This document shows positions 1 to 64,000 of a stretch of 64,000 nt of DNA, piece by piece. How positions within the stretch are numbered: position 1 is the first letter of the stretch; every line of letters starts with the position of its first letter. The position numbers were made by a program, and so were the translations under genes. The stretch covers positions 3,879-67,878 of the forward strand of contig CACLNT010000007.1 in NCBI GenBank assembly GCA_902608385.1, in the 5' to 3' direction. This DNA comes from an uncultured Pelagibacteraceae bacterium. GTDB lineage: Bacteria; Pseudomonadota; Alphaproteobacteria; Pelagibacterales; Pelagibacteraceae. The notes beneath the pieces were generated by a model, which did not search any database, was not told where the DNA came from, and worked only from the letters and a program-made list of their open reading frames with translations.

Positions 1-900
1 TGATTTAGGATGGATAAATCCTAGTGTTTTAGCATGGAGAAATTGTCTATTTAATTTTAATAAAGATCTTTCTAAATCAGGATCAATATTTTTTAATTTT
101 TTAATTTTTTTTTTGTATTTGCTATCTCCTAAGATATTATTTCCTTTATAACTCATATGAACTCTAATTTGATGTGTACGTCCAGTTTCAAGTTTGCACT
201 CAATTAAACTTAAAGTTGGCGTTTTATCATTTTCAAAAACTTCTAAAGTTTTATAGTTGGTAATTGCTTTTTTTCCTTTTGTAATTCCAACTTCCATCAA
301 TTGTCTATTTCTTGAACTTCTAGTTATTAAAGTTTCAATCTTTCCTGATTGAGGGCGAAGTTTACCCCAAACCATTAATTGATAAATTCTATGTATAGTA
401 TGTTCATTAAATTGTTTTGATAAATTTTCATGTGTTACATTGTTTTTTGCCACAACAATTAAACCAGAAGTATCTTTGTCTATTCTGTGAACGATACCTG
501 GCCTCAGTTCGTCTCCAATATTCGATAAGCTGCCTTTACAATAATGCATCAGAGCATTAACAATTGTGTTATCGTAATTTCCAGCTCCAGGATGCATAAT
601 TATACCTGCTGGTTTGTCAATGATCAGCAAATCATCATCTTCATGAATAATATTTAATTTGAAATCAAAAGGTTTAATCGAAGTTTTTTTTGGCTCTGGA
701 ATTTCTAAATTTATTTTATCTTTGTCTAATACTTTATGAGAAGGACTTTTAATTACTTTGTCATTTAAATGTAACTTTTTATTTAAAATTAAATTCTTAA
801 TTCTAGTTCTGCTTATTGAACTTTCTTTTTTATTAATAAATACGTCGACTCTTAAATTATTATCTTCTGGTTGAGCTATTAATTTAATGCTTTTTTTCAT
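1..900 (-). CDS. rluD: RluA/RluD-family 23S rRNA pseudouridine synthase (3' end runs off the window)
   Basis: Not in the ORF track. Manual translation from ATG at 900 gives MKKSIKLIAQPEDNNLRVDVF...SRTRIKNLI (S4 domain)...IIDKPAGIIMHPGAGN...RPGIVHRIDKDTSG...LETGRTHQIRV...RQFLHA, the RluA motifs. Confidence 0.92.
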   Translation of the reverse strand, partial: MKKSIKLIAQPEDNNLRVDVFINKKESSISRTRIKNLILNKKLHLNDKVIKSPSHKVLDKDKINLEIPEPKKTSIKPFDFKLNIIHEDDDLLIIDKPAGIIMHPGAGNYDNTIVNALMHYCKGSLSNIGDELRPGIVHRIDKDTSGLIVVAKNNVTHENLSKQFNEHTIHRIYQLMVWGKLRPQSGKIETLITRSSRNRQLMEVGITKGKKAITNYKTLEVFENDKTPTLSLIECKLETGRTHQIRVHMSYKGNNILGDSKYKKKIKKLKNIDPDLERSLLKLNRQFLHAKTLGFIHPKS

Positions 901-923
901 AAATTATATTAATAATATTATAT

Positions 924-1000
924 GCGCTTGTAGCTCAATTGGATAGAGCGCCTGACTTCGGATCAGGAGGTTGAGGGTTCAAGTCCTTCCGGGCGCACCA
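924..1000 (+). tRNA. tRNA-Arg, anticodon TCG
   Basis: Cloverleaf: acceptor GCGCTTG/CGGGCGC, D arm TAGCTCAATTGGATAGAGC, anticodon arm CCTGA-CTTCGGA-TCAGG, T loop GGTTCAAGTCC, encoded CCA end. Confidence 0.95.
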
Positions 1001-1001
1001 A

Positions 1002-1796
1002 CTATTCACCTATATTTATTAACGTTCCTTTTTTACGTGCTTGCCCGAAGGAGTAGTAAAACAATGATATTGCTAGCAACAAGTAAATTCCATTAAAATA
1101 AAATGCATTCATTATATTTTCATAATTTACAGTCTGATTAATCAGGATATTTCTAGCTTCTTCAAAAATATATACAAGAGGAAGCGAGTAAGCTATTTTT
1201 TGAAAAAATTCGGGCAAAATTTCTACTGGATAGTAAATACAACCAAAAGGAGCTAGTAGAAACATAGTTGACCAAGCAATATTCTCAAACGAAGGACCAA
1301 ATCTTAATAATCCTGCCGAAACAAATATTCCAAGCGTAATTCCAAATATGTATAAACTTAAAAAAAGCAAAAACAAATGTACACCAAGATCTAGTAAAGA
1401 TATTCCAAAAAGAGGAGAAGTAAGTATAATTGCCGGAATAAGTCCAATCAAAGCTCTAATTAAAGCTGTAATAACTAAAGAGATAATTATTTCACCTATC
1501 TTAATTGGTGCAATGAATAAATTTGTAAAGTTTCTACTCCAAATTTCCTCTAAAAATAACATATTAAAACCAATGCTTGTTCTAAAAAGAAAATCATAAA
1601 GAATGGCACACGTTAGAATTACACCAACTGCATTATTGTAATATGTGCTATGGGTTGCAAAAAAATTTGATATAAATCCCCACAAAGTTATTTGAATTGA
1701 TGGCCAGTAAATTAAATCTAAAACTCTTGGAAAAGACCTGGTAATTAAATAAAAATGTCTTAAAAAAAGACCATAAATTCTAATAAAGCTCATCAT
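1002..1796 (-). CDS. ABC-2 type exporter permease
   Basis: About 6 hydrophobic segments, YYPVEILP and LPLVYIFEEAR ABC-2 features; overlaps the ATPase gene. Confidence 0.85.
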   Translation of the reverse strand: MMSFIRIYGLFLRHFYLITRSFPRVLDLIYWPSIQITLWGFISNFFATHSTYYNNAVGVILTCAILYDFLFRTSIGFNMLFLEEIWSRNFTNLFIAPIKIGEIIISLVITALIRALIGLIPAIILTSPLFGISLLDLGVHLFLLFLSLYIFGITLGIFVSAGLLRFGPSFENIAWSTMFLLAPFGCIYYPVEILPEFFQKIAYSLPLVYIFEEARNILINQTVNYENIMNAFYFNGIYLLLAISLFYYSFGQARKKGTLINIGE

Positions 1797-2517
1797 TGCT
1801 CCTTGAAAGTTTTAAAAAAACTTCTTCTAAGTTTTTTCTACCATGCTTTTTAATCAATTCTTCCGGATGGCCTTTGTCAATGATAATACCATCTTTCATC
1901 ATTAGTACTGTTTTACATAATCTTGTTACTTCGGACATATTATGTGATGCCAACAAAATTGATATTTTTTTTTCTTTTTTATAATTTTCCAAAAAACTTC
2001 TAACAAAGTCTCCAATTTCTGGATCAAGGGAAGCCGTTGGTTCATCTAAAAATAAAACAGTAGGATTATTTATCAAAGCCTTGGCTAAACTGGCTCTATT
2101 TTTTTGTCCTGAAGAAAGTTCTCCTGTTACTCTATTTAATAAATCTTCTAACCTTAGTTTTTCAACAAGGTATTCGATTCTACTTTTTATATCCAAAACA
2201 TTATATAATCTGCAGTACACAATTAAGTTTTGTTTCACCGTAAGCTTTTTTGGCAGCTCAATATAAGGTGAGATAAAATTTATTTTTTGAAGAGTTTCTA
2301 TTCTATTTTCCTCAATTTTTTTTCCATCTATTAATATTTCTCCATTTGAAGGTTTTAGCAAACCAAGCATCATTCCTATGGTTGTTGTTTTTCCTGAACC
2401 ATTAGGGCCAAGTAGTCCTAAAATTTCATTTTCTTTTATGTTAAATGAAATACCCTTTACAGCGTCTTTTGAACCATATTTTTTTTTTAGATTTTTTACT
2501 TCTACCAAGTTATTCAT
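1780..2517 (-). CDS. ABC transporter ATP-binding protein
   Basis: Walker A GPNGSGKT, signature LSSGQ, Walker B LFLDEPT, H-loop SH. Confidence 0.93.
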   Translation of the reverse strand: MNNLVEVKNLKKKYGSKDAVKGISFNIKENEILGLLGPNGSGKTTTIGMMLGLLKPSNGEILIDGKKIEENRIETLQKINFISPYIELPKKLTVKQNLIVYCRLYNVLDIKSRIEYLVEKLRLEDLLNRVTGELSSGQKNRASLAKALINNPTVLFLDEPTASLDPEIGDFVRSFLENYKKEKKISILLASHNMSEVTRLCKTVLMMKDGIIIDKGHPEELIKKHGRKNLEEVFLKLSRSNDELY

Positions 2518-3449
2518 TAAAATTTAGATGCTCTAATTAGTCTATCGTTGATTGCCTCACCAAACCCTATATTTGGAATTTTTTCTACTGCAATACTTTT
2601 AAAATTATCTTTCTTTATCATTCTTAGTGTTTTATATAGTTTTTTTGCTGCTTCCTTCAGATTTTTTTTCTTACTTAAATAATAAAAGTTTTTAGCAGAT
2701 GATTTTCTTTTTTTAATCAGAATAAATGCCTCATCTAGTTTTGGTCTTTTGATATTTAGTCTAATTGGAATACCAGGTGAATAATGAGTTTTTCCTTGGC
2801 CAGGTGTAATTATTTTTTTCCTTTTTTTATTAAATTTAAGGTTAATTTTAAGTGCTCTATTTATTTTGCTAATTTCAATCCCTCCTAATCTCAGAATTTG
2901 AGGTTTTTTTATTAAACTAACTATAGTCGATTCCAAACCTATTGATGATCTACCGCCATCAAGAATAAATTTAATTTTTTTTCCAAATTCATCAATAACA
3001 TCTTCTTTAGAGACAGGGCTAATTTTCGTAGAAATATTAGCGCTTGGAGCAGCAAGTGGGTATTTTAGTTTTTTTAGAAGTTTTCTAACTAGTGCATGTT
3101 TTGGAAATCTTATTGCTAGTGTTTTTTTATTATTAGTTACATATTTAGAAATTTTACTATTTTTTTTTAGTTTAAGAATAAAAGTAATTGGACCAGGACA
3201 AAATTTTTTATAAAGAACAAAAAAATTTTTGTTAAGGATACAATCATTTTTTAGCTGTTCTAAATTTGAGTAGTGCACAATAGAAGGATTATATTTTGGT
3301 CTTTTTTTTAATTTGTATATTTTTTTAACAGCTCTATTCGAATAAGCACTTGCAGCAAGCCCATAAACAGTTTCAGTTGGAATTGCTACACAGTGCCCTT
3401 TGTCCAGAAAAAACTTACTTTTTTTGATATTTGAATGATTAAATTTCAT
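2517..3449 (-). CDS. sua5: L-threonylcarbamoyladenylate synthase (Sua5-type TsaC)
   Basis: PTETVYGLAA, KKRP, APSANIS, ESTIV motifs; PGQGKTHYSP linker and C-terminal AINDRLIRAS. Confidence 0.92.
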   Translation of the reverse strand: MKFNHSNIKKSKFFLDKGHCVAIPTETVYGLAASAYSNRAVKKIYKLKKRPKYNPSIVHYSNLEQLKNDCILNKNFFVLYKKFCPGPITFILKLKKNSKISKYVTNNKKTLAIRFPKHALVRKLLKKLKYPLAAPSANISTKISPVSKEDVIDEFGKKIKFILDGGRSSIGLESTIVSLIKKPQILRLGGIEISKINRALKINLKFNKKRKKIITPGQGKTHYSPGIPIRLNIKRPKLDEAFILIKKRKSSAKNFYYLSKKKNLKEAAKKLYKTLRMIKKDNFKSIAVEKIPNIGFGEAINDRLIRASKF

Positions 3450-3469
3450 GTATTAATACTTACTATTAT

Positions 3470-3721
3470 ATGAAAGATAAAAATTTACCAGACGATAATA
3501 ATTCACAAAGTCTTGATGAATTAAAAGAAGAAATAAATCAAATTATTGAAAACTTGGAAAAGGAAAAAAATCTTGAAAATTCATTAAATGATTATCAAAA
3601 ATTAATTAAGTTAAATAATATTATTGAAAAAAAATTTCAAAAAAAATCAAAACATATAAATGAAACCACTAAACAGAAAATTAATAATATAGCTAATAAA
3701 AAAAATGCAAAAAAAACTTAA
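3470..3721 (+). CDS. xseB: Exodeoxyribonuclease VII small subunit (divergent)
   Basis: Short helical protein (IIENLE...LENSL..YQ) in the conserved xseB-ispA-dxs position. Confidence 0.65.
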   Translation: MKDKNLPDDNNSQSLDELKEEINQIIENLEKEKNLENSLNDYQKLIKLNNIIEKKFQKKSKHINETTKQKINNIANKKNAKKT

Positions 3722-4577
3722 AAAAATTGCATTAGATACTAATATTTTTTTAAAAAGTTTTATTAAGAAACAAAAAAAAACAAACTTAATTTCTCCGATG
3801 CGATATGGATTGTTTCCTGGAGGAAAAAAAATTAGATCGAAGATTTTGATCGATATAGGATCATTATTTAATATAAATTATAAAATATTAATTAAAATTG
3901 GAGCCGCAATAGAATGTATTCATGCTTATTCTTTAATTCATGATGATCTACCTTGTATGGATAATGATAGATTTAGAAGAGGAAAACTGTCAACACATGT
4001 AAAATATAATGAGTCAACAGCAGTATTGGCGGGTAATTCTCTTTTGACAATGGCTTTTGAAATTCTAAGTGATAAAAAATTAATTTTGACTGACAATGTA
4101 AAAGTTAATTTAATTAAACAGTTATCCAAATGTTCGGGTCATAGAGGTATTGCTGGAGGACAATTCTTAGATTTAACTTTTGAAAATAAAAAAATTTCTC
4201 AAAAAAAAATTGTAGATATGGCAATAAAGAAGACTGGAAAATTGTTTTCCTTTTGCTGCATGGTGCCAGCGATTATAAAAAACAAAGATATAAATAATAT
4301 AAAACTTTTTGAAAAAATAGGTGCAGAAATTGGTTTGCTTTTTCAAATTTCAGATGACTTAATTGACTATAAAGGCAAAACTAAAAAAGCTGGAAAAAAA
4401 ACAAACAAAGACAACAAACAAGGTAAAGCGACACTTATTAGTTTGCTAGGATACAGAAAAACTATTATATATGGCGAAAAAATTAAAAATAATATTATTA
4501 ATAATTTAAAAAAATATGGATCAAAATCTAAAAATATTAATGAAACTTTAAATTATATTTTAAAAAGAAAAAAATGA
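3705..4577 (+). CDS. ispA: Farnesyl diphosphate synthase
   Basis: [28 protein letters not shown] motifs. Confidence 0.92.
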
Positions 4578-6487
4578 GTAAAAATTATCAATATTTAAAA
4601 AATATAAATTTTCCTTCTGATATTAAAAAGTTATCATTATCAGAACTTAAAAAATTAGCAGATGAAGTTAGAGAAGAATTAATTAGCGTTGTGTCTGAGA
4701 CTGGCGGGCACCTAGGAGCAGGTCTTGGTGTTGTTGAACTTACAGTTGCATTACATTATATTTTTAATACACCAAATGATAAGTTGATCTGGGATGTGGG
4801 ACATCAAACTTATCCTCACAAAATTTTAACAGGAAGAAAAGATAAAATTAGAACTTTAAGACAAGGCAATGGTTTGTCTGGTTTTACTAAAAGATCTGAA
4901 AGTGAGTACGATCCATTTGGAGCAGCTCATAGTTCTACATCAATCTCATCTGCACTCGGAATAGCTGTAGCCAACAAACTATCTAACAAATCAGACAATG
5001 TAATTGCTGTTATTGGAGATGGAGCAATTAGTGCTGGAATGGCATATGAAGCAATGAATAATGCAGGGACTTCAAATACAAAAATGATTGTTATTTTGAA
5101 TGATAATGACATGTCAATTGCAAAACCAGTTGGCGCTATGAGATCTTATTTGGGAAAATTATTGTCCGGTAAAATTTATTTTAGCTTGAGAGAAATTTCA
5201 AAATTAATTATCTCTTTTTTTTCAAAAAAATTTAGTGATAAAGCAGGTAAGGCTGAAGACTTTTTAAGATCGGCAGTTACCGGAGGAACGCTTTTTAACT
5301 CATTAGGCTTTCATTATATTGGACCAATAAATGGTCATGATTTAGATGCTTTGATACCAATTTTGAAAAATGCAAAGAATTCAAAGCACAAAGGTCCAAT
5401 TATGATTCATATAAAAACTCAAAAAGGAAAAGGCTATTCATATGCCGAAGAGGCAAATGATCATTATCATGGAGTTTCAAAATTTAATGTTAAAACGGGA
5501 ATACAAGAAAAATCTAAAACTAATATTCCAGCTTATACAAAAGTGTTTGCTAATACTCTTATTAAACATGCTGAAAGGGATAGCAAAATAATTGGTATAA
5601 CAGCGGCAATGCCATCTGGAACAGGATTAGATATTTTTGGAGAAAAATTTCCAAAAAGAATGTTTGATGTTGGGATAGCTGAACAACATGCTGTTACTTT
5701 TGCAGCAGGTTTAGCCACACAAGGATTAAAGCCTTATGCAGCTATTTATTCAACATTTTTGCAAAGAGCATATGATCAAGTTGTCCATGATGTAGCAATT
5801 CAAAACCTTCCAGTTAGATTTGCGATTGATAGAGCAGGGTTAGTTGGTGCAGATGGACCTACCCATGCTGGTTCGTTTGATATTACTTACTTATCTACAC
5901 TACCAAACTTTGTTGTTATGGCTGCAAGCGATGAAGCTGAGCTTGTTAGAATGATTAATACCTCTGTTGACATTAATGATAGACCAACTGCTTTTAGATA
6001 TCCCAGAGGGACTGGTATAGGAGTAGAATTACCGTCAATTGATGAAAAATTACAGATTGGCAAAGGAAAAATAATTTTAGAAGGAAAAAAATTAGCAATC
6101 TTAAGTTTTGGTGCAAGACTATATGAAAGTTTAATTGCAGCAGAAAATTTAAAAAAAAAAGGTATAAATATTACAGTTGTTGATGCAAGATTTGCTAAAC
6201 CTTTAGATGAAAATCTAATATGGCAACTTGCAACTGATCATGATGCAATTATTACAATTGAAGAAGGTTCTATAGGAGGATTTGGGTCACATGTAACTCA
6301 ATTTTTATCAGAAAAAAATTTATTAGATAAAAATCTAAAATTTAGATCAATGATATTTCCTGATATATTTATTGATCAAGATAAACAAGATGAAATGTAC
6401 AAAATAGCTGGATTAGATTCAAGATCAATTGAAGAAAAAATTTTAGACACTCTTGATTCAAATATTATTTTACAAAAACAAAAATAA
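4574..6487 (+). CDS. dxs: 1-deoxy-D-xylulose-5-phosphate synthase
   Basis: [22 protein letters not shown] ThDP motif, [20 protein letters not shown]. Confidence 0.97.
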
Positions 6488-6491
6488 ATTT

Positions 6492-7574
6492 TTAACTACA
6501 TTGTGCTTTATTCATTAGGTAATGATCTAGCAAAACACAGTTTAACATAGCCTCACCAACTGGAACAGCACGTATTCCAACGCAAGGATCATGTCTTCCT
6601 TTAACTGATATTGATGTATTTTTACCAAATTTATCTATTGTCTTTCTACTTTTTAATATTGATGAAGTAGGTTTAACTGCAAAAGAAACTATGATTTCTT
6701 GACCAGTTGAAATTCCTCCAAGAATTCCACCAGCGTTATTTGAATTAAATTTTATTTTCTTTCCTTTTTGGAAAATCTCATCAGAATTTTGTTCCCCATT
6801 CAATTGAGCAGAATTTATGCCAGATCCAATGTTAACGCCTTTGACAGCATTAATGCTCATCATAGCTGAAGCTATATCCATATCTAATTTGGAATAAATA
6901 GGTGCACCTAAACCAACTGGTACTCCTCTAGCTCTTACCTCAACTATTGCTCCACAAGATGAACCTGATTTTCTTATGTTTAATAAATATTTTTCCCATA
7001 GTTTTACTATTGATTTATCTGGACAAAAGAATGAATTTTTTTTGATTTCTTTGTCATCCCATTTTTTTGTATCACATCCAAGAATTCCTAATTGAGTTAC
7101 AGCGCCAATAACTTTAAATTTTTTCCCAATTTTATTTTCTAGAACTTTTTTTGCTATAGCGCCTGCGGCGACTCTACTTGCCGTTTCTCTAGCTGATTGT
7201 CTGCCACCACCACGATAATCTCTAATTCCATATTTTTTAAGATATGTAAAATCTGCGTGCCCAGGTCTAAATTTATTTTTAATTGTTTCATAGTCTCTTG
7301 ACCTCATATCTTTATTATAAATTATTAAAGAAATAGGAGTTCCAGTTGTCTTACCTTCAAATATTCCAGAAAGAATTTGAACTTTATCATCTTCTTTACG
7401 TTGACTGGTAAATTTTGATTGTCCAGGTTTTCTTCTATTTAAGTCGAATTGTATATCTTGTTCTTTTATACTTATATTGGGCGGACATCCGTCTACTATG
7501 CAGCCTATTGCTGGCCCATGAGACTCTCCCCAAGTTGTGAAACGAAATATCTTTCCAAAAGTGTTAAATGACAT
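6492..7574 (-). CDS. aroC: Chorismate synthase
   Basis: [28 protein letters not shown] motifs. Confidence 0.97.
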
Positions 7575-7607
7575 TAATTATATTATATAGATTATTTTGT
7601 TAAAATT

Positions 7608-8231
7608 ATGAATCAAAAAAACTCGTTAGACCTTAATAGTTGTTTTTTAGATCTAAATGATCCGATTCAATTGTTTAAAACGTGGATGGACGAGGCAAAA
7701 AAAACTGAGCCAAATGATCCCAATGCTCTTTCTTTGGCAACAGCAGATAAAAATGGAATACCTTCAGTAAGAATCGTTTTACTAAAAGATTTTGGCCAGG
7801 ATGGTTTTACTTTTTATACAAACCTGGACAGTCAAAAAAGCCTAGATATAGAAAGTAATCCAAAAGCTGAAATGTGTTTTCATTGGAAAAGTTTGCAGCG
7901 TCAAGTTAGAGTTTTTGGATCTATCAATAAAGTAAAAGATGAGATAGCTGATAAATATTTTAGCAGTAGAGATTACGGTAGTAAAATAGGTGCATGGGCA
8001 TCTGAACAATCTAAAATTTTACAAAATAGAAATGAACTCTTAAAAAGAGTAGATGCATTTAAAAAAACTTATCCTGAAACAAAAAATGTACCAAGACCAG
8101 AAAATTGGTCTGGATGGTCTTTAGAACCAAAAATGATCGAGTTTTGGTTAAGTGGTCAAAACAGAATTCATGAAAGATTAAGATATTACAAAGAATCAAA
8201 TAATTGGGAAAAAAAATTACTTAACCCTTAA
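7608..8231 (+). CDS. pdxH: Pyridoxamine 5'-phosphate oxidase
   Basis: PSVRIVLLK, FYTN..SQK, RQVRV, GAWASEQS, EFW..RIHER. Confidence 0.95.
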   Translation: MNQKNSLDLNSCFLDLNDPIQLFKTWMDEAKKTEPNDPNALSLATADKNGIPSVRIVLLKDFGQDGFTFYTNLDSQKSLDIESNPKAEMCFHWKSLQRQVRVFGSINKVKDEIADKYFSSRDYGSKIGAWASEQSKILQNRNELLKRVDAFKKTYPETKNVPRPENWSGWSLEPKMIEFWLSGQNRIHERLRYYKESNNWEKKLLNP

Positions 8232-9241
8232 AAAGATCTTTCTAAGCTAAAAGTAGTTAAGTTTTCCAAAACTTTTTTTTCATCAGAGATTGGAAATATA
8301 CTTAATGAATTTGAAGCAAGATTAATAAAGTGTTCTGCTTTTTTATAACATTCGTTAATTATATTGTATTTAAAAATCAATCCTAATGTAAATTCTAAAT
8401 CATTTTTAGTTCTTTTGTTTTTTTTGAAAATATTTTTTAAATTTTGTTTTTCTATACTGTTAGTTTTTTGAAATAATAAAATTATGGGTAAAGTAATTTT
8501 ACCTTCATAAAAATCATTACCTACTTCTTTGCCAAAAATTTTTATTTCAGAATTGTAATCCAAGGTATCATCTGCGATTTGAAAAGTAAGTCCTAAATTT
8601 TTTCCATAAAATTCTAAAGCATCTTTTTCTTTATTTTTTTTGTTTGCTAAAATAGCTCCTACTTTAGTAGATGCTGAAAAAAGAGCTGCTGTTTTTGTAG
8701 AAATTATTTTTAAGTAAGTTTCTTCAAGCATATCAATTTCACCTTTGTGTTGTAATTGAAGAACTTCTCCTTGTGCAATTATTGAAGATGTTGAAGATAA
8801 TAATTTTAATATTTCTAAGTTTCCATTTTCAACCATCATTTCAAAACAACGACTTAGCAAATAATCACCAACTAAAATTGAAGATTGATTTCCCCAAATT
8901 GAATTTGTTGTTTTTTTTCCTCTTCTAAAATTGCTAAAATCTATTACATCGTCGTGCAATAAAGTTGCAGCATGTATTAATTCAACGCAAGCTGCCAAGT
9001 TTATATCTTGACCACCTTTCAAGTAACCACATAATTTTGCAGAGCCAAGAGTTAATAGAGCCCTCAATCTTTTTCCTCCAGTTTGAATATGGTAATCAGT
9101 CATTTTCTGCACCAAACTAACTTCGCTATTCAGTTTAGTTTTAATTTTTTCTTCAACTAAAACTAATTTTTCTTCTACAGAACTTTTAAGATCAAAATAA
9201 GAATTGTTTATTCGATTTTTAAGCTGAATTACTGTTCCCAT
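8228..9241 (-). CDS. ispB: Long-chain polyprenyl diphosphate synthase
   Basis: GGKRLR, HAATLLHDDVID..RRG, FQIADD, EGKITLP. Confidence 0.9.
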   Translation of the reverse strand: MGTVIQLKNRINNSYFDLKSSVEEKLVLVEEKIKTKLNSEVSLVQKMTDYHIQTGGKRLRALLTLGSAKLCGYLKGGQDINLAACVELIHAATLLHDDVIDFSNFRRGKKTTNSIWGNQSSILVGDYLLSRCFEMMVENGNLEILKLLSSTSSIIAQGEVLQLQHKGEIDMLEETYLKIISTKTAALFSASTKVGAILANKKNKEKDALEFYGKNLGLTFQIADDTLDYNSEIKIFGKEVGNDFYEGKITLPIILLFQKTNSIEKQNLKNIFKKNKRTKNDLEFTLGLIFKYNIINECYKKAEHFINLASNSLSIFPISDEKKVLENLTTFSLERSF

Positions 9242-9352
9242 AAATTTAAGTTTATATAATTAAGTGGAATTTATTACTTATCAATTGACGCACCTTAATC
9301 TTCAACTATAAGTAGACTTTATATTAAATCAAAAATTCTATAAGGATTACTA

Positions 9353-10162
9353 ATGTTTTCATTTTTTAAAAAGAAAAAAATTATCTCCCATTTGAGGCTT
9401 AACGGTGTAATTGGAAATGTTGGTAAATTTAAACAGGGTATTGATTTTTCTGGACAAGAAGAAACTATAAAAAAAGCATTTTCTTTGAAAAAAGCAAGCG
9501 CAATAGCTGTAACAATTAATTCCCCTGGCGGCTCACCAGTGCAATCACATTTAATTTACAAATTTATTAGGCAATTAGCAAAAAAGAATAAAAAAAAAGT
9601 ATTAGTATTTGCTGAAGATGTAGCAGCATCAGGAGGATATTTAATCGCTTGTGCTGGTGACGAAATATATGCAAATTCCAGTTCAATCATTGGATCAATA
9701 GGAGTAATTTATTCTTCATTTGGTTTTAAAGAATTAATAAAAAAATTTGGCATAGAAAGAAGAGTGCATACAGCAGGGAAAAATAAGAGCACTTTAGATC
9801 CATTCCTTGAAGAAAAAAGTGAAGATATTGAAAGACTTAAGAATATTCAATTAGATCTCCACAAAGATTTTATAAAAGTAGTAGAAGATAGCAGAGGATC
9901 TAAACTTAATAAAAATTCTGGGATTGAATTATTTTCAGGTGAGTTTTGGTCAGGTTCCAAAGCAAAAGAACTAGGTTTAGTTGATGGAATTGGAAATGCT
10001 GATCAAATTTTAAGAGAAAAATTTGGAGAAAATGTAGAAATTAAAAAATTTGAAAAGACAAAAGGTTGGTTAAGCAAAAAACTTTCATCTTCAGGCGATC
10101 AAATAGACCAACTTGTAAATATTTTAGAAGAAAGATCTATCTGGCAAAGATATGGGTTCTAA
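9353..10162 (+). CDS. S49 family peptidase (SppA-like)
   Basis: [31 protein letters not shown]. Confidence 0.9.
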
Positions 10163-11039
10163 AAAAAAAAAAATTAAAAAACCTAAATTTCAAACATTTC
10201 AAGATACAATATTGAATCTTCAAAAATATTGGAGCAAACAAGGATGTGTTATTTTACAACCTTATGACATGGAGATTGGAGCTGGAACTTTTCATCCAGC
10301 TACTACACTAAGGTCATTGGGCCCAGATCCATGGAAAACTGCTTATGTTCAACCATCAAGAAGACCAACTGATGGAAGATATGGCGACAACCCAAATAGA
10401 CTTCAACACTACTATCAATTTCAAGTTCTAATTAAACCTTCACCAAAAGATATAAAAAAATTATATTTAAACAGTTTGAAAGTCACAGGAATAAATCATA
10501 AAGACCATGACATAAGATTTGTTGAAGATGACTGGGAGAGTCCAACTTTAGGAGCAGCAGGCCTTGGCTGGGAAGTTTGGTGTGATGGAATGGAAATAAC
10601 TCAATTTACATATTTTCAACAGATGGCTGGATTAGAATGTAAACCAGTTTCTGTAGAACTCACATATGGCCTTGAAAGAATTTGCATGTTTACACAACAA
10701 AAGAAAAATGTATTTGATTTATCTTGGAATGATGAAGGTGTAAAATATAAAAATGTATTCCATCAAGCCGAAAAAGAATTTTCAGCATATAATTTTGAAC
10801 ATGCCAATACAGATAATTTGTTTAAAATATTTGACATGTTAGAACAAGAAAGTAAGTCTTTATTAGAAAAAAATTTATCCTTACCAGCTTATGACCAATG
10901 TTTAAAAGCTAGCCATGTTTTTAATATACTGGATGCAAGAGGAGTAATCAGTGTAGCCCAAAGAACAGAATACATATCAAGAATAAGAGATATCACAAAA
11001 GGTGCAGGCGAAATTTGGTTAAAAAGCCAAACAAAATAA
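10152..11039 (+). CDS. glyQ: Glycine--tRNA ligase alpha subunit
   Basis: [29 protein letters not shown]. Confidence 0.97.
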
Positions 11040-13108
11040 TGTCAGAGTTTTTTTTAGAACTTTTCAGTGAAGAAATTCCTGTAAATTTGCAAAAAAATAC
11101 TAGAGAAATACTTTTGCAAAATTTCAAAGATTTTTTTGAAAAAGAAAACATTGTTTTTTCTGAAAAAAATTTTTCTTTTTCCACGCCAAATAGAGTTTTA
11201 ATTTTATTTAATAGATTAAATAAAGAAGTAATTAAAAAATCAGAAGAAATAAGAGGCCCTAATATTAATGCTCCAGAAAAAGCTTTAGAAGGTTTTTTAA
11301 GATCTAACAATATAACGCAAGAAAAAATTTTTAATAAAAAAACAGATAAAGGAGAATTTTATTTTTATAAAAAACCAGAAGAAAAAACTAATACATTTGA
11401 TTTATTAGAAAAAAATATTCCACAAATAATTGATAAAATATCCTGGAAAAAATCAATGAAATGGGGCAATTTCGATCTTAGTTGGGGAAGACCATTAAAA
11501 TCAATATTAGCAATATTTGATAATAAAACCTTAGAATTCAATTATCATCATCTGAAAAGCTCCAATTCAACATATCTTGACAAAGAATTTGAAGACAAAA
11601 AGAAAACTTTTAAGAATTTTAAATCTTATAATAAATATTTTAAAAAATTAGGAATTATTATTGATCAAAATTTAAGAAAACAATTTATTGAAAAAAGACT
11701 TATAAAAAATACCAAAGTAAAAAACCTTTTTCTTGAAATTGATAATAAACTTTTAGATGTCGTTACTAATTTAGTTGAGTATCCAAATATTTTAATTTGT
11801 AAATTTGATCAAAAATTTTTGAATATACCAAAAGAAATATTAATTATTACGATGAAGCATCACCAAAAATATTTTCATACGTTTGATAAAAAAGGAAATA
11901 TTACCAATCAATTCATAGTTGTGGCAAATAATAAAGACTCAAAAGGTTTTATTAAATCTGGAAATGAAAGAGTTGTTGAAGCAAGATTAAGTGATGCTCA
12001 ATTTTTTTGGGAAAAAAATAAAGCACAAAATTTAGTTAAACAAATTACAAAACTAAAAATGGTGAATTATTTTAAAGGACTCGGTTCATATTTTGATAAA
12101 ACTCAAAGAATTAGAAAACTTGGAGGAGTTATTTCTGACGAATTATTGATAAGCAAGGAAAAAGTTGAAATATCAAGCTCTATTTGTAAAGTTGATTTAA
12201 CTTCTGATTTAGTTGGAGAGTTTCCTGAACTGCAAGGAATTATGGGAGGACATTTTGCAGAAGCGCAAGGGTTTGATAAAGATATTTCTTTAGCAGTTAG
12301 AGAACATTACTTGCCAGTTGGCTTAGATAGTTATACACCCAAAAAACCATTCAGTATTGCATTAGCTTTATCAGATAAGTTAGATACGTTAGTTGGATTT
12401 TTTGGAATTGATCAAAAACCAACAAGCTCAAAAGATCCTTATGCATTAAGAAGAGTAGCTCTTGGAATAATCAGATTGTTAATTGAAAATAATAAAAATT
12501 TTAAAATAAAAGATTTAATAAACTATTCAATAAAGCTTTATGAAGAGCAATCTTTTAAATTTACAAACAAATTAGTTGAAAAAGAATTAGCAGATTTTTT
12601 ATTGGAACGTTTAAAATATTATATGAAAGAAAAAAACATACGAACGGATATTATTGATGCCAGTTTAAATTCTTTTGACATTAATCAAATAACAAAAATA
12701 TATAAAAAATCTACTGTATTGAATAAATTAATAAACAAGGAAATTGGAAACAACATTATTTCAAGCTATAAGAGAGCATCAAATATTTTGAAACATGAAT
12801 CAAATTACAAAGAGTTAGAGATTTCTAATTCTGTAGACACTGTGCTTTTTAAAAATGAATATGAAAAAAATTTATATAAAAAAATACACGAATTAAGGAA
12901 ATATTTTACAAGCATAAACAAGGATGAAAATTTTGAACAGACTCTAAAAAATTTAGCAGAGTCAAAAAAAATTATTTACGAGTTTTTTGACAATGTTAAA
13001 GTAAATGACGAGGATAAAACAATTAAAAAAAATCGACTGGAACTTTTAAATATGTTGTGTAAAACTTTTGATAATTACATAATATTTTCAAAAATTGAGA
13101 GCATATAA
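11039..13108 (+). CDS. glyS: Glycine--tRNA ligase beta subunit
   Basis: Start taken at ATG 11039 (TAATG overlap with glyQ); ELFSEEIP, MKWG, EFPELQG.MG, SKDPYALRR, NRL.LL. Confidence 0.95.
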   Translation: MSEFFLELFSEEIPVNLQKNTREILLQNFKDFFEKENIVFSEKNFSFSTPNRVLILFNRLNKEVIKKSEEIRGPNINAPEKALEGFLRSNNITQEKIFNKKTDKGEFYFYKKPEEKTNTFDLLEKNIPQIIDKISWKKSMKWGNFDLSWGRPLKSILAIFDNKTLEFNYHHLKSSNSTYLDKEFEDKKKTFKNFKSYNKYFKKLGIIIDQNLRKQFIEKRLIKNTKVKNLFLEIDNKLLDVVTNLVEYPNILICKFDQKFLNIPKEILIITMKHHQKYFHTFDKKGNITNQFIVVANNKDSKGFIKSGNERVVEARLSDAQFFWEKNKAQNLVKQITKLKMVNYFKGLGSYFDKTQRIRKLGGVISDELLISKEKVEISSSICKVDLTSDLVGEFPELQGIMGGHFAEAQGFDKDISLAVREHYLPVGLDSYTPKKPFSIALALSDKLDTLVGFFGIDQKPTSSKDPYALRRVALGIIRLLIENNKNFKIKDLINYSIKLYEEQSFKFTNKLVEKELADFLLERLKYYMKEKNIRTDIIDASLNSFDINQITKIYKKSTVLNKLINKEIGNNIISSYKRASNILKHESNYKELEISNSVDTVLFKNEYEKNLYKKIHELRKYFTSINKDENFEQTLKNLAESKKIIYEFFDNVKVNDEDKTIKKNRLELLNMLCKTFDNYIIFSKIESI

Positions 13109-15771
13109 TGAAAAAATTAGTTTTTAATTTTAAATCAAAAGAATCTAAAAATTTTAAAAATCCTAAAATTTTTTTAGGGGGAAAAGGCTCTAATCTTACT
13201 GAGATGGGAAAAATAGGTCTTTCTGTTCCTCCTGGATTTACAATTTCTACAAAAGTATGTGATTTATTTTATAAAAATAAAAAAAAACTAAACTCAAAAA
13301 TAGTTAAAGATATTAAAAAAGAGCTTAAATTTATTGAAAAAGAGACTGGTAAAAAGTTTGGCGATTTGCAAAGCCCACTTTTAGTTTCCGTTAGATCGGG
13401 CGCAAGAGTTTCAATGCCTGGCATGATGGATACAATTTTAAATCTTGGTCTTAATGATAAAACTGTTTTAGCTTTAGCCAATAAAACTTCTAACATGAGG
13501 TTTGCGAAAGATAGTTATAGAAGATTTATTCAAATGTATAGCAATGTAGTTATGGGTATTAAAAGTTATCACTTTGAAGAGTTAATTGAAAATTATAAAC
13601 TTACCAAGGGAGTTTTATTAGATACCCAACTAGATGAAAATGACTGGGATGGATTAATAAATGATTTTAAAAGAATAGTTAAAGAAAAAACAAATAAACA
13701 ATTTCCTCAAAATGTCTTTGATCAATTATTTGGCTCTATTAGTGCAGTATTTTTATCTTGGGAAAGCAATAGGGCTAAAGTTTATAGAAAATTAAATCAA
13801 ATTCCTTCAGAATGGGGAACCGCAGTTAATGTTCAGTCTATGGTTTTTGGAAACATGGGAAATGACAGTGCAACTGGAGTAGTTTTTACAAGAAATCCAT
13901 CTGATGGTACAAATGAAATTTATGGTGAATATTTAGTTAATGCTCAAGGAGAGGATGTCGTAGCAGGAACAAGAACACCTCAACACATTGCTAAAAAGTC
14001 ACGGATCAATAGTAAGACAAAAGAAAAATCAATGGAAGAGTTTATGCCAAAACTCTTTAAACAATTAAAAAAAAATTTACTTATTTTAGAAAGACATTAC
14101 AAGGACATGCAAGATGTTGAATTTACGATAGAGAACAACAAACTTTGGATGTTGCAGACTCGATCTGGAAAAAGAACTGCTAAATCTTCTGTGAAAATTG
14201 CAGTAGATATGGTTAAGGAGAAATTAATTTCAAAAAAAGAAGCGATATTAAGGATAGATCCAAATTTATTAGATACTTTACTTCATCCAACACTTGATAA
14301 AAAAAGTTATATTAAAGTAATTGCTAAAGGTTTACCTGCATCTCCTGGAGCAGTAAGTGGAAAAGTTGTTTTCTCATCTAATGAAGCAGAAAGACTTAAT
14401 GGAATGATGCAAGATACTATTTTAGTAAGAGTTGAAACATCTCCAGAAGATATTCATGGCATGCATGCAGCAAAAGGAATTTTAACAGCAAGAGGTGGGA
14501 TGACAAGTCATGCCGCTGTTGTTGCAAGAGGCATGGGAAGACCATGCGTTTCAGGCTCTAGTGAAATTGATATTAATTATGGAAATAAAAATTTTAAAAC
14601 AAAAAATTTAGAGGTTAAAGAAGGTGATGTAATTACAATTGATGGTTCAACAGGTAGAATTATTTTAGGAGAAGTTCCAACAGTTAAACCTGAAATATCA
14701 GGAAATTTTTCTAAATTAATGGAATGGGTAGACAATTTTAGAAAATTAAAAGTAAGAACAAATTCCGAAACACCTTTGGATACAAAAACTGCAAGGGATT
14801 TTGGAGCAGAAGGCATAGGTTTATGCAGAACAGAACACATGTTTTTTGATGAGGAGAGAATTTTATCAGTTAGAGAAATGATTTTGTCAAAAACAAAAGA
14901 AGATAGAGATAAAGCTTTAGCAAAACTTTTACCGCATCAAAAAAAAGACTTTGTAGAAATATTTAAAATAATGAACGGTTTACCTGTTACAGTAAGACTT
15001 CTTGATCCACCTCTTCATGAATTTTTACCTAAAAACGAAAGCGAAATTCAAGACGTATCAAGTTCTCTAAAATTATCAGTTAAAGAAGTTCAGTCTAGAA
15101 TCGACGAATTACACGAGCACAATCCTATGCTTGGTCATAGAGGGTGCAGATTGGGAATTTCTTTTCCTGAAATATACGAAATGCAATGTAGGGCAATTTT
15201 TGAAGCACTAATTGAATGTAAAAAAAAGAAATATAAATCAATAATTCCAGAAATAATGATTCCATTAGTTTCAACAGAAGCTGAAATTAAAATTATGAAA
15301 GATTTAGTAACTCGAGTTGCCAATGAAACACAAAAAAAAAATAAAGTAAAAATTAATTATTTAGTTGGAACAATGATTGAACTGCCAAGAGCAGCATTAA
15401 AAGCAAAAGATATCGCAAAACACGCAGATTTTTTTAGTTTTGGAACAAATGATTTAACGCAAACAACATTTGGTATAAGCAGAGACGATTCGGGAAAATT
15501 TTTAAATGATTATATTGAGAATAAAATTTTTGAAATTGATCCATTTATTTCAATTGATAAAGTTGTTGGCGAATTAATAGAAATAGCTGCAATTAAAGGA
15601 AGAAAACAGAATAAAAAAATTAAATTAGGTATATGTGGAGAACATGGTGGTGATCCAAAAAGTATATATTTTTGTGCCAAAACAGGTTTAGACTATGTAT
15701 CTTGTTCGCCATATAGAGTTCCAGTTGCGAGGCTTGCTGCCGCACAAGCTCAAATTAATGGAAAAAATTAA
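13108..15771 (+). CDS. ppdK: Pyruvate, phosphate dikinase
   Basis: LGGKG, SVRSGARVSMPGMMDT, GGMTSHAAVVARG, GLCRTEHM, GICGEHGG. Confidence 0.97.
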   Translation: MKKLVFNFKSKESKNFKNPKIFLGGKGSNLTEMGKIGLSVPPGFTISTKVCDLFYKNKKKLNSKIVKDIKKELKFIEKETGKKFGDLQSPLLVSVRSGARVSMPGMMDTILNLGLNDKTVLALANKTSNMRFAKDSYRRFIQMYSNVVMGIKSYHFEELIENYKLTKGVLLDTQLDENDWDGLINDFKRIVKEKTNKQFPQNVFDQLFGSISAVFLSWESNRAKVYRKLNQIPSEWGTAVNVQSMVFGNMGNDSATGVVFTRNPSDGTNEIYGEYLVNAQGEDVVAGTRTPQHIAKKSRINSKTKEKSMEEFMPKLFKQLKKNLLILERHYKDMQDVEFTIENNKLWMLQTRSGKRTAKSSVKIAVDMVKEKLISKKEAILRIDPNLLDTLLHPTLDKKSYIKVIAKGLPASPGAVSGKVVFSSNEAERLNGMMQDTILVRVETSPEDIHGMHAAKGILTARGGMTSHAAVVARGMGRPCVSGSSEIDINYGNKNFKTKNLEVKEGDVITIDGSTGRIILGEVPTVKPEISGNFSKLMEWVDNFRKLKVRTNSETPLDTKTARDFGAEGIGLCRTEHMFFDEERILSVREMILSKTKEDRDKALAKLLPHQKKDFVEIFKIMNGLPVTVRLLDPPLHEFLPKNESEIQDVSSSLKLSVKEVQSRIDELHEHNPMLGHRGCRLGISFPEIYEMQCRAIFEALIECKKKKYKSIIPEIMIPLVSTEAEIKIMKDLVTRVANETQKKNKVKINYLVGTMIELPRAALKAKDIAKHADFFSFGTNDLTQTTFGISRDDSGKFLNDYIENKIFEIDPFISIDKVVGELIEIAAIKGRKQNKKIKLGICGEHGGDPKSIYFCAKTGLDYVSCSPYRVPVARLAAAQAQINGKN

Positions 15772-16601
15772 ATTTCTAATTTTAAATCTATAGCAGGAAC
15801 ACTATGCGTTATGCTTCCGATAGAAATTCTATCAACGCCTGTTGCAGCTATTTTTTTAATAGATTTTAAATTAATGTTTCCAGAGGCTTCAGTTGTGTAA
15901 TATTTTTTAGCTAATTTAACTCCAACTTTAAGGTTTTTAATGCTCATGTTGTCAAAAAGAATAGCGTTAAATTTTAAATCCAAGATTTTTTTTAATTGAT
16001 TGAGATTATCTACTTCAACTGTAATTTTTCTACCTTTTTTATTCTTAATTGCTAATGAAATTAAATTTTTTATATCTGAGCTTGCTATATGGTTATCTTT
16101 AATTAAATATTCATCACTAAGGTTGAATCTATGATTTATCCCTCCACCCAATTTAACAGCATATTTTTGAATTACTCTAAAATTTGGGATTGTTTTTCTG
16201 GTGCAGCAAATTTTACATTTTTTTCCGGCTTTTTTTACAAATTGATTTGTTGTAGTGGCTATTCCAGAAATATGAGAAAGAAAATTTAATGCAACTCTTT
16301 CACCTATTAAAATATTTTTTATATTTCCTTCTATGATTGCTATTAAATCTCCTTTTCTAATTACAGAACCTTCTTTTTTTTTCAATTGAATTTTAATTTT
16401 TTTATCTATCAGTTTAAAAGTTTGAATAGCAAACTTTAATCCAGCAATAACTCCGTTCTGATTAGAAACTAATCTTGCTCTTTTTGTTATATTGTTTTTT
16501 ATAAGATTTGACGTGATATCACCAGAAGGATAGAGATCTTCATTTAATGCTAGTTTGCAAGTATTTCTTATAAAGTTATTGCTTAAAATTATTTTTGACA
16601 C
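15768..16601 (-). CDS. nadC: Quinolinate phosphoribosyltransferase
   Basis: GDIT, ERVALN, TRKT, HRFNLSD..IKDNH, EASG, ISIGSITHS. Confidence 0.95.
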   Translation of the reverse strand: MSKIILSNNFIRNTCKLALNEDLYPSGDITSNLIKNNITKRARLVSNQNGVIAGLKFAIQTFKLIDKKIKIQLKKKEGSVIRKGDLIAIIEGNIKNILIGERVALNFLSHISGIATTTNQFVKKAGKKCKICCTRKTIPNFRVIQKYAVKLGGGINHRFNLSDEYLIKDNHIASSDIKNLISLAIKNKKGRKITVEVDNLNQLKKILDLKFNAILFDNMSIKNLKVGVKLAKKYYTTEASGNINLKSIKKIAATGVDRISIGSITHSVPAIDLKLEI

Positions 16602-16606
16602 TGATG

Positions 16607-17590
16607 TTATCTGCCAATCGTAGTCATTCTTTGAACAGATTTTCTTGCCATTGCAGCAATATTGTGACTAATTTTAATTTCGTTACTTTCATTTTTTAAG
16701 CAGTCGTAGATTTTTTGAAGAGTAATTTTATTCATATATGGACAAAGATTGCATGGTTTTATGAATTTGACATTTGGATTTTCTATTTGAACATTATCAC
16801 TCATGGTACATTCAGTTACCAACAATACTTTTTTTGGTTGGTTTTTTTTTACATATTCTGACATATTTGATGTAGAGCCAGCAAAATCGGACGCACTTAT
16901 AACATCAGGAGGACACTCCGGATGAGCAATAATTTTTATATCTGGGTTTTCTTTTCTAATATCTTCAATTTCTTTTGCTGTAAATTTTTCATGAACAATA
17001 CAAGTGCCTTGCCATGATATGATTTTAACTTTCGTATTTTTTTGAACATAATTTGCTAAATAGTAGTCTGGAAGAAAAATTACCTTCTCGACACCAAGCG
17101 ACTCGACTACTTTTACCGCGTTTGCAGACGTACAGCATATATCCGTTTCAGCTTTGACTTCCGCCGATGTATTTACATAAGAGACCACAGGCACTCCTGG
17201 ATATTTTTCTTTAAGCATTCTAACATCTTCTCCTGTTATCGATGATGCTAAAGAACATCCGGCACTCATGTCTGGTATTAAAACTTTTTTTTCAGGATTC
17301 ATTAATTTTGCAGTTTCTGCCATAAAGTGTACTCCACAAAGAACAATTATATCGGCCGTTGTTTTTGATGCTTCTACAGCCAAAGCAAGAGAGTCTGCAG
17401 AAATATCAGCGACACCATGATAAATTTCTGGAGTTTGATAATTGTGAGCAAGTATAACTGCATTTTTATCTTTTTTTAATTTATTAATTTTTTCTATTAA
17501 TGGTGCGTGAACTTTCCATTCAATTTCAGGGACAACAGATGATATTTTTTTATAAATATCGCTTAAAGTGTTTTTTTGTGAACTTTGCAT
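16607..17590 (-). CDS. nadA: Quinolinate synthase
   Basis: LAHNYQ, CGVHFMAE, AGCSLA, YVNTSA, HPEC, CPYM; ATG at 17590 preferred over the track's 17611 start. Confidence 0.95.
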   Translation of the reverse strand: MQSSQKNTLSDIYKKISSVVPEIEWKVHAPLIEKINKLKKDKNAVILAHNYQTPEIYHGVADISADSLALAVEASKTTADIIVLCGVHFMAETAKLMNPEKKVLIPDMSAGCSLASSITGEDVRMLKEKYPGVPVVSYVNTSAEVKAETDICCTSANAVKVVESLGVEKVIFLPDYYLANYVQKNTKVKIISWQGTCIVHEKFTAKEIEDIRKENPDIKIIAHPECPPDVISASDFAGSTSNMSEYVKKNQPKKVLLVTECTMSDNVQIENPNVKFIKPCNLCPYMNKITLQKIYDCLKNESNEIKISHNIAAMARKSVQRMTTIGR

Positions 17591-17654
17591 TGTTGTAAAA
17601 TAATTTACCAACTTGAAGTGAAGTTGTCATTAATTTAATCTGACGCAGATAGAA

Positions 17655-19127
17655 TTAAGTGCCACAAAAAGTCTGGTATTTTTTTTCAGATAGGACTGGG
17701 AACTGATAATTACTGGTTTTGGTTTGTTTTTCGTAAGGTTTTTCCAAAACTTTGAGAAAATCATTAAAAGGATTTAGATCTCCATTATTGGCCTCTTTTA
17801 GAACTTCTTCCACTTTGTGATTTCGAGCAATAACGAGAGGGTTTACTGAACGCATTAATTTTAAAGATTTTTCTTGAGAATTGTTGTGTAGTTTCAAGCG
17901 TTCCTGCCATTGTTGTTTCCAACTAACAAACCCTTGATTTTGGTAAATTTTATTTTCTTGAATATTTTCATTCATTAAAAAACAAAAAGTATTTGTATAA
18001 TCAGCTTTGTTTTGATGCATCCATGATAACAAATCTATAATTAAATATTCATCTTTTGAGTTATCTCCTAATAAACCTAATTTTTTATGCATCATTTCAA
18101 ACCAACTTTTTTTATATTTTTCAGCAAAAGTGTTTATAACTTCAGTTGCCATTTCAATTGCTTTATCTTTATTGTCATCAATTAAAGGAATTAGAGATTC
18201 CGCAAATCTTTCTAAATTCCATCTAGCAATACTAGGCTGATTAAAATAAGCATAACGTCCATGGTGATCTATTGAACTAAATACAGTTTCTGGATCGTAT
18301 GCATCCATGAAAGCACAAGGTCCATAATCAATTGTTTCACCTGATATAGTCATGTTATCAGTATTCATCACTCCATGAATAAAACCGACTCTCATCCAAT
18401 CAGTAATTAGTAGGATTTGTTTTTCTGTAACAATTTTTAGCAATTCAATTGCTGGATTTTTGGAATTTTTAATATGTGGATAGTGACGTTCAATAGTATA
18501 ATCAAAAAAAGTTTTTAAGTCATTTTTATCTTTAGAAATAATAGTGAACTGAAATGTTCCAACACGAATATGACTTGAAGCGACACGAGTTAATACTGCA
18601 CCTTGCAAAGGAGTTTCACGCATTACAGTTTCTCCAGTTTTAACAACAGCTAAACTTCTTGTTGTTGGAATTCCAAGATTATGCATAGCTTCACTAATAA
18701 TATATTCTCTTAACATTGGTCCTAAAGCAGCTCTTCCATCGCCATTTCTTGAATAAGGAGTTTTACCAGATCCTTTAAATTGAATATCAAAACGTTTATT
18801 ATTTTTTGAAATATGTTCACCAACAACAATTGCTCGTCCATCACCCAGCATAGTAAAGTGTCCGAATTGATGACCTGCATAAGCCTGTGCAATTGTATTT
18901 GATCCTTTTGGTAATAAATTTCCTGAAAAAGTTAAAGCCAGATCTTCATTGCTTGTATTGGAAAAATCTAATCTCATTTCTTTTGACAAAGCATGATTAA
19001 AAATAACAACCTTGGGTGCCTTTACTGGTGTTGGACCCAACTTTGAAAACATACTATCTGGCAATTTTGTGTAAGTGTTGTCAAATTGCCAACCAACTTT
19101 ATCAATATGTGAATGTTGTTTATTCAT
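17655..19127 (-). CDS. selO: Protein adenylyltransferase SelO (YdiU family)
   Basis: YAGHQFG..LGDGRA, KGSGKTPYSRNGDGRA, HGVMNTDN, IDYGP, C-terminal TFCGT. Confidence 0.93.
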   Translation of the reverse strand: MNKQHSHIDKVGWQFDNTYTKLPDSMFSKLGPTPVKAPKVVIFNHALSKEMRLDFSNTSNEDLALTFSGNLLPKGSNTIAQAYAGHQFGHFTMLGDGRAIVVGEHISKNNKRFDIQFKGSGKTPYSRNGDGRAALGPMLREYIISEAMHNLGIPTTRSLAVVKTGETVMRETPLQGAVLTRVASSHIRVGTFQFTIISKDKNDLKTFFDYTIERHYPHIKNSKNPAIELLKIVTEKQILLITDWMRVGFIHGVMNTDNMTISGETIDYGPCAFMDAYDPETVFSSIDHHGRYAYFNQPSIARWNLERFAESLIPLIDDNKDKAIEMATEVINTFAEKYKKSWFEMMHKKLGLLGDNSKDEYLIIDLLSWMHQNKADYTNTFCFLMNENIQENKIYQNQGFVSWKQQWQERLKLHNNSQEKSLKLMRSVNPLVIARNHKVEEVLKEANNGDLNPFNDFLKVLEKPYEKQTKTSNYQFPVLSEKKYQTFCGT

Positions 19128-19140
19128 TAAAATTTTTTTT

Positions 19141-19400
19141 AGGGGCGTTCTGTTGCCAGGTGCCCCAAACCCCGTTTACCTAATTAACAAAGTTAATTAA
19201 GCAGCAAGTGCGTAACTTTCGTTAGCATTTATAATTAGCCCATTACGGCGGAACAATACCGAACGAAAGAACAACTTTTAGACACTCGTCGATTCTGGTT
19301 CACCCCCGCAAGTTGAAAATGGTGGAGGTGGTGGGTACTGCCCCCACGTCCGCAATGCTTATTACGAAATTCGTTTATCGTCGTAGTTGGAAAACCAACA
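19141..19400 (-). ncRNA. ssrA: Two-piece (circularly permuted) tmRNA
   Basis: On the minus strand: acceptor piece ending CACCTCCACCA at 19320, 12-nt spacer, coding piece starting GGGGGTG at 19307 (G3.U70 pair), tag frame ANESYALAA* at 19226-19197, and a 3' GGGGCACCTGGCAACAGAACGCCCC element. Outer ends are approximate. Confidence 0.93.
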
Positions 19401-19404
19401 TGAT

Positions 19405-19434
19405 ATAATATAAAGATTGGTAGATTTGATTCAA
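19405..19434 (-). promoter_or_regulatory. Putative sigma70 promoter of ssrA
   Basis: Minus strand TTGAAT (19434-19429) then TATATT or TATTAT at 16-18 nt spacing, just upstream of the acceptor piece. Confidence 0.5.
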
Positions 19435-19466
19435 TCCTTTTTTAAAATATTTTTTAAATATATAAA

Positions 19467-21224
19467 ATGAATATAACAAAAGATCGTAATAAAATAATAT
19501 TAACTTTTTATTCTTTATATTTTTTATCACTAAGCACTTTTCAAGCTACAACTCAGCATTGGAGCACCATAACAGATCAGGATATTTATGTGATATATAA
19601 TTCTTTGTTAATAGCCTCAGGTTTCGAGCAAGAATATGTAGATCATCCAGCATTTACAACTTTTTTTTTTTTAGGATTTATTTTTAAAATATTTTCATTT
19701 TTTTTTGATAATTTTACAATTCAGGAAATTTTATTATCAAAAGATATAGATAAAAACTTACAAAATTTGTTTTTTATAGCAAGAATACTTAATAGCATTT
19801 ATTTTTGTTTTTTAATTTTTGTTTTTATTAAAATTTTGGAACTATTAAGAATAAGGAGGGAAATTTGTATCTTATCTTTATCAAGTATTTTATTATTTTC
19901 TGGTGCTTATGAACTACTTTTTTTAGTTAGATCAGAAATTTTATCAATATTGTTAGCATTAACAGCTTTTTACTTCTTGCTTAAATTTATTAACAATAAA
20001 AAAAAATTATACAATTGTTTATTATCTGGATTTTTCTTTTGTTTGGCGATGTTAGCAAAAATTCAAGTTATTTTTTTAATATTTGTTTTTTTTTTAATTT
20101 TACCTTTTTTATTTAAATACTTTGAGTGTGAAATTAATAAAAATTATTTAATTAATGATAAAAAATACTATCAAGTGAGTTTGTCTATATTATTTATAAT
20201 TTTTATAGGATATTTAATTTTTGAATTTTTTTTTGCAGTACCATTATTAATTGACTATGTTGATCCTATAATATCTCTACCTCATTATATTGATGTAATT
20301 CTTATTACTTTATCCATTTTTTTTTACTCATTGCTTCTTATATTTTTATCCAAAAAAAAATATATAAATTTTTGTGAAATAACCTCCACAATTTTTACAA
20401 TTATAATTGGTTTTGTATTTTGCTTATTATTATTTTTATTATTAGATTTAATTAATCTTATTAAATTCAACAAAACAAATATTTTATTGTTAATAAATCC
20501 TATTCACTTTATGTCACAATATGCTTCACAACTATATGATCCTAGTGCAATAAAAGAATATGATTTAAAAGAAACAGTAGTTAACTTCCATGCATTAATT
20601 AAAGACAGTTTTTATAATGTTCAAAGGTTGCCCGATCAAAAATATACAATTGATATTGGAGGCAATCCAACCAGTATTACTGATTTGTTTGGATTTAAGT
20701 TTATTTTGATTTCATCTTTTTTAATTTTATTTTTTATTTTAAATAATAATAATACAAATATATTAATTTTATTATTTTTACTGTTAGTTGGTATATCTGT
20801 CACAACATTTTCATTTGCTTTTAGATATGGTCTTAGATACGATTTTTATCTTTATCCTTTTTTTATAATTTTAGTATCATTAGCATTAAATCAATTTAGA
20901 AAAAAAAATGTAATTTTGGTGTTTTTTCTAATATTTACTTGTTTTTTTTCAGAGCTTTTTTTATTTAAAGATAGATATAAAAGTCTATTTAAAAGAGAAA
21001 ATAGAATTTATTTTTTATGCAATGAAGAAAATTCTAAAGAATATATTGAAAAGACAAATCAACTCTTGCATGCTTCATTATTTAATTCATTTTTAACCCA
21101 ATTTACTAAATTTGATAATGAATTTGTGTTAAATTATTGCAGTCAAATGAAGATGAAACTAAGTTGGAAAACCAACATTAATAATATAAAATCTAAAACT
21201 ATAGATTCAATAAATAAATCATGA
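19467..21224 (+). CDS. Polytopic membrane protein, probable GT-C (ArnT/PMT-like) glycosyltransferase
   Basis: More than 10 hydrophobic segments, acidic first loop DQD...YVDHPA, RSE and LAMLAK motifs typical of GT-C enzymes; very AT-rich. Confidence 0.55.
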
Positions 21225-22168
21225 AATTAACTAAAGAGCAGGCACAAGAAATAAAAGATCAACAATCTCAAGAAAATGAGACCAAAAGAGTAACAGCGCC
21301 AGAACTTGAAAAAATCCTTTATGAGGCAATGCCTGTACTTGATCATGGTTTTATTAGAGTAATTGATTACATGGGAGATGACACATCCATCGTTCAATCG
21401 GCAAGAGTTTCTTATGGAAAAGGAACTAAGAAAGTATCTACAGATAGCGGTTTAATAAAATATTTGATGCGTCATTGGCACAGCACTCCTTTTGAGATGT
21501 GTGAAATAAAATATCATGTAAAGCTTCCAATATTTATTGCTCGTCAATGGATCAGACATAGAACTGCAAATGTAAATGAATATTCAGCAAGATATTCTAT
21601 TTTAGATAAAGAATTTTATTTACCTTCCTCAGAAAATCTTGCAGCTCAATCTAAAAGCAACAGACAAGGAAGAGGAGAAGTACTTGAAGGTAATCAAGCT
21701 AAAGAGGTTTTAGATTTATTAAAACAAGATGCCGAAAAAACTTATAATGATTATGAAATGATGCTTAATGAGCGATTTGACGGAACAACAATAGATGAAA
21801 ATAAAAAAGGCTTAGCAAGGGAATTGGCAAGAATGAATTTAACTTTAAATACATATACACAGTGGTACTGGAAAACAGATTTATTAAACTTAATGAATTT
21901 TTTAAGATTAAGAGCCGATAGTCATGCGCAATATGAAATAAGAGCATATGCAGATGTCATGTTGGATACTTTAAAAAAATGGGTACCAACTACATATGAA
22001 GCTTTTATGGATTATAGAGTTGGAGGAACAGAAGTTTCAGCAAAAGGAAAATTGATAATTCAAAAATTAATAAAAGGTGAAAAAGTCGATGCTGAAGACT
22101 CAGATTTATCTAAAAGAGAGTGGAATGAATTGATGAATGCTTTTAATCTTAAAGATAAGTTGATTTAA
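21221..22168 (+). CDS. thyX: FAD-dependent thymidylate synthase
   Basis: [40 protein letters not shown]. Confidence 0.96.
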
Positions 22169-22973
22169 TTTTATTGGCAAACTTTAAATAAATTCTTGAA
22201 ATTTCATGATCAGGGTTAGCTTCGACAATTGGTTTTCCTTGGTCTCCAAATTTTCCAACTTCTGGATTAATTGGAATTTCACCTAAAAATTCTTTATTAA
22301 AATCTTCTGCAGTTTTTTTAACCCCACCTTCACCAAAAATATTATATTTCTTTCCATCATCACCAATAAAGTAACTCATGTTATCTACTAACCCTAAAAT
22401 TTTAACTCCAAGTTTATCAAACATTTTAATTCCTCTTTTTACATCTAGTAAAGCTACTTCTTGAGGGGTTGATACTATTATTGCTCCGTCCATTTTGATT
22501 TCTTGTGAAAAAGTTAATTGTGTGTCACCAGTTCCTGGAGGCATATCAACAACGATAAAATCTAAATCTTTCCATGAAACTTTTTGTGTAAAAGTTTTAA
22601 TTGCACTAGTTACCATTGGTCCGCGCCAAATCATTGGTGTTTGTTGATCGGCAAGAAAACCAATTGACATACATTGAATATCATATTTTATAATTGGACT
22701 TAAAGTTTGACCGTCACTTTTTGGTTTTTCATTTATATCAAACATTTTTGGAATTGAGGGGCCATAAATATCTGCATCTAGCAAACCAACTTTACATCCA
22801 GCTTTTTTTAATGCTAAAGCTAAGTTAGTTGCAAATGTAGATTTACCAACACCTCCTTTTGCACTTGATATAGCTATAGTATATTTTGTTCCTTGAATTG
22901 GGTTTTTTATGAAGGTTTTACCACCTAATTTTTTCTTCATAGCGTCACTTAGCTCGGGCTTTTCCTTTGGCAT
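22149..22973 (-). CDS. mrp: Mrp/ApbC/NBP35 family P-loop ATPase
   Basis: [33 protein letters not shown]. Confidence 0.93.
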
Positions 22974-23022
22974 ATACTTATCTTAACTTGTTTTTCTTCG
23001 TAAAGACATTATATAGATTGTC

Positions 23023-24123
23023 ATGGTTGATGATTTCAAAGGCAGAGGTGGAAGTCCTTGGGGTTCGCCCCCAGGAGGAGGAGGAGGAAATGGTTCAGGA
23101 AGAAGACCAACTCCGCCAGACATTGATGAGATTATTAGCAAAATTCAAGATACTATTAAAAAATTTTTACCTGGTGGAAGTGCATCAGGGGGCAAACCGA
23201 TTATTTTAGGTTTAATTGTTTTAGCGTTTATCTGGATGGCAAGTGGACTATATAGAGTTTTACCAGATGAACAGGGTGTTGTTTTAAGATTTGGAAAATT
23301 TGTAAAAACAACTCAACCTGGATTAAATTATCATATTCCTTTTCCAGTAGAGTCAGTTCAAACCCCAAAAGTTACAAAAGTTAACAGAATGGATATTGGC
23401 TTTAGATCTGAAAGAGATAGTGGTTTTTCAACCGGTGGAGGTGTAGCAGATGTTCCAGAAGAAAGTTTAATGTTAACTGGTGATGAAAATATTGTGAATA
23501 TAGACTTTTCTGTTTTTTGGGTAATTAAAGATGCTGGAAAATTTTTATTTAAAATTCAAGACCCACAAGGAACAGTTAAAGCAGCAGCAGAAACTGCAAT
23601 GAGAGAAGTTATAGCTAAGAGCGCTATTCAACCTATTTTGACAGAAGGTAGAGCGAGCATTGAAATTGAAACTCAAGAAATTATTCAAGCAATATTAGAT
23701 GAATACAATAGTGGAATTGAAATAACACAAGTACAAACTCAAAAAGCTGATCCACCAGATCAAGTAATTGACGCATTTAGAGATGTACAAGCTGCAAGAG
23801 CTGATATGGAACGATCAAAAAATGAAGCAGAAGCTTATGCAAACGATGTTATCCCAAGAGCTAGAGGTGAAGCGCAAAAAATTTTACAAGCTGCAGAAGC
23901 ATATAAAAAAGAAGTTGTTGCAAAAGCAGAGGGTGAAGCTAGTAGGTTTTTATCCATTTATAACGAGTATTCAAAAGCGAAAGTAGTAACTAAAAAACGT
24001 ATGCACCTTGAAACTATGGAAAAAGTTTTAGCTGATATTAATAAAATTATTATAGATAAAAATGCTGGATCAGGAGTAGTGCCATATCTTCCATTAAAAG
24101 AATTACAAACGGGAACTAACTAA
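23023..24123 (+). CDS. hflK: FtsH modulator HflK
   Basis: Gly/Pro-rich PWG N-terminus, TM helix, SPFH domain with MLTGDENIV, AFRDVQAA, ARGEA. Confidence 0.95.
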   Translation: MVDDFKGRGGSPWGSPPGGGGGNGSGRRPTPPDIDEIISKIQDTIKKFLPGGSASGGKPIILGLIVLAFIWMASGLYRVLPDEQGVVLRFGKFVKTTQPGLNYHIPFPVESVQTPKVTKVNRMDIGFRSERDSGFSTGGGVADVPEESLMLTGDENIVNIDFSVFWVIKDAGKFLFKIQDPQGTVKAAAETAMREVIAKSAIQPILTEGRASIEIETQEIIQAILDEYNSGIEITQVQTQKADPPDQVIDAFRDVQAARADMERSKNEAEAYANDVIPRARGEAQKILQAAEAYKKEVVAKAEGEASRFLSIYNEYSKAKVVTKKRMHLETMEKVLADINKIIIDKNAGSGVVPYLPLKELQTGTN

Positions 24124-24992
24124 TGAAAGCAAATAAATTTATACTTCCAATTATAGTAGCAGTTGCGGTTCTAGCATTTTTTTCAATTTTTATTGTAAAA
24201 GAAGTTAACCAAGCAATTGTACTGCAATTTGGTGACCCAAAAAAAATAATAACAAAACCTGGATTAAATTTTAAATTACCATTCATTCAAAACGTAGTAT
24301 TTTTAGATAAAAGAATTTTAAATTTAGATGCACCACCTGAAGAAGTAATTGCATCAGATCAAAAAAGATTAATTGTAGATGCATTTGCAAGATTTAAAAT
24401 TATTGATCCATTAAAATTTTATATTTCAGTTGGTAACGAAAGAGTTGCAAGATCAAGATTGGCAACAATTATTAATTCAAGAATTAGAAGTGTTCTTGGA
24501 ACACAAAGACTACAGACGCTTTTATCAGAAGATAGAAATAAACAAATGGCTTTAATTCAGGAAGGCGTTAACAATGAAGCAGAAAAATTTGGAATTAAGA
24601 TTGTTGATGTAAGAATAAAAAGAGCAGATCTACCACAGGCAAATAGTGAAGCAATTTATAGAAGAATGCAAACCGAAAGGGAAAGAGAAGCAAAAGAATT
24701 TAGAGCAAGAGGAGCAGAAATGGCTGTTACAATTACCTCAACAGCAGATAAAGAAGTTACTGTAATTTTAGCAAATGCTAACAAACAATCAGAAATTATG
24801 AAAGGTGAGGGAGATGGATTGAGAAACAAGATCTTTGCAGAAGCATTTGGTCGAGATCCTGAATTTTTTGCATTTTACAGATCAATGCAGGCTTATGAAA
24901 CAGCATTAATAGGTGGCGAAACATCAATCATAATGTCACCAGAAGATAGCGAATTTTTTAAATTTTTTGGAGAAGCTTTAAACCAAAATTAA
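24123..24992 (+). CDS. hflC: FtsH modulator HflC
   Basis: SPFH domain, DVRIKRADLP, RMQTER, DPEFFAFYRSM. Confidence 0.95.
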   Translation: MKANKFILPIIVAVAVLAFFSIFIVKEVNQAIVLQFGDPKKIITKPGLNFKLPFIQNVVFLDKRILNLDAPPEEVIASDQKRLIVDAFARFKIIDPLKFYISVGNERVARSRLATIINSRIRSVLGTQRLQTLLSEDRNKQMALIQEGVNNEAEKFGIKIVDVRIKRADLPQANSEAIYRRMQTEREREAKEFRARGAEMAVTITSTADKEVTVILANANKQSEIMKGEGDGLRNKIFAEAFGRDPEFFAFYRSMQAYETALIGGETSIIMSPEDSEFFKFFGEALNQN

Positions 24993-25009
24993 ACATATCC
25001 AAAAACTCC

Positions 25010-25195
25010 ATGAAAGAATTAATCATTGCGTTTGGTCTTTTTCTTTTTATTGAAGGTATTTTATATGCCTTATTTCCATCAAAAATGAAAAATATGTTAA
25101 AAAAGATGGAGATAATAAAAGATTCTCAATTAAGAACAGGAGGGTTAATTTTCGCCATTATTGGGTTTATTATCATTTGGTCAATTAAAAATTAA
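25010..25195 (+). CDS. DUF2065-like small membrane protein
   Basis: IEGILYALFP...LRTGG, in the usual position after hflC. Confidence 0.85.
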   Translation: MKELIIAFGLFLFIEGILYALFPSKMKNMLKKMEIIKDSQLRTGGLIFAIIGFIIIWSIKN

Positions 25196-25196
25196 A

Positions 25197-26600
25197 ATGA
25201 AAAAAATAAAAATAATATTTGTAGCTTTTTTAGCATTTAATTTCTCTATTTTTGCTAATGCAAAAAATACACCAGAATCATTTGCAGATTTGGCAGAAAA
25301 ATTAATGCCATCTGTTGTCAACATTTCAACAACTCAAACAATTGTAACTAATGTTAACCCTTTTCCTTTTGAATTTCCTCCAGGGTCGCCGTTTGAAGAT
25401 TTGTTTAAAGAATTTGGCACTCCTCAAAAAAGAAAAGCTAGTGCTTTAGGTTCGGGATTTATAATTGATGCCAAAGGAATAGTGATTACAAATAATCATG
25501 TCATTAAAGGTGCAGAAGATATTATGGTTACAGTTAATGGAGAAAAAGAATATAAAGCAAAAATAATTGGTACAGACCCTTTATCTGATCTTGCAGTTTT
25601 AGAAATACAATCAAAAGATAAATTTATACCTGTTAAATTTGGAAATTCTGATAAAGCAAGAATTGGCGACTGGGTTTTAGCAATCGGAAATCCTTTTGGG
25701 TTTGGAGGAACGGTCACTGCAGGAATTATTTCAGCAAGAAATAGATCTATTGGTTTAGCAAGATATGAAGATTACATTCAAACTGATGCATCAATAAATC
25801 AAGGTAACTCTGGTGGACCATTGTTTGATATGAATGGAGATGTAATTGGAATCAATACTGCAATTTTAGGGAGAGAAGGTTCAATTGGAATTGGATTTGC
25901 AATTCCATCTAACAGTGCAAAAAAAGTTATTAGTCAATTAATTGAATTTGGAGAAACAAAAAGAGGATGGCTAGGAGTAAGAATTCAAATTGTCACTAAA
26001 GAAATTGCTGATGTAGAAAAATTAGACAAACCACGAGGAGCTTTAATTGCAAGTGTTGCTAAAAACAGTCCATCAGATAAAGCAGGAATTAAAGCTGGAG
26101 ATATTATTTTAGAATTTGATGGTATCTTAATTAAAGAAATGAAAGAGTTACCAAGAATTGTAGCCCAAACGGAAGTTGGTAAAACTGTTAAAGTAAAAGT
26201 CTGGAGAAATGGAAAAGAAATAACTAAAAAAATTAAACTAGGAAGACTAGAAACATCAGAAGATTTTAAAGCAGAAAAAAAAGAAAAAACAGATTCAAAT
26301 ACTTCAGAAATTAAAAGTTTAAAAATATCAGTTAGAGTTTTAAGCAAAAAGGATATTGAAGATAGAAATCTTCCAAAAGACATCTCAGGTTTGGTAATAA
26401 CAAATATTCAGCAAGATAGTCCAATTAATTTTTTAAAAATTAATAATATTATTATTGAAGCTCAAAAGAAAAAAATTAGATCGGTTAAAGATTTTAAAAA
26501 AATAACTGAAAATGTTCTTCAGTCTAATGAAAAAACAATGCTTATTGCAATTTACAATAATCAGAACCAAAGAAGATATATTGGTGTTAAACTAGACTAA
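25197..26600 (+). CDS. degP: DegP/Do family periplasmic serine protease with PDZ domains
   Basis: Signal peptide from ATG 25197, GSGFII, TNNHV, DLAV, GNSGGPL, RGWLGV. Confidence 0.92.
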   Translation: MKKIKIIFVAFLAFNFSIFANAKNTPESFADLAEKLMPSVVNISTTQTIVTNVNPFPFEFPPGSPFEDLFKEFGTPQKRKASALGSGFIIDAKGIVITNNHVIKGAEDIMVTVNGEKEYKAKIIGTDPLSDLAVLEIQSKDKFIPVKFGNSDKARIGDWVLAIGNPFGFGGTVTAGIISARNRSIGLARYEDYIQTDASINQGNSGGPLFDMNGDVIGINTAILGREGSIGIGFAIPSNSAKKVISQLIEFGETKRGWLGVRIQIVTKEIADVEKLDKPRGALIASVAKNSPSDKAGIKAGDIILEFDGILIKEMKELPRIVAQTEVGKTVKVKVWRNGKEITKKIKLGRLETSEDFKAEKKEKTDSNTSEIKSLKISVRVLSKKDIEDRNLPKDISGLVITNIQQDSPINFLKINNIIIEAQKKKIRSVKDFKKITENVLQSNEKTMLIAIYNNQNQRRYIGVKLD

Positions 26601-26602
26601 TA

Positions 26603-27544
26603 ATGGACAACCAGTCCAAGATTATTTTAATTTCAGGTCCAACAGCATCCGGCAAATCAAATTTTGCATTAAAACTTGCTAAAAAAATTGATGGAGAAAT
26701 TATCAATGCAGATAGTATGCAAATTTATAAAGAATTAAAAATTTTAACTGCAAGACCTAATAAAGCGGAACAAAGAAAGATTAGACATCATCTTTATGGA
26801 CACATTAGTGCAAATAAAAATTTTTCAACTGGAATTTGGTTAAAATTAGCTGTTAATAAAATTAAAGAAATTAAAAGAAAAAAAAAAATTCCAATTGTAG
26901 TTGGTGGTACAGGCTTATATTTTCAATCTTTAATAAATGGATTGGTTAAAATACCAATTATTCCAAAAAAATTAAGAAATAAAATAAGATCATTACATAA
27001 AAAATATGGACAGAAAAAATTTTACCAAAAGCTTCTAAAATTAGATCCAAAAGTAAAAAATAAATTTGATCCTAACGATTCACAAAGATCAATTAGAGCA
27101 TTTGAAATTAAAACTCATACAAAAATTTCCATGTATGACTGGTTTAATAAAACTAAATCTATTTTTAATGAAGATGTATTTATGAAATTTTATGTGAGTA
27201 CTGAAAGATCAGAATTGATCAAAAGAATCGAAAAAAGAACTGCAAATATGATCAAAAAGGGTGCAATTCGAGAAGTTATTAAATTTAACAAACTAAGAAT
27301 TAAAAAAGAGAAAAGTATTAATAAAATCATTGGCATTGATGAATTAACAAAATATTTGAATAAACAGATTAAATTAAAACAAGCTAAAGAGCTAATTAGT
27401 ATTAAAACACGACAATATGCGAAGAGACAGACAACATGGGCAAGAAGCAGGATGATTGATTGGACTAAAATTGAGCCTAAGAAACTTTCATCAACAATAA
27501 AAAAAATAAATAAATCATCTCTTAAACTTGACCAATTAATATAA
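26603..27544 (+). CDS. miaA: tRNA dimethylallyltransferase
   Basis: GPTASGKS, NADSMQIY, GGTGLY, TRQYAKRQ.TW. Confidence 0.96.
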   Translation: MDNQSKIILISGPTASGKSNFALKLAKKIDGEIINADSMQIYKELKILTARPNKAEQRKIRHHLYGHISANKNFSTGIWLKLAVNKIKEIKRKKKIPIVVGGTGLYFQSLINGLVKIPIIPKKLRNKIRSLHKKYGQKKFYQKLLKLDPKVKNKFDPNDSQRSIRAFEIKTHTKISMYDWFNKTKSIFNEDVFMKFYVSTERSELIKRIEKRTANMIKKGAIREVIKFNKLRIKKEKSINKIIGIDELTKYLNKQIKLKQAKELISIKTRQYAKRQTTWARSRMIDWTKIEPKKLSSTIKKINKSSLKLDQLI

Positions 27545-27563
27545 AGTCCGATAGATTGCCTTA

Positions 27564-29330
27564 ATGTCAAAATTATATTCAGGCGCAGAAATTGTATTTA
27601 AATGCTTACAAGACCAAGAAGTAGAATTTGTCTTTGGCTATCCAGGGGGAGCAGTTCTACCAATTTATGATGAGCTAAAAAATTTTAATTCTGTAAAACA
27701 TATCTTAGTTCGCCATGAGCAAGGCGCAGGCCATGCTGCGGAAGGTTATGCAAGATCTTCGGGAAAACCAGGAGTAGTATTTGTTACTTCAGGGCCAGGT
27801 GCAACAAATGTTGTTACAGCATTAACAGATGCATTTATGGATTCGATTCCTTTGGTTTGTATCTCAGGACAAGTTCCTACACATTTAATCGGAACTGATG
27901 CTTTTCAAGAATGCGATACGACTGGAATAACGAGACCATGTACAAAACATAATTGGTTAGTTAAAGACATTAAAGATTTAGGAAAAACTATTCACAAAGC
28001 TTTTGAGGTAGCAACAACAGGAAGACCAGGACCTGTGCTGGTTGATATTCCAAAGGATGTTCAATTTCAAAAAACAGGTTACACAAAACTTAAAAAACAA
28101 AAAAAACTTAATGGCAAAATTCATAATCAATTTTCTCAAAAAGACATTAATGAATTAATAAAATTAATGAGCAAAGCCTCTAAGCCAATTTTTTACACTG
28201 GAGGAGGTGTAATAAACTCAGGACCAAAAGCAAGCGAACTTTTAAGAGAGCTTGTCAGCGTAACTGGTTTTCCTATTACAACAACATTACAGGGACTCGG
28301 ATCTTATCCTGGTGAGGATAGTTATTTTTTAGGAATGCTTGGTATGCACGGATCATACGAAGCAAACAACGCAATGCATGATTGTGATTTAATGATAAAC
28401 ATTGGCGCAAGATTTGATGACCGAATAACAGGAAAGATTGATGAATTTTCGCCTAAATCAAAAAAAGTTCATATTGATATAGATCCATCTTCAATAAATA
28501 AAAATGTTAAAGTGGATTTGCCAATCATAGGTGATGTTGCAGAAGTTATTACTTCTACAATCAAGACTATAAAAAAAGTAAAACCTGGTTTTGCAAAGTC
28601 AAACAAGGAAAAAATTTCTAAATGGTGGGAAAAAATTCAAAAATGGAGATCTGTTAACTCTTTTGATTTTGTTAACAGCAATGAAACTATAAAACCACAA
28701 TATGCAGTTCAAAGACTTTATGAGTTAACAAAGAATAAAGACACTTATATAACAACAGAAGTTGGTCAGCATCAAATGTGGGCAGCACAGCACTATAAGT
28801 TTGATAAACCTAATCGTTGGATGACATCAGGTGGTTTAGGCACAATGGGATACGGTCTACCAGCTGCTGTTGGAGTTCAAGTAGCCCATCCAAATAAACT
28901 TGTTATTGATATTGCGGGTGAAGCATCAGTTTTAATGACTATGCAAGAAATGTCTACTGCAGTTCAATACAGCTTACCAATAAAAATTTTTATTTTGAAT
29001 AATGAATATATGGGTATGGTTAGACAATGGCAGGAACTTCTTCATGAAAAAAATTATTCTGAAAGTTATACTGCAGCCCTACCAGATTTTGTAAAATTAG
29101 CAGAAGCATATGGATGCGTTGGAATTAGAGCAAAAACACCTGATGAATTAGATGATAAGATTATTGAAATGATTAACACAGATAGACCAGTTATTTTTGA
29201 CTGTATGGTTGATAAAGAAGAGAATTGTTTTCCAATGATACCATCTGGAAAACCACATAATCAAATGCTTTTAGGAGAAAAAGATCGAAAAGAAACAAAA
29301 ATAAGCAAGAAAGGAAAAACTTTAGTTTAA
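27564..29330 (+). CDS. ilvB: Acetolactate synthase large subunit
   Basis: FGYPGG, RHEQ, TSGPG, GARFDDR, GQHQMW, SGGLGTMG. Confidence 0.95.
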   Translation: MSKLYSGAEIVFKCLQDQEVEFVFGYPGGAVLPIYDELKNFNSVKHILVRHEQGAGHAAEGYARSSGKPGVVFVTSGPGATNVVTALTDAFMDSIPLVCISGQVPTHLIGTDAFQECDTTGITRPCTKHNWLVKDIKDLGKTIHKAFEVATTGRPGPVLVDIPKDVQFQKTGYTKLKKQKKLNGKIHNQFSQKDINELIKLMSKASKPIFYTGGGVINSGPKASELLRELVSVTGFPITTTLQGLGSYPGEDSYFLGMLGMHGSYEANNAMHDCDLMINIGARFDDRITGKIDEFSPKSKKVHIDIDPSSINKNVKVDLPIIGDVAEVITSTIKTIKKVKPGFAKSNKEKISKWWEKIQKWRSVNSFDFVNSNETIKPQYAVQRLYELTKNKDTYITTEVGQHQMWAAQHYKFDKPNRWMTSGGLGTMGYGLPAAVGVQVAHPNKLVIDIAGEASVLMTMQEMSTAVQYSLPIKIFILNNEYMGMVRQWQELLHEKNYSESYTAALPDFVKLAEAYGCVGIRAKTPDELDDKIIEMINTDRPVIFDCMVDKEENCFPMIPSGKPHNQMLLGEKDRKETKISKKGKTLV

Positions 29331-29878
29331 TGACAAAAGCAAAATCAGCTTATAGCACACCAGGCAAACAAGGAAAGTTAGGTACACATATTATTGTTGT
29401 GTGGGTTGATAACGAAGCTGGAGTTTTAGCAAGAGTTGTTGGCTTATTTTCTGGTCGTGGGTATAACATTGAGTCTTTGGCAGTAGCAGAAATAGATCCT
29501 AAACTAAATATTTCTAGGATTACAATTGTAACCACAGGAACACCACAAGTTATAGATCAAATAAAACTACAACTAAAAAAACTTGTTCCTGTTCATAAAG
29601 TAGCAGATTTTAAAAGAGAAGATAAAGAAGTAATTTTTAAAGAAATGGCTTTATTTAAGGTAGTAGGAAATAATTCTAAAAAAGATAAGGCTTTAAAAGC
29701 TTGTAAAAAGTATAATCCAGTTATATTGGACAAGACAAATAAATCATACGTGATACAAATAACCGCTTTAAGAAGACAAATAGATGTTATGTCAAAAAGT
29801 TTAAAAAAATTCGGTCTAGTGAGTGTTTCGAGAACAGGAGCAGTTGCAATGACAAGAGGCTCAGAGGTGTTTAAATAA
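29330..29878 (+). CDS. ilvN: Acetolactate synthase small subunit
   Basis: ACT domain NEAGVLARVVGLFSGRGYNIESL; C-terminal SRTG. Confidence 0.92.
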   Translation: MTKAKSAYSTPGKQGKLGTHIIVVWVDNEAGVLARVVGLFSGRGYNIESLAVAEIDPKLNISRITIVTTGTPQVIDQIKLQLKKLVPVHKVADFKREDKEVIFKEMALFKVVGNNSKKDKALKACKKYNPVILDKTNKSYVIQITALRRQIDVMSKSLKKFGLVSVSRTGAVAMTRGSEVFK

Positions 29879-29886
29879 TTTATTAG

Positions 29887-30918
<1,032 letters not shown>

Positions 30919-30957
30919 ATTAAACTGCTAATTTTGGGTTTAAATACTTAAATTATT

Positions 30958-30985
30958 TTGCAATCTCCCTTGGAGATTGTATGAT
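30958..30985 (+). promoter_or_regulatory. Putative leuA promoter overlapped by an inverted repeat
   Basis: TTGCAA-N16-TATGAT with CAATCTCC-CTT-GGAGATTG (30961-30979) spanning the spacer. Confidence 0.45.
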
Positions 30986-31008
30986 GTCCAAGATTAATAT
31001 TTACAGCA

Positions 31009-32595
31009 ATGACAGATAAAAACAGAGTTTATATTTTTGACACTACTATGCGTGACGGCGAACAATCGCCTGGCGCTTCAATGAGTTTGGAAGAAAAAAT
31101 CCAAATAGCAAGAGTCTTTGATGAACTTGGAATAGATATAATTGAAGCTGGATTTCCAATTGCTTCCCCAGGTGATTTTGAAGCTGTAACTGAAATAAGT
31201 AAAATTTTAAAAAATTCTATTCCCGCAGGTCTTTCAAGACATTCAAAAAAAGATATCGATAGATGTTATGAAGCATTAAAACATGCACCAAGATTTAGAA
31301 TTCATACTTTTATTTCAACAAGTCCACTTCATATGAAGCACAAATTAAATATGTCACCAGAACAAGTTTATGAGTCAGTTAAAGAGCATGTAACTTATGC
31401 AAGAAAATTTACCGATAATGTAGAATGGTCATGTGAAGATGGTACAAGAACTAATATGGATTTTATGTGTAAAACTGTTGAGCTTGCAATTAAGTGTGGG
31501 GCTAAAACAATAAATATTCCAGACACTGTTGGTTATACAGTGCCATCCGAGTTTACAAAAATTATTCAAACTTTACTTAATAAAGTTCCAAATATCGATA
31601 AAGCAATTTTATCTACACACTGTCATAATGATTTAGGTTTAGCGGTTGCAAATTCATTAGCTGGAGTACAAGCAGGAGCTAGACAAATTGAATGTACAAT
31701 TAATGGAATCGGAGAAAGAGCAGGCAATGCTGCTTTAGAAGAAGTTGTAATGGCTATGAAAACTAGAAATGATTTAATGCCATACTCAACAGGTATAAAT
31801 ACAAAATTACTAAGCAAAGCTTCAAAAGTAGTTTCAAATGCTACAGGATTTCCTGTTCAGTTCAATAAAGCAATTGTTGGAAAAAATGCTTTTGCTCATG
31901 AGGCAGGCATTCATCAAGATGGAATGCTTAAAAATAGAAACACTTATGAGATTATGACACCAGAAAGTGTAGGAGTTAAACAAAGTTCTTTGGTTATGGG
32001 TAAGCATTCTGGACGACATGCATTTAAGGATAAATTAGTTAGCCTAGGCTATGTTGATGTTACTGATGATGTTATTCAAACAGCATTTGGAAAATTTAAA
32101 GTTTTAGCAGATAAGAAAAAACATATTTATGATGAGGATATTGTTGCGTTAGTTGATGATAGTTTAATTAAAGATGACAATGTTATTATTCTTAAATCAT
32201 TAAAAGTTTTTGCTGGAACTGGCGAACCTCAGAGAGCAGAAATGACTTTAGAAGTTTATGGAGAGATTAAAAATACTTCCGAAACAGGTGATGGACCTGT
32301 TGATGCAATATTTAAATCTATTAAAAAATTATATCCGCACGATGTTACTTTGCAACTTTATCAAGTACATGCTGTAACAGAGGGAACGGACGCACAAGCA
32401 ACCGTGAGTGTGAGAATTGAAGAAGAAGGAAAAACTACAGTCGGTCAAGCGGCTGACACGGATACTTTAGTTGCATCAGCAAATGCGTATATTAATGCTT
32501 TGAATAAAATGATTATAAAAAGAAAAAGAAATTTTGCACCTGATAGCACAGAAATAAAAAAGAATTTAAAAAATGAAAAAATGAAAGGAATATAG
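31009..32595 (+). CDS. leuA: 2-isopropylmalate synthase
   Basis: DTTMRDGEQ, HCHNDLG, GIGERAGNA, HEAGIHQDG, regulatory GDGPVDA. Confidence 0.97.
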   Translation: MTDKNRVYIFDTTMRDGEQSPGASMSLEEKIQIARVFDELGIDIIEAGFPIASPGDFEAVTEISKILKNSIPAGLSRHSKKDIDRCYEALKHAPRFRIHTFISTSPLHMKHKLNMSPEQVYESVKEHVTYARKFTDNVEWSCEDGTRTNMDFMCKTVELAIKCGAKTINIPDTVGYTVPSEFTKIIQTLLNKVPNIDKAILSTHCHNDLGLAVANSLAGVQAGARQIECTINGIGERAGNAALEEVVMAMKTRNDLMPYSTGINTKLLSKASKVVSNATGFPVQFNKAIVGKNAFAHEAGIHQDGMLKNRNTYEIMTPESVGVKQSSLVMGKHSGRHAFKDKLVSLGYVDVTDDVIQTAFGKFKVLADKKKHIYDEDIVALVDDSLIKDDNVIILKSLKVFAGTGEPQRAEMTLEVYGEIKNTSETGDGPVDAIFKSIKKLYPHDVTLQLYQVHAVTEGTDAQATVSVRIEEEGKTTVGQAADTDTLVASANAYINALNKMIIKRKRNFAPDSTEIKKNLKNEKMKGI

Positions 32596-33633
<1,038 letters not shown>

Positions 33634-33639
33634 AATATT

Positions 33640-34494
33640 ATGGATACAGCTAGCAGAGATGATTTTGTTATAGCTATCCGTTCAGCTTTTTTAAAAAAAG
33701 GAAATAAACAAAGATTTTCATTAATTTTTTTAATTTTTTTATCATTAGCATTTTTATTCTTGGGAAGAATAAATTTTGAACCAATTAACCAAGTAAAAAT
33801 TGTAATTAGAGAAGCAGTTTATCGTTCATCATTTATTGTTTCAGTTCCTGAAAATTATTTAAAAAAAACCTATCAAAAAATACAAAGTCATTTTGTTATT
33901 TATAATGATTATTTCGAAATTAAATCTGAAATTGAAAAACTAAATTCAGAAAAAACGGTTGATCAATTTATTATTGAGGAAAACAAAAGATTAAAAAAAA
34001 TAATTGATGATTATGTTGCAGAATCTGAAGAAGTAGTTGCTAAAATTATAATAGATAAAAATAGTCCCTTTTTAAGATCTTTAATAGTCAATAAAGGAAG
34101 CAAAAATAATATAAAACTTGGAATGGCAGTTCTCGACAAAAATTATTTAATTGGGAAAGTAGTTGAAGTTAATTATTTAACTTCAAGAGTTTTGTTATTA
34201 TCTGATTTAAATAGCAAAATTCCAGTTATTATTGAGCCTGGTGGTTTCCAATCAATTCTTTCAGGAACAGGTAAAAATGATGGAATTATACAGTATCTTA
34301 AAGAAAATTATTTAATCGAAGGTAAGAATACAGTCTACACATCAGGCGCTGGAGGATTGTTTAAAGCTGGAATACCAATAGGCAAAATTAAAAAAAATCA
34401 ATTAGACGAACCAAATAAAGTTAATTTTTTTTCAGATTTTTCACAACTGCGATTTGTTAAAGTAAAATCATTTGAGAAAGAAGAGAGTAATTAA
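33640..34494 (+). CDS. mreC: Rod shape-determining protein MreC
   Basis: TM helix, coiled coil ENKRLK, NKGS, TSGAGGLF.AGIPIG. Confidence 0.9.
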   Translation: MDTASRDDFVIAIRSAFLKKGNKQRFSLIFLIFLSLAFLFLGRINFEPINQVKIVIREAVYRSSFIVSVPENYLKKTYQKIQSHFVIYNDYFEIKSEIEKLNSEKTVDQFIIEENKRLKKIIDDYVAESEEVVAKIIIDKNSPFLRSLIVNKGSKNNIKLGMAVLDKNYLIGKVVEVNYLTSRVLLLSDLNSKIPVIIEPGGFQSILSGTGKNDGIIQYLKENYLIEGKNTVYTSGAGGLFKAGIPIGKIKKNQLDEPNKVNFFSDFSQLRFVKVKSFEKEESN

Positions 34495-35012
34495 TGGTTG
34501 AATTTTCAAAAATTACAATCAGCAATAAATTATTAAGATATGCTCCAATTTTATTGCTTTTTATATCAGTATTAAATGAGTTTGATTTTAATTATTTAGA
34601 ACTTAAATATTTCTCTTTTAATTTTCCATTTGTTTTAATTTTTTACTGGAGCTTAAAGAAACCTGAAAGTTTAGGTTATGGTTTTATTTTTATTGCAGGA
34701 TTAATAAATGATGTAGTTGTAGGATTTCCAATGGGAATTAGCAGTTTAGTTTACTTATTCATCTGTGGTTCAGCTGCCTATTTTAGAAATATTACTTTAA
34801 ACACAAGCTTATTTAAAGATTGGATTTTTTTTTTAGCAACAATATTAGTAGTAAACACCATGCTCTATTCAATATTGGTTTTATTTTTTTCATTCAACCT
34901 AAATTACAATGATTTAATAGTGAATTTAATATTTACTTTTTTACTTTATGTTATTTGTGCAAATTTATTTGAATTATATGAAAAATTAGTTTTTGGAAAT
35001 CAAAATGTTTGA
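34494..35012 (+). CDS. mreD: Rod shape-determining protein MreD
   Basis: Hydrophobic, YWSL..P, GLINDV..G.P.G; lies between mreC and mrdA. Confidence 0.85.
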   Translation: MVEFSKITISNKLLRYAPILLLFISVLNEFDFNYLELKYFSFNFPFVLIFYWSLKKPESLGYGFIFIAGLINDVVVGFPMGISSLVYLFICGSAAYFRNITLNTSLFKDWIFFLATILVVNTMLYSILVLFFSFNLNYNDLIVNLIFTFLLYVICANLFELYEKLVFGNQNV

Positions 35013-36975
35013 GGGTGGCGATTCAACTTTTAGAAAATTAAATACAATTAATAGAAGAATGTTTATTATTTCAGCAGCAAAAGTTGTAGTATTTACTGGA
35101 ATAGTTACAAGACTTTTTTCACTGCAAATAAATGAAAATAAAAAATATTTAACTCTTTCAGATAAAAACCGTTTAAGAGAATGGAGATTACCACCTGTTA
35201 GAGGTCAGTTTTTAGATTATTTTGGAAATGTGATTGCAGGAAATTTAAAAGTTTATCAATTACACGTAGTTCCAGAACAAGTTGAAAATTTTAAATATTT
35301 GATGCTTAGACTTAAAGATATTTTAGAAATAGATGATAAACAATTTTCGAAAATAATTAAAAAGAAAAATAGTCAAAAACCATGGGAAACTTTAATTATT
35401 TCTGAAAATTTAAGTTGGGATCAATTTTCTAAAATTAATTTTTATTTACATGAATTAGTTGGAGCCAAACCTGTTTTATCTGTTGCACGAAGTTACCCGT
35501 TCAAGAAAAATTATACTCATGTATTAGGATACGTAGCTCAAGCTAGCGAAAATGATTTAATTAAAAACGAAACAATTAAAAAAAATCATGTTCCAGGATT
35601 AAGAGTAGGAAAAATAGGTTTAGAAAAAACTTTTGAAAATGATTTATTGGGAACTAATGGAGTACAAAGATATGAAGTAAATGCTTATGGCAAAAGAATA
35701 AATCAATTAGATCACAAAGAAGGACAAAAAGGAAAAAATATAAGACTAACCTTAGACACAGAAGTGCAAAAACTATCAAATGAATTATTAGCTGAAAAAT
35801 CTGGATCAATCAGCGTAATGGATATTTATACTGGCGAAATAATTGCAATGCACTCTTCACCATCATTTGACCCTAATTTATTTTTGTACGGAATAAGTAC
35901 AAAAGATTGGAAAGAAATCAGAGAAGATCCTTTAAAACCATTAATAAACAAAACTGTATCTGGATTGTACTCTCCTGGATCAACAATAAAACCATTAGTA
36001 GCATTATCAGCTTTAGAAAATGATGTAATTTCGCCGAATCAAAAAGTCCATTGCAACGGAAAAATGGAAATGTATGGACACACTTATCACTGTTGGAAAG
36101 AAAAAGGTCATGGGACAATGAATCTAAGAAATGCAATAAAACAATCGTGCGACATATATTTTTATGAGACTGCAAGAAAGTTGGGTGTTGATCGATTAAA
36201 TTTAACATCATTTAAATTTGGTTTAGGTAATACAGTTTTAAATGGCGTTTTAGCCAATGAAAAAAAAGGCTTAGTTCCTAGTACAGAATGGAAAAAAAAT
36301 AATCTTGGAGTGGGTTGGGTTTTGGGCGAAACATTAATTACAGGTATTGGACAAGGTTATATTCAAACTACTCCTCTGCAATTATGTTTAATGACAGCGC
36401 AACTAGCAAATGGAGGGTTTAAAATTTATCCAAGAATAACAGTGGATAAAAATCAAGAAAGTTTGGAAAATATTAAATATAAAATGGCCCAAAATGCTTT
36501 TAAAGGGAAAGAAAAAAAATACAGTTCGCCAATAAGAAAAGTTGAGGAATTATTAAATATTGGAAGTAAAAAATACCTTCCACTTTATAGAAATCCTGAA
36601 AATGTTAAGTTTGTATTAGAGGCAATGTTTGCTTCTACCAATGAAGTTATGGGCACTTCTTATGGATCAAGAATAGATGATCCAAAATATCGATTTGCAG
36701 GCAAAACAGGAACAGCTCAGGTAAAAAAAATTACTGAAAAAGCAAGAGAGCTTGATTTACATATAAGTCAAATTCCTTATGAAGAGAGGGATCATGCTCT
36801 TTATATTGCTTATGGCCCTTATCAAAACCCTAGATATGCAGTTAGTATCATTGTTGAGCATGGTGGATCTGGAAGTAAGACAGCCGCACCTATTGCAAAA
36901 AAATTATTTAAATTAATTATAGATAGACATGAATTAAGAGAAAAAATAACAAACCAAAATTTAATAAATACTTAA
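35005..36975 (+). CDS. mrdA: Penicillin-binding protein 2
   Basis: SxxK (PGSTIK), SxD (QSCD), KTG (GKTGTAQ); ATG at 35005. Confidence 0.95.
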   Translation: MFEGGDSTFRKLNTINRRMFIISAAKVVVFTGIVTRLFSLQINENKKYLTLSDKNRLREWRLPPVRGQFLDYFGNVIAGNLKVYQLHVVPEQVENFKYLMLRLKDILEIDDKQFSKIIKKKNSQKPWETLIISENLSWDQFSKINFYLHELVGAKPVLSVARSYPFKKNYTHVLGYVAQASENDLIKNETIKKNHVPGLRVGKIGLEKTFENDLLGTNGVQRYEVNAYGKRINQLDHKEGQKGKNIRLTLDTEVQKLSNELLAEKSGSISVMDIYTGEIIAMHSSPSFDPNLFLYGISTKDWKEIREDPLKPLINKTVSGLYSPGSTIKPLVALSALENDVISPNQKVHCNGKMEMYGHTYHCWKEKGHGTMNLRNAIKQSCDIYFYETARKLGVDRLNLTSFKFGLGNTVLNGVLANEKKGLVPSTEWKKNNLGVGWVLGETLITGIGQGYIQTTPLQLCLMTAQLANGGFKIYPRITVDKNQESLENIKYKMAQNAFKGKEKKYSSPIRKVEELLNIGSKKYLPLYRNPENVKFVLEAMFASTNEVMGTSYGSRIDDPKYRFAGKTGTAQVKKITEKARELDLHISQIPYEERDHALYIAYGPYQNPRYAVSIIVEHGGSGSKTAAPIAKKLFKLIIDRHELREKITNQNLINT

Positions 36976-38100
36976 ATGTTTCAACAGTCTTCATATACCG
37001 ATCAACTAACTTTTTTTCAAAAAATAAGATCTTTCGATTACGTTTTATTAATTTGTATAATTTTAATAGGGATTATAAGTGCATTTTCTATGTATTCGAC
37101 TGACGGAGGTGAACTATTATATCATAGCAAAAGTCACGTCATAAGATTGATAGTTTTTTTTACTATGATGATTTTTTTATCTTTTCTTAATATCAAATTT
37201 TGGCATGCCACAGGATATTTATTTTATGTAATTATTTTGAGTCTTTTGATATGGGCATCTTTCTATGGAATTACCGCATCAGGATCTCAAAGATGGATAA
37301 ATTTATATTTTATAAACCTTCAACCATCGGAATTAATGAAAATTGCAATAATAATTTTTTATGCAAAATTTTATCATCGAATGCAAGCCGGCAATGTGAA
37401 TAATTTTACAAATTTATTAATTCCATTTGCAGTACTGGCATTGCCAATAGTTTTAGTGGCAAGCCAACCTGATTTAGGAACTGCTATTCTAATAGCTTTA
37501 AGCGGACTTGTTGTTTTATGGCTTGCCGGACTTAATATAAGATATTTCATTTATTCTTCGCTAGCTTTTTTTGTTTCAATGCCTTTTATAATTTCTTTTT
37601 TAGAACCTTATCAAAAATTAAGAGTTTTAACTTTTTTTAATCCTGAAAGAGATCCTTTAGGAGCAGGATACCAAATTATACAATCAAAAATTGGTGTAGG
37701 CTCAGGTGGCTTAACTGGGAAAGGTTTTTTAAAAGGAACACAAAGTTACTTAGAATTTTTACCCGAAAAACATACTGATTTTATATTTACATTATTTGCA
37801 GAAGAACATGGGTTTACTGGTTCAGTTATTCTTTTACTAATCTACGCCGTTATGATTTTTAGAATTATAAGAATTGGATCAATCGTTAGAAGTTTTTTTG
37901 CAAAACTTTTTTGCTACAGTTTTGCTTCTGCAATTTTCATTTATATTACAGTTAACATGAGCATGGTTTTAGGATTATTACCTATCGTTGGTTCTCCTTT
38001 GCCTATTATGTCTTATGGTGGCTCTTCAATGCTTGCAACAATGATTGGATTTAGTGTAGTAATGAGCGCTAAAATATATCAACGTCAATTAATCTCTTAG
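36976..38100 (+). CDS. rodA: Rod shape-determining protein RodA (SEDS)
   Basis: QPSE, QPDLGT, PEKHTDF, LP.MSYGGSS. Confidence 0.95.
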   Translation: MFQQSSYTDQLTFFQKIRSFDYVLLICIILIGIISAFSMYSTDGGELLYHSKSHVIRLIVFFTMMIFLSFLNIKFWHATGYLFYVIILSLLIWASFYGITASGSQRWINLYFINLQPSELMKIAIIIFYAKFYHRMQAGNVNNFTNLLIPFAVLALPIVLVASQPDLGTAILIALSGLVVLWLAGLNIRYFIYSSLAFFVSMPFIISFLEPYQKLRVLTFFNPERDPLGAGYQIIQSKIGVGSGGLTGKGFLKGTQSYLEFLPEKHTDFIFTLFAEEHGFTGSVILLLIYAVMIFRIIRIGSIVRSFFAKLFCYSFASAIFIYITVNMSMVLGLLPIVGSPLPIMSYGGSSMLATMIGFSVVMSAKIYQRQLIS

Positions 38101-38195
38101 TTTTTATATTATTTCAACCTATAATGAGCGCAATTACAACTATAACTTTATCTGTAATATTTTATGATGATGCGTATATTTTCCATTAAAAATAT

Positions 38196-40043
38196 ATGAA
38201 AAGAATATTACCTATAACATTTCTACTTTTTTTTATTTTATTTACAGAGAAAACAAATGCTGAAACAATTTCCGAAGACACAACTATCGAATCTGTAAAA
38301 CAAATTGAAGAAGATTTAACAATTTCTTCAGATGTTACTGTAACATGTGAAGCTACTAACTGTGTTAGATTTCATGCAACTGGGTTAACAGTTACAAATA
38401 ATGGTACCATTCTACAAGATACTAACAACAAAGATAATATGTTCGTCAATAAGAGCGGTTTTGAAGAGGATTTTAAATTTTATAACTATGGTTCAATCTT
38501 AATAACATCTGATAGTGGCGGTAATAGTGTTATCCGTTTAAACAATGTTACGGATGGTGACAGCGATGGTGTGGGAGCTTATGTGTACAATGAAGGAACG
38601 TTTGGTAATTCTTCTGCTGGTTATACGATAAGATTTAACACAACAACTGATGCAAAAATTGACAACTACGGAACAATAACAAATACTGACAGTCAAGGAC
38701 AAACTATTTACTTAGGAGATGATACTAATACAATAATAAATAACTATAGTGGAGCAACAATTTCTGCTCCTAATAATACTAGTAGTGCAACAAAGGGTGC
38801 TATTAATACTACAGCAAGTGATCTTTCTACCAGTGCAACTATAAATAACTGGGGCACTATTACAGCTGCTGACGATACGATTAACATAGGAACAAGTTCA
38901 ACAATTAACAATTATGGAAAAATTGAATCTGCAGATTTTAGTTCGGGACATTCTATATATTTTAAAGGAAACAATAATACCGTCAATTTTTATGATGGAA
39001 CTTTATTAATAGGTTTTATTGATAACAATGATACAACAGGAAATAATTTAAATATAAACCTTTGCTCTTCTTACAAATTCAAGATAGTGAATGATAACTG
39101 GACTATTAATGATAACTCTGGATGCGGGGATGTTGTTTACAGTGGAAATAAAGCAAGATCATCTTCAGCACTTTCTCAATCCACTGCAGATGAAAATGCA
39201 ACACTAAGAGTAGATCATATTAATGAAGCTTTCGATTATTCCAATAAAAAGAGAAATAAAAATAAAGAATTTGGTTTTTTTTCTAAATCTTATTCTGATC
39301 GCGATAATGGAAACGCAATTGATAAATTTGCATCATTAAAAAATAATGCAGTTATTGGTTTTCCTTTTGATAATGAGAAATATAGTGGACATCAAATTTT
39401 TAGTTTTTCATCTGACAAATCAGATTATTTAAATCTTAATGTTTCAACTTCTAGTTTTCAAACCGGTTTTGTATTTGAGGATTTAAATTTTTTTACAGAT
39501 AAAAAAATTGGCTTGAAGTCAGTTTTTGGATATCACAAGCATAAGAGCAATCGTACCCAACTAAATAGTCAAGTAGCATCAGGAAAAGAAACTATTATTA
39601 AGGATTATAATTCATTTTCAGCTATTATTGGTTCTCAAATACAAAATGGAAATATTAAAATTAATTTAGATACTAGTTTTGAAAGATTTCCTAATTACAT
39701 AGAGTCTGACGATGTTACTTGGAACTCACGTCTAGTCGGTCAGTTTATGGCTGATATTACTTATGATTTGAAAAAAAATTTAAATAAAAATTTTTCATTT
39801 AATCCAGAAGTTGGATTTGGTGGTAGAACTTTGTTTTTAGGAAAAAATCAGAAGTATACAATAGCGGGACAAGATCTTACCTTTAATGGTGGAGTTCAAG
39901 AAGATGCTTTCGCTAAATTTGCTCTAAATGCTAATTACTCTTTTTTAAATAATACGAACTTATTCATCAAGGCTTCAGCTAAAAAAACAACAGAAAATCA
40001 AGAAACCTATGGATTAAATTTTGGATTTAAAAGTGTTTTTTAA
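38196..40043 (+). CDS. Autotransporter-like outer-membrane protein 1 (beta-helical passenger plus C-terminal barrel)
   Basis: Signal peptide, repeated I/VxNxGTI turns, amphipathic strands, C-terminal YGLNFGFKSVF beta-signal. Confidence 0.72.
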   Translation: MKRILPITFLLFFILFTEKTNAETISEDTTIESVKQIEEDLTISSDVTVTCEATNCVRFHATGLTVTNNGTILQDTNNKDNMFVNKSGFEEDFKFYNYGSILITSDSGGNSVIRLNNVTDGDSDGVGAYVYNEGTFGNSSAGYTIRFNTTTDAKIDNYGTITNTDSQGQTIYLGDDTNTIINNYSGATISAPNNTSSATKGAINTTASDLSTSATINNWGTITAADDTINIGTSSTINNYGKIESADFSSGHSIYFKGNNNTVNFYDGTLLIGFIDNNDTTGNNLNINLCSSYKFKIVNDNWTINDNSGCGDVVYSGNKARSSSALSQSTADENATLRVDHINEAFDYSNKKRNKNKEFGFFSKSYSDRDNGNAIDKFASLKNNAVIGFPFDNEKYSGHQIFSFSSDKSDYLNLNVSTSSFQTGFVFEDLNFFTDKKIGLKSVFGYHKHKSNRTQLNSQVASGKETIIKDYNSFSAIIGSQIQNGNIKINLDTSFERFPNYIESDDVTWNSRLVGQFMADITYDLKKNLNKNFSFNPEVGFGGRTLFLGKNQKYTIAGQDLTFNGGVQEDAFAKFALNANYSFLNNTNLFIKASAKKTTENQETYGLNFGFKSVF

Positions 40044-40127
40044 ATTTTATTAGATAGTTATTTAACCACTAAAATCAGCCCAAATCACTTTGTTGATTAA
40101 ATAACAACCTAATGCGATATTTATCAT

Positions 40128-42404
40128 GTGAAAAAAGTATTATTGATAATAGGATTTCTGTTTTTTTATAGTAGTTCTGCTTGGGCAGGACCATGCGATA
40201 CCACTTTAAGCTCGGACTCAACTAGCCAACTCGATTGTTCAGACAATGATGAGTTAACAGTTAATGAAGGCGTGAGTTTAAGTAGATCTGGTGCAGTAGC
40301 GCTTAATGGGCAATCCGATGAAAATTTAAAAATAACAAATCACGGAACAATACAAAGTAGCAGTCATCACACAATTTATCTTAGATCAGGAGTTAGTCCA
40401 ACTATAGACAATAAAAGTACCGGTACAATACAGACAACAGGAGGGTGTTGCGCTATAGGTTACAAAGATGTCAGCGGTACATTCACACTTACTAATGCAG
40501 GAAGTATAATTTCTAAGACACACGGCACAATTGTTAATTGGGGAACTAGCAGCGCTGTAACAAATATAACAAATTCTGGAACAATTCGAATGCGAGGAAT
40601 AGGAGTCAATCAAAGTAATGTGGAGGCGCTTTGCGCAATTTGTGCTGGAGGTTCATCAGGAGCTGTAACTATTACAAACTCTGGAACGATAGAAACTATT
40701 GGAGATGACAGGCCCGCAATTTATACAAACGATGCAACTACGGCAACCATAACTAATTCAGGAACAATTTCTGGCCATGGTACCGCTAAAGATATTTTAG
40801 TTGCCGATGATGCTTCCGGTACAGCTACAACTACAATCAAAATTAGTGGAGAAGGAAGCTTTAACAATGGAATTGAATTAAATGATACAACTGTACAGTT
40901 AGTTTTAGGACCTGATATTAAAAGAGATACTACAGTAACAATTTACAATAAGGACAATCTTACAATTGTAAATAACCTCACGGGAAATGATACTTACTCA
41001 ATTACAAGTGAAAACTTGGATAGTGGTGAGGGTGATACTACTCTTGGAGATGGAGTTCTTACAATACTTGGTGAAGATCTTGAGATAGATGATGAAAATG
41101 CAAAATATAGAAGCGAAAATGTTTTAACTAAGCTACGTGGTTTATTTGATGCTGTAAATTATATTAATTGGCATGCACCAGAAGATAAATTCTTTAAAAT
41201 ATTTCATAGCACACAGAAGAGAGATGGAACCTATAAGGGAGAAATGTCAGGTGTTGTTGGTCAGTTAAGTCCTTTTATTTTAGGAGATATTAGAAATAAT
41301 ATTTTTCTTGGTTATACAAGACAAGATGGAGACTTTGACAATGGTGAGTTCTTAGGAGGAGATAACTTTGCATTAGGTTTAAAAAGTGTTTATGAAAATA
41401 ATGGATTTAAAGCATCCTTTACTCCCATGATTGGTTTAAATGATCTAACTGTTACTGATTTTGATACAGATAAAGAAACTAAAATAAGTACTAATTTATT
41501 AAGTGAGTTTGCTGGGCTTAATGCAAAATTTGGAAAAGAAATAAAAACAAGTGATAAGAGTTCATTAAATTTAAGTGTTCAGTCAACTTTTGGCTTACAA
41601 AGATTTCCTGAGTATGTATCAAAGTTTACTGATGGAGATTTGTCTGTCGATGAAGCAATAGAACAGGTCCTTGGGGCAGGTTTTGAAGTAAGATATACAG
41701 AGGAACTTGGCAAAGGTTTTATTATTCAACCTTATATTGGAGCCAATGTTAATAATAATCTAAACAATTCTATAAAAATTACAGCTGGCGGAGAAAATAA
41801 AAATAAATCTCCAGCCTATGAAACAACCACAGGATATTTTGCTGGCGTTTCCTTTACAAAAGAATCTGAGGATATCAACTTTGATCTAGATTTAATGTAT
41901 GGCAATGAAGATGGTTTAATCAATCAAATTGCAGCTATTTCATTAACTAAGTCTTTTGGACAAACTGAAACAAAAATTCCAACAACAAAACCTGCTAAAA
42001 ATATAAAGATTTCAAGCGCTATCCTCAATAAAGATTTAATTGAGCTTGGTGACCTTAAAAAATTAAATGAACAACTAAAAGCCCAAAATGCAAAATTAAA
42101 AGCTGAAAATGAAAAATTAAAAATGTTGAGTGCTAAAGCGATTGAAGAAAATAAAGTTAGCAAACAGCTAATCGTTGAATTACTTAAAGAAAATGAAAAA
42201 ATAAAATTAGAAAAAGAAATTTTTAAAAATAAAATTTTAGAAAAAGAAAATAAGGAAATAAAAGATAAACTCCAAAAAACAACAAGTAAAGATGGAGTTA
42301 ATAAGTTTTTATTATTATTGTTTATTACAATTTTAGCATTGTTTGCTTATGGAATATCTTCTTTTATTGTGTCTATCTTTAAAGCGTATGTAAAAAAAGT
42401 ATAG
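40128..42404 (+). CDS. Autotransporter-like protein 2 with a C-terminal coiled coil and membrane helix
   Basis: GTG start, signal peptide (AWA), ITNSGTI repeats, barrel-like region ending AISLTKSF (residue 610), then heptad-rich tail and a 25-aa hydrophobic segment. Confidence 0.68.
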   Translation: MKKVLLIIGFLFFYSSSAWAGPCDTTLSSDSTSQLDCSDNDELTVNEGVSLSRSGAVALNGQSDENLKITNHGTIQSSSHHTIYLRSGVSPTIDNKSTGTIQTTGGCCAIGYKDVSGTFTLTNAGSIISKTHGTIVNWGTSSAVTNITNSGTIRMRGIGVNQSNVEALCAICAGGSSGAVTITNSGTIETIGDDRPAIYTNDATTATITNSGTISGHGTAKDILVADDASGTATTTIKISGEGSFNNGIELNDTTVQLVLGPDIKRDTTVTIYNKDNLTIVNNLTGNDTYSITSENLDSGEGDTTLGDGVLTILGEDLEIDDENAKYRSENVLTKLRGLFDAVNYINWHAPEDKFFKIFHSTQKRDGTYKGEMSGVVGQLSPFILGDIRNNIFLGYTRQDGDFDNGEFLGGDNFALGLKSVYENNGFKASFTPMIGLNDLTVTDFDTDKETKISTNLLSEFAGLNAKFGKEIKTSDKSSLNLSVQSTFGLQRFPEYVSKFTDGDLSVDEAIEQVLGAGFEVRYTEELGKGFIIQPYIGANVNNNLNNSIKITAGGENKNKSPAYETTTGYFAGVSFTKESEDINFDLDLMYGNEDGLINQIAAISLTKSFGQTETKIPTTKPAKNIKISSAILNKDLIELGDLKKLNEQLKAQNAKLKAENEKLKMLSAKAIEENKVSKQLIVELLKENEKIKLEKEIFKNKILEKENKEIKDKLQKTTSKDGVNKFLLLLFITILALFAYGISSFIVSIFKAYVKKV

Positions 42405-42510
42405 TTTCGATTTCAAAGCTAGTTAAAATAGCTGATTATGCTGCAAACATAAAAGTTTCCAATACATTTTTGCAATAGCATATTTTTAAAAAAAATATAA
42501 AAAGTAATTT

Positions 42511-44628
42511 ATGAAGTTGGCACGATACATAATATCAATCGTTTTTATTACTACATTTATAAATTTGAATGCTTTAGCAGCACCCACGGATAATGATGTT
42601 GTATCTATTGACCTTACTGCTGACGAGGAAGTAACTGATGGAATAACATTTAATAATGATGGTACCAAAATGTTTTTTTCAGGAACTAATAGCGATAAAG
42701 TCCACGAATACCATTTAAGCACTCCTTATGATATGACCTCAGGATCAATGTCAGATCAAGGTATAGAACTTTCTATTACCGAAGGCAAAACGCAAGATAT
42801 TGAGTTTAATTTAGATGGTACTAAATTGTTTGTTATTGGAGTTACAAATGACACTGTTTATGAGTATACATTAACCACAGGCTTTGACCTTACAACTGCT
42901 TCGACTGACACAACTGCTTCATTTTCTGTACGTTCTGATTTAACAAGTCCGACTGGAATGATTTTTAATCATGATGGTACATATTTGTATGTTATAGGAA
43001 ACGATAATAACAAAATTATTCAATACGAACTAAGCACAGGTTTTGACATTACTACAGCAAACTCGACTGCAATTAATGAATTTTCAGTCAACAGCAAAGT
43101 GCCCAATCCTCATGGTTTAACGTTTAGCCCTGACGGTAAAAAAGTATTTATTGCTCATGATGATATTGCAGATGATGATGGTGATGAAAATAGAACAGAT
43201 GAAGTTCATGAATATACATTAAGCACCCCTTGGGATATTTCAACTATGTCTTACGAAGGTATGTTTGAGACAGACGACATTACAAGAGCAGGAGATGTAG
43301 ACTTTAATAACACTGGTACAAAAATGTATGTTACTGATTTTCATCATGATATTGTTTTAGAGTACGATTTAACTTGTGGATTTTCAATTGTTAGCTGTAT
43401 TGACCCAACTGAAAATAAAGACAAAGTTGCTTTAGTAGAAGCACAAGCAGAAATAGCAAAAAATTTTATTCTACAGACATCTTCCTCAGTGTTAAATCGA
43501 ATTGAATGGTTAAGAAGAAATGGTAAAGAAAATAAACTAACTAATCAAAATATTAAATTTCAATTTTCTAATAAGATGCTGTCATCTTTGTCAAAAGTAA
43601 TTCCAGTGTCCAGTGGTCAAAATGTAGTTAATGAACTATTGCCAGGTGGATTTTCATATTGGAGTGAAGGAAATATCAGTATTGGTAGAGTAGGTGACAC
43701 CAGTTCTTCTTCAACCAAAGTGATAAGCACTAACGGAATAACTTTTGGTGCTGATAAAAAAACTGATGAAAATAATTTTTATGGCTTAGCCTTTCGAGCA
43801 TCTCAGGACAATGTTGATGTTGGGACAATAGGCAGTTCAATAGATATGGATGCTTATAGCTTAACACTTTATGCAAGTACATCTGAAGATGATACAAAAT
43901 TTATAGATAGCATTCTTGGGTTTAGTAATTTAAGAACAGATATTTTTAATAAAAATGGCTTACATAATTTAAGAGGCAAAAGAGACGGCAAACAAATATT
44001 TAGTGCAATTAAATTTCGATCAACATTTAAAAAAGATCAGTTTAATTTAACTCCAATAGGGAAAATTAATCTTGGTTATACTCAGCTTGATAGCTATACT
44101 GAGACAAAATCTGAAGGTTTAGCTTTAAAATACAAAAAACAAGAAATTCAAACAAGGATAGCCTCTATTGGAATGATGTTTGATGACACTATTGGGTTTA
44201 AAAATTCCACGATAAAGCCAAATGGTAAACTTGAGTATAGTAGAGATTTTAGTCCATCTTCAGATGCGGTATTTAGTTATGTTTCAGAACCAAATAAAAA
44301 TTACATTTTGTCTGTTGATACAGGGGCATTTCATAACTTAAAAACTAATATTGGCTTTGATTTAACAACTAAGAACAATTTATTAATAACATTTAATTAT
44401 GAAAGAAATCAATCTAGCGGAAGTAGTTATACTGATAGTTTGTATTTTGGTGGAAGTTATATTTCAAATAAAGACACTGAATATGCTATGGCATTAGATG
44501 ATAATAAAGCTTTTTTCGATTATAAAAGAAATTTAAATGGTTTTGATATTAAAGTTAGTTCAAATTACAGTTTGATGAGCGAAATACCTGATTATGGTGC
44601 AAACATAGAAGTTTCAAGTACTTTTTAA
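42511..44628 (+). CDS. Autotransporter-like protein 3 with a beta-propeller passenger
   Basis: Signal peptide, five FNxDGTKxFV...EYxLSTxxD repeats, linker helix, barrel (WSEGNISIG, ITFGADK, YTE), terminal F. Confidence 0.75.
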   Translation: MKLARYIISIVFITTFINLNALAAPTDNDVVSIDLTADEEVTDGITFNNDGTKMFFSGTNSDKVHEYHLSTPYDMTSGSMSDQGIELSITEGKTQDIEFNLDGTKLFVIGVTNDTVYEYTLTTGFDLTTASTDTTASFSVRSDLTSPTGMIFNHDGTYLYVIGNDNNKIIQYELSTGFDITTANSTAINEFSVNSKVPNPHGLTFSPDGKKVFIAHDDIADDDGDENRTDEVHEYTLSTPWDISTMSYEGMFETDDITRAGDVDFNNTGTKMYVTDFHHDIVLEYDLTCGFSIVSCIDPTENKDKVALVEAQAEIAKNFILQTSSSVLNRIEWLRRNGKENKLTNQNIKFQFSNKMLSSLSKVIPVSSGQNVVNELLPGGFSYWSEGNISIGRVGDTSSSSTKVISTNGITFGADKKTDENNFYGLAFRASQDNVDVGTIGSSIDMDAYSLTLYASTSEDDTKFIDSILGFSNLRTDIFNKNGLHNLRGKRDGKQIFSAIKFRSTFKKDQFNLTPIGKINLGYTQLDSYTETKSEGLALKYKKQEIQTRIASIGMMFDDTIGFKNSTIKPNGKLEYSRDFSPSSDAVFSYVSEPNKNYILSVDTGAFHNLKTNIGFDLTTKNNLLITFNYERNQSSGSSYTDSLYFGGSYISNKDTEYAMALDDNKAFFDYKRNLNGFDIKVSSNYSLMSEIPDYGANIEVSSTF

Positions 44629-44635
44629 ATATAAA

Positions 44636-47600
44636 TTAAAAATTTTCCTTCCAATTTAACCTTAGTGATTGGGTATCACCAGTTAATGATTTTAAAATCA
44701 ACAAATCTTTAGGTCCGGTATTAGTTTCTCCTGCAATGTTAGCATATAAGTTACCATTAAAAGCAATTATTTTTGAAAGCGCACCTTGTCCTACATTGAA
44801 GCACTTTTCAGAAGTATGGGGTGCAGTATTAGTTCCAAGTAAAGATGAACTATTAGTACCACATTCATCATCTACGCCACAAACATAAGCATCACCCAAA
44901 GCACATTGACTTGACGTAGCAGGTTTGTATACAGGAAAATAGACTTTACCATTAGAAATAGTTGGCTCAGCTGTAACTTTTCTTCTTTCGGAGGTAGTGC
45001 CTGGTTCAAGCTTTATATACCAGCCAAGATCAGTAGTTTGTGGGCAATTAGCTCCAGGAGAAGGAGGCATATCATGAGTGGTCTCTTTACATTCTGTTAA
45101 ACCATCAATAGATACAGAAGTACTGTTTTTATAGTTTGGAAAATATTTATCTTTTATTCCAATTAATAAATTATCGACATCATTTCGGTTTGCTACACCT
45201 GTATCGTTTAGATTTCGATAGTTTCCTGTACCTGAATATAACCATAAGTTGTTAGTATCACCACCAATAGTTGCTTCCATACCGTGATACATATATCTGT
45301 TATTGCTCGAAGTCGAATTTGTAGAAAATAGAGTTGTTGTGTCGTATAAAAATATTGGAGTCGGGCTTCCAACTTGTGCTCTGTCGTCTTTCATATTTGT
45401 CAAATTTACTTTGGTAATTTTTCCTTCAAGATCATTAACATAAACTAGGGCACCTCTATAATTAGCTTGAAGTGATTGATCTGGAGTTATTACAATCGGT
45501 GTTGCTGGTACTGCATTAGCAATTCCATTTAAAGGTAAATCAGGAATATCTATTTGCTTTAATAATTTTCCATTTTCTAAATTTATAACTAATAAATTAG
45601 ATCCTATAAAGGGAGCTCCTAAACCACCTCCCATAACAGCAACATAAATATCATCTTCGTCTTGTGCATCACCGGCCCCATCATTTGGTAAACGGAATAT
45701 TCTAGGACTAGACATTGTATCACCTAAGTACCTATAATCATACTCTGCTCCATTTATAGGCATTGGATTAGTAATTGTTATTCCTGCGTTGTTGCTAGTA
45801 TGTCCTGATGCTCCATCAGCACTGTAAGTAATGTTCGATCCTAACTTTATTATAAGATCTGGACCTGATTGGGTAGTAGTTGCAGAACCAGTTACGTCAT
45901 TACCATCAAGATAAATTTTAATATCTGCTGAAGGATCAATATTTACCACATTTTTTATAGTTAATGTGTTACCTACGTAGCAAGATGTGTTCCCAAGATT
46001 ATTACATGTTTGCGATACAGATGGATTGGTATTAAAATTGTCATTAACTTTAATTATTTCTTCAAAATTATACAATCCGTAACTGTTTCCTTTATATTTA
46101 TACGGATGAATTTTTCCATCATGATCAGAACGATACACCGTTCCAGCATGATTTAAGATAGAATATAAGTGTTCTGGATTCCTTGGATCTGTTACATCTA
46201 AAACAGAAAAACCTGCTCCACCTCTTCCATAAGGTACCATTAATATTGAGTGCCATGCTTCTCCTGTGCCTCCTGGTTTTTTAAACCACATGTCATGCAC
46301 AATTGGAGAACCATCTACGCCGTATATGGGAACTGATCCTCCACCTGTAGTTTTATTTAAACCTGGATTCATCTGTATTGCTAAATTTCCAACAAGCAAA
46401 GGAGGAACAAAACCCCACAATTCATCGCCGGTGTCAGCGTTAAAAGCATGAAGTATTCCATTATTTGCTCCAGCATAAATAACTGGGTCTCTAACTATAC
46501 TGTCAGCCCAAGCTTGATAACCTTTTTTATGTCTAAAAAACGATTCTTGATTAGGATTCATAAATGCTGTATCGGCAGATGGTTTACCAACCATCACTAT
46601 TTGAGAATTATAAATATCAGCTAAATAGTGAGGTCTTGTCTCTGTTAAATTGCAGTCTCCATCATAATCAAGATAATCTTCTCCTCTTATAAAGTTTGTC
46701 AATCCAGCCGCATCATCTAATATACCATCTTGTACAGAAGCAACATTATCTCCATTGATTCCACAACGACCAACGCCTGTAATACTGCCACTATCATTAT
46801 GATAATCTCTTAATTGATTTCCAGTTAATTGAAAAAGATTTGTATGTATTTCATTAGCATATGTGTCTGAAAAGTTATCAAGAGTAGAAGGTAATTTTTC
46901 ATGAGAAGTCCAAATATTTCTAAGGCTTGGTGTTATTAATTGATCTTCTGCTTTCCATACAGGAGTTGGAGGAACACCTGTGGTTGCTGACTTCAATAAA
47001 TCTTCTACTTTTACCTTTTTTAAGGATCCTTGCCATTCTCTCGTTGCAAAATAATCGAATTGAGCTTGATACAAAGTTCCACCTTCTGCTATTGAACCTG
47101 TGATTGCTGGAGCGGTATAGGATAAATTTTCACTTGTAATAGTTGCTATTATTAATTTGAGCTCAGTTTTAAGATCTTCCGCAGTCAAAGCTTTTACAGA
47201 TTCCGTGTATGGGCTCTGACCAACAGCAGCCATTTGGTCAAATTTATTTAGTGCTGATGTGTTGCTTAATATTTCGTTTCCAAATGCAACCATAATACTT
47301 TTAATGCCGTCATTCGCTAAATCTCTCATTGTATTTAATGCTTCGGTATGAGTGCCAGATGACCAACCACCGTCACCAATAACAATCACATAATTTACCT
47401 GACAAGTTAAACTTGCATCCCATGGAGAGTCGGTGGAATGTTTAAAATATGATTCTGCCATTCTCGAAAAGGCGTTAGCGTGCGTTGCTCTATACAATGA
47501 AATTGGTTTTTGTAAATATTGGAAAATTTTATTAGCTCCCTGATCATCAATTTTAACTACTAGACAATTTTTAGTAGTACATGGGTGACCTCGATCATTA

Positions 47601-48940
47601 GCTGTGTTCCATCTAAGGTATGTAGAATCATTTCTATGACTCCACAATCCTAAACCAAGTTGAGCACCTTCTGTCAGTGCACTGTCCGATACTACAGCTT
47701 TAATAGCTTCAACAGCTCCTCTTAGTTTTGATACACCGCTTAAACCAAATACTCTTTGAAATTCTAAATTTTTATTTATTATAACTACTTCAAGTCGTCC
47801 TCTATTAGCAACAACGAGTTCACCAGCTTGGTTAAAGCTTATACTACGAGGCTCCATTAAATAAAGTTTACCAGGAACTGAAGGTTCAAACGCATCAGCT
47901 ATTCCTTGTGAATCAATCTCACTAACAATGTTTCCATTGTTAACTTTAATTTTACAAATTTTATGTGTATATGTTCCTGCTGAATATAATATTGTAGAAT
48001 CAAGTGGATCAGTAACTAACCCATGAGATTCTCCACATGGATTAACAAAGGCAGCAGTTTTTGTTTCACTTACACATCCATTTGTAACTTTAAAACTCCA
48101 AATTTTACTGTCATTGCTATTTGCAACGTATAAATAATCATTATTGCTATCAGCTGTAATAGCGGTAACAAATTTTGCTGCAGTATGTAAATCTCCAGTA
48201 CCATCAATTCTATATTTGTTACCAGTTGAAAAATTAGTTGAACATGCCCAATTAGTATTATTTGTAAAATCATCATTTAATGATAAGTCTTTTACCCAAA
48301 GATAGGCATTACCCCCTCCAAATTTTCCTCCGCCCATCGCATATAAAGTGTCACCTTGAATATCAATTGCGAGATGATTGCTCGCGAAACCTATAGCAGC
48401 AACTTGATTAACACAAAATCTATCTCTATCAGGTCTACTCGTATCAAGTCGTGTAGTTGTACGAGGATCAAGCTGCGTTACTAAGCTATAATTTGGATTA
48501 TCATTTTTTAAATGTGCCATATAAAGCATGCCATTATATTCTTCTATATTTACAACATTATCTCTATAACCTTTTGAATTTTGGTTCGGCATGTTCCCCC
48601 AGGGAGCACTGGTCCTACATCCATTAGCTGAAACACTATTTATTTTTCCATAAGGAGCAAATTGATTTGGCGTATCATTCCACGCAATTATTCCACCATT
48701 ATCTATTTCTGCTACCCAATAATGTCCATGTGTTGAATCTTGAACCACAGCCATAGGTTCTTTCATTCTATGACTTCCAGCAGATCTATTTGCGGGGCTA
48801 TTCATACTAAAAGTACGGTCTAATAAAATTAATATGTTTGCAGGTATGCTAGTACCACTTCCAGGAGGTAAACTTTTAGAAGTAGATTGGTTAGTTAGTA
48901 CCAGCAAAAAAAGAAAGGCTAAACTTAATAATTTTTTCAT
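44636..48940 (-). CDS. pilY1: PilY1/PilC-like type IV pilus adhesin, paralog A
   Basis: Signal peptide, vWA strand ILILLDRTFS, VIVIGDG, PilY1 core LADIYNS, IYAGANNGILHAF, GDELWGFVP, YGVDGSP, LDVTDP, GWYIKL. Confidence 0.85.
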   Translation of the reverse strand: MKKLLSLAFLFLLVLTNQSTSKSLPPGSGTSIPANILILLDRTFSMNSPANRSAGSHRMKEPMAVVQDSTHGHYWVAEIDNGGIIAWNDTPNQFAPYGKINSVSANGCRTSAPWGNMPNQNSKGYRDNVVNIEEYNGMLYMAHLKNDNPNYSLVTQLDPRTTTRLDTSRPDRDRFCVNQVAAIGFASNHLAIDIQGDTLYAMGGGKFGGGNAYLWVKDLSLNDDFTNNTNWACSTNFSTGNKYRIDGTGDLHTAAKFVTAITADSNNDYLYVANSNDSKIWSFKVTNGCVSETKTAAFVNPCGESHGLVTDPLDSTILYSAGTYTHKICKIKVNNGNIVSEIDSQGIADAFEPSVPGKLYLMEPRSISFNQAGELVVANRGRLEVVIINKNLEFQRVFGLSGVSKLRGAVEAIKAVVSDSALTEGAQLGLGLWSHRNDSTYLRWNTANDRGHPCTTKNCLVVKIDDQGANKIFQYLQKPISLYRATHANAFSRMAESYFKHSTDSPWDASLTCQVNYVIVIGDGGWSSGTHTEALNTMRDLANDGIKSIMVAFGNEILSNTSALNKFDQMAAVGQSPYTESVKALTAEDLKTELKLIIATITSENLSYTAPAITGSIAEGGTLYQAQFDYFATREWQGSLKKVKVEDLLKSATTGVPPTPVWKAEDQLITPSLRNIWTSHEKLPSTLDNFSDTYANEIHTNLFQLTGNQLRDYHNDSGSITGVGRCGINGDNVASVQDGILDDAAGLTNFIRGEDYLDYDGDCNLTETRPHYLADIYNSQIVMVGKPSADTAFMNPNQESFFRHKKGYQAWADSIVRDPVIYAGANNGILHAFNADTGDELWGFVPPLLVGNLAIQMNPGLNKTTGGGSVPIYGVDGSPIVHDMWFKKPGGTGEAWHSILMVPYGRGGAGFSVLDVTDPRNPEHLYSILNHAGTVYRSDHDGKIHPYKYKGNSYGLYNFEEIIKVNDNFNTNPSVSQTCNNLGNTSCYVGNTLTIKNVVNIDPSADIKIYLDGNDVTGSATTTQSGPDLIIKLGSNITYSADGASGHTSNNAGITITNPMPINGAEYDYRYLGDTMSSPRIFRLPNDGAGDAQDEDDIYVAVMGGGLGAPFIGSNLLVINLENGKLLKQIDIPDLPLNGIANAVPATPIVITPDQSLQANYRGALVYVNDLEGKITKVNLTNMKDDRAQVGSPTPIFLYDTTTLFSTNSTSSNNRYMYHGMEATIGGDTNNLWLYSGTGNYRNLNDTGVANRNDVDNLLIGIKDKYFPNYKNSTSVSIDGLTECKETTHDMPPSPGANCPQTTDLGWYIKLEPGTTSERRKVTAEPTISNGKVYFPVYKPATSSQCALGDAYVCGVDDECGTNSSSLLGTNTAPHTSEKCFNVGQGALSKIIAFNGNLYANIAGETNTGPKDLLILKSLTGDTQSLRLNWKENF

Positions 48941-49041
48941 ATTTTAATTTTTTAGCAAAATATCATTTATTTTAAAATTAATCATATCTTCATTACTCAT
49001 ATTGAGTGCAAAAATTACTGTTATTAGTAATGATTTAACGT

Positions 49042-50334
49042 TTATTTACTATCTACAGTAACAATTGTTAGATCATCTTTTTGAATATGTCCCGCTCCTA
49101 TAATATCATCAATAATTATTTTTAATCTTTCATTATTTGGAGTTGATTGATATTTTTTTATGTAATTTTGAAAACCTTCTGACCCTAGCATTTTTCCATT
49201 TGGATTTTTTATTTCTGTAATACCATCTGTAAAAATATACATTGAGCCATCTGTAAAAGGAATTTTATGTTCCATATATTTTGTCTTAGGCATAATTCCT
49301 AAAGGAGGGCCTGCTTCAGTATAATTTGAAAATTTTCCATCTTTTGAAAAAATAATTGGAGGTTCATGACCAGCACTTGAAAGTAATAATTCTTTTTTAT
49401 TACTATCATAAATTCCAACTAACATTGTTACAAACATTCCTCTTGAAATAGTTTCACAAATTTCATTATTTAGTTGGATTAATAAATTAGCTGCAGAAAA
49501 ATTTGTTTTACTTAAACATCTATAAAGACTAGATGCTTTAGACATTAGAAGTGAAGATTTAATTCCCTTACCAGAAACATCTGCAATTCCAAAGCCATAT
49601 TTGCCATCTCCTAAATCTGAAAAATTATAAAAATCTCCAGAAACTATTTTTGCAGGAATATTAATTCCTGCAACAGGGAAGGGTTCTTTTTTATTTTGCG
49701 ATAATAAAGACTTTTGAATTTCTCCCACTATTTCTACTTCTTTTTGAATTTTATTTTTTTCAATCATCTCTTTAGCCATTTTTGCATTTCTTATTGCAAA
49801 AGCTGCTGGAGCTGACAGAGTTTCTAATAATTTTCGATCATCTTCTATAAATAATTTATCGTTAGTTTTTTTATTTAAACAATGAATTACTCCAATACAT
49901 TCATTTGCAGCAATTAAAGGTGAACATAAAACAGAATAAGTTGTAAAATTTGTTTTATTATCTAAATCAAAATAAAATTCTGCTATTTCTCTTACATCTT
50001 TTTTAACATTTCCAACTCTAATACATTTTTTTGTCTGTACTGCCCTGCCCATTACACCATCTTTTAAATCAAGCTCGTATTCATCTAAATAATCTTGATG
50101 GAGTGAAGCAATACATTCAAATTTTTTCTTTTTTTCATTAATTAAAAATATATTGGCAGCTTGTGCGTTAATTCTAGCAATTATTACTTGAAGAGCAGTC
50201 TTTAATGTATCATTCAGGTCAAGAGATAATGCAAACTCTTGATTCATTTTTGTAATTATTTCTAAATCTATATTGATTTTTAAATTTTGTTCTTTTTGGT
50301 CTTTTTCAGGTTTATTTGATTTAAAAAAAATCAT
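49042..50334 (-). CDS. GAF plus PP2C (SpoIIE/RsbU-like) phosphatase
   Basis: GAF (SVLCSPL..IGVI), IQKSLL, SGDFY, IADVSGKG, AGHEPP, FTDGITE, DDLT. Confidence 0.9.
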   Translation of the reverse strand: MIFFKSNKPEKDQKEQNLKINIDLEIITKMNQEFALSLDLNDTLKTALQVIIARINAQAANIFLINEKKKKFECIASLHQDYLDEYELDLKDGVMGRAVQTKKCIRVGNVKKDVREIAEFYFDLDNKTNFTTYSVLCSPLIAANECIGVIHCLNKKTNDKLFIEDDRKLLETLSAPAAFAIRNAKMAKEMIEKNKIQKEVEIVGEIQKSLLSQNKKEPFPVAGINIPAKIVSGDFYNFSDLGDGKYGFGIADVSGKGIKSSLLMSKASSLYRCLSKTNFSAANLLIQLNNEICETISRGMFVTMLVGIYDSNKKELLLSSAGHEPPIIFSKDGKFSNYTEAGPPLGIMPKTKYMEHKIPFTDGSMYIFTDGITEIKNPNGKMLGSEGFQNYIKKYQSTPNNERLKIIIDDIIGAGHIQKDDLTIVTVDSK

Positions 50335-50506
50335 TTATTTAACTAGTATTTTAAACAATTTTTGATAAATTTTACAACAATGGAAATCATCATTAATACA
50401 CCAAATTTATACATTCATTTTTATGATGCAATTATGATAGTTCAATATGTTATCCATGGTTTAGTTGAAATTACATCGAGTATAAAACTTTAATATATAT
50501 ACATTA

Positions 50507-51271
50507 GTGGATTTAACATTTGTTGCTGTCTTAGGAGGTCTTTGGGGTAGTTTTGCTAATGTTTGTATTTATAGATTACCTAAAGATAAAGGAGTAGTTT
50601 CAGGCAGATCACACTGTCCAAAATGTAAAAAAAAAATTATTTGGTATGATAATATTCCAATAATCTCTTATTTAATTCTTAATGCAAAGTGCAGAAATTG
50701 CAAAAGTAGAATTTCATTACAATATCCAATAGTTGAGATGATAAATATTTTATCATTTTTAATAATTTATTTTTTATTTGGAATTTCATTAACAACTATA
50801 TTTTTAATGGTTTTAGGATTATCTTTTTTAATAATTTTTTTTATTGATCTTAAACATTTTATTATTCCAAATTCTTTAACTTTTTCAATGATGATATTGG
50901 GCTTCATTAAGTCCTTTGATCCAAATTTAAATTCTATTTTTCCAAATTATATAAATTCTTTAATAGGAGGATTTTTTGGTTATGGAGTTATTTTTAGTAT
51001 TATATTTTTTTATAAACAAATTAGAAAAAAAGAAGGAATGGGTTTAGGAGATGCAAAGTTACTAGCTGTAATAGGTTTTTGGTTTGGATGGATTTCAATA
51101 CCTTTTGTTATATTTTTGTCTTCAATTTTTGCGTTAGTTTTCGTTGCCCCTGATTTGATTAAAAAAAATAAAAAAATGAGTTCACAGATTCCCTTTGGAC
51201 CTTATATAATATTAGCAACAATTTTTTACCTATTATTTAAAAACAATTTAGATAGCTTAATTTATTTATAA
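50507..51271 (+). CDS. pilD: Prepilin peptidase / N-methyltransferase
   Basis: GSFANVCIYRLP, two CxxC motifs (CPKC, CRNC), IDLKH, GMGLGDAKL, IPFGPY; GTG start. Confidence 0.93.
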   Translation: MDLTFVAVLGGLWGSFANVCIYRLPKDKGVVSGRSHCPKCKKKIIWYDNIPIISYLILNAKCRNCKSRISLQYPIVEMINILSFLIIYFLFGISLTTIFLMVLGLSFLIIFFIDLKHFIIPNSLTFSMMILGFIKSFDPNLNSIFPNYINSLIGGFFGYGVIFSIIFFYKQIRKKEGMGLGDAKLLAVIGFWFGWISIPFVIFLSSIFALVFVAPDLIKKNKKMSSQIPFGPYIILATIFYLLFKNNLDSLIYL

Positions 51272-51711
51272 TGAATATTTCACCCAAACTTTCACACATC
51301 TTATCCGCAGTCATTTCAATAATTTTTGTAATATATTTTTTTTACGAAGGTTTTTTGGCCTATATTATTCTTAAAGAACTTGGAGGTGGTGTAGATGCAT
51401 TAGTTGCTTCAAGGTGGGGTTTAGCAGTAGCAATGTTTATTTTTGCGTGTTTATTTTTTCTATTTATAAAAATAAAAGATTTAAAAAGCCAAAGAACTAT
51501 TCTTAAAGGAATTTTTATTGGATGGTCAAGCATTTGTCTTACTTTAATAATCGCTATACCTAACTCTATTTATTTTATCATATTAACTGGATTAGCTTCC
51601 ACAATAAGTCTGCTATCATCAAAAAGTTTAATAGAAAAAATAAAAGAAGAGAAAAAAACTTTAACAGAAAAAGAAATATATTTACTTCAAAGGTTGGCAA
51701 ATAAAAAATAA
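51271..51711 (+). CDS. Hypothetical membrane protein (about 4 TM)
   Basis: Four hydrophobic segments, TAATG-coupled to pilD. Confidence 0.6.
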   Translation: MNISPKLSHILSAVISIIFVIYFFYEGFLAYIILKELGGGVDALVASRWGLAVAMFIFACLFFLFIKIKDLKSQRTILKGIFIGWSSICLTLIIAIPNSIYFIILTGLASTISLLSSKSLIEKIKEEKKTLTEKEIYLLQRLANKK

Positions 51712-51719
51712 AATATTTT

Positions 51720-51814
51720 ATGAAACAAAAAGGTTTCACTCTAATAGAGCTCTTAGTTGTTGTTGCTATCATTGGAATACTTGCTGCTGTAGGAGTGGTT
51801 GCTTATAGTGGGTA
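51720..51814 (+). repeat. 95-bp direct repeat, copy 1 (pilin 5' end)
   Basis: Identical base for base to 52269-52363. Confidence 0.93.
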
Positions 51815-52265
51815 TACGGCTAGAGCAAAAGACATAACTCTCAAAGCTAATCACAAATTAGTTTTAAAATTTTTAGTAACTAAATCTATGGAATGTGAAA
51901 TCGGTAATCAAAATATAACTTTTAAAGATGCTTCTGGGGGTACTGTTAACTATAGTTGTAGTTCAAAAGATAAATCAGATTTTGCCAACAAAATAAAAAC
52001 TCATGTTAACAATCATGTTTGTAAAAATGTTTATAGAGCAACTAGAGGCTGCATGGAAATTTCAGGTGGATATCTCGAAGAAGCTATTGTTGTCGATGTA
52101 AATACAGGACTTTCCAAGTGTGCACTTTACATAAGAACTTATGTTGTCAAAGATTTAAACCCAGATCTTTGGGACTCTTCATCTTCATTAAGAAAGTCAC
52201 AACCAAATTCAGGAGATGTTGGATCTTATGGCGGGACAGTATTTGAACTGCCAAGTTGGTGTTAA
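51720..52265 (+). CDS. Type IVa pilin 1
   Basis: MKQKG|FTLIELLVVVAIIGILAAVG class III signal; 6 Cys in the head. Confidence 0.9.
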   Translation: MKQKGFTLIELLVVVAIIGILAAVGVVAYSGYTARAKDITLKANHKLVLKFLVTKSMECEIGNQNITFKDASGGTVNYSCSSKDKSDFANKIKTHVNNHVCKNVYRATRGCMEISGGYLEEAIVVDVNTGLSKCALYIRTYVVKDLNPDLWDSSSSLRKSQPNSGDVGSYGGTVFELPSWC

Positions 52266-52268
52266 AAA

Positions 52269-52363
52269 ATGAAACAAAAAGGTTTCACTCTAATAGAGCT
52301 CTTAGTTGTTGTTGCTATCATTGGAATACTTGCTGCTGTAGGAGTGGTTGCTTATAGTGGGTA
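52269..52363 (+). repeat. 95-bp direct repeat, copy 2
   Basis: Identical to 51720-51814. Confidence 0.93.
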
Positions 52364-52745
52364 CACGAGTGCTGCGAAAAAACAAGTCGTAAAAAAACAG
52401 CATAGAGAAACTGTTAATTATCTTAAATCGGAACTTTTAAAATGTAATTTGGAACACGAATATGTCATGAATGATAACCTTAAATGTTCTGATAGAAAAA
52501 CCAACAATGAAATAGGAAAAGCAGCAGTAAAAGCTTTTCATAAAGTGTTTAATAATCCATATAAATCCTGGCGAGAAAATTCTGTTGCTTTAAATGGTCC
52601 ACATCCAAAACAATATTGTGATCTTCAGTACAACAACGGGGGTATTATGGTTAGCAATATTAAATCTGGCAGTGCTACTTTAGTAAGAGTGTCTACGTGT
52701 TATGGAGAAACCACTGCTTTATATGAAACCTTTATAATTGATTAA
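52269..52745 (+). CDS. Type IVa pilin 2
   Basis: Same leader and N-terminal helix as pilin 1; different head with NNPY and 4 Cys. Confidence 0.9.
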   Translation: MKQKGFTLIELLVVVAIIGILAAVGVVAYSGYTSAAKKQVVKKQHRETVNYLKSELLKCNLEHEYVMNDNLKCSDRKTNNEIGKAAVKAFHKVFNNPYKSWRENSVALNGPHPKQYCDLQYNNGGIMVSNIKSGSATLVRVSTCYGETTALYETFIID

Positions 52746-52791
52746 TGAAAAAAATATATGAAACCTTTATAATTGATTAATGAAAAAAATA
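52720..52791 (+). repeat. Perfect 35-bp tandem duplication
   Basis: TATATGAAACCTTTATAATTGATTAATGAAAAAAA at 52720-52754 and 52755-52789, plus TA. Confidence 0.93.
52745..52780 (+). other. 11-codon minigene MKKIYETFIID* created by the duplication
   Basis: ATG 52745 overlaps the pilin 2 stop; its TAA (52778-52780) overlaps the pilin 3 ATG. Confidence 0.5.
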
Positions 52792-53274
52792 AAAAAAAAA
52801 GGCTTCACCTTAATAGAACTCCTAGTCGTTGTAGCCATCATTGGAATACTTGCTGCAGTAGGAGTAACTGCTTACTCTGGCTATACAGCAGAAGCAAAAA
52901 GAAACGCTACTATAGCTCAATTTAAAAACCTTTCTAAGTTAATTCATAGTTCTCTAAAACTATGTGAGATTGAAAGTACAGTGAAATTATCAACAACAAG
53001 AATTGTAAATTGTTCAGTACCTAATACTCCTTCAGGGATTGGTCAGGTTGCTGACGTTTTTTTAAATTATGCCAAAGATCAGAACTTTAAAAATCCTTAT
53101 GATAATTCTGCTCCAGTGATTATATATACCGGTAGAGGAGGCGATAATGTTGATGGAAGAATGAGATTAGACTATGAAGCTTGTGCTAGTGGAACAAAAT
53201 TAAACTTATGGGTAAAAACTCATAAAGAAACTTTAAAAGAGTCTCATATGATGGATGGATGGTGCACTAATTAA
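52780..53274 (+). CDS. Type IVa pilin 3
   Basis: KKKG|FTLIELLVVVAIIGILAAVG, KNPY, 4 Cys. Confidence 0.9.
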   Translation: MKKIKKKGFTLIELLVVVAIIGILAAVGVTAYSGYTAEAKRNATIAQFKNLSKLIHSSLKLCEIESTVKLSTTRIVNCSVPNTPSGIGQVADVFLNYAKDQNFKNPYDNSAPVIIYTGRGGDNVDGRMRLDYEACASGTKLNLWVKTHKETLKESHMMDGWCTN

Positions 53275-53480
53275 TGATTGTGGAAAAATTTTTATTTATT
53301 AATATTATAATTTCAGCATTAAACATTTTTATTATTGTTTATGCTTATTCTCTTAATTTTTTTCCAAAAAAATGGCGAAAGAAAGTAAACCAAGATACAC
53401 TTGTTGGATTAGCTTTAATATTTTCTACAATGTTAACGATGTTTGCTTGGATAATTTTTTTTTACTATAAAAAATTTTAA
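53274..53480 (+). CDS. Small 2-TM hypothetical protein
   Basis: Two hydrophobic helices around FPKKWRKK; TAATG-coupled to pilin 3. Confidence 0.6.
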   Translation: MIVEKFLFINIIISALNIFIIVYAYSLNFFPKKWRKKVNQDTLVGLALIFSTMLTMFAWIIFFYYKKF

Positions 53481-56400
53481 TAATTCATTTTCCAAGAATT
53501 TCTATAAGTAGAAACATCTCCTGATGTGCCTTCTATTTGAACTAAATCTTTCTTACTTTGTTCTGACTCTCCAGCAATGTTTGCAAATAATTTACCTGCA
53601 AAAGTTACAATTCTCGATAATACCCCTTTACCAACATATGTGCATTGTTCAGTACTAACTCTTTTTCCTAATCTAGAAGATAAATTCGTTCCACATTCAT
53701 CATCTACAGCACATATAAATGCTTCTCCTAAACTACAAGCATTAACAGAAGTAGTCGGTTTATAAATTGGAAAATAAACTAATCCACTAGATACAGTTGG
53801 TTCAGCTGTAACTTTTTCATAGTTATCTAACTTTATGTACCAACCTTTATCTCCAATTAACTGAGGACATTTAGCACCAGTAATATCATTTGTTGTATTT
53901 ACACATTCGGTTAGATCAGGAGCTTCTGTTGCTGTTTTTATGTCTCTATATCTAGGATAATAAGGGTCGTTAATTCCAAGCAACAAGTTATCTACACCAG
54001 CAGATTTATCTGCTATACGTTCATAATTTCCTGTTCCGGCATATAACCACATAGAATTAGTTGTTTCACCTATCGTTGCATCCATTGAATGAAACATATA
54101 TCTTTGATTAGTTGAAGTAGCTCCTGCACTAAACAACGTAGTATTTTGATAAAGATCTATTTGTAAGCCTCCCTGATTTGCTTGTTCATGAGTCATGTTG
54201 GTTAGATTAAATTTAGTAATTTTTCCCTCTAGGTCGCTTGTATAAACTAAAGCTCCTCTAAATCTTACTCCTCTTGCAGTATCTGGAGTAATAACAACAG
54301 GTGAGCCTGGCACTGCATTTATGATACTATTTCCAGGTATATCAGGGATATCAATAACTTTTAAAACTTCACCATAACCATTTATACCTTTTTCTAAATT
54401 AACAATTGTAAGATTTGATCCTACTCCAGGAGTTACAGCGGCATATCCTCCACCCATTACAGCCACATAAACATCATCTTCCAAATTTACATCGTTTCGA
54501 CCCTCAGTAGGTAACCTTATTATTCTAGGAGCCGACCAAGTGTCACCAAGTTTACTATAATCATATTCAGGTTTATTAATTAGTCCAGTTGCTGTTGAAG
54601 AGCTCTTAATTTCTACTCCTAAATCAGTACTTCCTTTAGTTTCATCTGAGGCTCCTACATCAAATCCATAATAAGTCATCTCTTCTTTAAAATTTAAAAC
54701 AGAGTATCCTGCACCATCGGAACTAACAGTAAACTTTGTGTAAGGCTGTTGATCTTTCGTTACAATTAAATCTGCTGATTTTAAACCTCTTATTGGGAGG
54801 GTCCATACTTTTGCTTTATGACACTGGGTGTTTCCAGAACTATCACATGTTTGTGATGTTGAACTATCTTCAGCATTATCTTTTGCTCTCTTTGCTTCAT
54901 TAAAGGAAGCCAAACCATAATGAGTTGCTATATATTCCCATTCTTCAAAACCTCCTTTATGATCTACAAAATGGACTTTTTTTAGTATGTAATCATTATA
55001 TATTGAATATAAGTGTTCTGGATTTTTTGGATCTGTTACATCTAAAACAGAAAAACCTGCACCACCTCTACCGTAAGGTATCATCAATATTGTGTACCAG
55101 CCTTTACCATTTGTACCTGGTTTTATAAAATACATGTCATGCACAACAGGAGAACCATCGACACCGTATATAGCATTGGATCCACCATAACCTTGATCTT
55201 TATTTCTATTTAAATTTGCATTAACCATTTCAGGTAATCTGCCGCCTATGAATGGTGGTATAAAACCCCATAACTCAACACCAGTTTTTGCATCAAATGC
55301 ATGAAGCATCCCATCATTAGCTCCGACATAAATAACTGAGTCTCTAACTATACTGTTAGCCCAAGCTTTATAGCCCTTAATTGATCTCCAATATGCTTCT
55401 TGATTTGTTCCAACAAAGGCAGTTTCTGCATTAGGCTCGTCAACAACAACCATTTCAGAGTGATAAATATCTCCCAATATGCATTTTGTAAAATTGCAAG
55501 TTAATGGGTCTTTTCTTACTTCAGTTAAATTACAATCTGAATTATAATCAAAATAATCTTCCCCTCGTATAAAATTAATAAGTCCTTTAATATCATCATC
55601 AGTTCCATTTTCTATGTTGGCTGACCCAGGTTTTGAACTGCCTGAACATCTCGTTGTATTGGGTGGATCATTATCACTATTCTCACTATGATATCCGGCA
55701 ACTTCATTTCCTAATCTTTCAAATAATCCGGTTATGTCGGACAAATTACCTTCTACAAAATTATTATATTTACGTACAGTTGCAGTACCAGCATCATTAG
55801 GTACACCCTTGTAATCAGCATCTATTATAGTCCAAATATTTCTAGCATCTGGATTGGGCATTAAATTAGCTGCACTCCAAGTATCATTTGGGTCAATATC
55901 CCCTTTAGAATCTATTGCTGTTCTTGTTAAAGTTCCATTCCACTCTTTGTTTTGTTGATAATCGAATTGTGCTTGAAACAAGCTTCCACCTTTTTCAATT
56001 GTTGCCGTAATTGCAGGCGCAGTAAATGACAATTTGGCTGCAATAATTTGTGAAATAGCAGCTTTTAACTGTGATTTTAAAGAGGCTGTATTGTCAGCAA
56101 TAATTACATCTTTAGTTCCACCAGCTATAGCCATTGCTCTAAAATTATTAATTCCGTTAGTACCTATTCCTCCTCCATAGGCAACTGTAAATGTTTTAAT
56201 TCCACCATTTTCAGGTTTTTTCATATTTTTTACCTGCTTTATTGCAGTATCATGATTTTGCCACCCTCCATCTCCAATAACCAATACATAACTATTTTGA
56301 CATGGAGAACCATCATCAATGGGTGAATGTGTTGCGTTCGCATAATATTGACTTGCCATTCTTGCCCATATAGCGGCATCTGTCCCACCTTTTGGACTTA

Positions 56401-57661
56401 CACTTTTCACAACTTTCCAAGTTTTTTCTGCACCGTCAGCATGAACTTTAACTTTTAAACAATTATTACTAGTACAAGGGATTCCTTGATCTTTTTTTGT
56501 ATTCCAGCCTGTAAACCATTTTGCTCCACCTTTCCATTGAGAAGACCACCAACCAAATCCGAAATTAACTCCTGCTTTTAAAGCAGGATCCGATGTAATA
56601 GCTTGAATTGCTTCATGCGCTCCGGTCATTCTTGTTCCCGTGCTGCCTCCTATTTCTTTTAACCAACCTAAGTTTAAATTATAGAACTGAACTGAGGGCT
56701 TCCAGTAATCTGAAACAGCAATTCTGTCATTAGTTGTGTCTATAGCTATATCTCTAGGATAATAGCTTTTAACTTTTGAAGCTGTTGATTTTGCAGCACC
56801 TCTACTTCCTTTACTGCTAGAAGTAGTTAGACCATTTCTATTTGCATTCATTGTATATTTATATAATTTATGCTGGTTCATGTTTGTTACGTATAGAATT
56901 GAGTCATCTGTTGGATGGCCTTCCATTCCCCATGAATACTTCAAAGATTTAATATAAATACGGCTAGTATAATTTGCTGATGGACAATTATTTGTAATTG
57001 CATGTCTATATATATATCTATAACGATGAAAATAAAAATTGCTTCCAGAGGCATCAAGACCTATAGAATACGAATTATTAATTTGATTATTTGTTATAGC
57101 ATTACATGAGATATCTGTGTCTGTACTTAAGTTACGTACATATAAACCTTTAAAACTTAAAGCATACAAAATATCGCCTCTGATTTTCATCTTACGATAA
57201 TATTTGTCTGAAGATTTCCACAAACATGCTCCACTGGCTATATTAATTTTGTAAATTCCACCCAAATAATCAGCGATGTATAAATTGCCACCGTGTATTC
57301 CCATAGAATAAACATACCTTATATTACACGTTGTTCCTGATGTAGTTACTCCTGAAAATATTCCTGAATTTGCAAAATTTTTATCCACTAGTTTTGTATC
57401 GTAAGTAAATTTTTTAATTCCCGTCATAAGTTGCGCAACATATACATCTCCATTAGAATCAAAAACTTGATCCATAGGATAGTAAACTCCAGCTCCATCA
57501 ATCATTTTTGCCGACATACTCCCAGATCTATCTAAAAGAATTAATACGTTAGCAGGAACATCTCCAATACCAGATCCTGGCGGTAAAGCTTTTGAAAAAG
57601 CGTTACTTGTTAATAAAATAAATGATATTAATAAGTTAATTATAAAAAATTTAATTTTCAT
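53477..57661 (-). CDS. pilY1: PilY1/PilC-like type IV pilus adhesin, paralog B
   Basis: Signal peptide, MIDAS DRSGS, VLVIGDG, LGDIYHS, YVGANDGMLHAFD, ELWGFIP, YGVDGSP, LGDTWSAP, GWYIKL; ends the minor pilin operon. Confidence 0.88.
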   Translation of the reverse strand: MKIKFFIINLLISFILLTSNAFSKALPPGSGIGDVPANVLILLDRSGSMSAKMIDGAGVYYPMDQVFDSNGDVYVAQLMTGIKKFTYDTKLVDKNFANSGIFSGVTTSGTTCNIRYVYSMGIHGGNLYIADYLGGIYKINIASGACLWKSSDKYYRKMKIRGDILYALSFKGLYVRNLSTDTDISCNAITNNQINNSYSIGLDASGSNFYFHRYRYIYRHAITNNCPSANYTSRIYIKSLKYSWGMEGHPTDDSILYVTNMNQHKLYKYTMNANRNGLTTSSSKGSRGAAKSTASKVKSYYPRDIAIDTTNDRIAVSDYWKPSVQFYNLNLGWLKEIGGSTGTRMTGAHEAIQAITSDPALKAGVNFGFGWWSSQWKGGAKWFTGWNTKKDQGIPCTSNNCLKVKVHADGAEKTWKVVKSVSPKGGTDAAIWARMASQYYANATHSPIDDGSPCQNSYVLVIGDGGWQNHDTAIKQVKNMKKPENGGIKTFTVAYGGGIGTNGINNFRAMAIAGGTKDVIIADNTASLKSQLKAAISQIIAAKLSFTAPAITATIEKGGSLFQAQFDYQQNKEWNGTLTRTAIDSKGDIDPNDTWSAANLMPNPDARNIWTIIDADYKGVPNDAGTATVRKYNNFVEGNLSDITGLFERLGNEVAGYHSENSDNDPPNTTRCSGSSKPGSANIENGTDDDIKGLINFIRGEDYFDYNSDCNLTEVRKDPLTCNFTKCILGDIYHSEMVVVDEPNAETAFVGTNQEAYWRSIKGYKAWANSIVRDSVIYVGANDGMLHAFDAKTGVELWGFIPPFIGGRLPEMVNANLNRNKDQGYGGSNAIYGVDGSPVVHDMYFIKPGTNGKGWYTILMIPYGRGGAGFSVLDVTDPKNPEHLYSIYNDYILKKVHFVDHKGGFEEWEYIATHYGLASFNEAKRAKDNAEDSSTSQTCDSSGNTQCHKAKVWTLPIRGLKSADLIVTKDQQPYTKFTVSSDGAGYSVLNFKEEMTYYGFDVGASDETKGSTDLGVEIKSSSTATGLINKPEYDYSKLGDTWSAPRIIRLPTEGRNDVNLEDDVYVAVMGGGYAAVTPGVGSNLTIVNLEKGINGYGEVLKVIDIPDIPGNSIINAVPGSPVVITPDTARGVRFRGALVYTSDLEGKITKFNLTNMTHEQANQGGLQIDLYQNTTLFSAGATSTNQRYMFHSMDATIGETTNSMWLYAGTGNYERIADKSAGVDNLLLGINDPYYPRYRDIKTATEAPDLTECVNTTNDITGAKCPQLIGDKGWYIKLDNYEKVTAEPTVSSGLVYFPIYKPTTSVNACSLGEAFICAVDDECGTNLSSRLGKRVSTEQCTYVGKGVLSRIVTFAGKLFANIAGESEQSKKDLVQIEGTSGDVSTYRNSWKMNY

Positions 57662-57664
57662 ATT

Positions 57665-58210
57665 TTATTCAGTCTCTTCTTCAGGTTTACCGTCTTCTAC
57701 TTCTTCTATTTCATTATAGAATGCTCCAAGTTTTAAATCATATTCATTATTTGAAATATAAATTTCCTCCTCAATTCTACCTTCAGGACTTCTTAATCTT
57801 TTATATAATATTATTTTGCCAAACGTTTCCCAAGATGCAAAATTATTATAAATAGCTGGATTTTCACCTGTATCAAAATCTCCATAAGTTTTTTTTGCAT
57901 AATTCATAAGCGTTAGCTTGTTGCTTAATGAATTTTTTTCATCGTTAAAAACAACCATTCTTATTGCAGCAAGATTTTCACCTAAAAAGATATATTCAAC
58001 TGCAATACCTTGATCTAAGTTATCATTTGGACATATATCCGTGGATATTACAGGCAACATGAATAGACCATCAAACTGAGGAAATGGTTCTCCAAATTTT
58101 TTAACAAATTTTGCTTTATTATCCCCAATATCAATAATGAAGTCACAAGCAGCCTGCACTGGCGACATATATAAAGAGAGTGATAATAAAAGTAATAAAA
58201 TTTTTCTCAT
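57665..58210 (-). CDS. Hypothetical exported protein
   Basis: Signal peptide (VQA-A), acidic C-terminus; lies between pilX and pilY1. Confidence 0.65.
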   Translation of the reverse strand: MRKILLLLLSLSLYMSPVQAACDFIIDIGDNKAKFVKKFGEPFPQFDGLFMLPVISTDICPNDNLDQGIAVEYIFLGENLAAIRMVVFNDEKNSLSNKLTLMNYAKKTYGDFDTGENPAIYNNFASWETFGKIILYKRLRSPEGRIEEEIYISNNEYDLKLGAFYNEIEEVEDGKPEEETE

Positions 58211-58273
58211 TTAATTAGCTATTATAACAAATTGTAAGAAAAATCATCAATGTCTTTGTGCCCAATATTAATT

Positions 58274-59035
58274 CTATTTTGGTAAAACAATCACACTTTC
58301 TAAATTAATAACCATTGGATCAAGGCCAGCTCCGTTCCTAATTCCGCATCCATAAATTCTATATGCCATACCATCATTTCCAGTATCAGTTGCAGATTTT
58401 TTAATGCTTGAGCCGGTTCCTCTAAAAGGAGCAGCTCCAATTTGAGTCACAAAAAATTCATAATAGAAGAATTTTAATTTTTCTGCTTCGTTTTGTTCTT
58501 GAACAGTACCATTGTCTTCCAAACTTATACGTAATAATGTTCCATAATTATTGCTGATGGCACCCTGATTACCGTCGAAATCTTCAACTACTTTAAAATC
58601 AGTTTGTAAACCTGATGTAGGATCGAAAGCACCTGGAAAACTTTTAAAGCAGATATCTCCATTACTAACCATATCATATGTATTAGAAGCTCCACCCAGA
58701 TAGTTCACCGTAAATCGATGTGAAGCATCAAGTTGATAATTTTCTAAAGTCATTGTTCCATTGAAAGAAGTTGTTTGATTTACGGGTAATTTTCTTTTTG
58801 ACGTGTCTCTTGTTCCAGATACATATGGTCCTAAGTATTGATTAAGAACCCACCTTTCCCCTTCAAGCAAAGCTGTTTCTGCTACATAAAAGGTTTGTTG
58901 ATATTGATCATTTTGATTATTGGAAGAGTGATCTCCTGCTGAAATTACAATCAAAGCTCCACCCATTAATGACATTGCAAGCATTAATACAAGTGATAAC
59001 ACCAAAGCAAATCCTTTTTCGTTGTTATTTTTCAT
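58274..59035 (-). CDS. pilX: PilX-like minor pilin
   Basis: MKNNNEKG|FALVLSLVLM (no Glu5, as in PilX), TFYVAETAL..GE; ATG at 59035. Confidence 0.8.
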   Translation of the reverse strand: MKNNNEKGFALVLSLVLMLAMSLMGGALIVISAGDHSSNNQNDQYQQTFYVAETALLEGERWVLNQYLGPYVSGTRDTSKRKLPVNQTTSFNGTMTLENYQLDASHRFTVNYLGGASNTYDMVSNGDICFKSFPGAFDPTSGLQTDFKVVEDFDGNQGAISNNYGTLLRISLEDNGTVQEQNEAEKLKFFYYEFFVTQIGAAPFRGTGSSIKKSATDTGNDGMAYRIYGCGIRNGAGLDPMVINLESVIVLPK

Positions 59036-59036
59036 T

Positions 59037-59891
59037 CTATTGAATTCCCAAATTCCTTGCATGTGCAGATACAACAATTGTATCTCTTAAATACTTATCA
59101 TCTTTATTTATTTTTCTACTATCATCGATAAGACCTTTTTTTACTCTTTTTTTTGAAGTTCTAAAAAATCTTTTTTTTGATCTTACAGTTAATAAGATGT
59201 CCACTACCTTGATTGTATATAATTTATCTGGATTATTTGTGGTAGAAGGGGGAGGGTCATAAGCTTGTCCATCCGGGCCGATAGGAACAAAAATTAAATC
59301 TTCGATATATTGCACAATTGGTTCAGATAAGTAAGTTTCAGAATCTCCATCAGCATCTGGATCTAACCACTTTTTGCTTACGTCATCCCATTTCACTTTT
59401 GATTTATGGATAGCCTTAATTTGTTTTGTAGTTCCTAAAGAATTGAAACCGGTACCTCCTGTTAGTGGGCTTTCTTTATCTGGAATGTTGGAAAGTATAC
59501 ATTCATAAGTTATTTTTATTCTTTCAAATTCTTGTTTTATAGGTGTTACAGATCGATCATATCTAATATCACCAAAAACAATTTCTATCTTATCACAAGG
59601 GTTAGAAGGATTTTTTTTTGTAATTAATATTGGAATATGTTTAGTGCTATCTGTTTGAATATTGTCATTAAAGTATTTGTATCCAGCCATTCGAACATCT
59701 CTTATAATCATTCCTACTACATCTCTTCCAGTTTGACTTATTTTTGCAGTATCAGTTACTTGTGAGTATGTGCTATTAACAACGTTATAAGAAGTATACA
59801 TTGCAGCCATCATTATAACTGAAATTACTACTCCTATTAAAATTTCGATTAATGTTATACCTGCTATTGAATTAATTTTTTTTTTCATCAA
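59037..59891 (-). CDS. pilW: PilW-like minor pilin
   Basis: AG|ITLIEILIG, IIRDVRMAGY, C-terminal ARN. Confidence 0.8.
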   Translation of the reverse strand: MMKKKINSIAGITLIEILIGVVISVIMMAAMYTSYNVVNSTYSQVTDTAKISQTGRDVVGMIIRDVRMAGYKYFNDNIQTDSTKHIPILITKKNPSNPCDKIEIVFGDIRYDRSVTPIKQEFERIKITYECILSNIPDKESPLTGGTGFNSLGTTKQIKAIHKSKVKWDDVSKKWLDPDADGDSETYLSEPIVQYIEDLIFVPIGPDGQAYDPPPSTTNNPDKLYTIKVVDILLTVRSKKRFFRTSKKRVKKGLIDDSRKINKDDKYLRDTIVVSAHARNLGIQ

Positions 59892-60457
59892 TGAATTTGG
59901 AAATAAAGAAATTTTGTTTTTACTCTGTCACCCGCTTTTATGGTAACTTGCATTTTACCAAAGTATAATTTGTCATGAATATCCCCGTTTTTGTAGTGGC
60001 AAGGTGGATCAGAACTACAAATATCAAAAATTTTAAAGGATTTTAGAGTTGGTGCATTATCATCACACTTAATTCTTTGCTTTGAAAATCGCTTATCCCA
60101 TTTATTTTTTTTTTCATCTAAAACATTAGCTGCTGAACTACTTAAAACCGTTCCCTCAGAACAAGTATCCATTGACCAAGAATTTTTATCCCCAGAGGTT
60201 GGTCTAATATCAACCATGTGTTCATAGAGTCTTTTTCCCGAAATATCAGCAAATTTATCAGCAAGTAAATCTTCAGCAACCATTCCCGTTAAATAGGTTG
60301 TTTTTGTTCTTTCGTTAGAAACATCTATAGATTGAATCGAGTAACTGACCATTTGGAATATAGCTATAAAACCAATACTAATAATTGCGGTTGATACCAA
60401 GGCCTCTATAAGAGACATACCCTTTTCAGAATTTTTTTTATTTAATTGACCAAGCAT
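59888..60457 (-). CDS. pilV: PilV-like minor pilin
   Basis: KG|MSLIEALVS; position between fimU and pilW; ATG at 60457 preferred. Confidence 0.75.
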   Translation of the reverse strand: MLGQLNKKNSEKGMSLIEALVSTAIISIGFIAIFQMVSYSIQSIDVSNERTKTTYLTGMVAEDLLADKFADISGKRLYEHMVDIRPTSGDKNSWSMDTCSEGTVLSSSAANVLDEKKNKWDKRFSKQRIKCDDNAPTLKSFKIFDICSSDPPCHYKNGDIHDKLYFGKMQVTIKAGDRVKTKFLYFQIH

Positions 60458-61106
60458 TTCCGTTCCACTGGTATAGATTTGTACCACCAAATCTTGACCA
60501 TTCCACTAAATAAGCTGGTTTTTGCAAACTTGAAAGCTTACACTCTCCTTTTACCCCATTCTGTTGAATTCCATTAATGTCGTATTGGTTTAGATCACAT
60601 ATAACAATGTAAGTATCTGAAATTGTTCCACGTATATTTGCGTTTGGATTTGAAGCTAAAGATCCGGATGTACCATAATGCGAACCATCTTTTGAAAAGC
60701 AAACTGCACCAGAATTATCTTTATGAATGGCAACTTCAGCTTCATAAACATGAACTTCGTGATTATCCCAAACACCTGAATTTACTATGTCACAGTTTAG
60801 AGTATTACCTGCGTTTAATATAGTGCCTAAACTTTTTTGTGACATTCCTTTAGTTTTAAAAATTTTTTTATCTACACCGTCTGTAATACCAAAAGTAAAT
60901 TGAGCATAAGGAAAAGATCCTCTTTGTGTTTGTGCTACTATACCTGAAACCATAGAGGCAATTTTTTGTGCAGCAGCTCTTACTTCCCTGTCTTTTCGCC
61001 AATCCATAAAATTTGGATATCCGACAGCGGATATTACAGCTACAATAACTACAACTACAAGCAGCTCTAGTAACGAGAACCCTTTAATGTCCTGCTTTTG
61101 CGGCAC
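60438..61106 (-). CDS. fimU: FimT/FimU-like minor pilin
   Basis: KG|FSLLELLVVVVIVAVISAVGYPNF..W; first gene of the minor pilin set. Confidence 0.72.
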   Translation of the reverse strand: MPQKQDIKGFSLLELLVVVVIVAVISAVGYPNFMDWRKDREVRAAAQKIASMVSGIVAQTQRGSFPYAQFTFGITDGVDKKIFKTKGMSQKSLGTILNAGNTLNCDIVNSGVWDNHEVHVYEAEVAIHKDNSGAVCFSKDGSHYGTSGSLASNPNANIRGTISDTYIVICDLNQYDINGIQQNGVKGECKLSSLQKPAYLVEWSRFGGTNLYQWNGNAWSIK

Positions 61107-62100
61107 CTTGGTCTATTTTTCCTGATTTAACTAATTCCTCTAAGGATTTATCCATCGTTATCATACCATCTCTAACAGCAGTTTGCATTATGCTTGGTAT
61201 TTGGTGAATTTTTGCTTCTCGAATTAGGTTTTGAATTGGAGGAGTACATTTCATTATTTCAAATGCAGCAACTCTACCTTGACCATCTTTTGTTTTTAAT
61301 AATCTTTGTGTCATTACCATTTTTAAAGATGTAGAAATTTGTGCACGAATTTGTTCTTGTTGTTCTGGCGGGAACACATCAATAATTCTATTAATTGTAC
61401 TTGGGGCACCGCTAGTATGCAAAGTTCCAAAAACCAAGTGGCCAGTTTCAGCTGCCGTTAATGCTAGACCAATTGTTTCAAGATCTCTCATTTCTCCAAC
61501 AAGAATTACATCAGGGTCTTCTCTTAGCGCTGCCTTTAAAGCTGAAGCAAAAGATTTTGTTTGTTTTCCAACTTCTCTGTGAGAAATTATACTTTTATTA
61601 TCTTTATGAATGAATTCTACAGGATCTTCTACGGTTATAATATTTGATGATCTAGTTTTATTTATTTCATTTATAATTGCAGCAAGTGTTGTTGATTTTC
61701 CTGAACCTGTTGGTCCTGTGACTAAAACTAAACCTTTATGAAAATCTACGACATCATAAAGTGATTGTGGTAAATTAAATTGATCCATTTCAGGAATTTT
61801 GCTTTCAACCCTTCTAAGAACAGCAGCCGGCCCATTAATTGTTTTATAAAAATTTGCCCTAAATCTAAGTCCGCTTATCATCACTGCCGAGTCTAATTCA
61901 TGAGTGGTTTCAAATCTTTCTGTTTCAACCTCATTACAATTCATTGACATTAAATCTTTTAAATCTTGCTCTTTTATAATGACTTCTTTGACCATTATAA
62001 TTTCCCCAGTTTGCCTGTAAGACAATGGAGAACCCGCTCTAATATGAAAATCAGAAATTTTCTTATTATTTTTTGCTAAATCTTCTAGTTTTTCAAACAT
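61084..62100 (-). CDS. pilT: Type IV pilus retraction ATPase
   Basis: GPTGSGKSTT, EDPVE, ALREDPD..VGEMRD, AETGHLVFGTLHT, IQNLIRE (AIRNLIRE-like). Confidence 0.93.
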   Translation of the reverse strand: MFEKLEDLAKNNKKISDFHIRAGSPLSYRQTGEIIMVKEVIIKEQDLKDLMSMNCNEVETERFETTHELDSAVMISGLRFRANFYKTINGPAAVLRRVESKIPEMDQFNLPQSLYDVVDFHKGLVLVTGPTGSGKSTTLAAIINEINKTRSSNIITVEDPVEFIHKDNKSIISHREVGKQTKSFASALKAALREDPDVILVGEMRDLETIGLALTAAETGHLVFGTLHTSGAPSTINRIIDVFPPEQQEQIRAQISTSLKMVMTQRLLKTKDGQGRVAAFEIMKCTPPIQNLIREAKIHQIPSIMQTAVRDGMITMDKSLEELVKSGKIDQGAAKAGH

Positions 62101-62268
62101 AGTTAATATTTTACTCTTTTAATATCAGAATATTTACCACTTTCACCGCTTAAAGTGAAAAAAAAACCTACAATAAGGAGAGACTTTTCATAATTATTGA
62201 CAAACATTGCTCAAAAACCAAGCTATGTAAAAAGATTGATTACACCTATTTTAGGTTGTAAAATACCC

Positions 62269-62844
62269 ATGACAGGGGAGATAAAAACTACAATGAGTTT
62301 AGAAAAAACTACAATGGGTATAGATAAAATCATTTCTTTTGAAGAAGCCACGAAAGAAAAAGGTGAAAAAAAACCTATTTTTTCTCAAGGGCTTTACCAT
62401 TGGGTGATGTTCATTCTCTCTTTATATACAAGAGTGCGCCAAAATTTAAAAATGGACTTTGAATCTTTCGTTATACTTCAAGTTGTTGTTAGTCATTCGC
62501 TTTATCAAATAAATAAAGCAGGAAATAAAACATTTTCAGAGCTTGAAGATCAGATGACACAGATTGGAGAAAGTAGAAGAATAAGAAATAACAAGTTAAG
62601 TTTTGCAAGCATTGCAGATGTTCTGGGACTTCCAAGAGAAACAGTTAGAAGAAAAGTATTAAGCTTAAGTAAAAATAAGATTTTACTAGTTAACAATGAC
62701 AATGGAATTAAGCTTGGACCAGCTTACAAAACAATTTATAAAGAATTTGTTGCACAAACTACTGTAGACTTAGGTTCTTTGATAAAAAAGTGGAAAAAGA
62801 GTGGGGCATTAGAACATTTATTAGGGATAGATACAAAACTATGA
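62269..62844 (+). CDS. Hypothetical HTH DNA-binding protein (start uncertain: 62269, 62293 or 62314)
   Basis: SFASIADVLGLPRETVRRKVLSL HTH plus wing. The track's TTG at 62197 is part of TTGACA, more likely a -35 box. Confidence 0.65.
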   Translation: MTGEIKTTMSLEKTTMGIDKIISFEEATKEKGEKKPIFSQGLYHWVMFILSLYTRVRQNLKMDFESFVILQVVVSHSLYQINKAGNKTFSELEDQMTQIGESRRIRNNKLSFASIADVLGLPRETVRRKVLSLSKNKILLVNNDNGIKLGPAYKTIYKEFVAQTTVDLGSLIKKWKKSGALEHLLGIDTKL

Positions 62845-64000
62845 GCAAATTTTTTTATGCACTATATGATTTAGCAAATTCAGCTTACACTATGATTGTT
62901 ATAACATTTGTTACGTCAGCTTACTTTGCAAACCAAATTGTAGGAGATCCGCAAGTAGGAGCAGCTTACTGGCAATGGACTGCAGGTCTCTGTGGAATTG
63001 TAATTGCATTGAGCGGACCTTTCCTTGGAGCTCTAGCTGACAAAAAACCAAAAGGTAAAATAAATTTCTTACAAATATTTACTTTACTTTGCATCTTAAC
63101 GACTTGCTTCTTCTGGTTTGCTAAGCCACATCCAAATTATATTTTATTTACTTTAATTATTTTTTTTATTTCAAATTATTGTTACGAAGTTGGATCTATA
63201 TTTTATAATTCATTATTAAAAAAATGTTCTAATGAAAATAACATTGGAAAAACTTCAGGCTTTGGTTTTGCTTTAGGTTATATTGGATCTGTTCCAATAA
63301 TATTATTAACTTTATATTTATTTGTTTTACCTGAACAAGTTCCTTTTGGTTTAGATAAAAATAATTTTGAACATATAAGATTCATTCCTTTTGTGGTTGC
63401 ACTTTGGTTTTTATTTTTTTCTTTACCAATGATTTATTATTTTAAAAAAAAAATCTCTTATGATGATAATTATGATTCAGTTCCAGTATTTAAAAAAATA
63501 ATTGAAATAATTTGGCAAAATAAATTTACTTCTACAGGAAAATTTCTTTTAGCAAGAATGATTTACTCTGATGCTTTAATTGTACTTATAGCAGGCGGTG
63601 GCGTATATGCTTCAGGTGTTTTTGGTTTTACTCCAGCTGAATTATTAAAACTTGCAATCGCTGGAAACATTGTTGCATTCATCGGAGTTTTGATTGGTGG
63701 ATATTTAAATGATAAACTTTCATCTAAAATAATTATTTTAACTTGTATTGCGGTATTAACAGCTACAGTCTTTTACGGATCTATGATTGCACAAACGAAA
63801 AATGAATTCTTTTATAATGTTATGGTGATTTCTTTTTTTATCGGCTCCATTCAAAGTGCAAGTAGAGTAATGATGACAAATTTATTAAATAAAAATGATT
63901 TAGGAAAAGGTTTTGGTTTGTTTAGCTTCTCAGGAAGAGTTACTGCGTTTGCTGGACCATTAACGGTTGGAACTTTAACTTATTTATATTCTCAAAGGAT
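62841..64000 (+). CDS. MFS transporter, ATG22/UMF1-like (3' end runs off the window)
   Basis: Not in the ORF track. From ATG 62841: MSKFFYALYDLANSAY...GPFLGALAD...FYNSLL...SGFGFALGYIG...QSASR; multiple TM segments. Confidence 0.85.
   Translation, partial: MSKFFYALYDLANSAYTMIVITFVTSAYFANQIVGDPQVGAAYWQWTAGLCGIVIALSGPFLGALADKKPKGKINFLQIFTLLCILTTCFFWFAKPHPNYILFTLIIFFISNYCYEVGSIFYNSLLKKCSNENNIGKTSGFGFALGYIGSVPIILLTLYLFVLPEQVPFGLDKNNFEHIRFIPFVVALWFLFFSLPMIYYFKKKISYDDNYDSVPVFKKIIEIIWQNKFTSTGKFLLARMIYSDALIVLIAGGGVYASGVFGFTPAELLKLAIAGNIVAFIGVLIGGYLNDKLSSKIIILTCIAVLTATVFYGSMIAQTKNEFFYNVMVISFFIGSIQSASRVMMTNLLNKNDLGKGFGLFSFSGRVTAFAGPLTVGTLTYLYSQR

Follow-up and report, generated by a model that had tools for sequence, protein, structure and literature searches.

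In the prevailing view, outer-membrane beta-barrels first leave the inner membrane for the periplasm and are then folded by BAM, which acts on a signal at their C-terminus. One gene in the 64,000-nt stretch of uncultured Pelagibacteraceae DNA analysed here (the window) raises the question of whether a barrel might instead stay bound to the inner membrane by its C-terminus. The first-pass annotation read it as an autotransporter whose frame continues past the barrel into a heptad-rich stretch, a hydrophobic segment and a basic end, so that one chain would link cell surface, outer membrane and inner membrane as a tether, spacer or surface sensor. We consider (i) whether the tail belongs to the barrel, (ii) which structures the chain would adopt and (iii) what a tail of this kind could be for.

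Reading frame across the barrel–tail junction

The autotransporter gene (Table 1) is present in single copy in the genome and lies in a chromosomal context of rod-shape and pilus genes. Its frame runs on for 148 residues after F610 (TTT, 41955–41957), as originally read. Contigs assembled from three independent runs of three studies bridge the junction without gap, stop or indel, each with two differences (X1, 41921–42120; X2, 41922–42109; X3, 41891–42119); no piece from a fourth run, X6, spans it. This check covered 41000–42200, and since the hydrophobic segment (42306–42380) lies beyond that stretch, its support comes from homologues. Among the best 120 of 437 homologues, 119 carry a tail of at least 120 residues with a 19-residue Kyte–Doolittle maximum of at least 1.8, a count biased upward because the query included the tail. 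Barrel and full tail occur in one frame in 25 gene copies from GTDB single-cell or metagenome-assembled Pelagibacterales genomes, and in-frame barrel sequence precedes the tail at 19 of 24 metagenome loci, the others beginning at a contig edge (four) or being frameshifted through an internal deletion (one). Searches of 401 genomes gave 15 tail matches, all of them directly behind a barrel match.

Read-through or mis-assembly could in principle have merged a normal autotransporter with a separate coiled-coil membrane gene, and 39 of 99 short database proteins do start inside or near the beginning of the tail. These starts are, however, scattered internally and lie mostly on short contigs; none of them recurs and a signal peptide is lacking. 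The barrel end is present in 47 of the 99, and the remaining 13 have one-off N-termini. Junction contigs, homologues, GTDB copies and tail searches already refute such an artefact, to which we assign a negligible probability, and a stop after LTKSF with the tail as a separate gene did not occur. The barrel–tail fusion is confirmed as real and conserved.

Table 1 Features of the autotransporter gene (positions in the window)
Feature	Residues	Position	Strand	Basis or remark
Whole gene: signal, passenger, barrel, coiled coil, membrane anchor		40128..42404	+	758 aa; start codon GTG at 40128, stop codon ends at 42404
Sec-type signal peptide	1–20	40128..40187	+	Basic start, hydrophobic core, A-x-A end
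Passenger, right-handed beta-helix	21–315	40188..41072	+	Model, pLDDT about 90
Helix that would thread the barrel pore	323–343	41094..41156	+	Model; aligns with EstA and NalP pore helices
12-stranded autotransporter beta-barrel, end F610	355–610	41190..41957	+	Model and PF03797
Unstructured Pro/Thr/Lys linker	611–637	41958..42038	+	pLDDT under 50
Coiled coil	638–718	42039..42281	+	Predicted parallel homodimer
Hydrophobic helix, predicted inner-membrane anchor	727–751	42306..42380	+	Uncharged, 25 aa
Basic end, 7 residues (3 Lys) and stop		42381..42404	+	Charge pattern; would face cytoplasm

Passenger and beta-barrel

The signal peptide was read from the sequence and picked by a hydrophobicity scan, and the model predicts a helix at residues 2–15. 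The N-terminus contains no lipobox by the usual pattern, a Pro preceding the first Cys. The best structural match of the passenger is Vag8 (Z 20.7, rmsd 3.1, 249 aligned), followed by alginate lyase (Z 20.2) and, close after, by UpaB, pertactin and tailspikes; it has no Pfam match, and its mean identity is 55% versus 78% for the barrel. The modelled fold would suit lyases and tailspikes as well as adhesins.

An initial AlphaFold2 model of the full chain, built on 50 close homologues, had a good passenger but a collapsed barrel (pLDDT 22–45 at residues 440–644), and Foldseek returned no match for this model at E ≤ 0.001. The collapse was due to the shallow alignment and was cured with 117 sequences; the resulting AlphaFold2 model comprises one helix plus 12 strands, with pLDDT near 90, and its final strand spans residues 597–608. 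Residues 316–610 of this model match EstA (Z 28.4, rmsd 2.8, 294 aligned) and NalP (Z 28.0). The barrel matches EspP (E 9e-14) and, taken alone, PF03797 (33.1 bits, cut-off 26), which also matches all 23 aligned members (E ≤ 0.01); the whole protein has no match in Pfam or NCBIfam scans. PF27417 and PF27415 are listed for longer homologues. Model and profile matches support an autotransporter barrel of 12 strands with a helix in its pore, in which case the tail would exit on the periplasmic side. The region first described as barrel-like with a normal-looking last strand (residues about 345–610) thus did model as a membrane beta-barrel. The accompanying remark that neighbours 1 and 3 end in F needs a correction: neighbour 3 does, yet about 54 residues past its apparent twelfth strand. 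Neither neighbour is a member of this barrel family. The genome, which is 85% complete, yielded no Omp85, most likely because of an assembly gap.

Coiled coil and hydrophobic end segment

The linker is poorly conserved (identity 38%, dN/dS 0.52). The coiled coil carries Asn at heptad position a and Leu at d, and its indels come in steps of seven. A conserved core at about residues 671–703 (identity 81%, dN/dS 0.14) is common to an anchor-less sister form, whose short tails are recovered by the long-tail profile. Modelled as two copies, the coiled coil scored 0.47 against 0.00 for the best control; among solved structures, 20 of 30 pairs and 1 of 23 single chains came up to the mark. The pLDDT was 86, runs shared at least 98% of contacts, and these contacts coincide with the a/d positions read from the sequence. 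A parallel homodimer is predicted from runs with two copies; coiled coils pass complex prediction easily, and a trimer or tetramer may form instead. Of the earlier claim that some 85 heptad-rich residues cross the periplasm over 13 nm, the coiled coil stands and the distance does not: the modelled helix has 81 residues and measures about 12 nm. Even a 13 nm helix alone would probably be too short, whereas the computed reach rises from 12 nm rigid to at most about 24 nm with the unstructured linkers stretched. The periplasm of E. coli is about 21 nm wide and that of Pelagibacter is large, so the reach of the tail may be marginal.

The end segment is more hydrophobic (KD19 2.39) than the C-terminal anchor of the same genome's cytochrome c1 (2.05) and than all 249 family barrels (maximum 1.41), and 41 of 5000 shuffled tails reach its value. 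All 41 representative tails contain an uncharged or near-uncharged run of 20–33 residues followed by net positive charge (mean +2.6 after the helix versus +0.8 before). The sequence of the anchor drifts (dN/dS 0.57), with hydrophobicity and basic end kept, and 2–14 unconserved residues follow the helix. Cytochrome c1 was the only other protein with a signal and a single C-terminal helix that a scan of the genome's 1241 ORFs found. NCBIfam matches of the tails to FeoB (17 of 31), YneA and SecDF lie far below the cut-off and are taken to reflect coiled-coil-plus-helix composition. Judged by its sequence, the end segment bears the marks of an inner-membrane anchor, and both the anchoring and the inward basic end proposed by the first-pass annotation agree with these predictions.

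Family forms and genomic context

Barrel-only searches of 401 family genomes recovered a SAR11-restricted family in three forms: without tail (4 of 401), with a 71-aa coiled coil and no anchor (16 of 401) and long with anchor (10 of 401, and 2 of the 173 high-quality genomes). With the anchor-less form commoner and tail-less forms in existence, neither anchor nor tail is required for keeping a member; because this commoner sister form carries the coiled coil without anchor, the coiled coil appears to have a job of its own. The barrel-to-helix stretch of the anchored form measures 101–138 residues (median 117) versus about 71 for the whole anchor-less tail, and the core lies 56–84 residues from the barrel versus 47–53. 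A longer periplasmic part in the anchored form is expected if length is needed for reaching across; the spread in tail length, up to 37 residues, is looser than a strict ruler would allow.

A search of 400 Alphaproteobacteria genomes outside the family with a long profile, which may miss weak matches, gave 25 matches, all to the passenger part and none to barrel or tail; no tail relatives were found in viral contigs. In a quick, unrooted tree of 50 rows, with recombination likely, a single clade of tail-less forms was rejected (p-AU 1e-8) and a single clade of anchored forms was not (p-AU 0.10).

Pilus genes (PilD, PilY1-like, PilM/N, pilin-like) lie within the retrieved flanks of 14 of 24 GTDB loci, whereas those of the other 10 show none; a GAF-SpoIIE gene is found in 10 of the 24, and at the one locus read at length the short form adjoins a PilY1-like gene. 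Other SAR11 autotransporters are also located by pilus genes, so the pilus link is not specific, and adhesion has not been observed in SAR11 (PMC12636525). Promoter and terminator scans remained at chance level. Four RNA or possible-RNA runs contained 5–11% of the words.

Proposed function and alternatives

We lean slightly towards a dimeric surface adhesin whose tail would cross the periplasm and secure it in the inner membrane. Sec would export the chain via the signal peptide; the end helix, on account of its hydrophobicity and charge, would stop transfer and remain in the inner membrane with its basic end inside, like that of cytochrome c1; two anchored chains would zip through the predicted leucine-zipper-like coiled coil; and BAM would recognise the now-internal last strand, insert each of the confidently predicted barrels and pass the beta-helix to the surface. 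The product would be a two-headed adhesin through the peptidoglycan mesh, held at both membranes and consequently fixed, hard to pull out and absent from outer-membrane vesicles. We give even chances to the stricter version, in which one chain is a permanent rivet, at once outer-membrane barrel, inner-membrane protein and surface-displayed adhesin, working in pairs with a C-terminus that never leaves the inner membrane. Living relatives of the family would then show the steps from a bare barrel via a dimerising coiled coil to a lengthened coiled coil with anchor. The role is best read as that of a surface device which is accessory and confined to some lineages, where its gene often lies in the type IV pilus island. 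Two functions suggested initially are unlikely: a general envelope tether or spacer, because the long form occurs in so few family genomes, and a surface sensor, because the cytoplasmic end has only 2–14 residues and the anchor sequence drifts in comparison with the barrel (dN/dS 0.57 versus 0.10). Retention as the job of such tails is called into question by Veillonella, where loss of peptidoglycan binding did not raise adhesin release under shear (10.64898/2026.01.22.700529).

The end helix could instead be a temporary assembly tether that keeps the precursor at the inner membrane during pairing and BAM engagement and is then cut by a protease. The barrel would be left with a free periplasmic coiled coil, as in the short sister form, and the helix would take the part that an extended signal peptide plays in slowing other autotransporters. 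We consider this rather unlikely, even though the anchor-less form is complete and commoner, strong selection acts on the coiled-coil core and not on the anchor, extended signal peptides are absent from Alphaproteobacteria, trimeric autotransporters are stabilised by periplasmic coiled coils, and N-terminal tethering in biogenesis is established (PMC3297439). The genome does encode one rhomboid protease, on another contig, that could cut the anchor, but the family is present in 14 of 14 control genomes and so is not specific. In the aligned tails, neither the helix nor the sequence ahead of it shows a conserved motif for cleavage or sorting, and no sorting-signal model matched the whole protein or appeared among 25 of the 28 NCBIfam families listed for 31 tails. 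GlyGly-CTERM/PEP-CTERM systems show a motif and several proteins per genome, whereas there is one such tail per genome here and no exosortase was found in the 85% complete assembly. Finally, a cut tether would have no need for a stalk 45 residues longer, and extended signals accompany long passengers, while this passenger is small.

Docking of coiled coil and helix on another machine, for which the alignment complex of the type IV pilus is the most plausible candidate, or a relay of surface contact to an inner-membrane partner, would suit the pilus, GAF-SpoIIE and PilY1-like neighbours and a core whose identity is above what a plain zipper might need. It is nevertheless improbable: 10 of the 24 loci show no pilus gene in the retrieved flanks and pilus proximity is unspecific in SAR11, the short cytoplasmic end is unconserved and the helix sequence drifts, and the conserved positions are already used by the homodimer model. 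More improbable still is a protein that stays in the inner membrane with its barrel unfolded or unused, or whose end helix lies elsewhere, paired with that of the partner chain in the periplasm or just beneath the outer membrane. That BAM would insert a tethered chain is indeed hypothetical, the barrel closes with L instead of F in 50 of the 126 long forms, and its sequence is divergent, its profile finding no PDB sequence at E ≤ 1. Yet the barrel is under strong constraint (dN/dS 0.10) and gives a full, confident model, F is the final residue, at the corresponding position, of the tail-less relatives (4 of 4 genomes, 9 of 10 clusters), and the hydrophobic moment of the helix is low to moderate. 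A 25-residue segment this hydrophobic normally halts in Sec.

If the preferred reading of a permanently anchored adhesin is true, a barrel pinned by its C-terminus to the inner membrane shows that release before folding is unnecessary and provides a natural probe of the hand-over from Sec to BAM, of internal beta-signals and of the permissible membrane separation. If the anchor is cut after assembly, it would still be new, as an equivalent of the extended signal peptide that sits at the C-terminus. For SAR11, the family is a lineage-specific surface protein family whose three natural tail versions constitute a built-in experiment.

Comparison with known systems

The protein shares with type Va autotransporters (EstA, NalP, EspP, Hbp, BrkA; PF03797) an N-terminal Sec signal peptide, a beta-helix passenger that precedes the barrel within one chain, and a 12-stranded single-chain barrel with pore helix. 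It differs in that the type Va chain ends at the barrel with a terminal aromatic residue, as in the tail-less relatives, whereas here 148 residues follow F610 with a coiled coil, a hydrophobic helix and a predicted periplasmic dimer. It works like and derives from a type Va translocator, yet is not a canonical member. Type Vc, an obligate trimer with four strands per chain, does not fit a barrel in which one chain supplies 12 strands, and Pfam scans of protein and barrel gave no match to the YadA anchor.

About 12% of trimeric autotransporters have a C-terminal periplasmic coiled coil that stabilises the protein, and barrels with such coiled coils are secreted; in Veillonella VtaA/VtaG, as here, the barrel leads straight into a coiled coil, of which short and long versions exist. 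They differ in being type Vc, with four strands per chain, in their rarity in Proteobacteria and in the SLH/OmpA wall-binding domains that end the long versions, and the main-text parts searched mention no inner-membrane helix, although supplementary lists could hold such cases (10.64898/2026.01.22.700529). FapF (PMC5557850) and OmpM/SlpA are also outer-membrane barrels joined to a coiled coil in the periplasm, which serves to oligomerise them or to contact the wall, and FapF is likewise 12-stranded with a helix plug (structural match Z 16.8); their coiled coil is N-terminal and trimeric, and they have neither passenger nor inner-membrane helix. In AtaA with TpgA, an adhesin barrel is reinforced from the periplasm against pull-out, as proposed here, and a periplasmic anchor doubles the simulated pull-out force, but TpgA is a separate peptidoglycan-binding helper and not a fused tail into the inner membrane (PMC13082670).

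Single chains in both membranes are also known. The unimolecular spanin gp11 of phage T1 runs from the outer membrane through peptidoglycan to a C-terminal inner-membrane helix, as predicted here, but has a lipid outer anchor, a beta-rich periplasmic part and a role in phage lysis, without a surface domain (PMC6139136); our protein has no outer-membrane lipoprotein signal and lies in the chromosomal rod-shape and pilus context rather than in a lysis cassette. VirB10, from type IV secretion, has been described as the one protein that spans the entire envelope; it has the opposite polarity, with an N-terminal inner-membrane helix and an alpha-helical outer-membrane part, and forms a 14-mer within a machine (PMC4182333). 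Periplasmic coiled-coil tails and chains in both membranes thus have precedents, while the literature searched, with few subscription journals in it, yielded no barrel protein that carries an inner-membrane helix. If true, the anchored barrel would join VirB10 and the u-spanins as a further, new means by which a single chain spans the envelope.

Reading frame across the barrel–tail junction

To judge from the names of its relatives, the window belongs to a Pelagibacterales-like genome. We found no stop codon behind F610 in the reading frame, which gives a product of 758 residues, and contigs of three runs from three studies bridge the junction between barrel and tail without a gap and with two differences, so that the tail lies in the same frame behind LTKSF as the first-pass annotation had read it. 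A fourth run held no piece at the junction. Since the contig comparison covered the stretch up to 42200, support for the end helix comes from homologues. Among the best 120 of 437 matches, 119 have a hydrophobic segment in a long tail and one has a tail of 15 residues; as the query for this count included the tail, the tail test was redone with a barrel-only search. The long-tail profile gave 15 matches in 401 SAR11-family genomes, each directly after a barrel match, in line with a consistent fusion to barrels. An artefact joining an autotransporter to a separate coiled-coil membrane gene is, given these matches and the three-run contigs, a practically negligible explanation. Of 24 metagenome loci retrieved by the tail, 19 have in-frame barrel sequence upstream, 4 are cut off by the edge of their contig, and in 1 an internal deletion has shifted the frame. 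This last copy (L100:2971-3016) misses ~24 barrel-end codons and changes frame before the tail, being either broken or misassembled. We read 99 short proteins matching the tail as fragments, judged without genomic context (47 with a barrel end, 39 starting at scattered tail positions, 13 with one-off N-termini).

Predicted folds of barrel and passenger

The full-length protein matches no Pfam or NCBIfam entry; the barrel alone scores 33.1 bits against PF03797 (cut-off 26), which 23 of 23 aligned members match at E ≤ 0.01. Modelled from 50 close homologues, the passenger came out well and the barrel poorly. In the model of residues 316–758 from 117 more diverse rows, twelve strands accompany a helix (pLDDT about 90); behind them come a linker without structure (611–637), an 81-residue helix (638–718) and a last helix (726–757), so that the region noted as barrel-like is predicted to be a twelve-stranded autotransporter barrel. 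Foldseek ranked EspP, EstA, AaaA, BrkA and NalP highest (E 9e-14 to 2e-10); VIA-align gave Z 28.4 for EstA (rmsd 2.8, 294 aligned), 28.0 for NalP and 18.3 for the best non-autotransporter. Barrels of this family with an even number of strands have the end of their last strand on the periplasmic side, and the tail would therefore begin there, as suggested earlier.

The passenger is modelled as a β-helix, as had been anticipated, and a right-handed one. Its structural matches (Vag8, an alginate lyase, UpaB, pertactin, tailspikes) lie a few Z units apart; because adhesin-, lyase- and tailspike-type folds score alike, the fold does not reveal function. Passenger length varies strongly over near-constant barrel and tail (P0063, P0068, P0087, P0104, P0112 and other relatives, 748–1036 aa), and homologues with longer passengers carry PF27417.

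Coiled coil, end helix and reach

In the heptad-rich stalk Asn occupies heptad position a and Leu position d, the pattern of two-stranded zippers. The spacing between two anchor motifs is 45, 52 or 59 in 72 of the 73 tails holding both; the first motif is missing in 32 of 105. Complex prediction with two copies of residues 634–722 returned an in-register parallel dimer scoring 0.47 (best control 0.00; 98% contact agreement, pLDDT 86). Among solved structures, 20 of 30 pairs passed the mark set for this score, as did 1 of 23 single chains. The prediction favours a dimeric coiled coil but is no demonstration of one. Over 58 non-independent pairs from 26 genes, dN/dS is 0.10 for the barrel, 0.14 for the coiled-coil core (about residues 671–703), 0.29–0.34 for its other parts, 0.52 for the linker and 0.57 for the end helix.

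The 19-residue Kyte–Doolittle maximum of the end helix is 2.39, within the 2.15–3.07 of 126 long tails, a class defined by a threshold of 1.8; short tails reach at most 0.63, 249 barrels at most 1.41 and cytochrome c1 of the same genome 2.05. In a scan of 1241 ORFs, only the 758-residue protein and cytochrome c1 combine a signal with a single C-terminal helix. The hydrophobic segment with a basic end recurs throughout 41 representative tails: the run measures 20–33 residues (one Lys in two of them) and the 2–14 residues behind it are net positive in all. Conserved hydrophobicity and charge over a drifting sequence point to a generic anchor, not to a recognition or cleavage motif. Membership in a sorting-signal family was rejected (no conserved motif, one copy per genome, no model match for the whole protein or among 25 of the 28 NCBIfam families matched by 31 tails). 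No exosortase was found in the 85% complete genome, though it does encode a rhomboid.

The barrel-to-helix distance is 101–138 residues (median 117); an entire short tail has about 71. The proposed crossing of the periplasm at about 13 nm holds in part: spanning is possible, not assured, as the rigid part computes to 12 nm and about 24 nm needs both linkers stretched. The E. coli periplasm measures about 21 nm. The distance between the membranes is reported to matter and to vary within cells (excerpts of PMC5736177, PMC12528386, PMC5771553).

Three forms of one family

The barrel-only profile matched in 30 of 401 SAR11-family genomes (18 of 173 high-quality ones), followed by a long tail with helix in 10 and by a tail of 71–73 aa made up of coiled coil only in 16, with 4 ending at the barrel F. 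Among 1.84 billion representatives 56 clusters match. Of the 30 that extend as far as the end of the barrel, 12 have a long tail, 3 a short one and 10 none, while 5 are truncated or chimeric. A search started from distant members gave 118 short-tail proteins, and the long-tail profile detects short tails. The sister form without anchor (L039-L054, L110:4757-7405; P0133-P0289) ends in a coiled coil of 68–79 aa; in the literature searched, no autotransporter of the monomeric type is described as ending in a coiled coil. In the six short-form loci read, the stop codon is not followed by any gene resembling a detached anchor. In 400 other Alphaproteobacteria genomes there were passenger matches only, no barrel or tail. 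The family is real, conserved and, within what was searched, restricted to SAR11.

In a tree built quickly from 50 barrel rows, anchored and short forms are separate, with tail-less rows within both; tree tests reject a single clade for the tail-less forms and are compatible with one for the anchored forms. Where there is no tail, the barrel ends in F (4 of 4 genomes and 9 of 10 clusters); long forms have F (76 of 126) or L (50 of 126) at this place, and 109 of 118 short forms I or L: the terminal aromatic is relaxed when a tail follows. Three loci (L005, L007, L014) hold tandem pairs of anchored-form genes differing in passenger and tail lengths (135 vs 150–161 aa; 160 vs 147 aa), whose products might conceivably form heterodimers by way of the core they have in common.

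Gene neighbourhood

Coordinates of the gene and features around it
Feature	Position	Strand	Basis
Neighbour 1	38196-40043	+	
Gene under study	40128-42404	+	Sequence reading
Neighbour 3	42511-44628	+	PF03797
PilY1-like, ~1400 aa	44636-48940	-	Pfam match
PilY1-like, ~1400 aa	53477-57661	-	

The gene is flanked by two other barrel-ending genes, with mreBCD-mrdAB-like genes before and a PilY1-like gene, GAF-SpoIIE, PilD and pilin-like genes beyond; the rod-shape names and pilins are our presumed assignments from the sequences. The two PilY1-like genes enclose the GAF-SpoIIE gene, PilD and three pilin-like genes. Pilus genes lie in the flanks of 14 of 24 GTDB loci and not in those of the other 10. 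As a large SAR11 autotransporter adhesin reportedly adjoins pilus genes too (excerpt of PMC12636525), the location is a general surface island.

Neighbour 1 (signal, β-helix-like repeats, barrel-like end) matches no Pfam, NCBIfam or family profile, and its relatives adjoin those of the gene under study in L001, L007 and L024; it represents a third, unclassified barrel family. Both neighbours do end in F, as annotated, but neighbour 3 continues ~54 residues past its apparent twelfth strand, as do the other PF03797 paralogues of the genome (C2, C4, C8), which likewise end in F. Aligned, this extension, noted also for L001:7409-9562, resembles four further β-strands; it may make the barrel larger or be a module added at the C-terminus. 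No Omp85 or OmpA/Pal domain was found in the 85% complete assembly, where both are probably gaps.

Proposed mechanism and known systems

The sequence, its conservation, the three forms and the selection pattern are solid. Combining them with the predicted folds and dimer, we infer with moderate confidence an adhesin with two heads that passes through the wall and is fastened in both membranes, a reading that includes its topology, the permanence of the double attachment and adhesion. The chain would be exported by Sec and halted by stop-transfer at the end helix, chains would pair through the zipper, BAM would insert the barrel from its internal last strand (internal signals are treated in an excerpt of PMC13067283), and the passenger would reach the surface. 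Retention as the tail's purpose is disfavoured by Veillonella, where loss of wall binding is reported without a rise in adhesin release (excerpt of 10.64898/2026.01.22.700529).

The strongest competitor, though unlikely, is a transient tether, with the end helix cut after assembly and doing at the C-terminus what the extended signal peptide, a precedent of tether type (PMC3297439, in part), does at the N-terminus. Alphaproteobacteria lack that peptide according to excerpts of the literature, and the genome encodes one rhomboid; the end helix, however, carries no conserved recognition or cleavage motif. Docking on a partner, or sensing, seems to us quite improbable, and an unused barrel or an end helix located elsewhere more improbable still.

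We put the odds at about even that this is the first barrel protein with an attachment in both membranes; in the literature searched, an inner-membrane helix was not found on any barrel protein. The protein shares the type Va translocator and departs from the C-terminal barrel in the type's definition (excerpt of PMC13721041). Among trimeric autotransporters, about 12% continue behind the barrel into a periplasmic coiled coil or a domain that binds the wall, which is rare in Proteobacteria (excerpt of 10.64898/2026.01.22.700529). In the excerpts available, u-spanins (PMC6139136) and VirB10 (PMC4182333) span both membranes as a single chain without a barrel; FapF (PMC5557850) sets a 12-stranded barrel over an N-terminal trimeric coiled coil.
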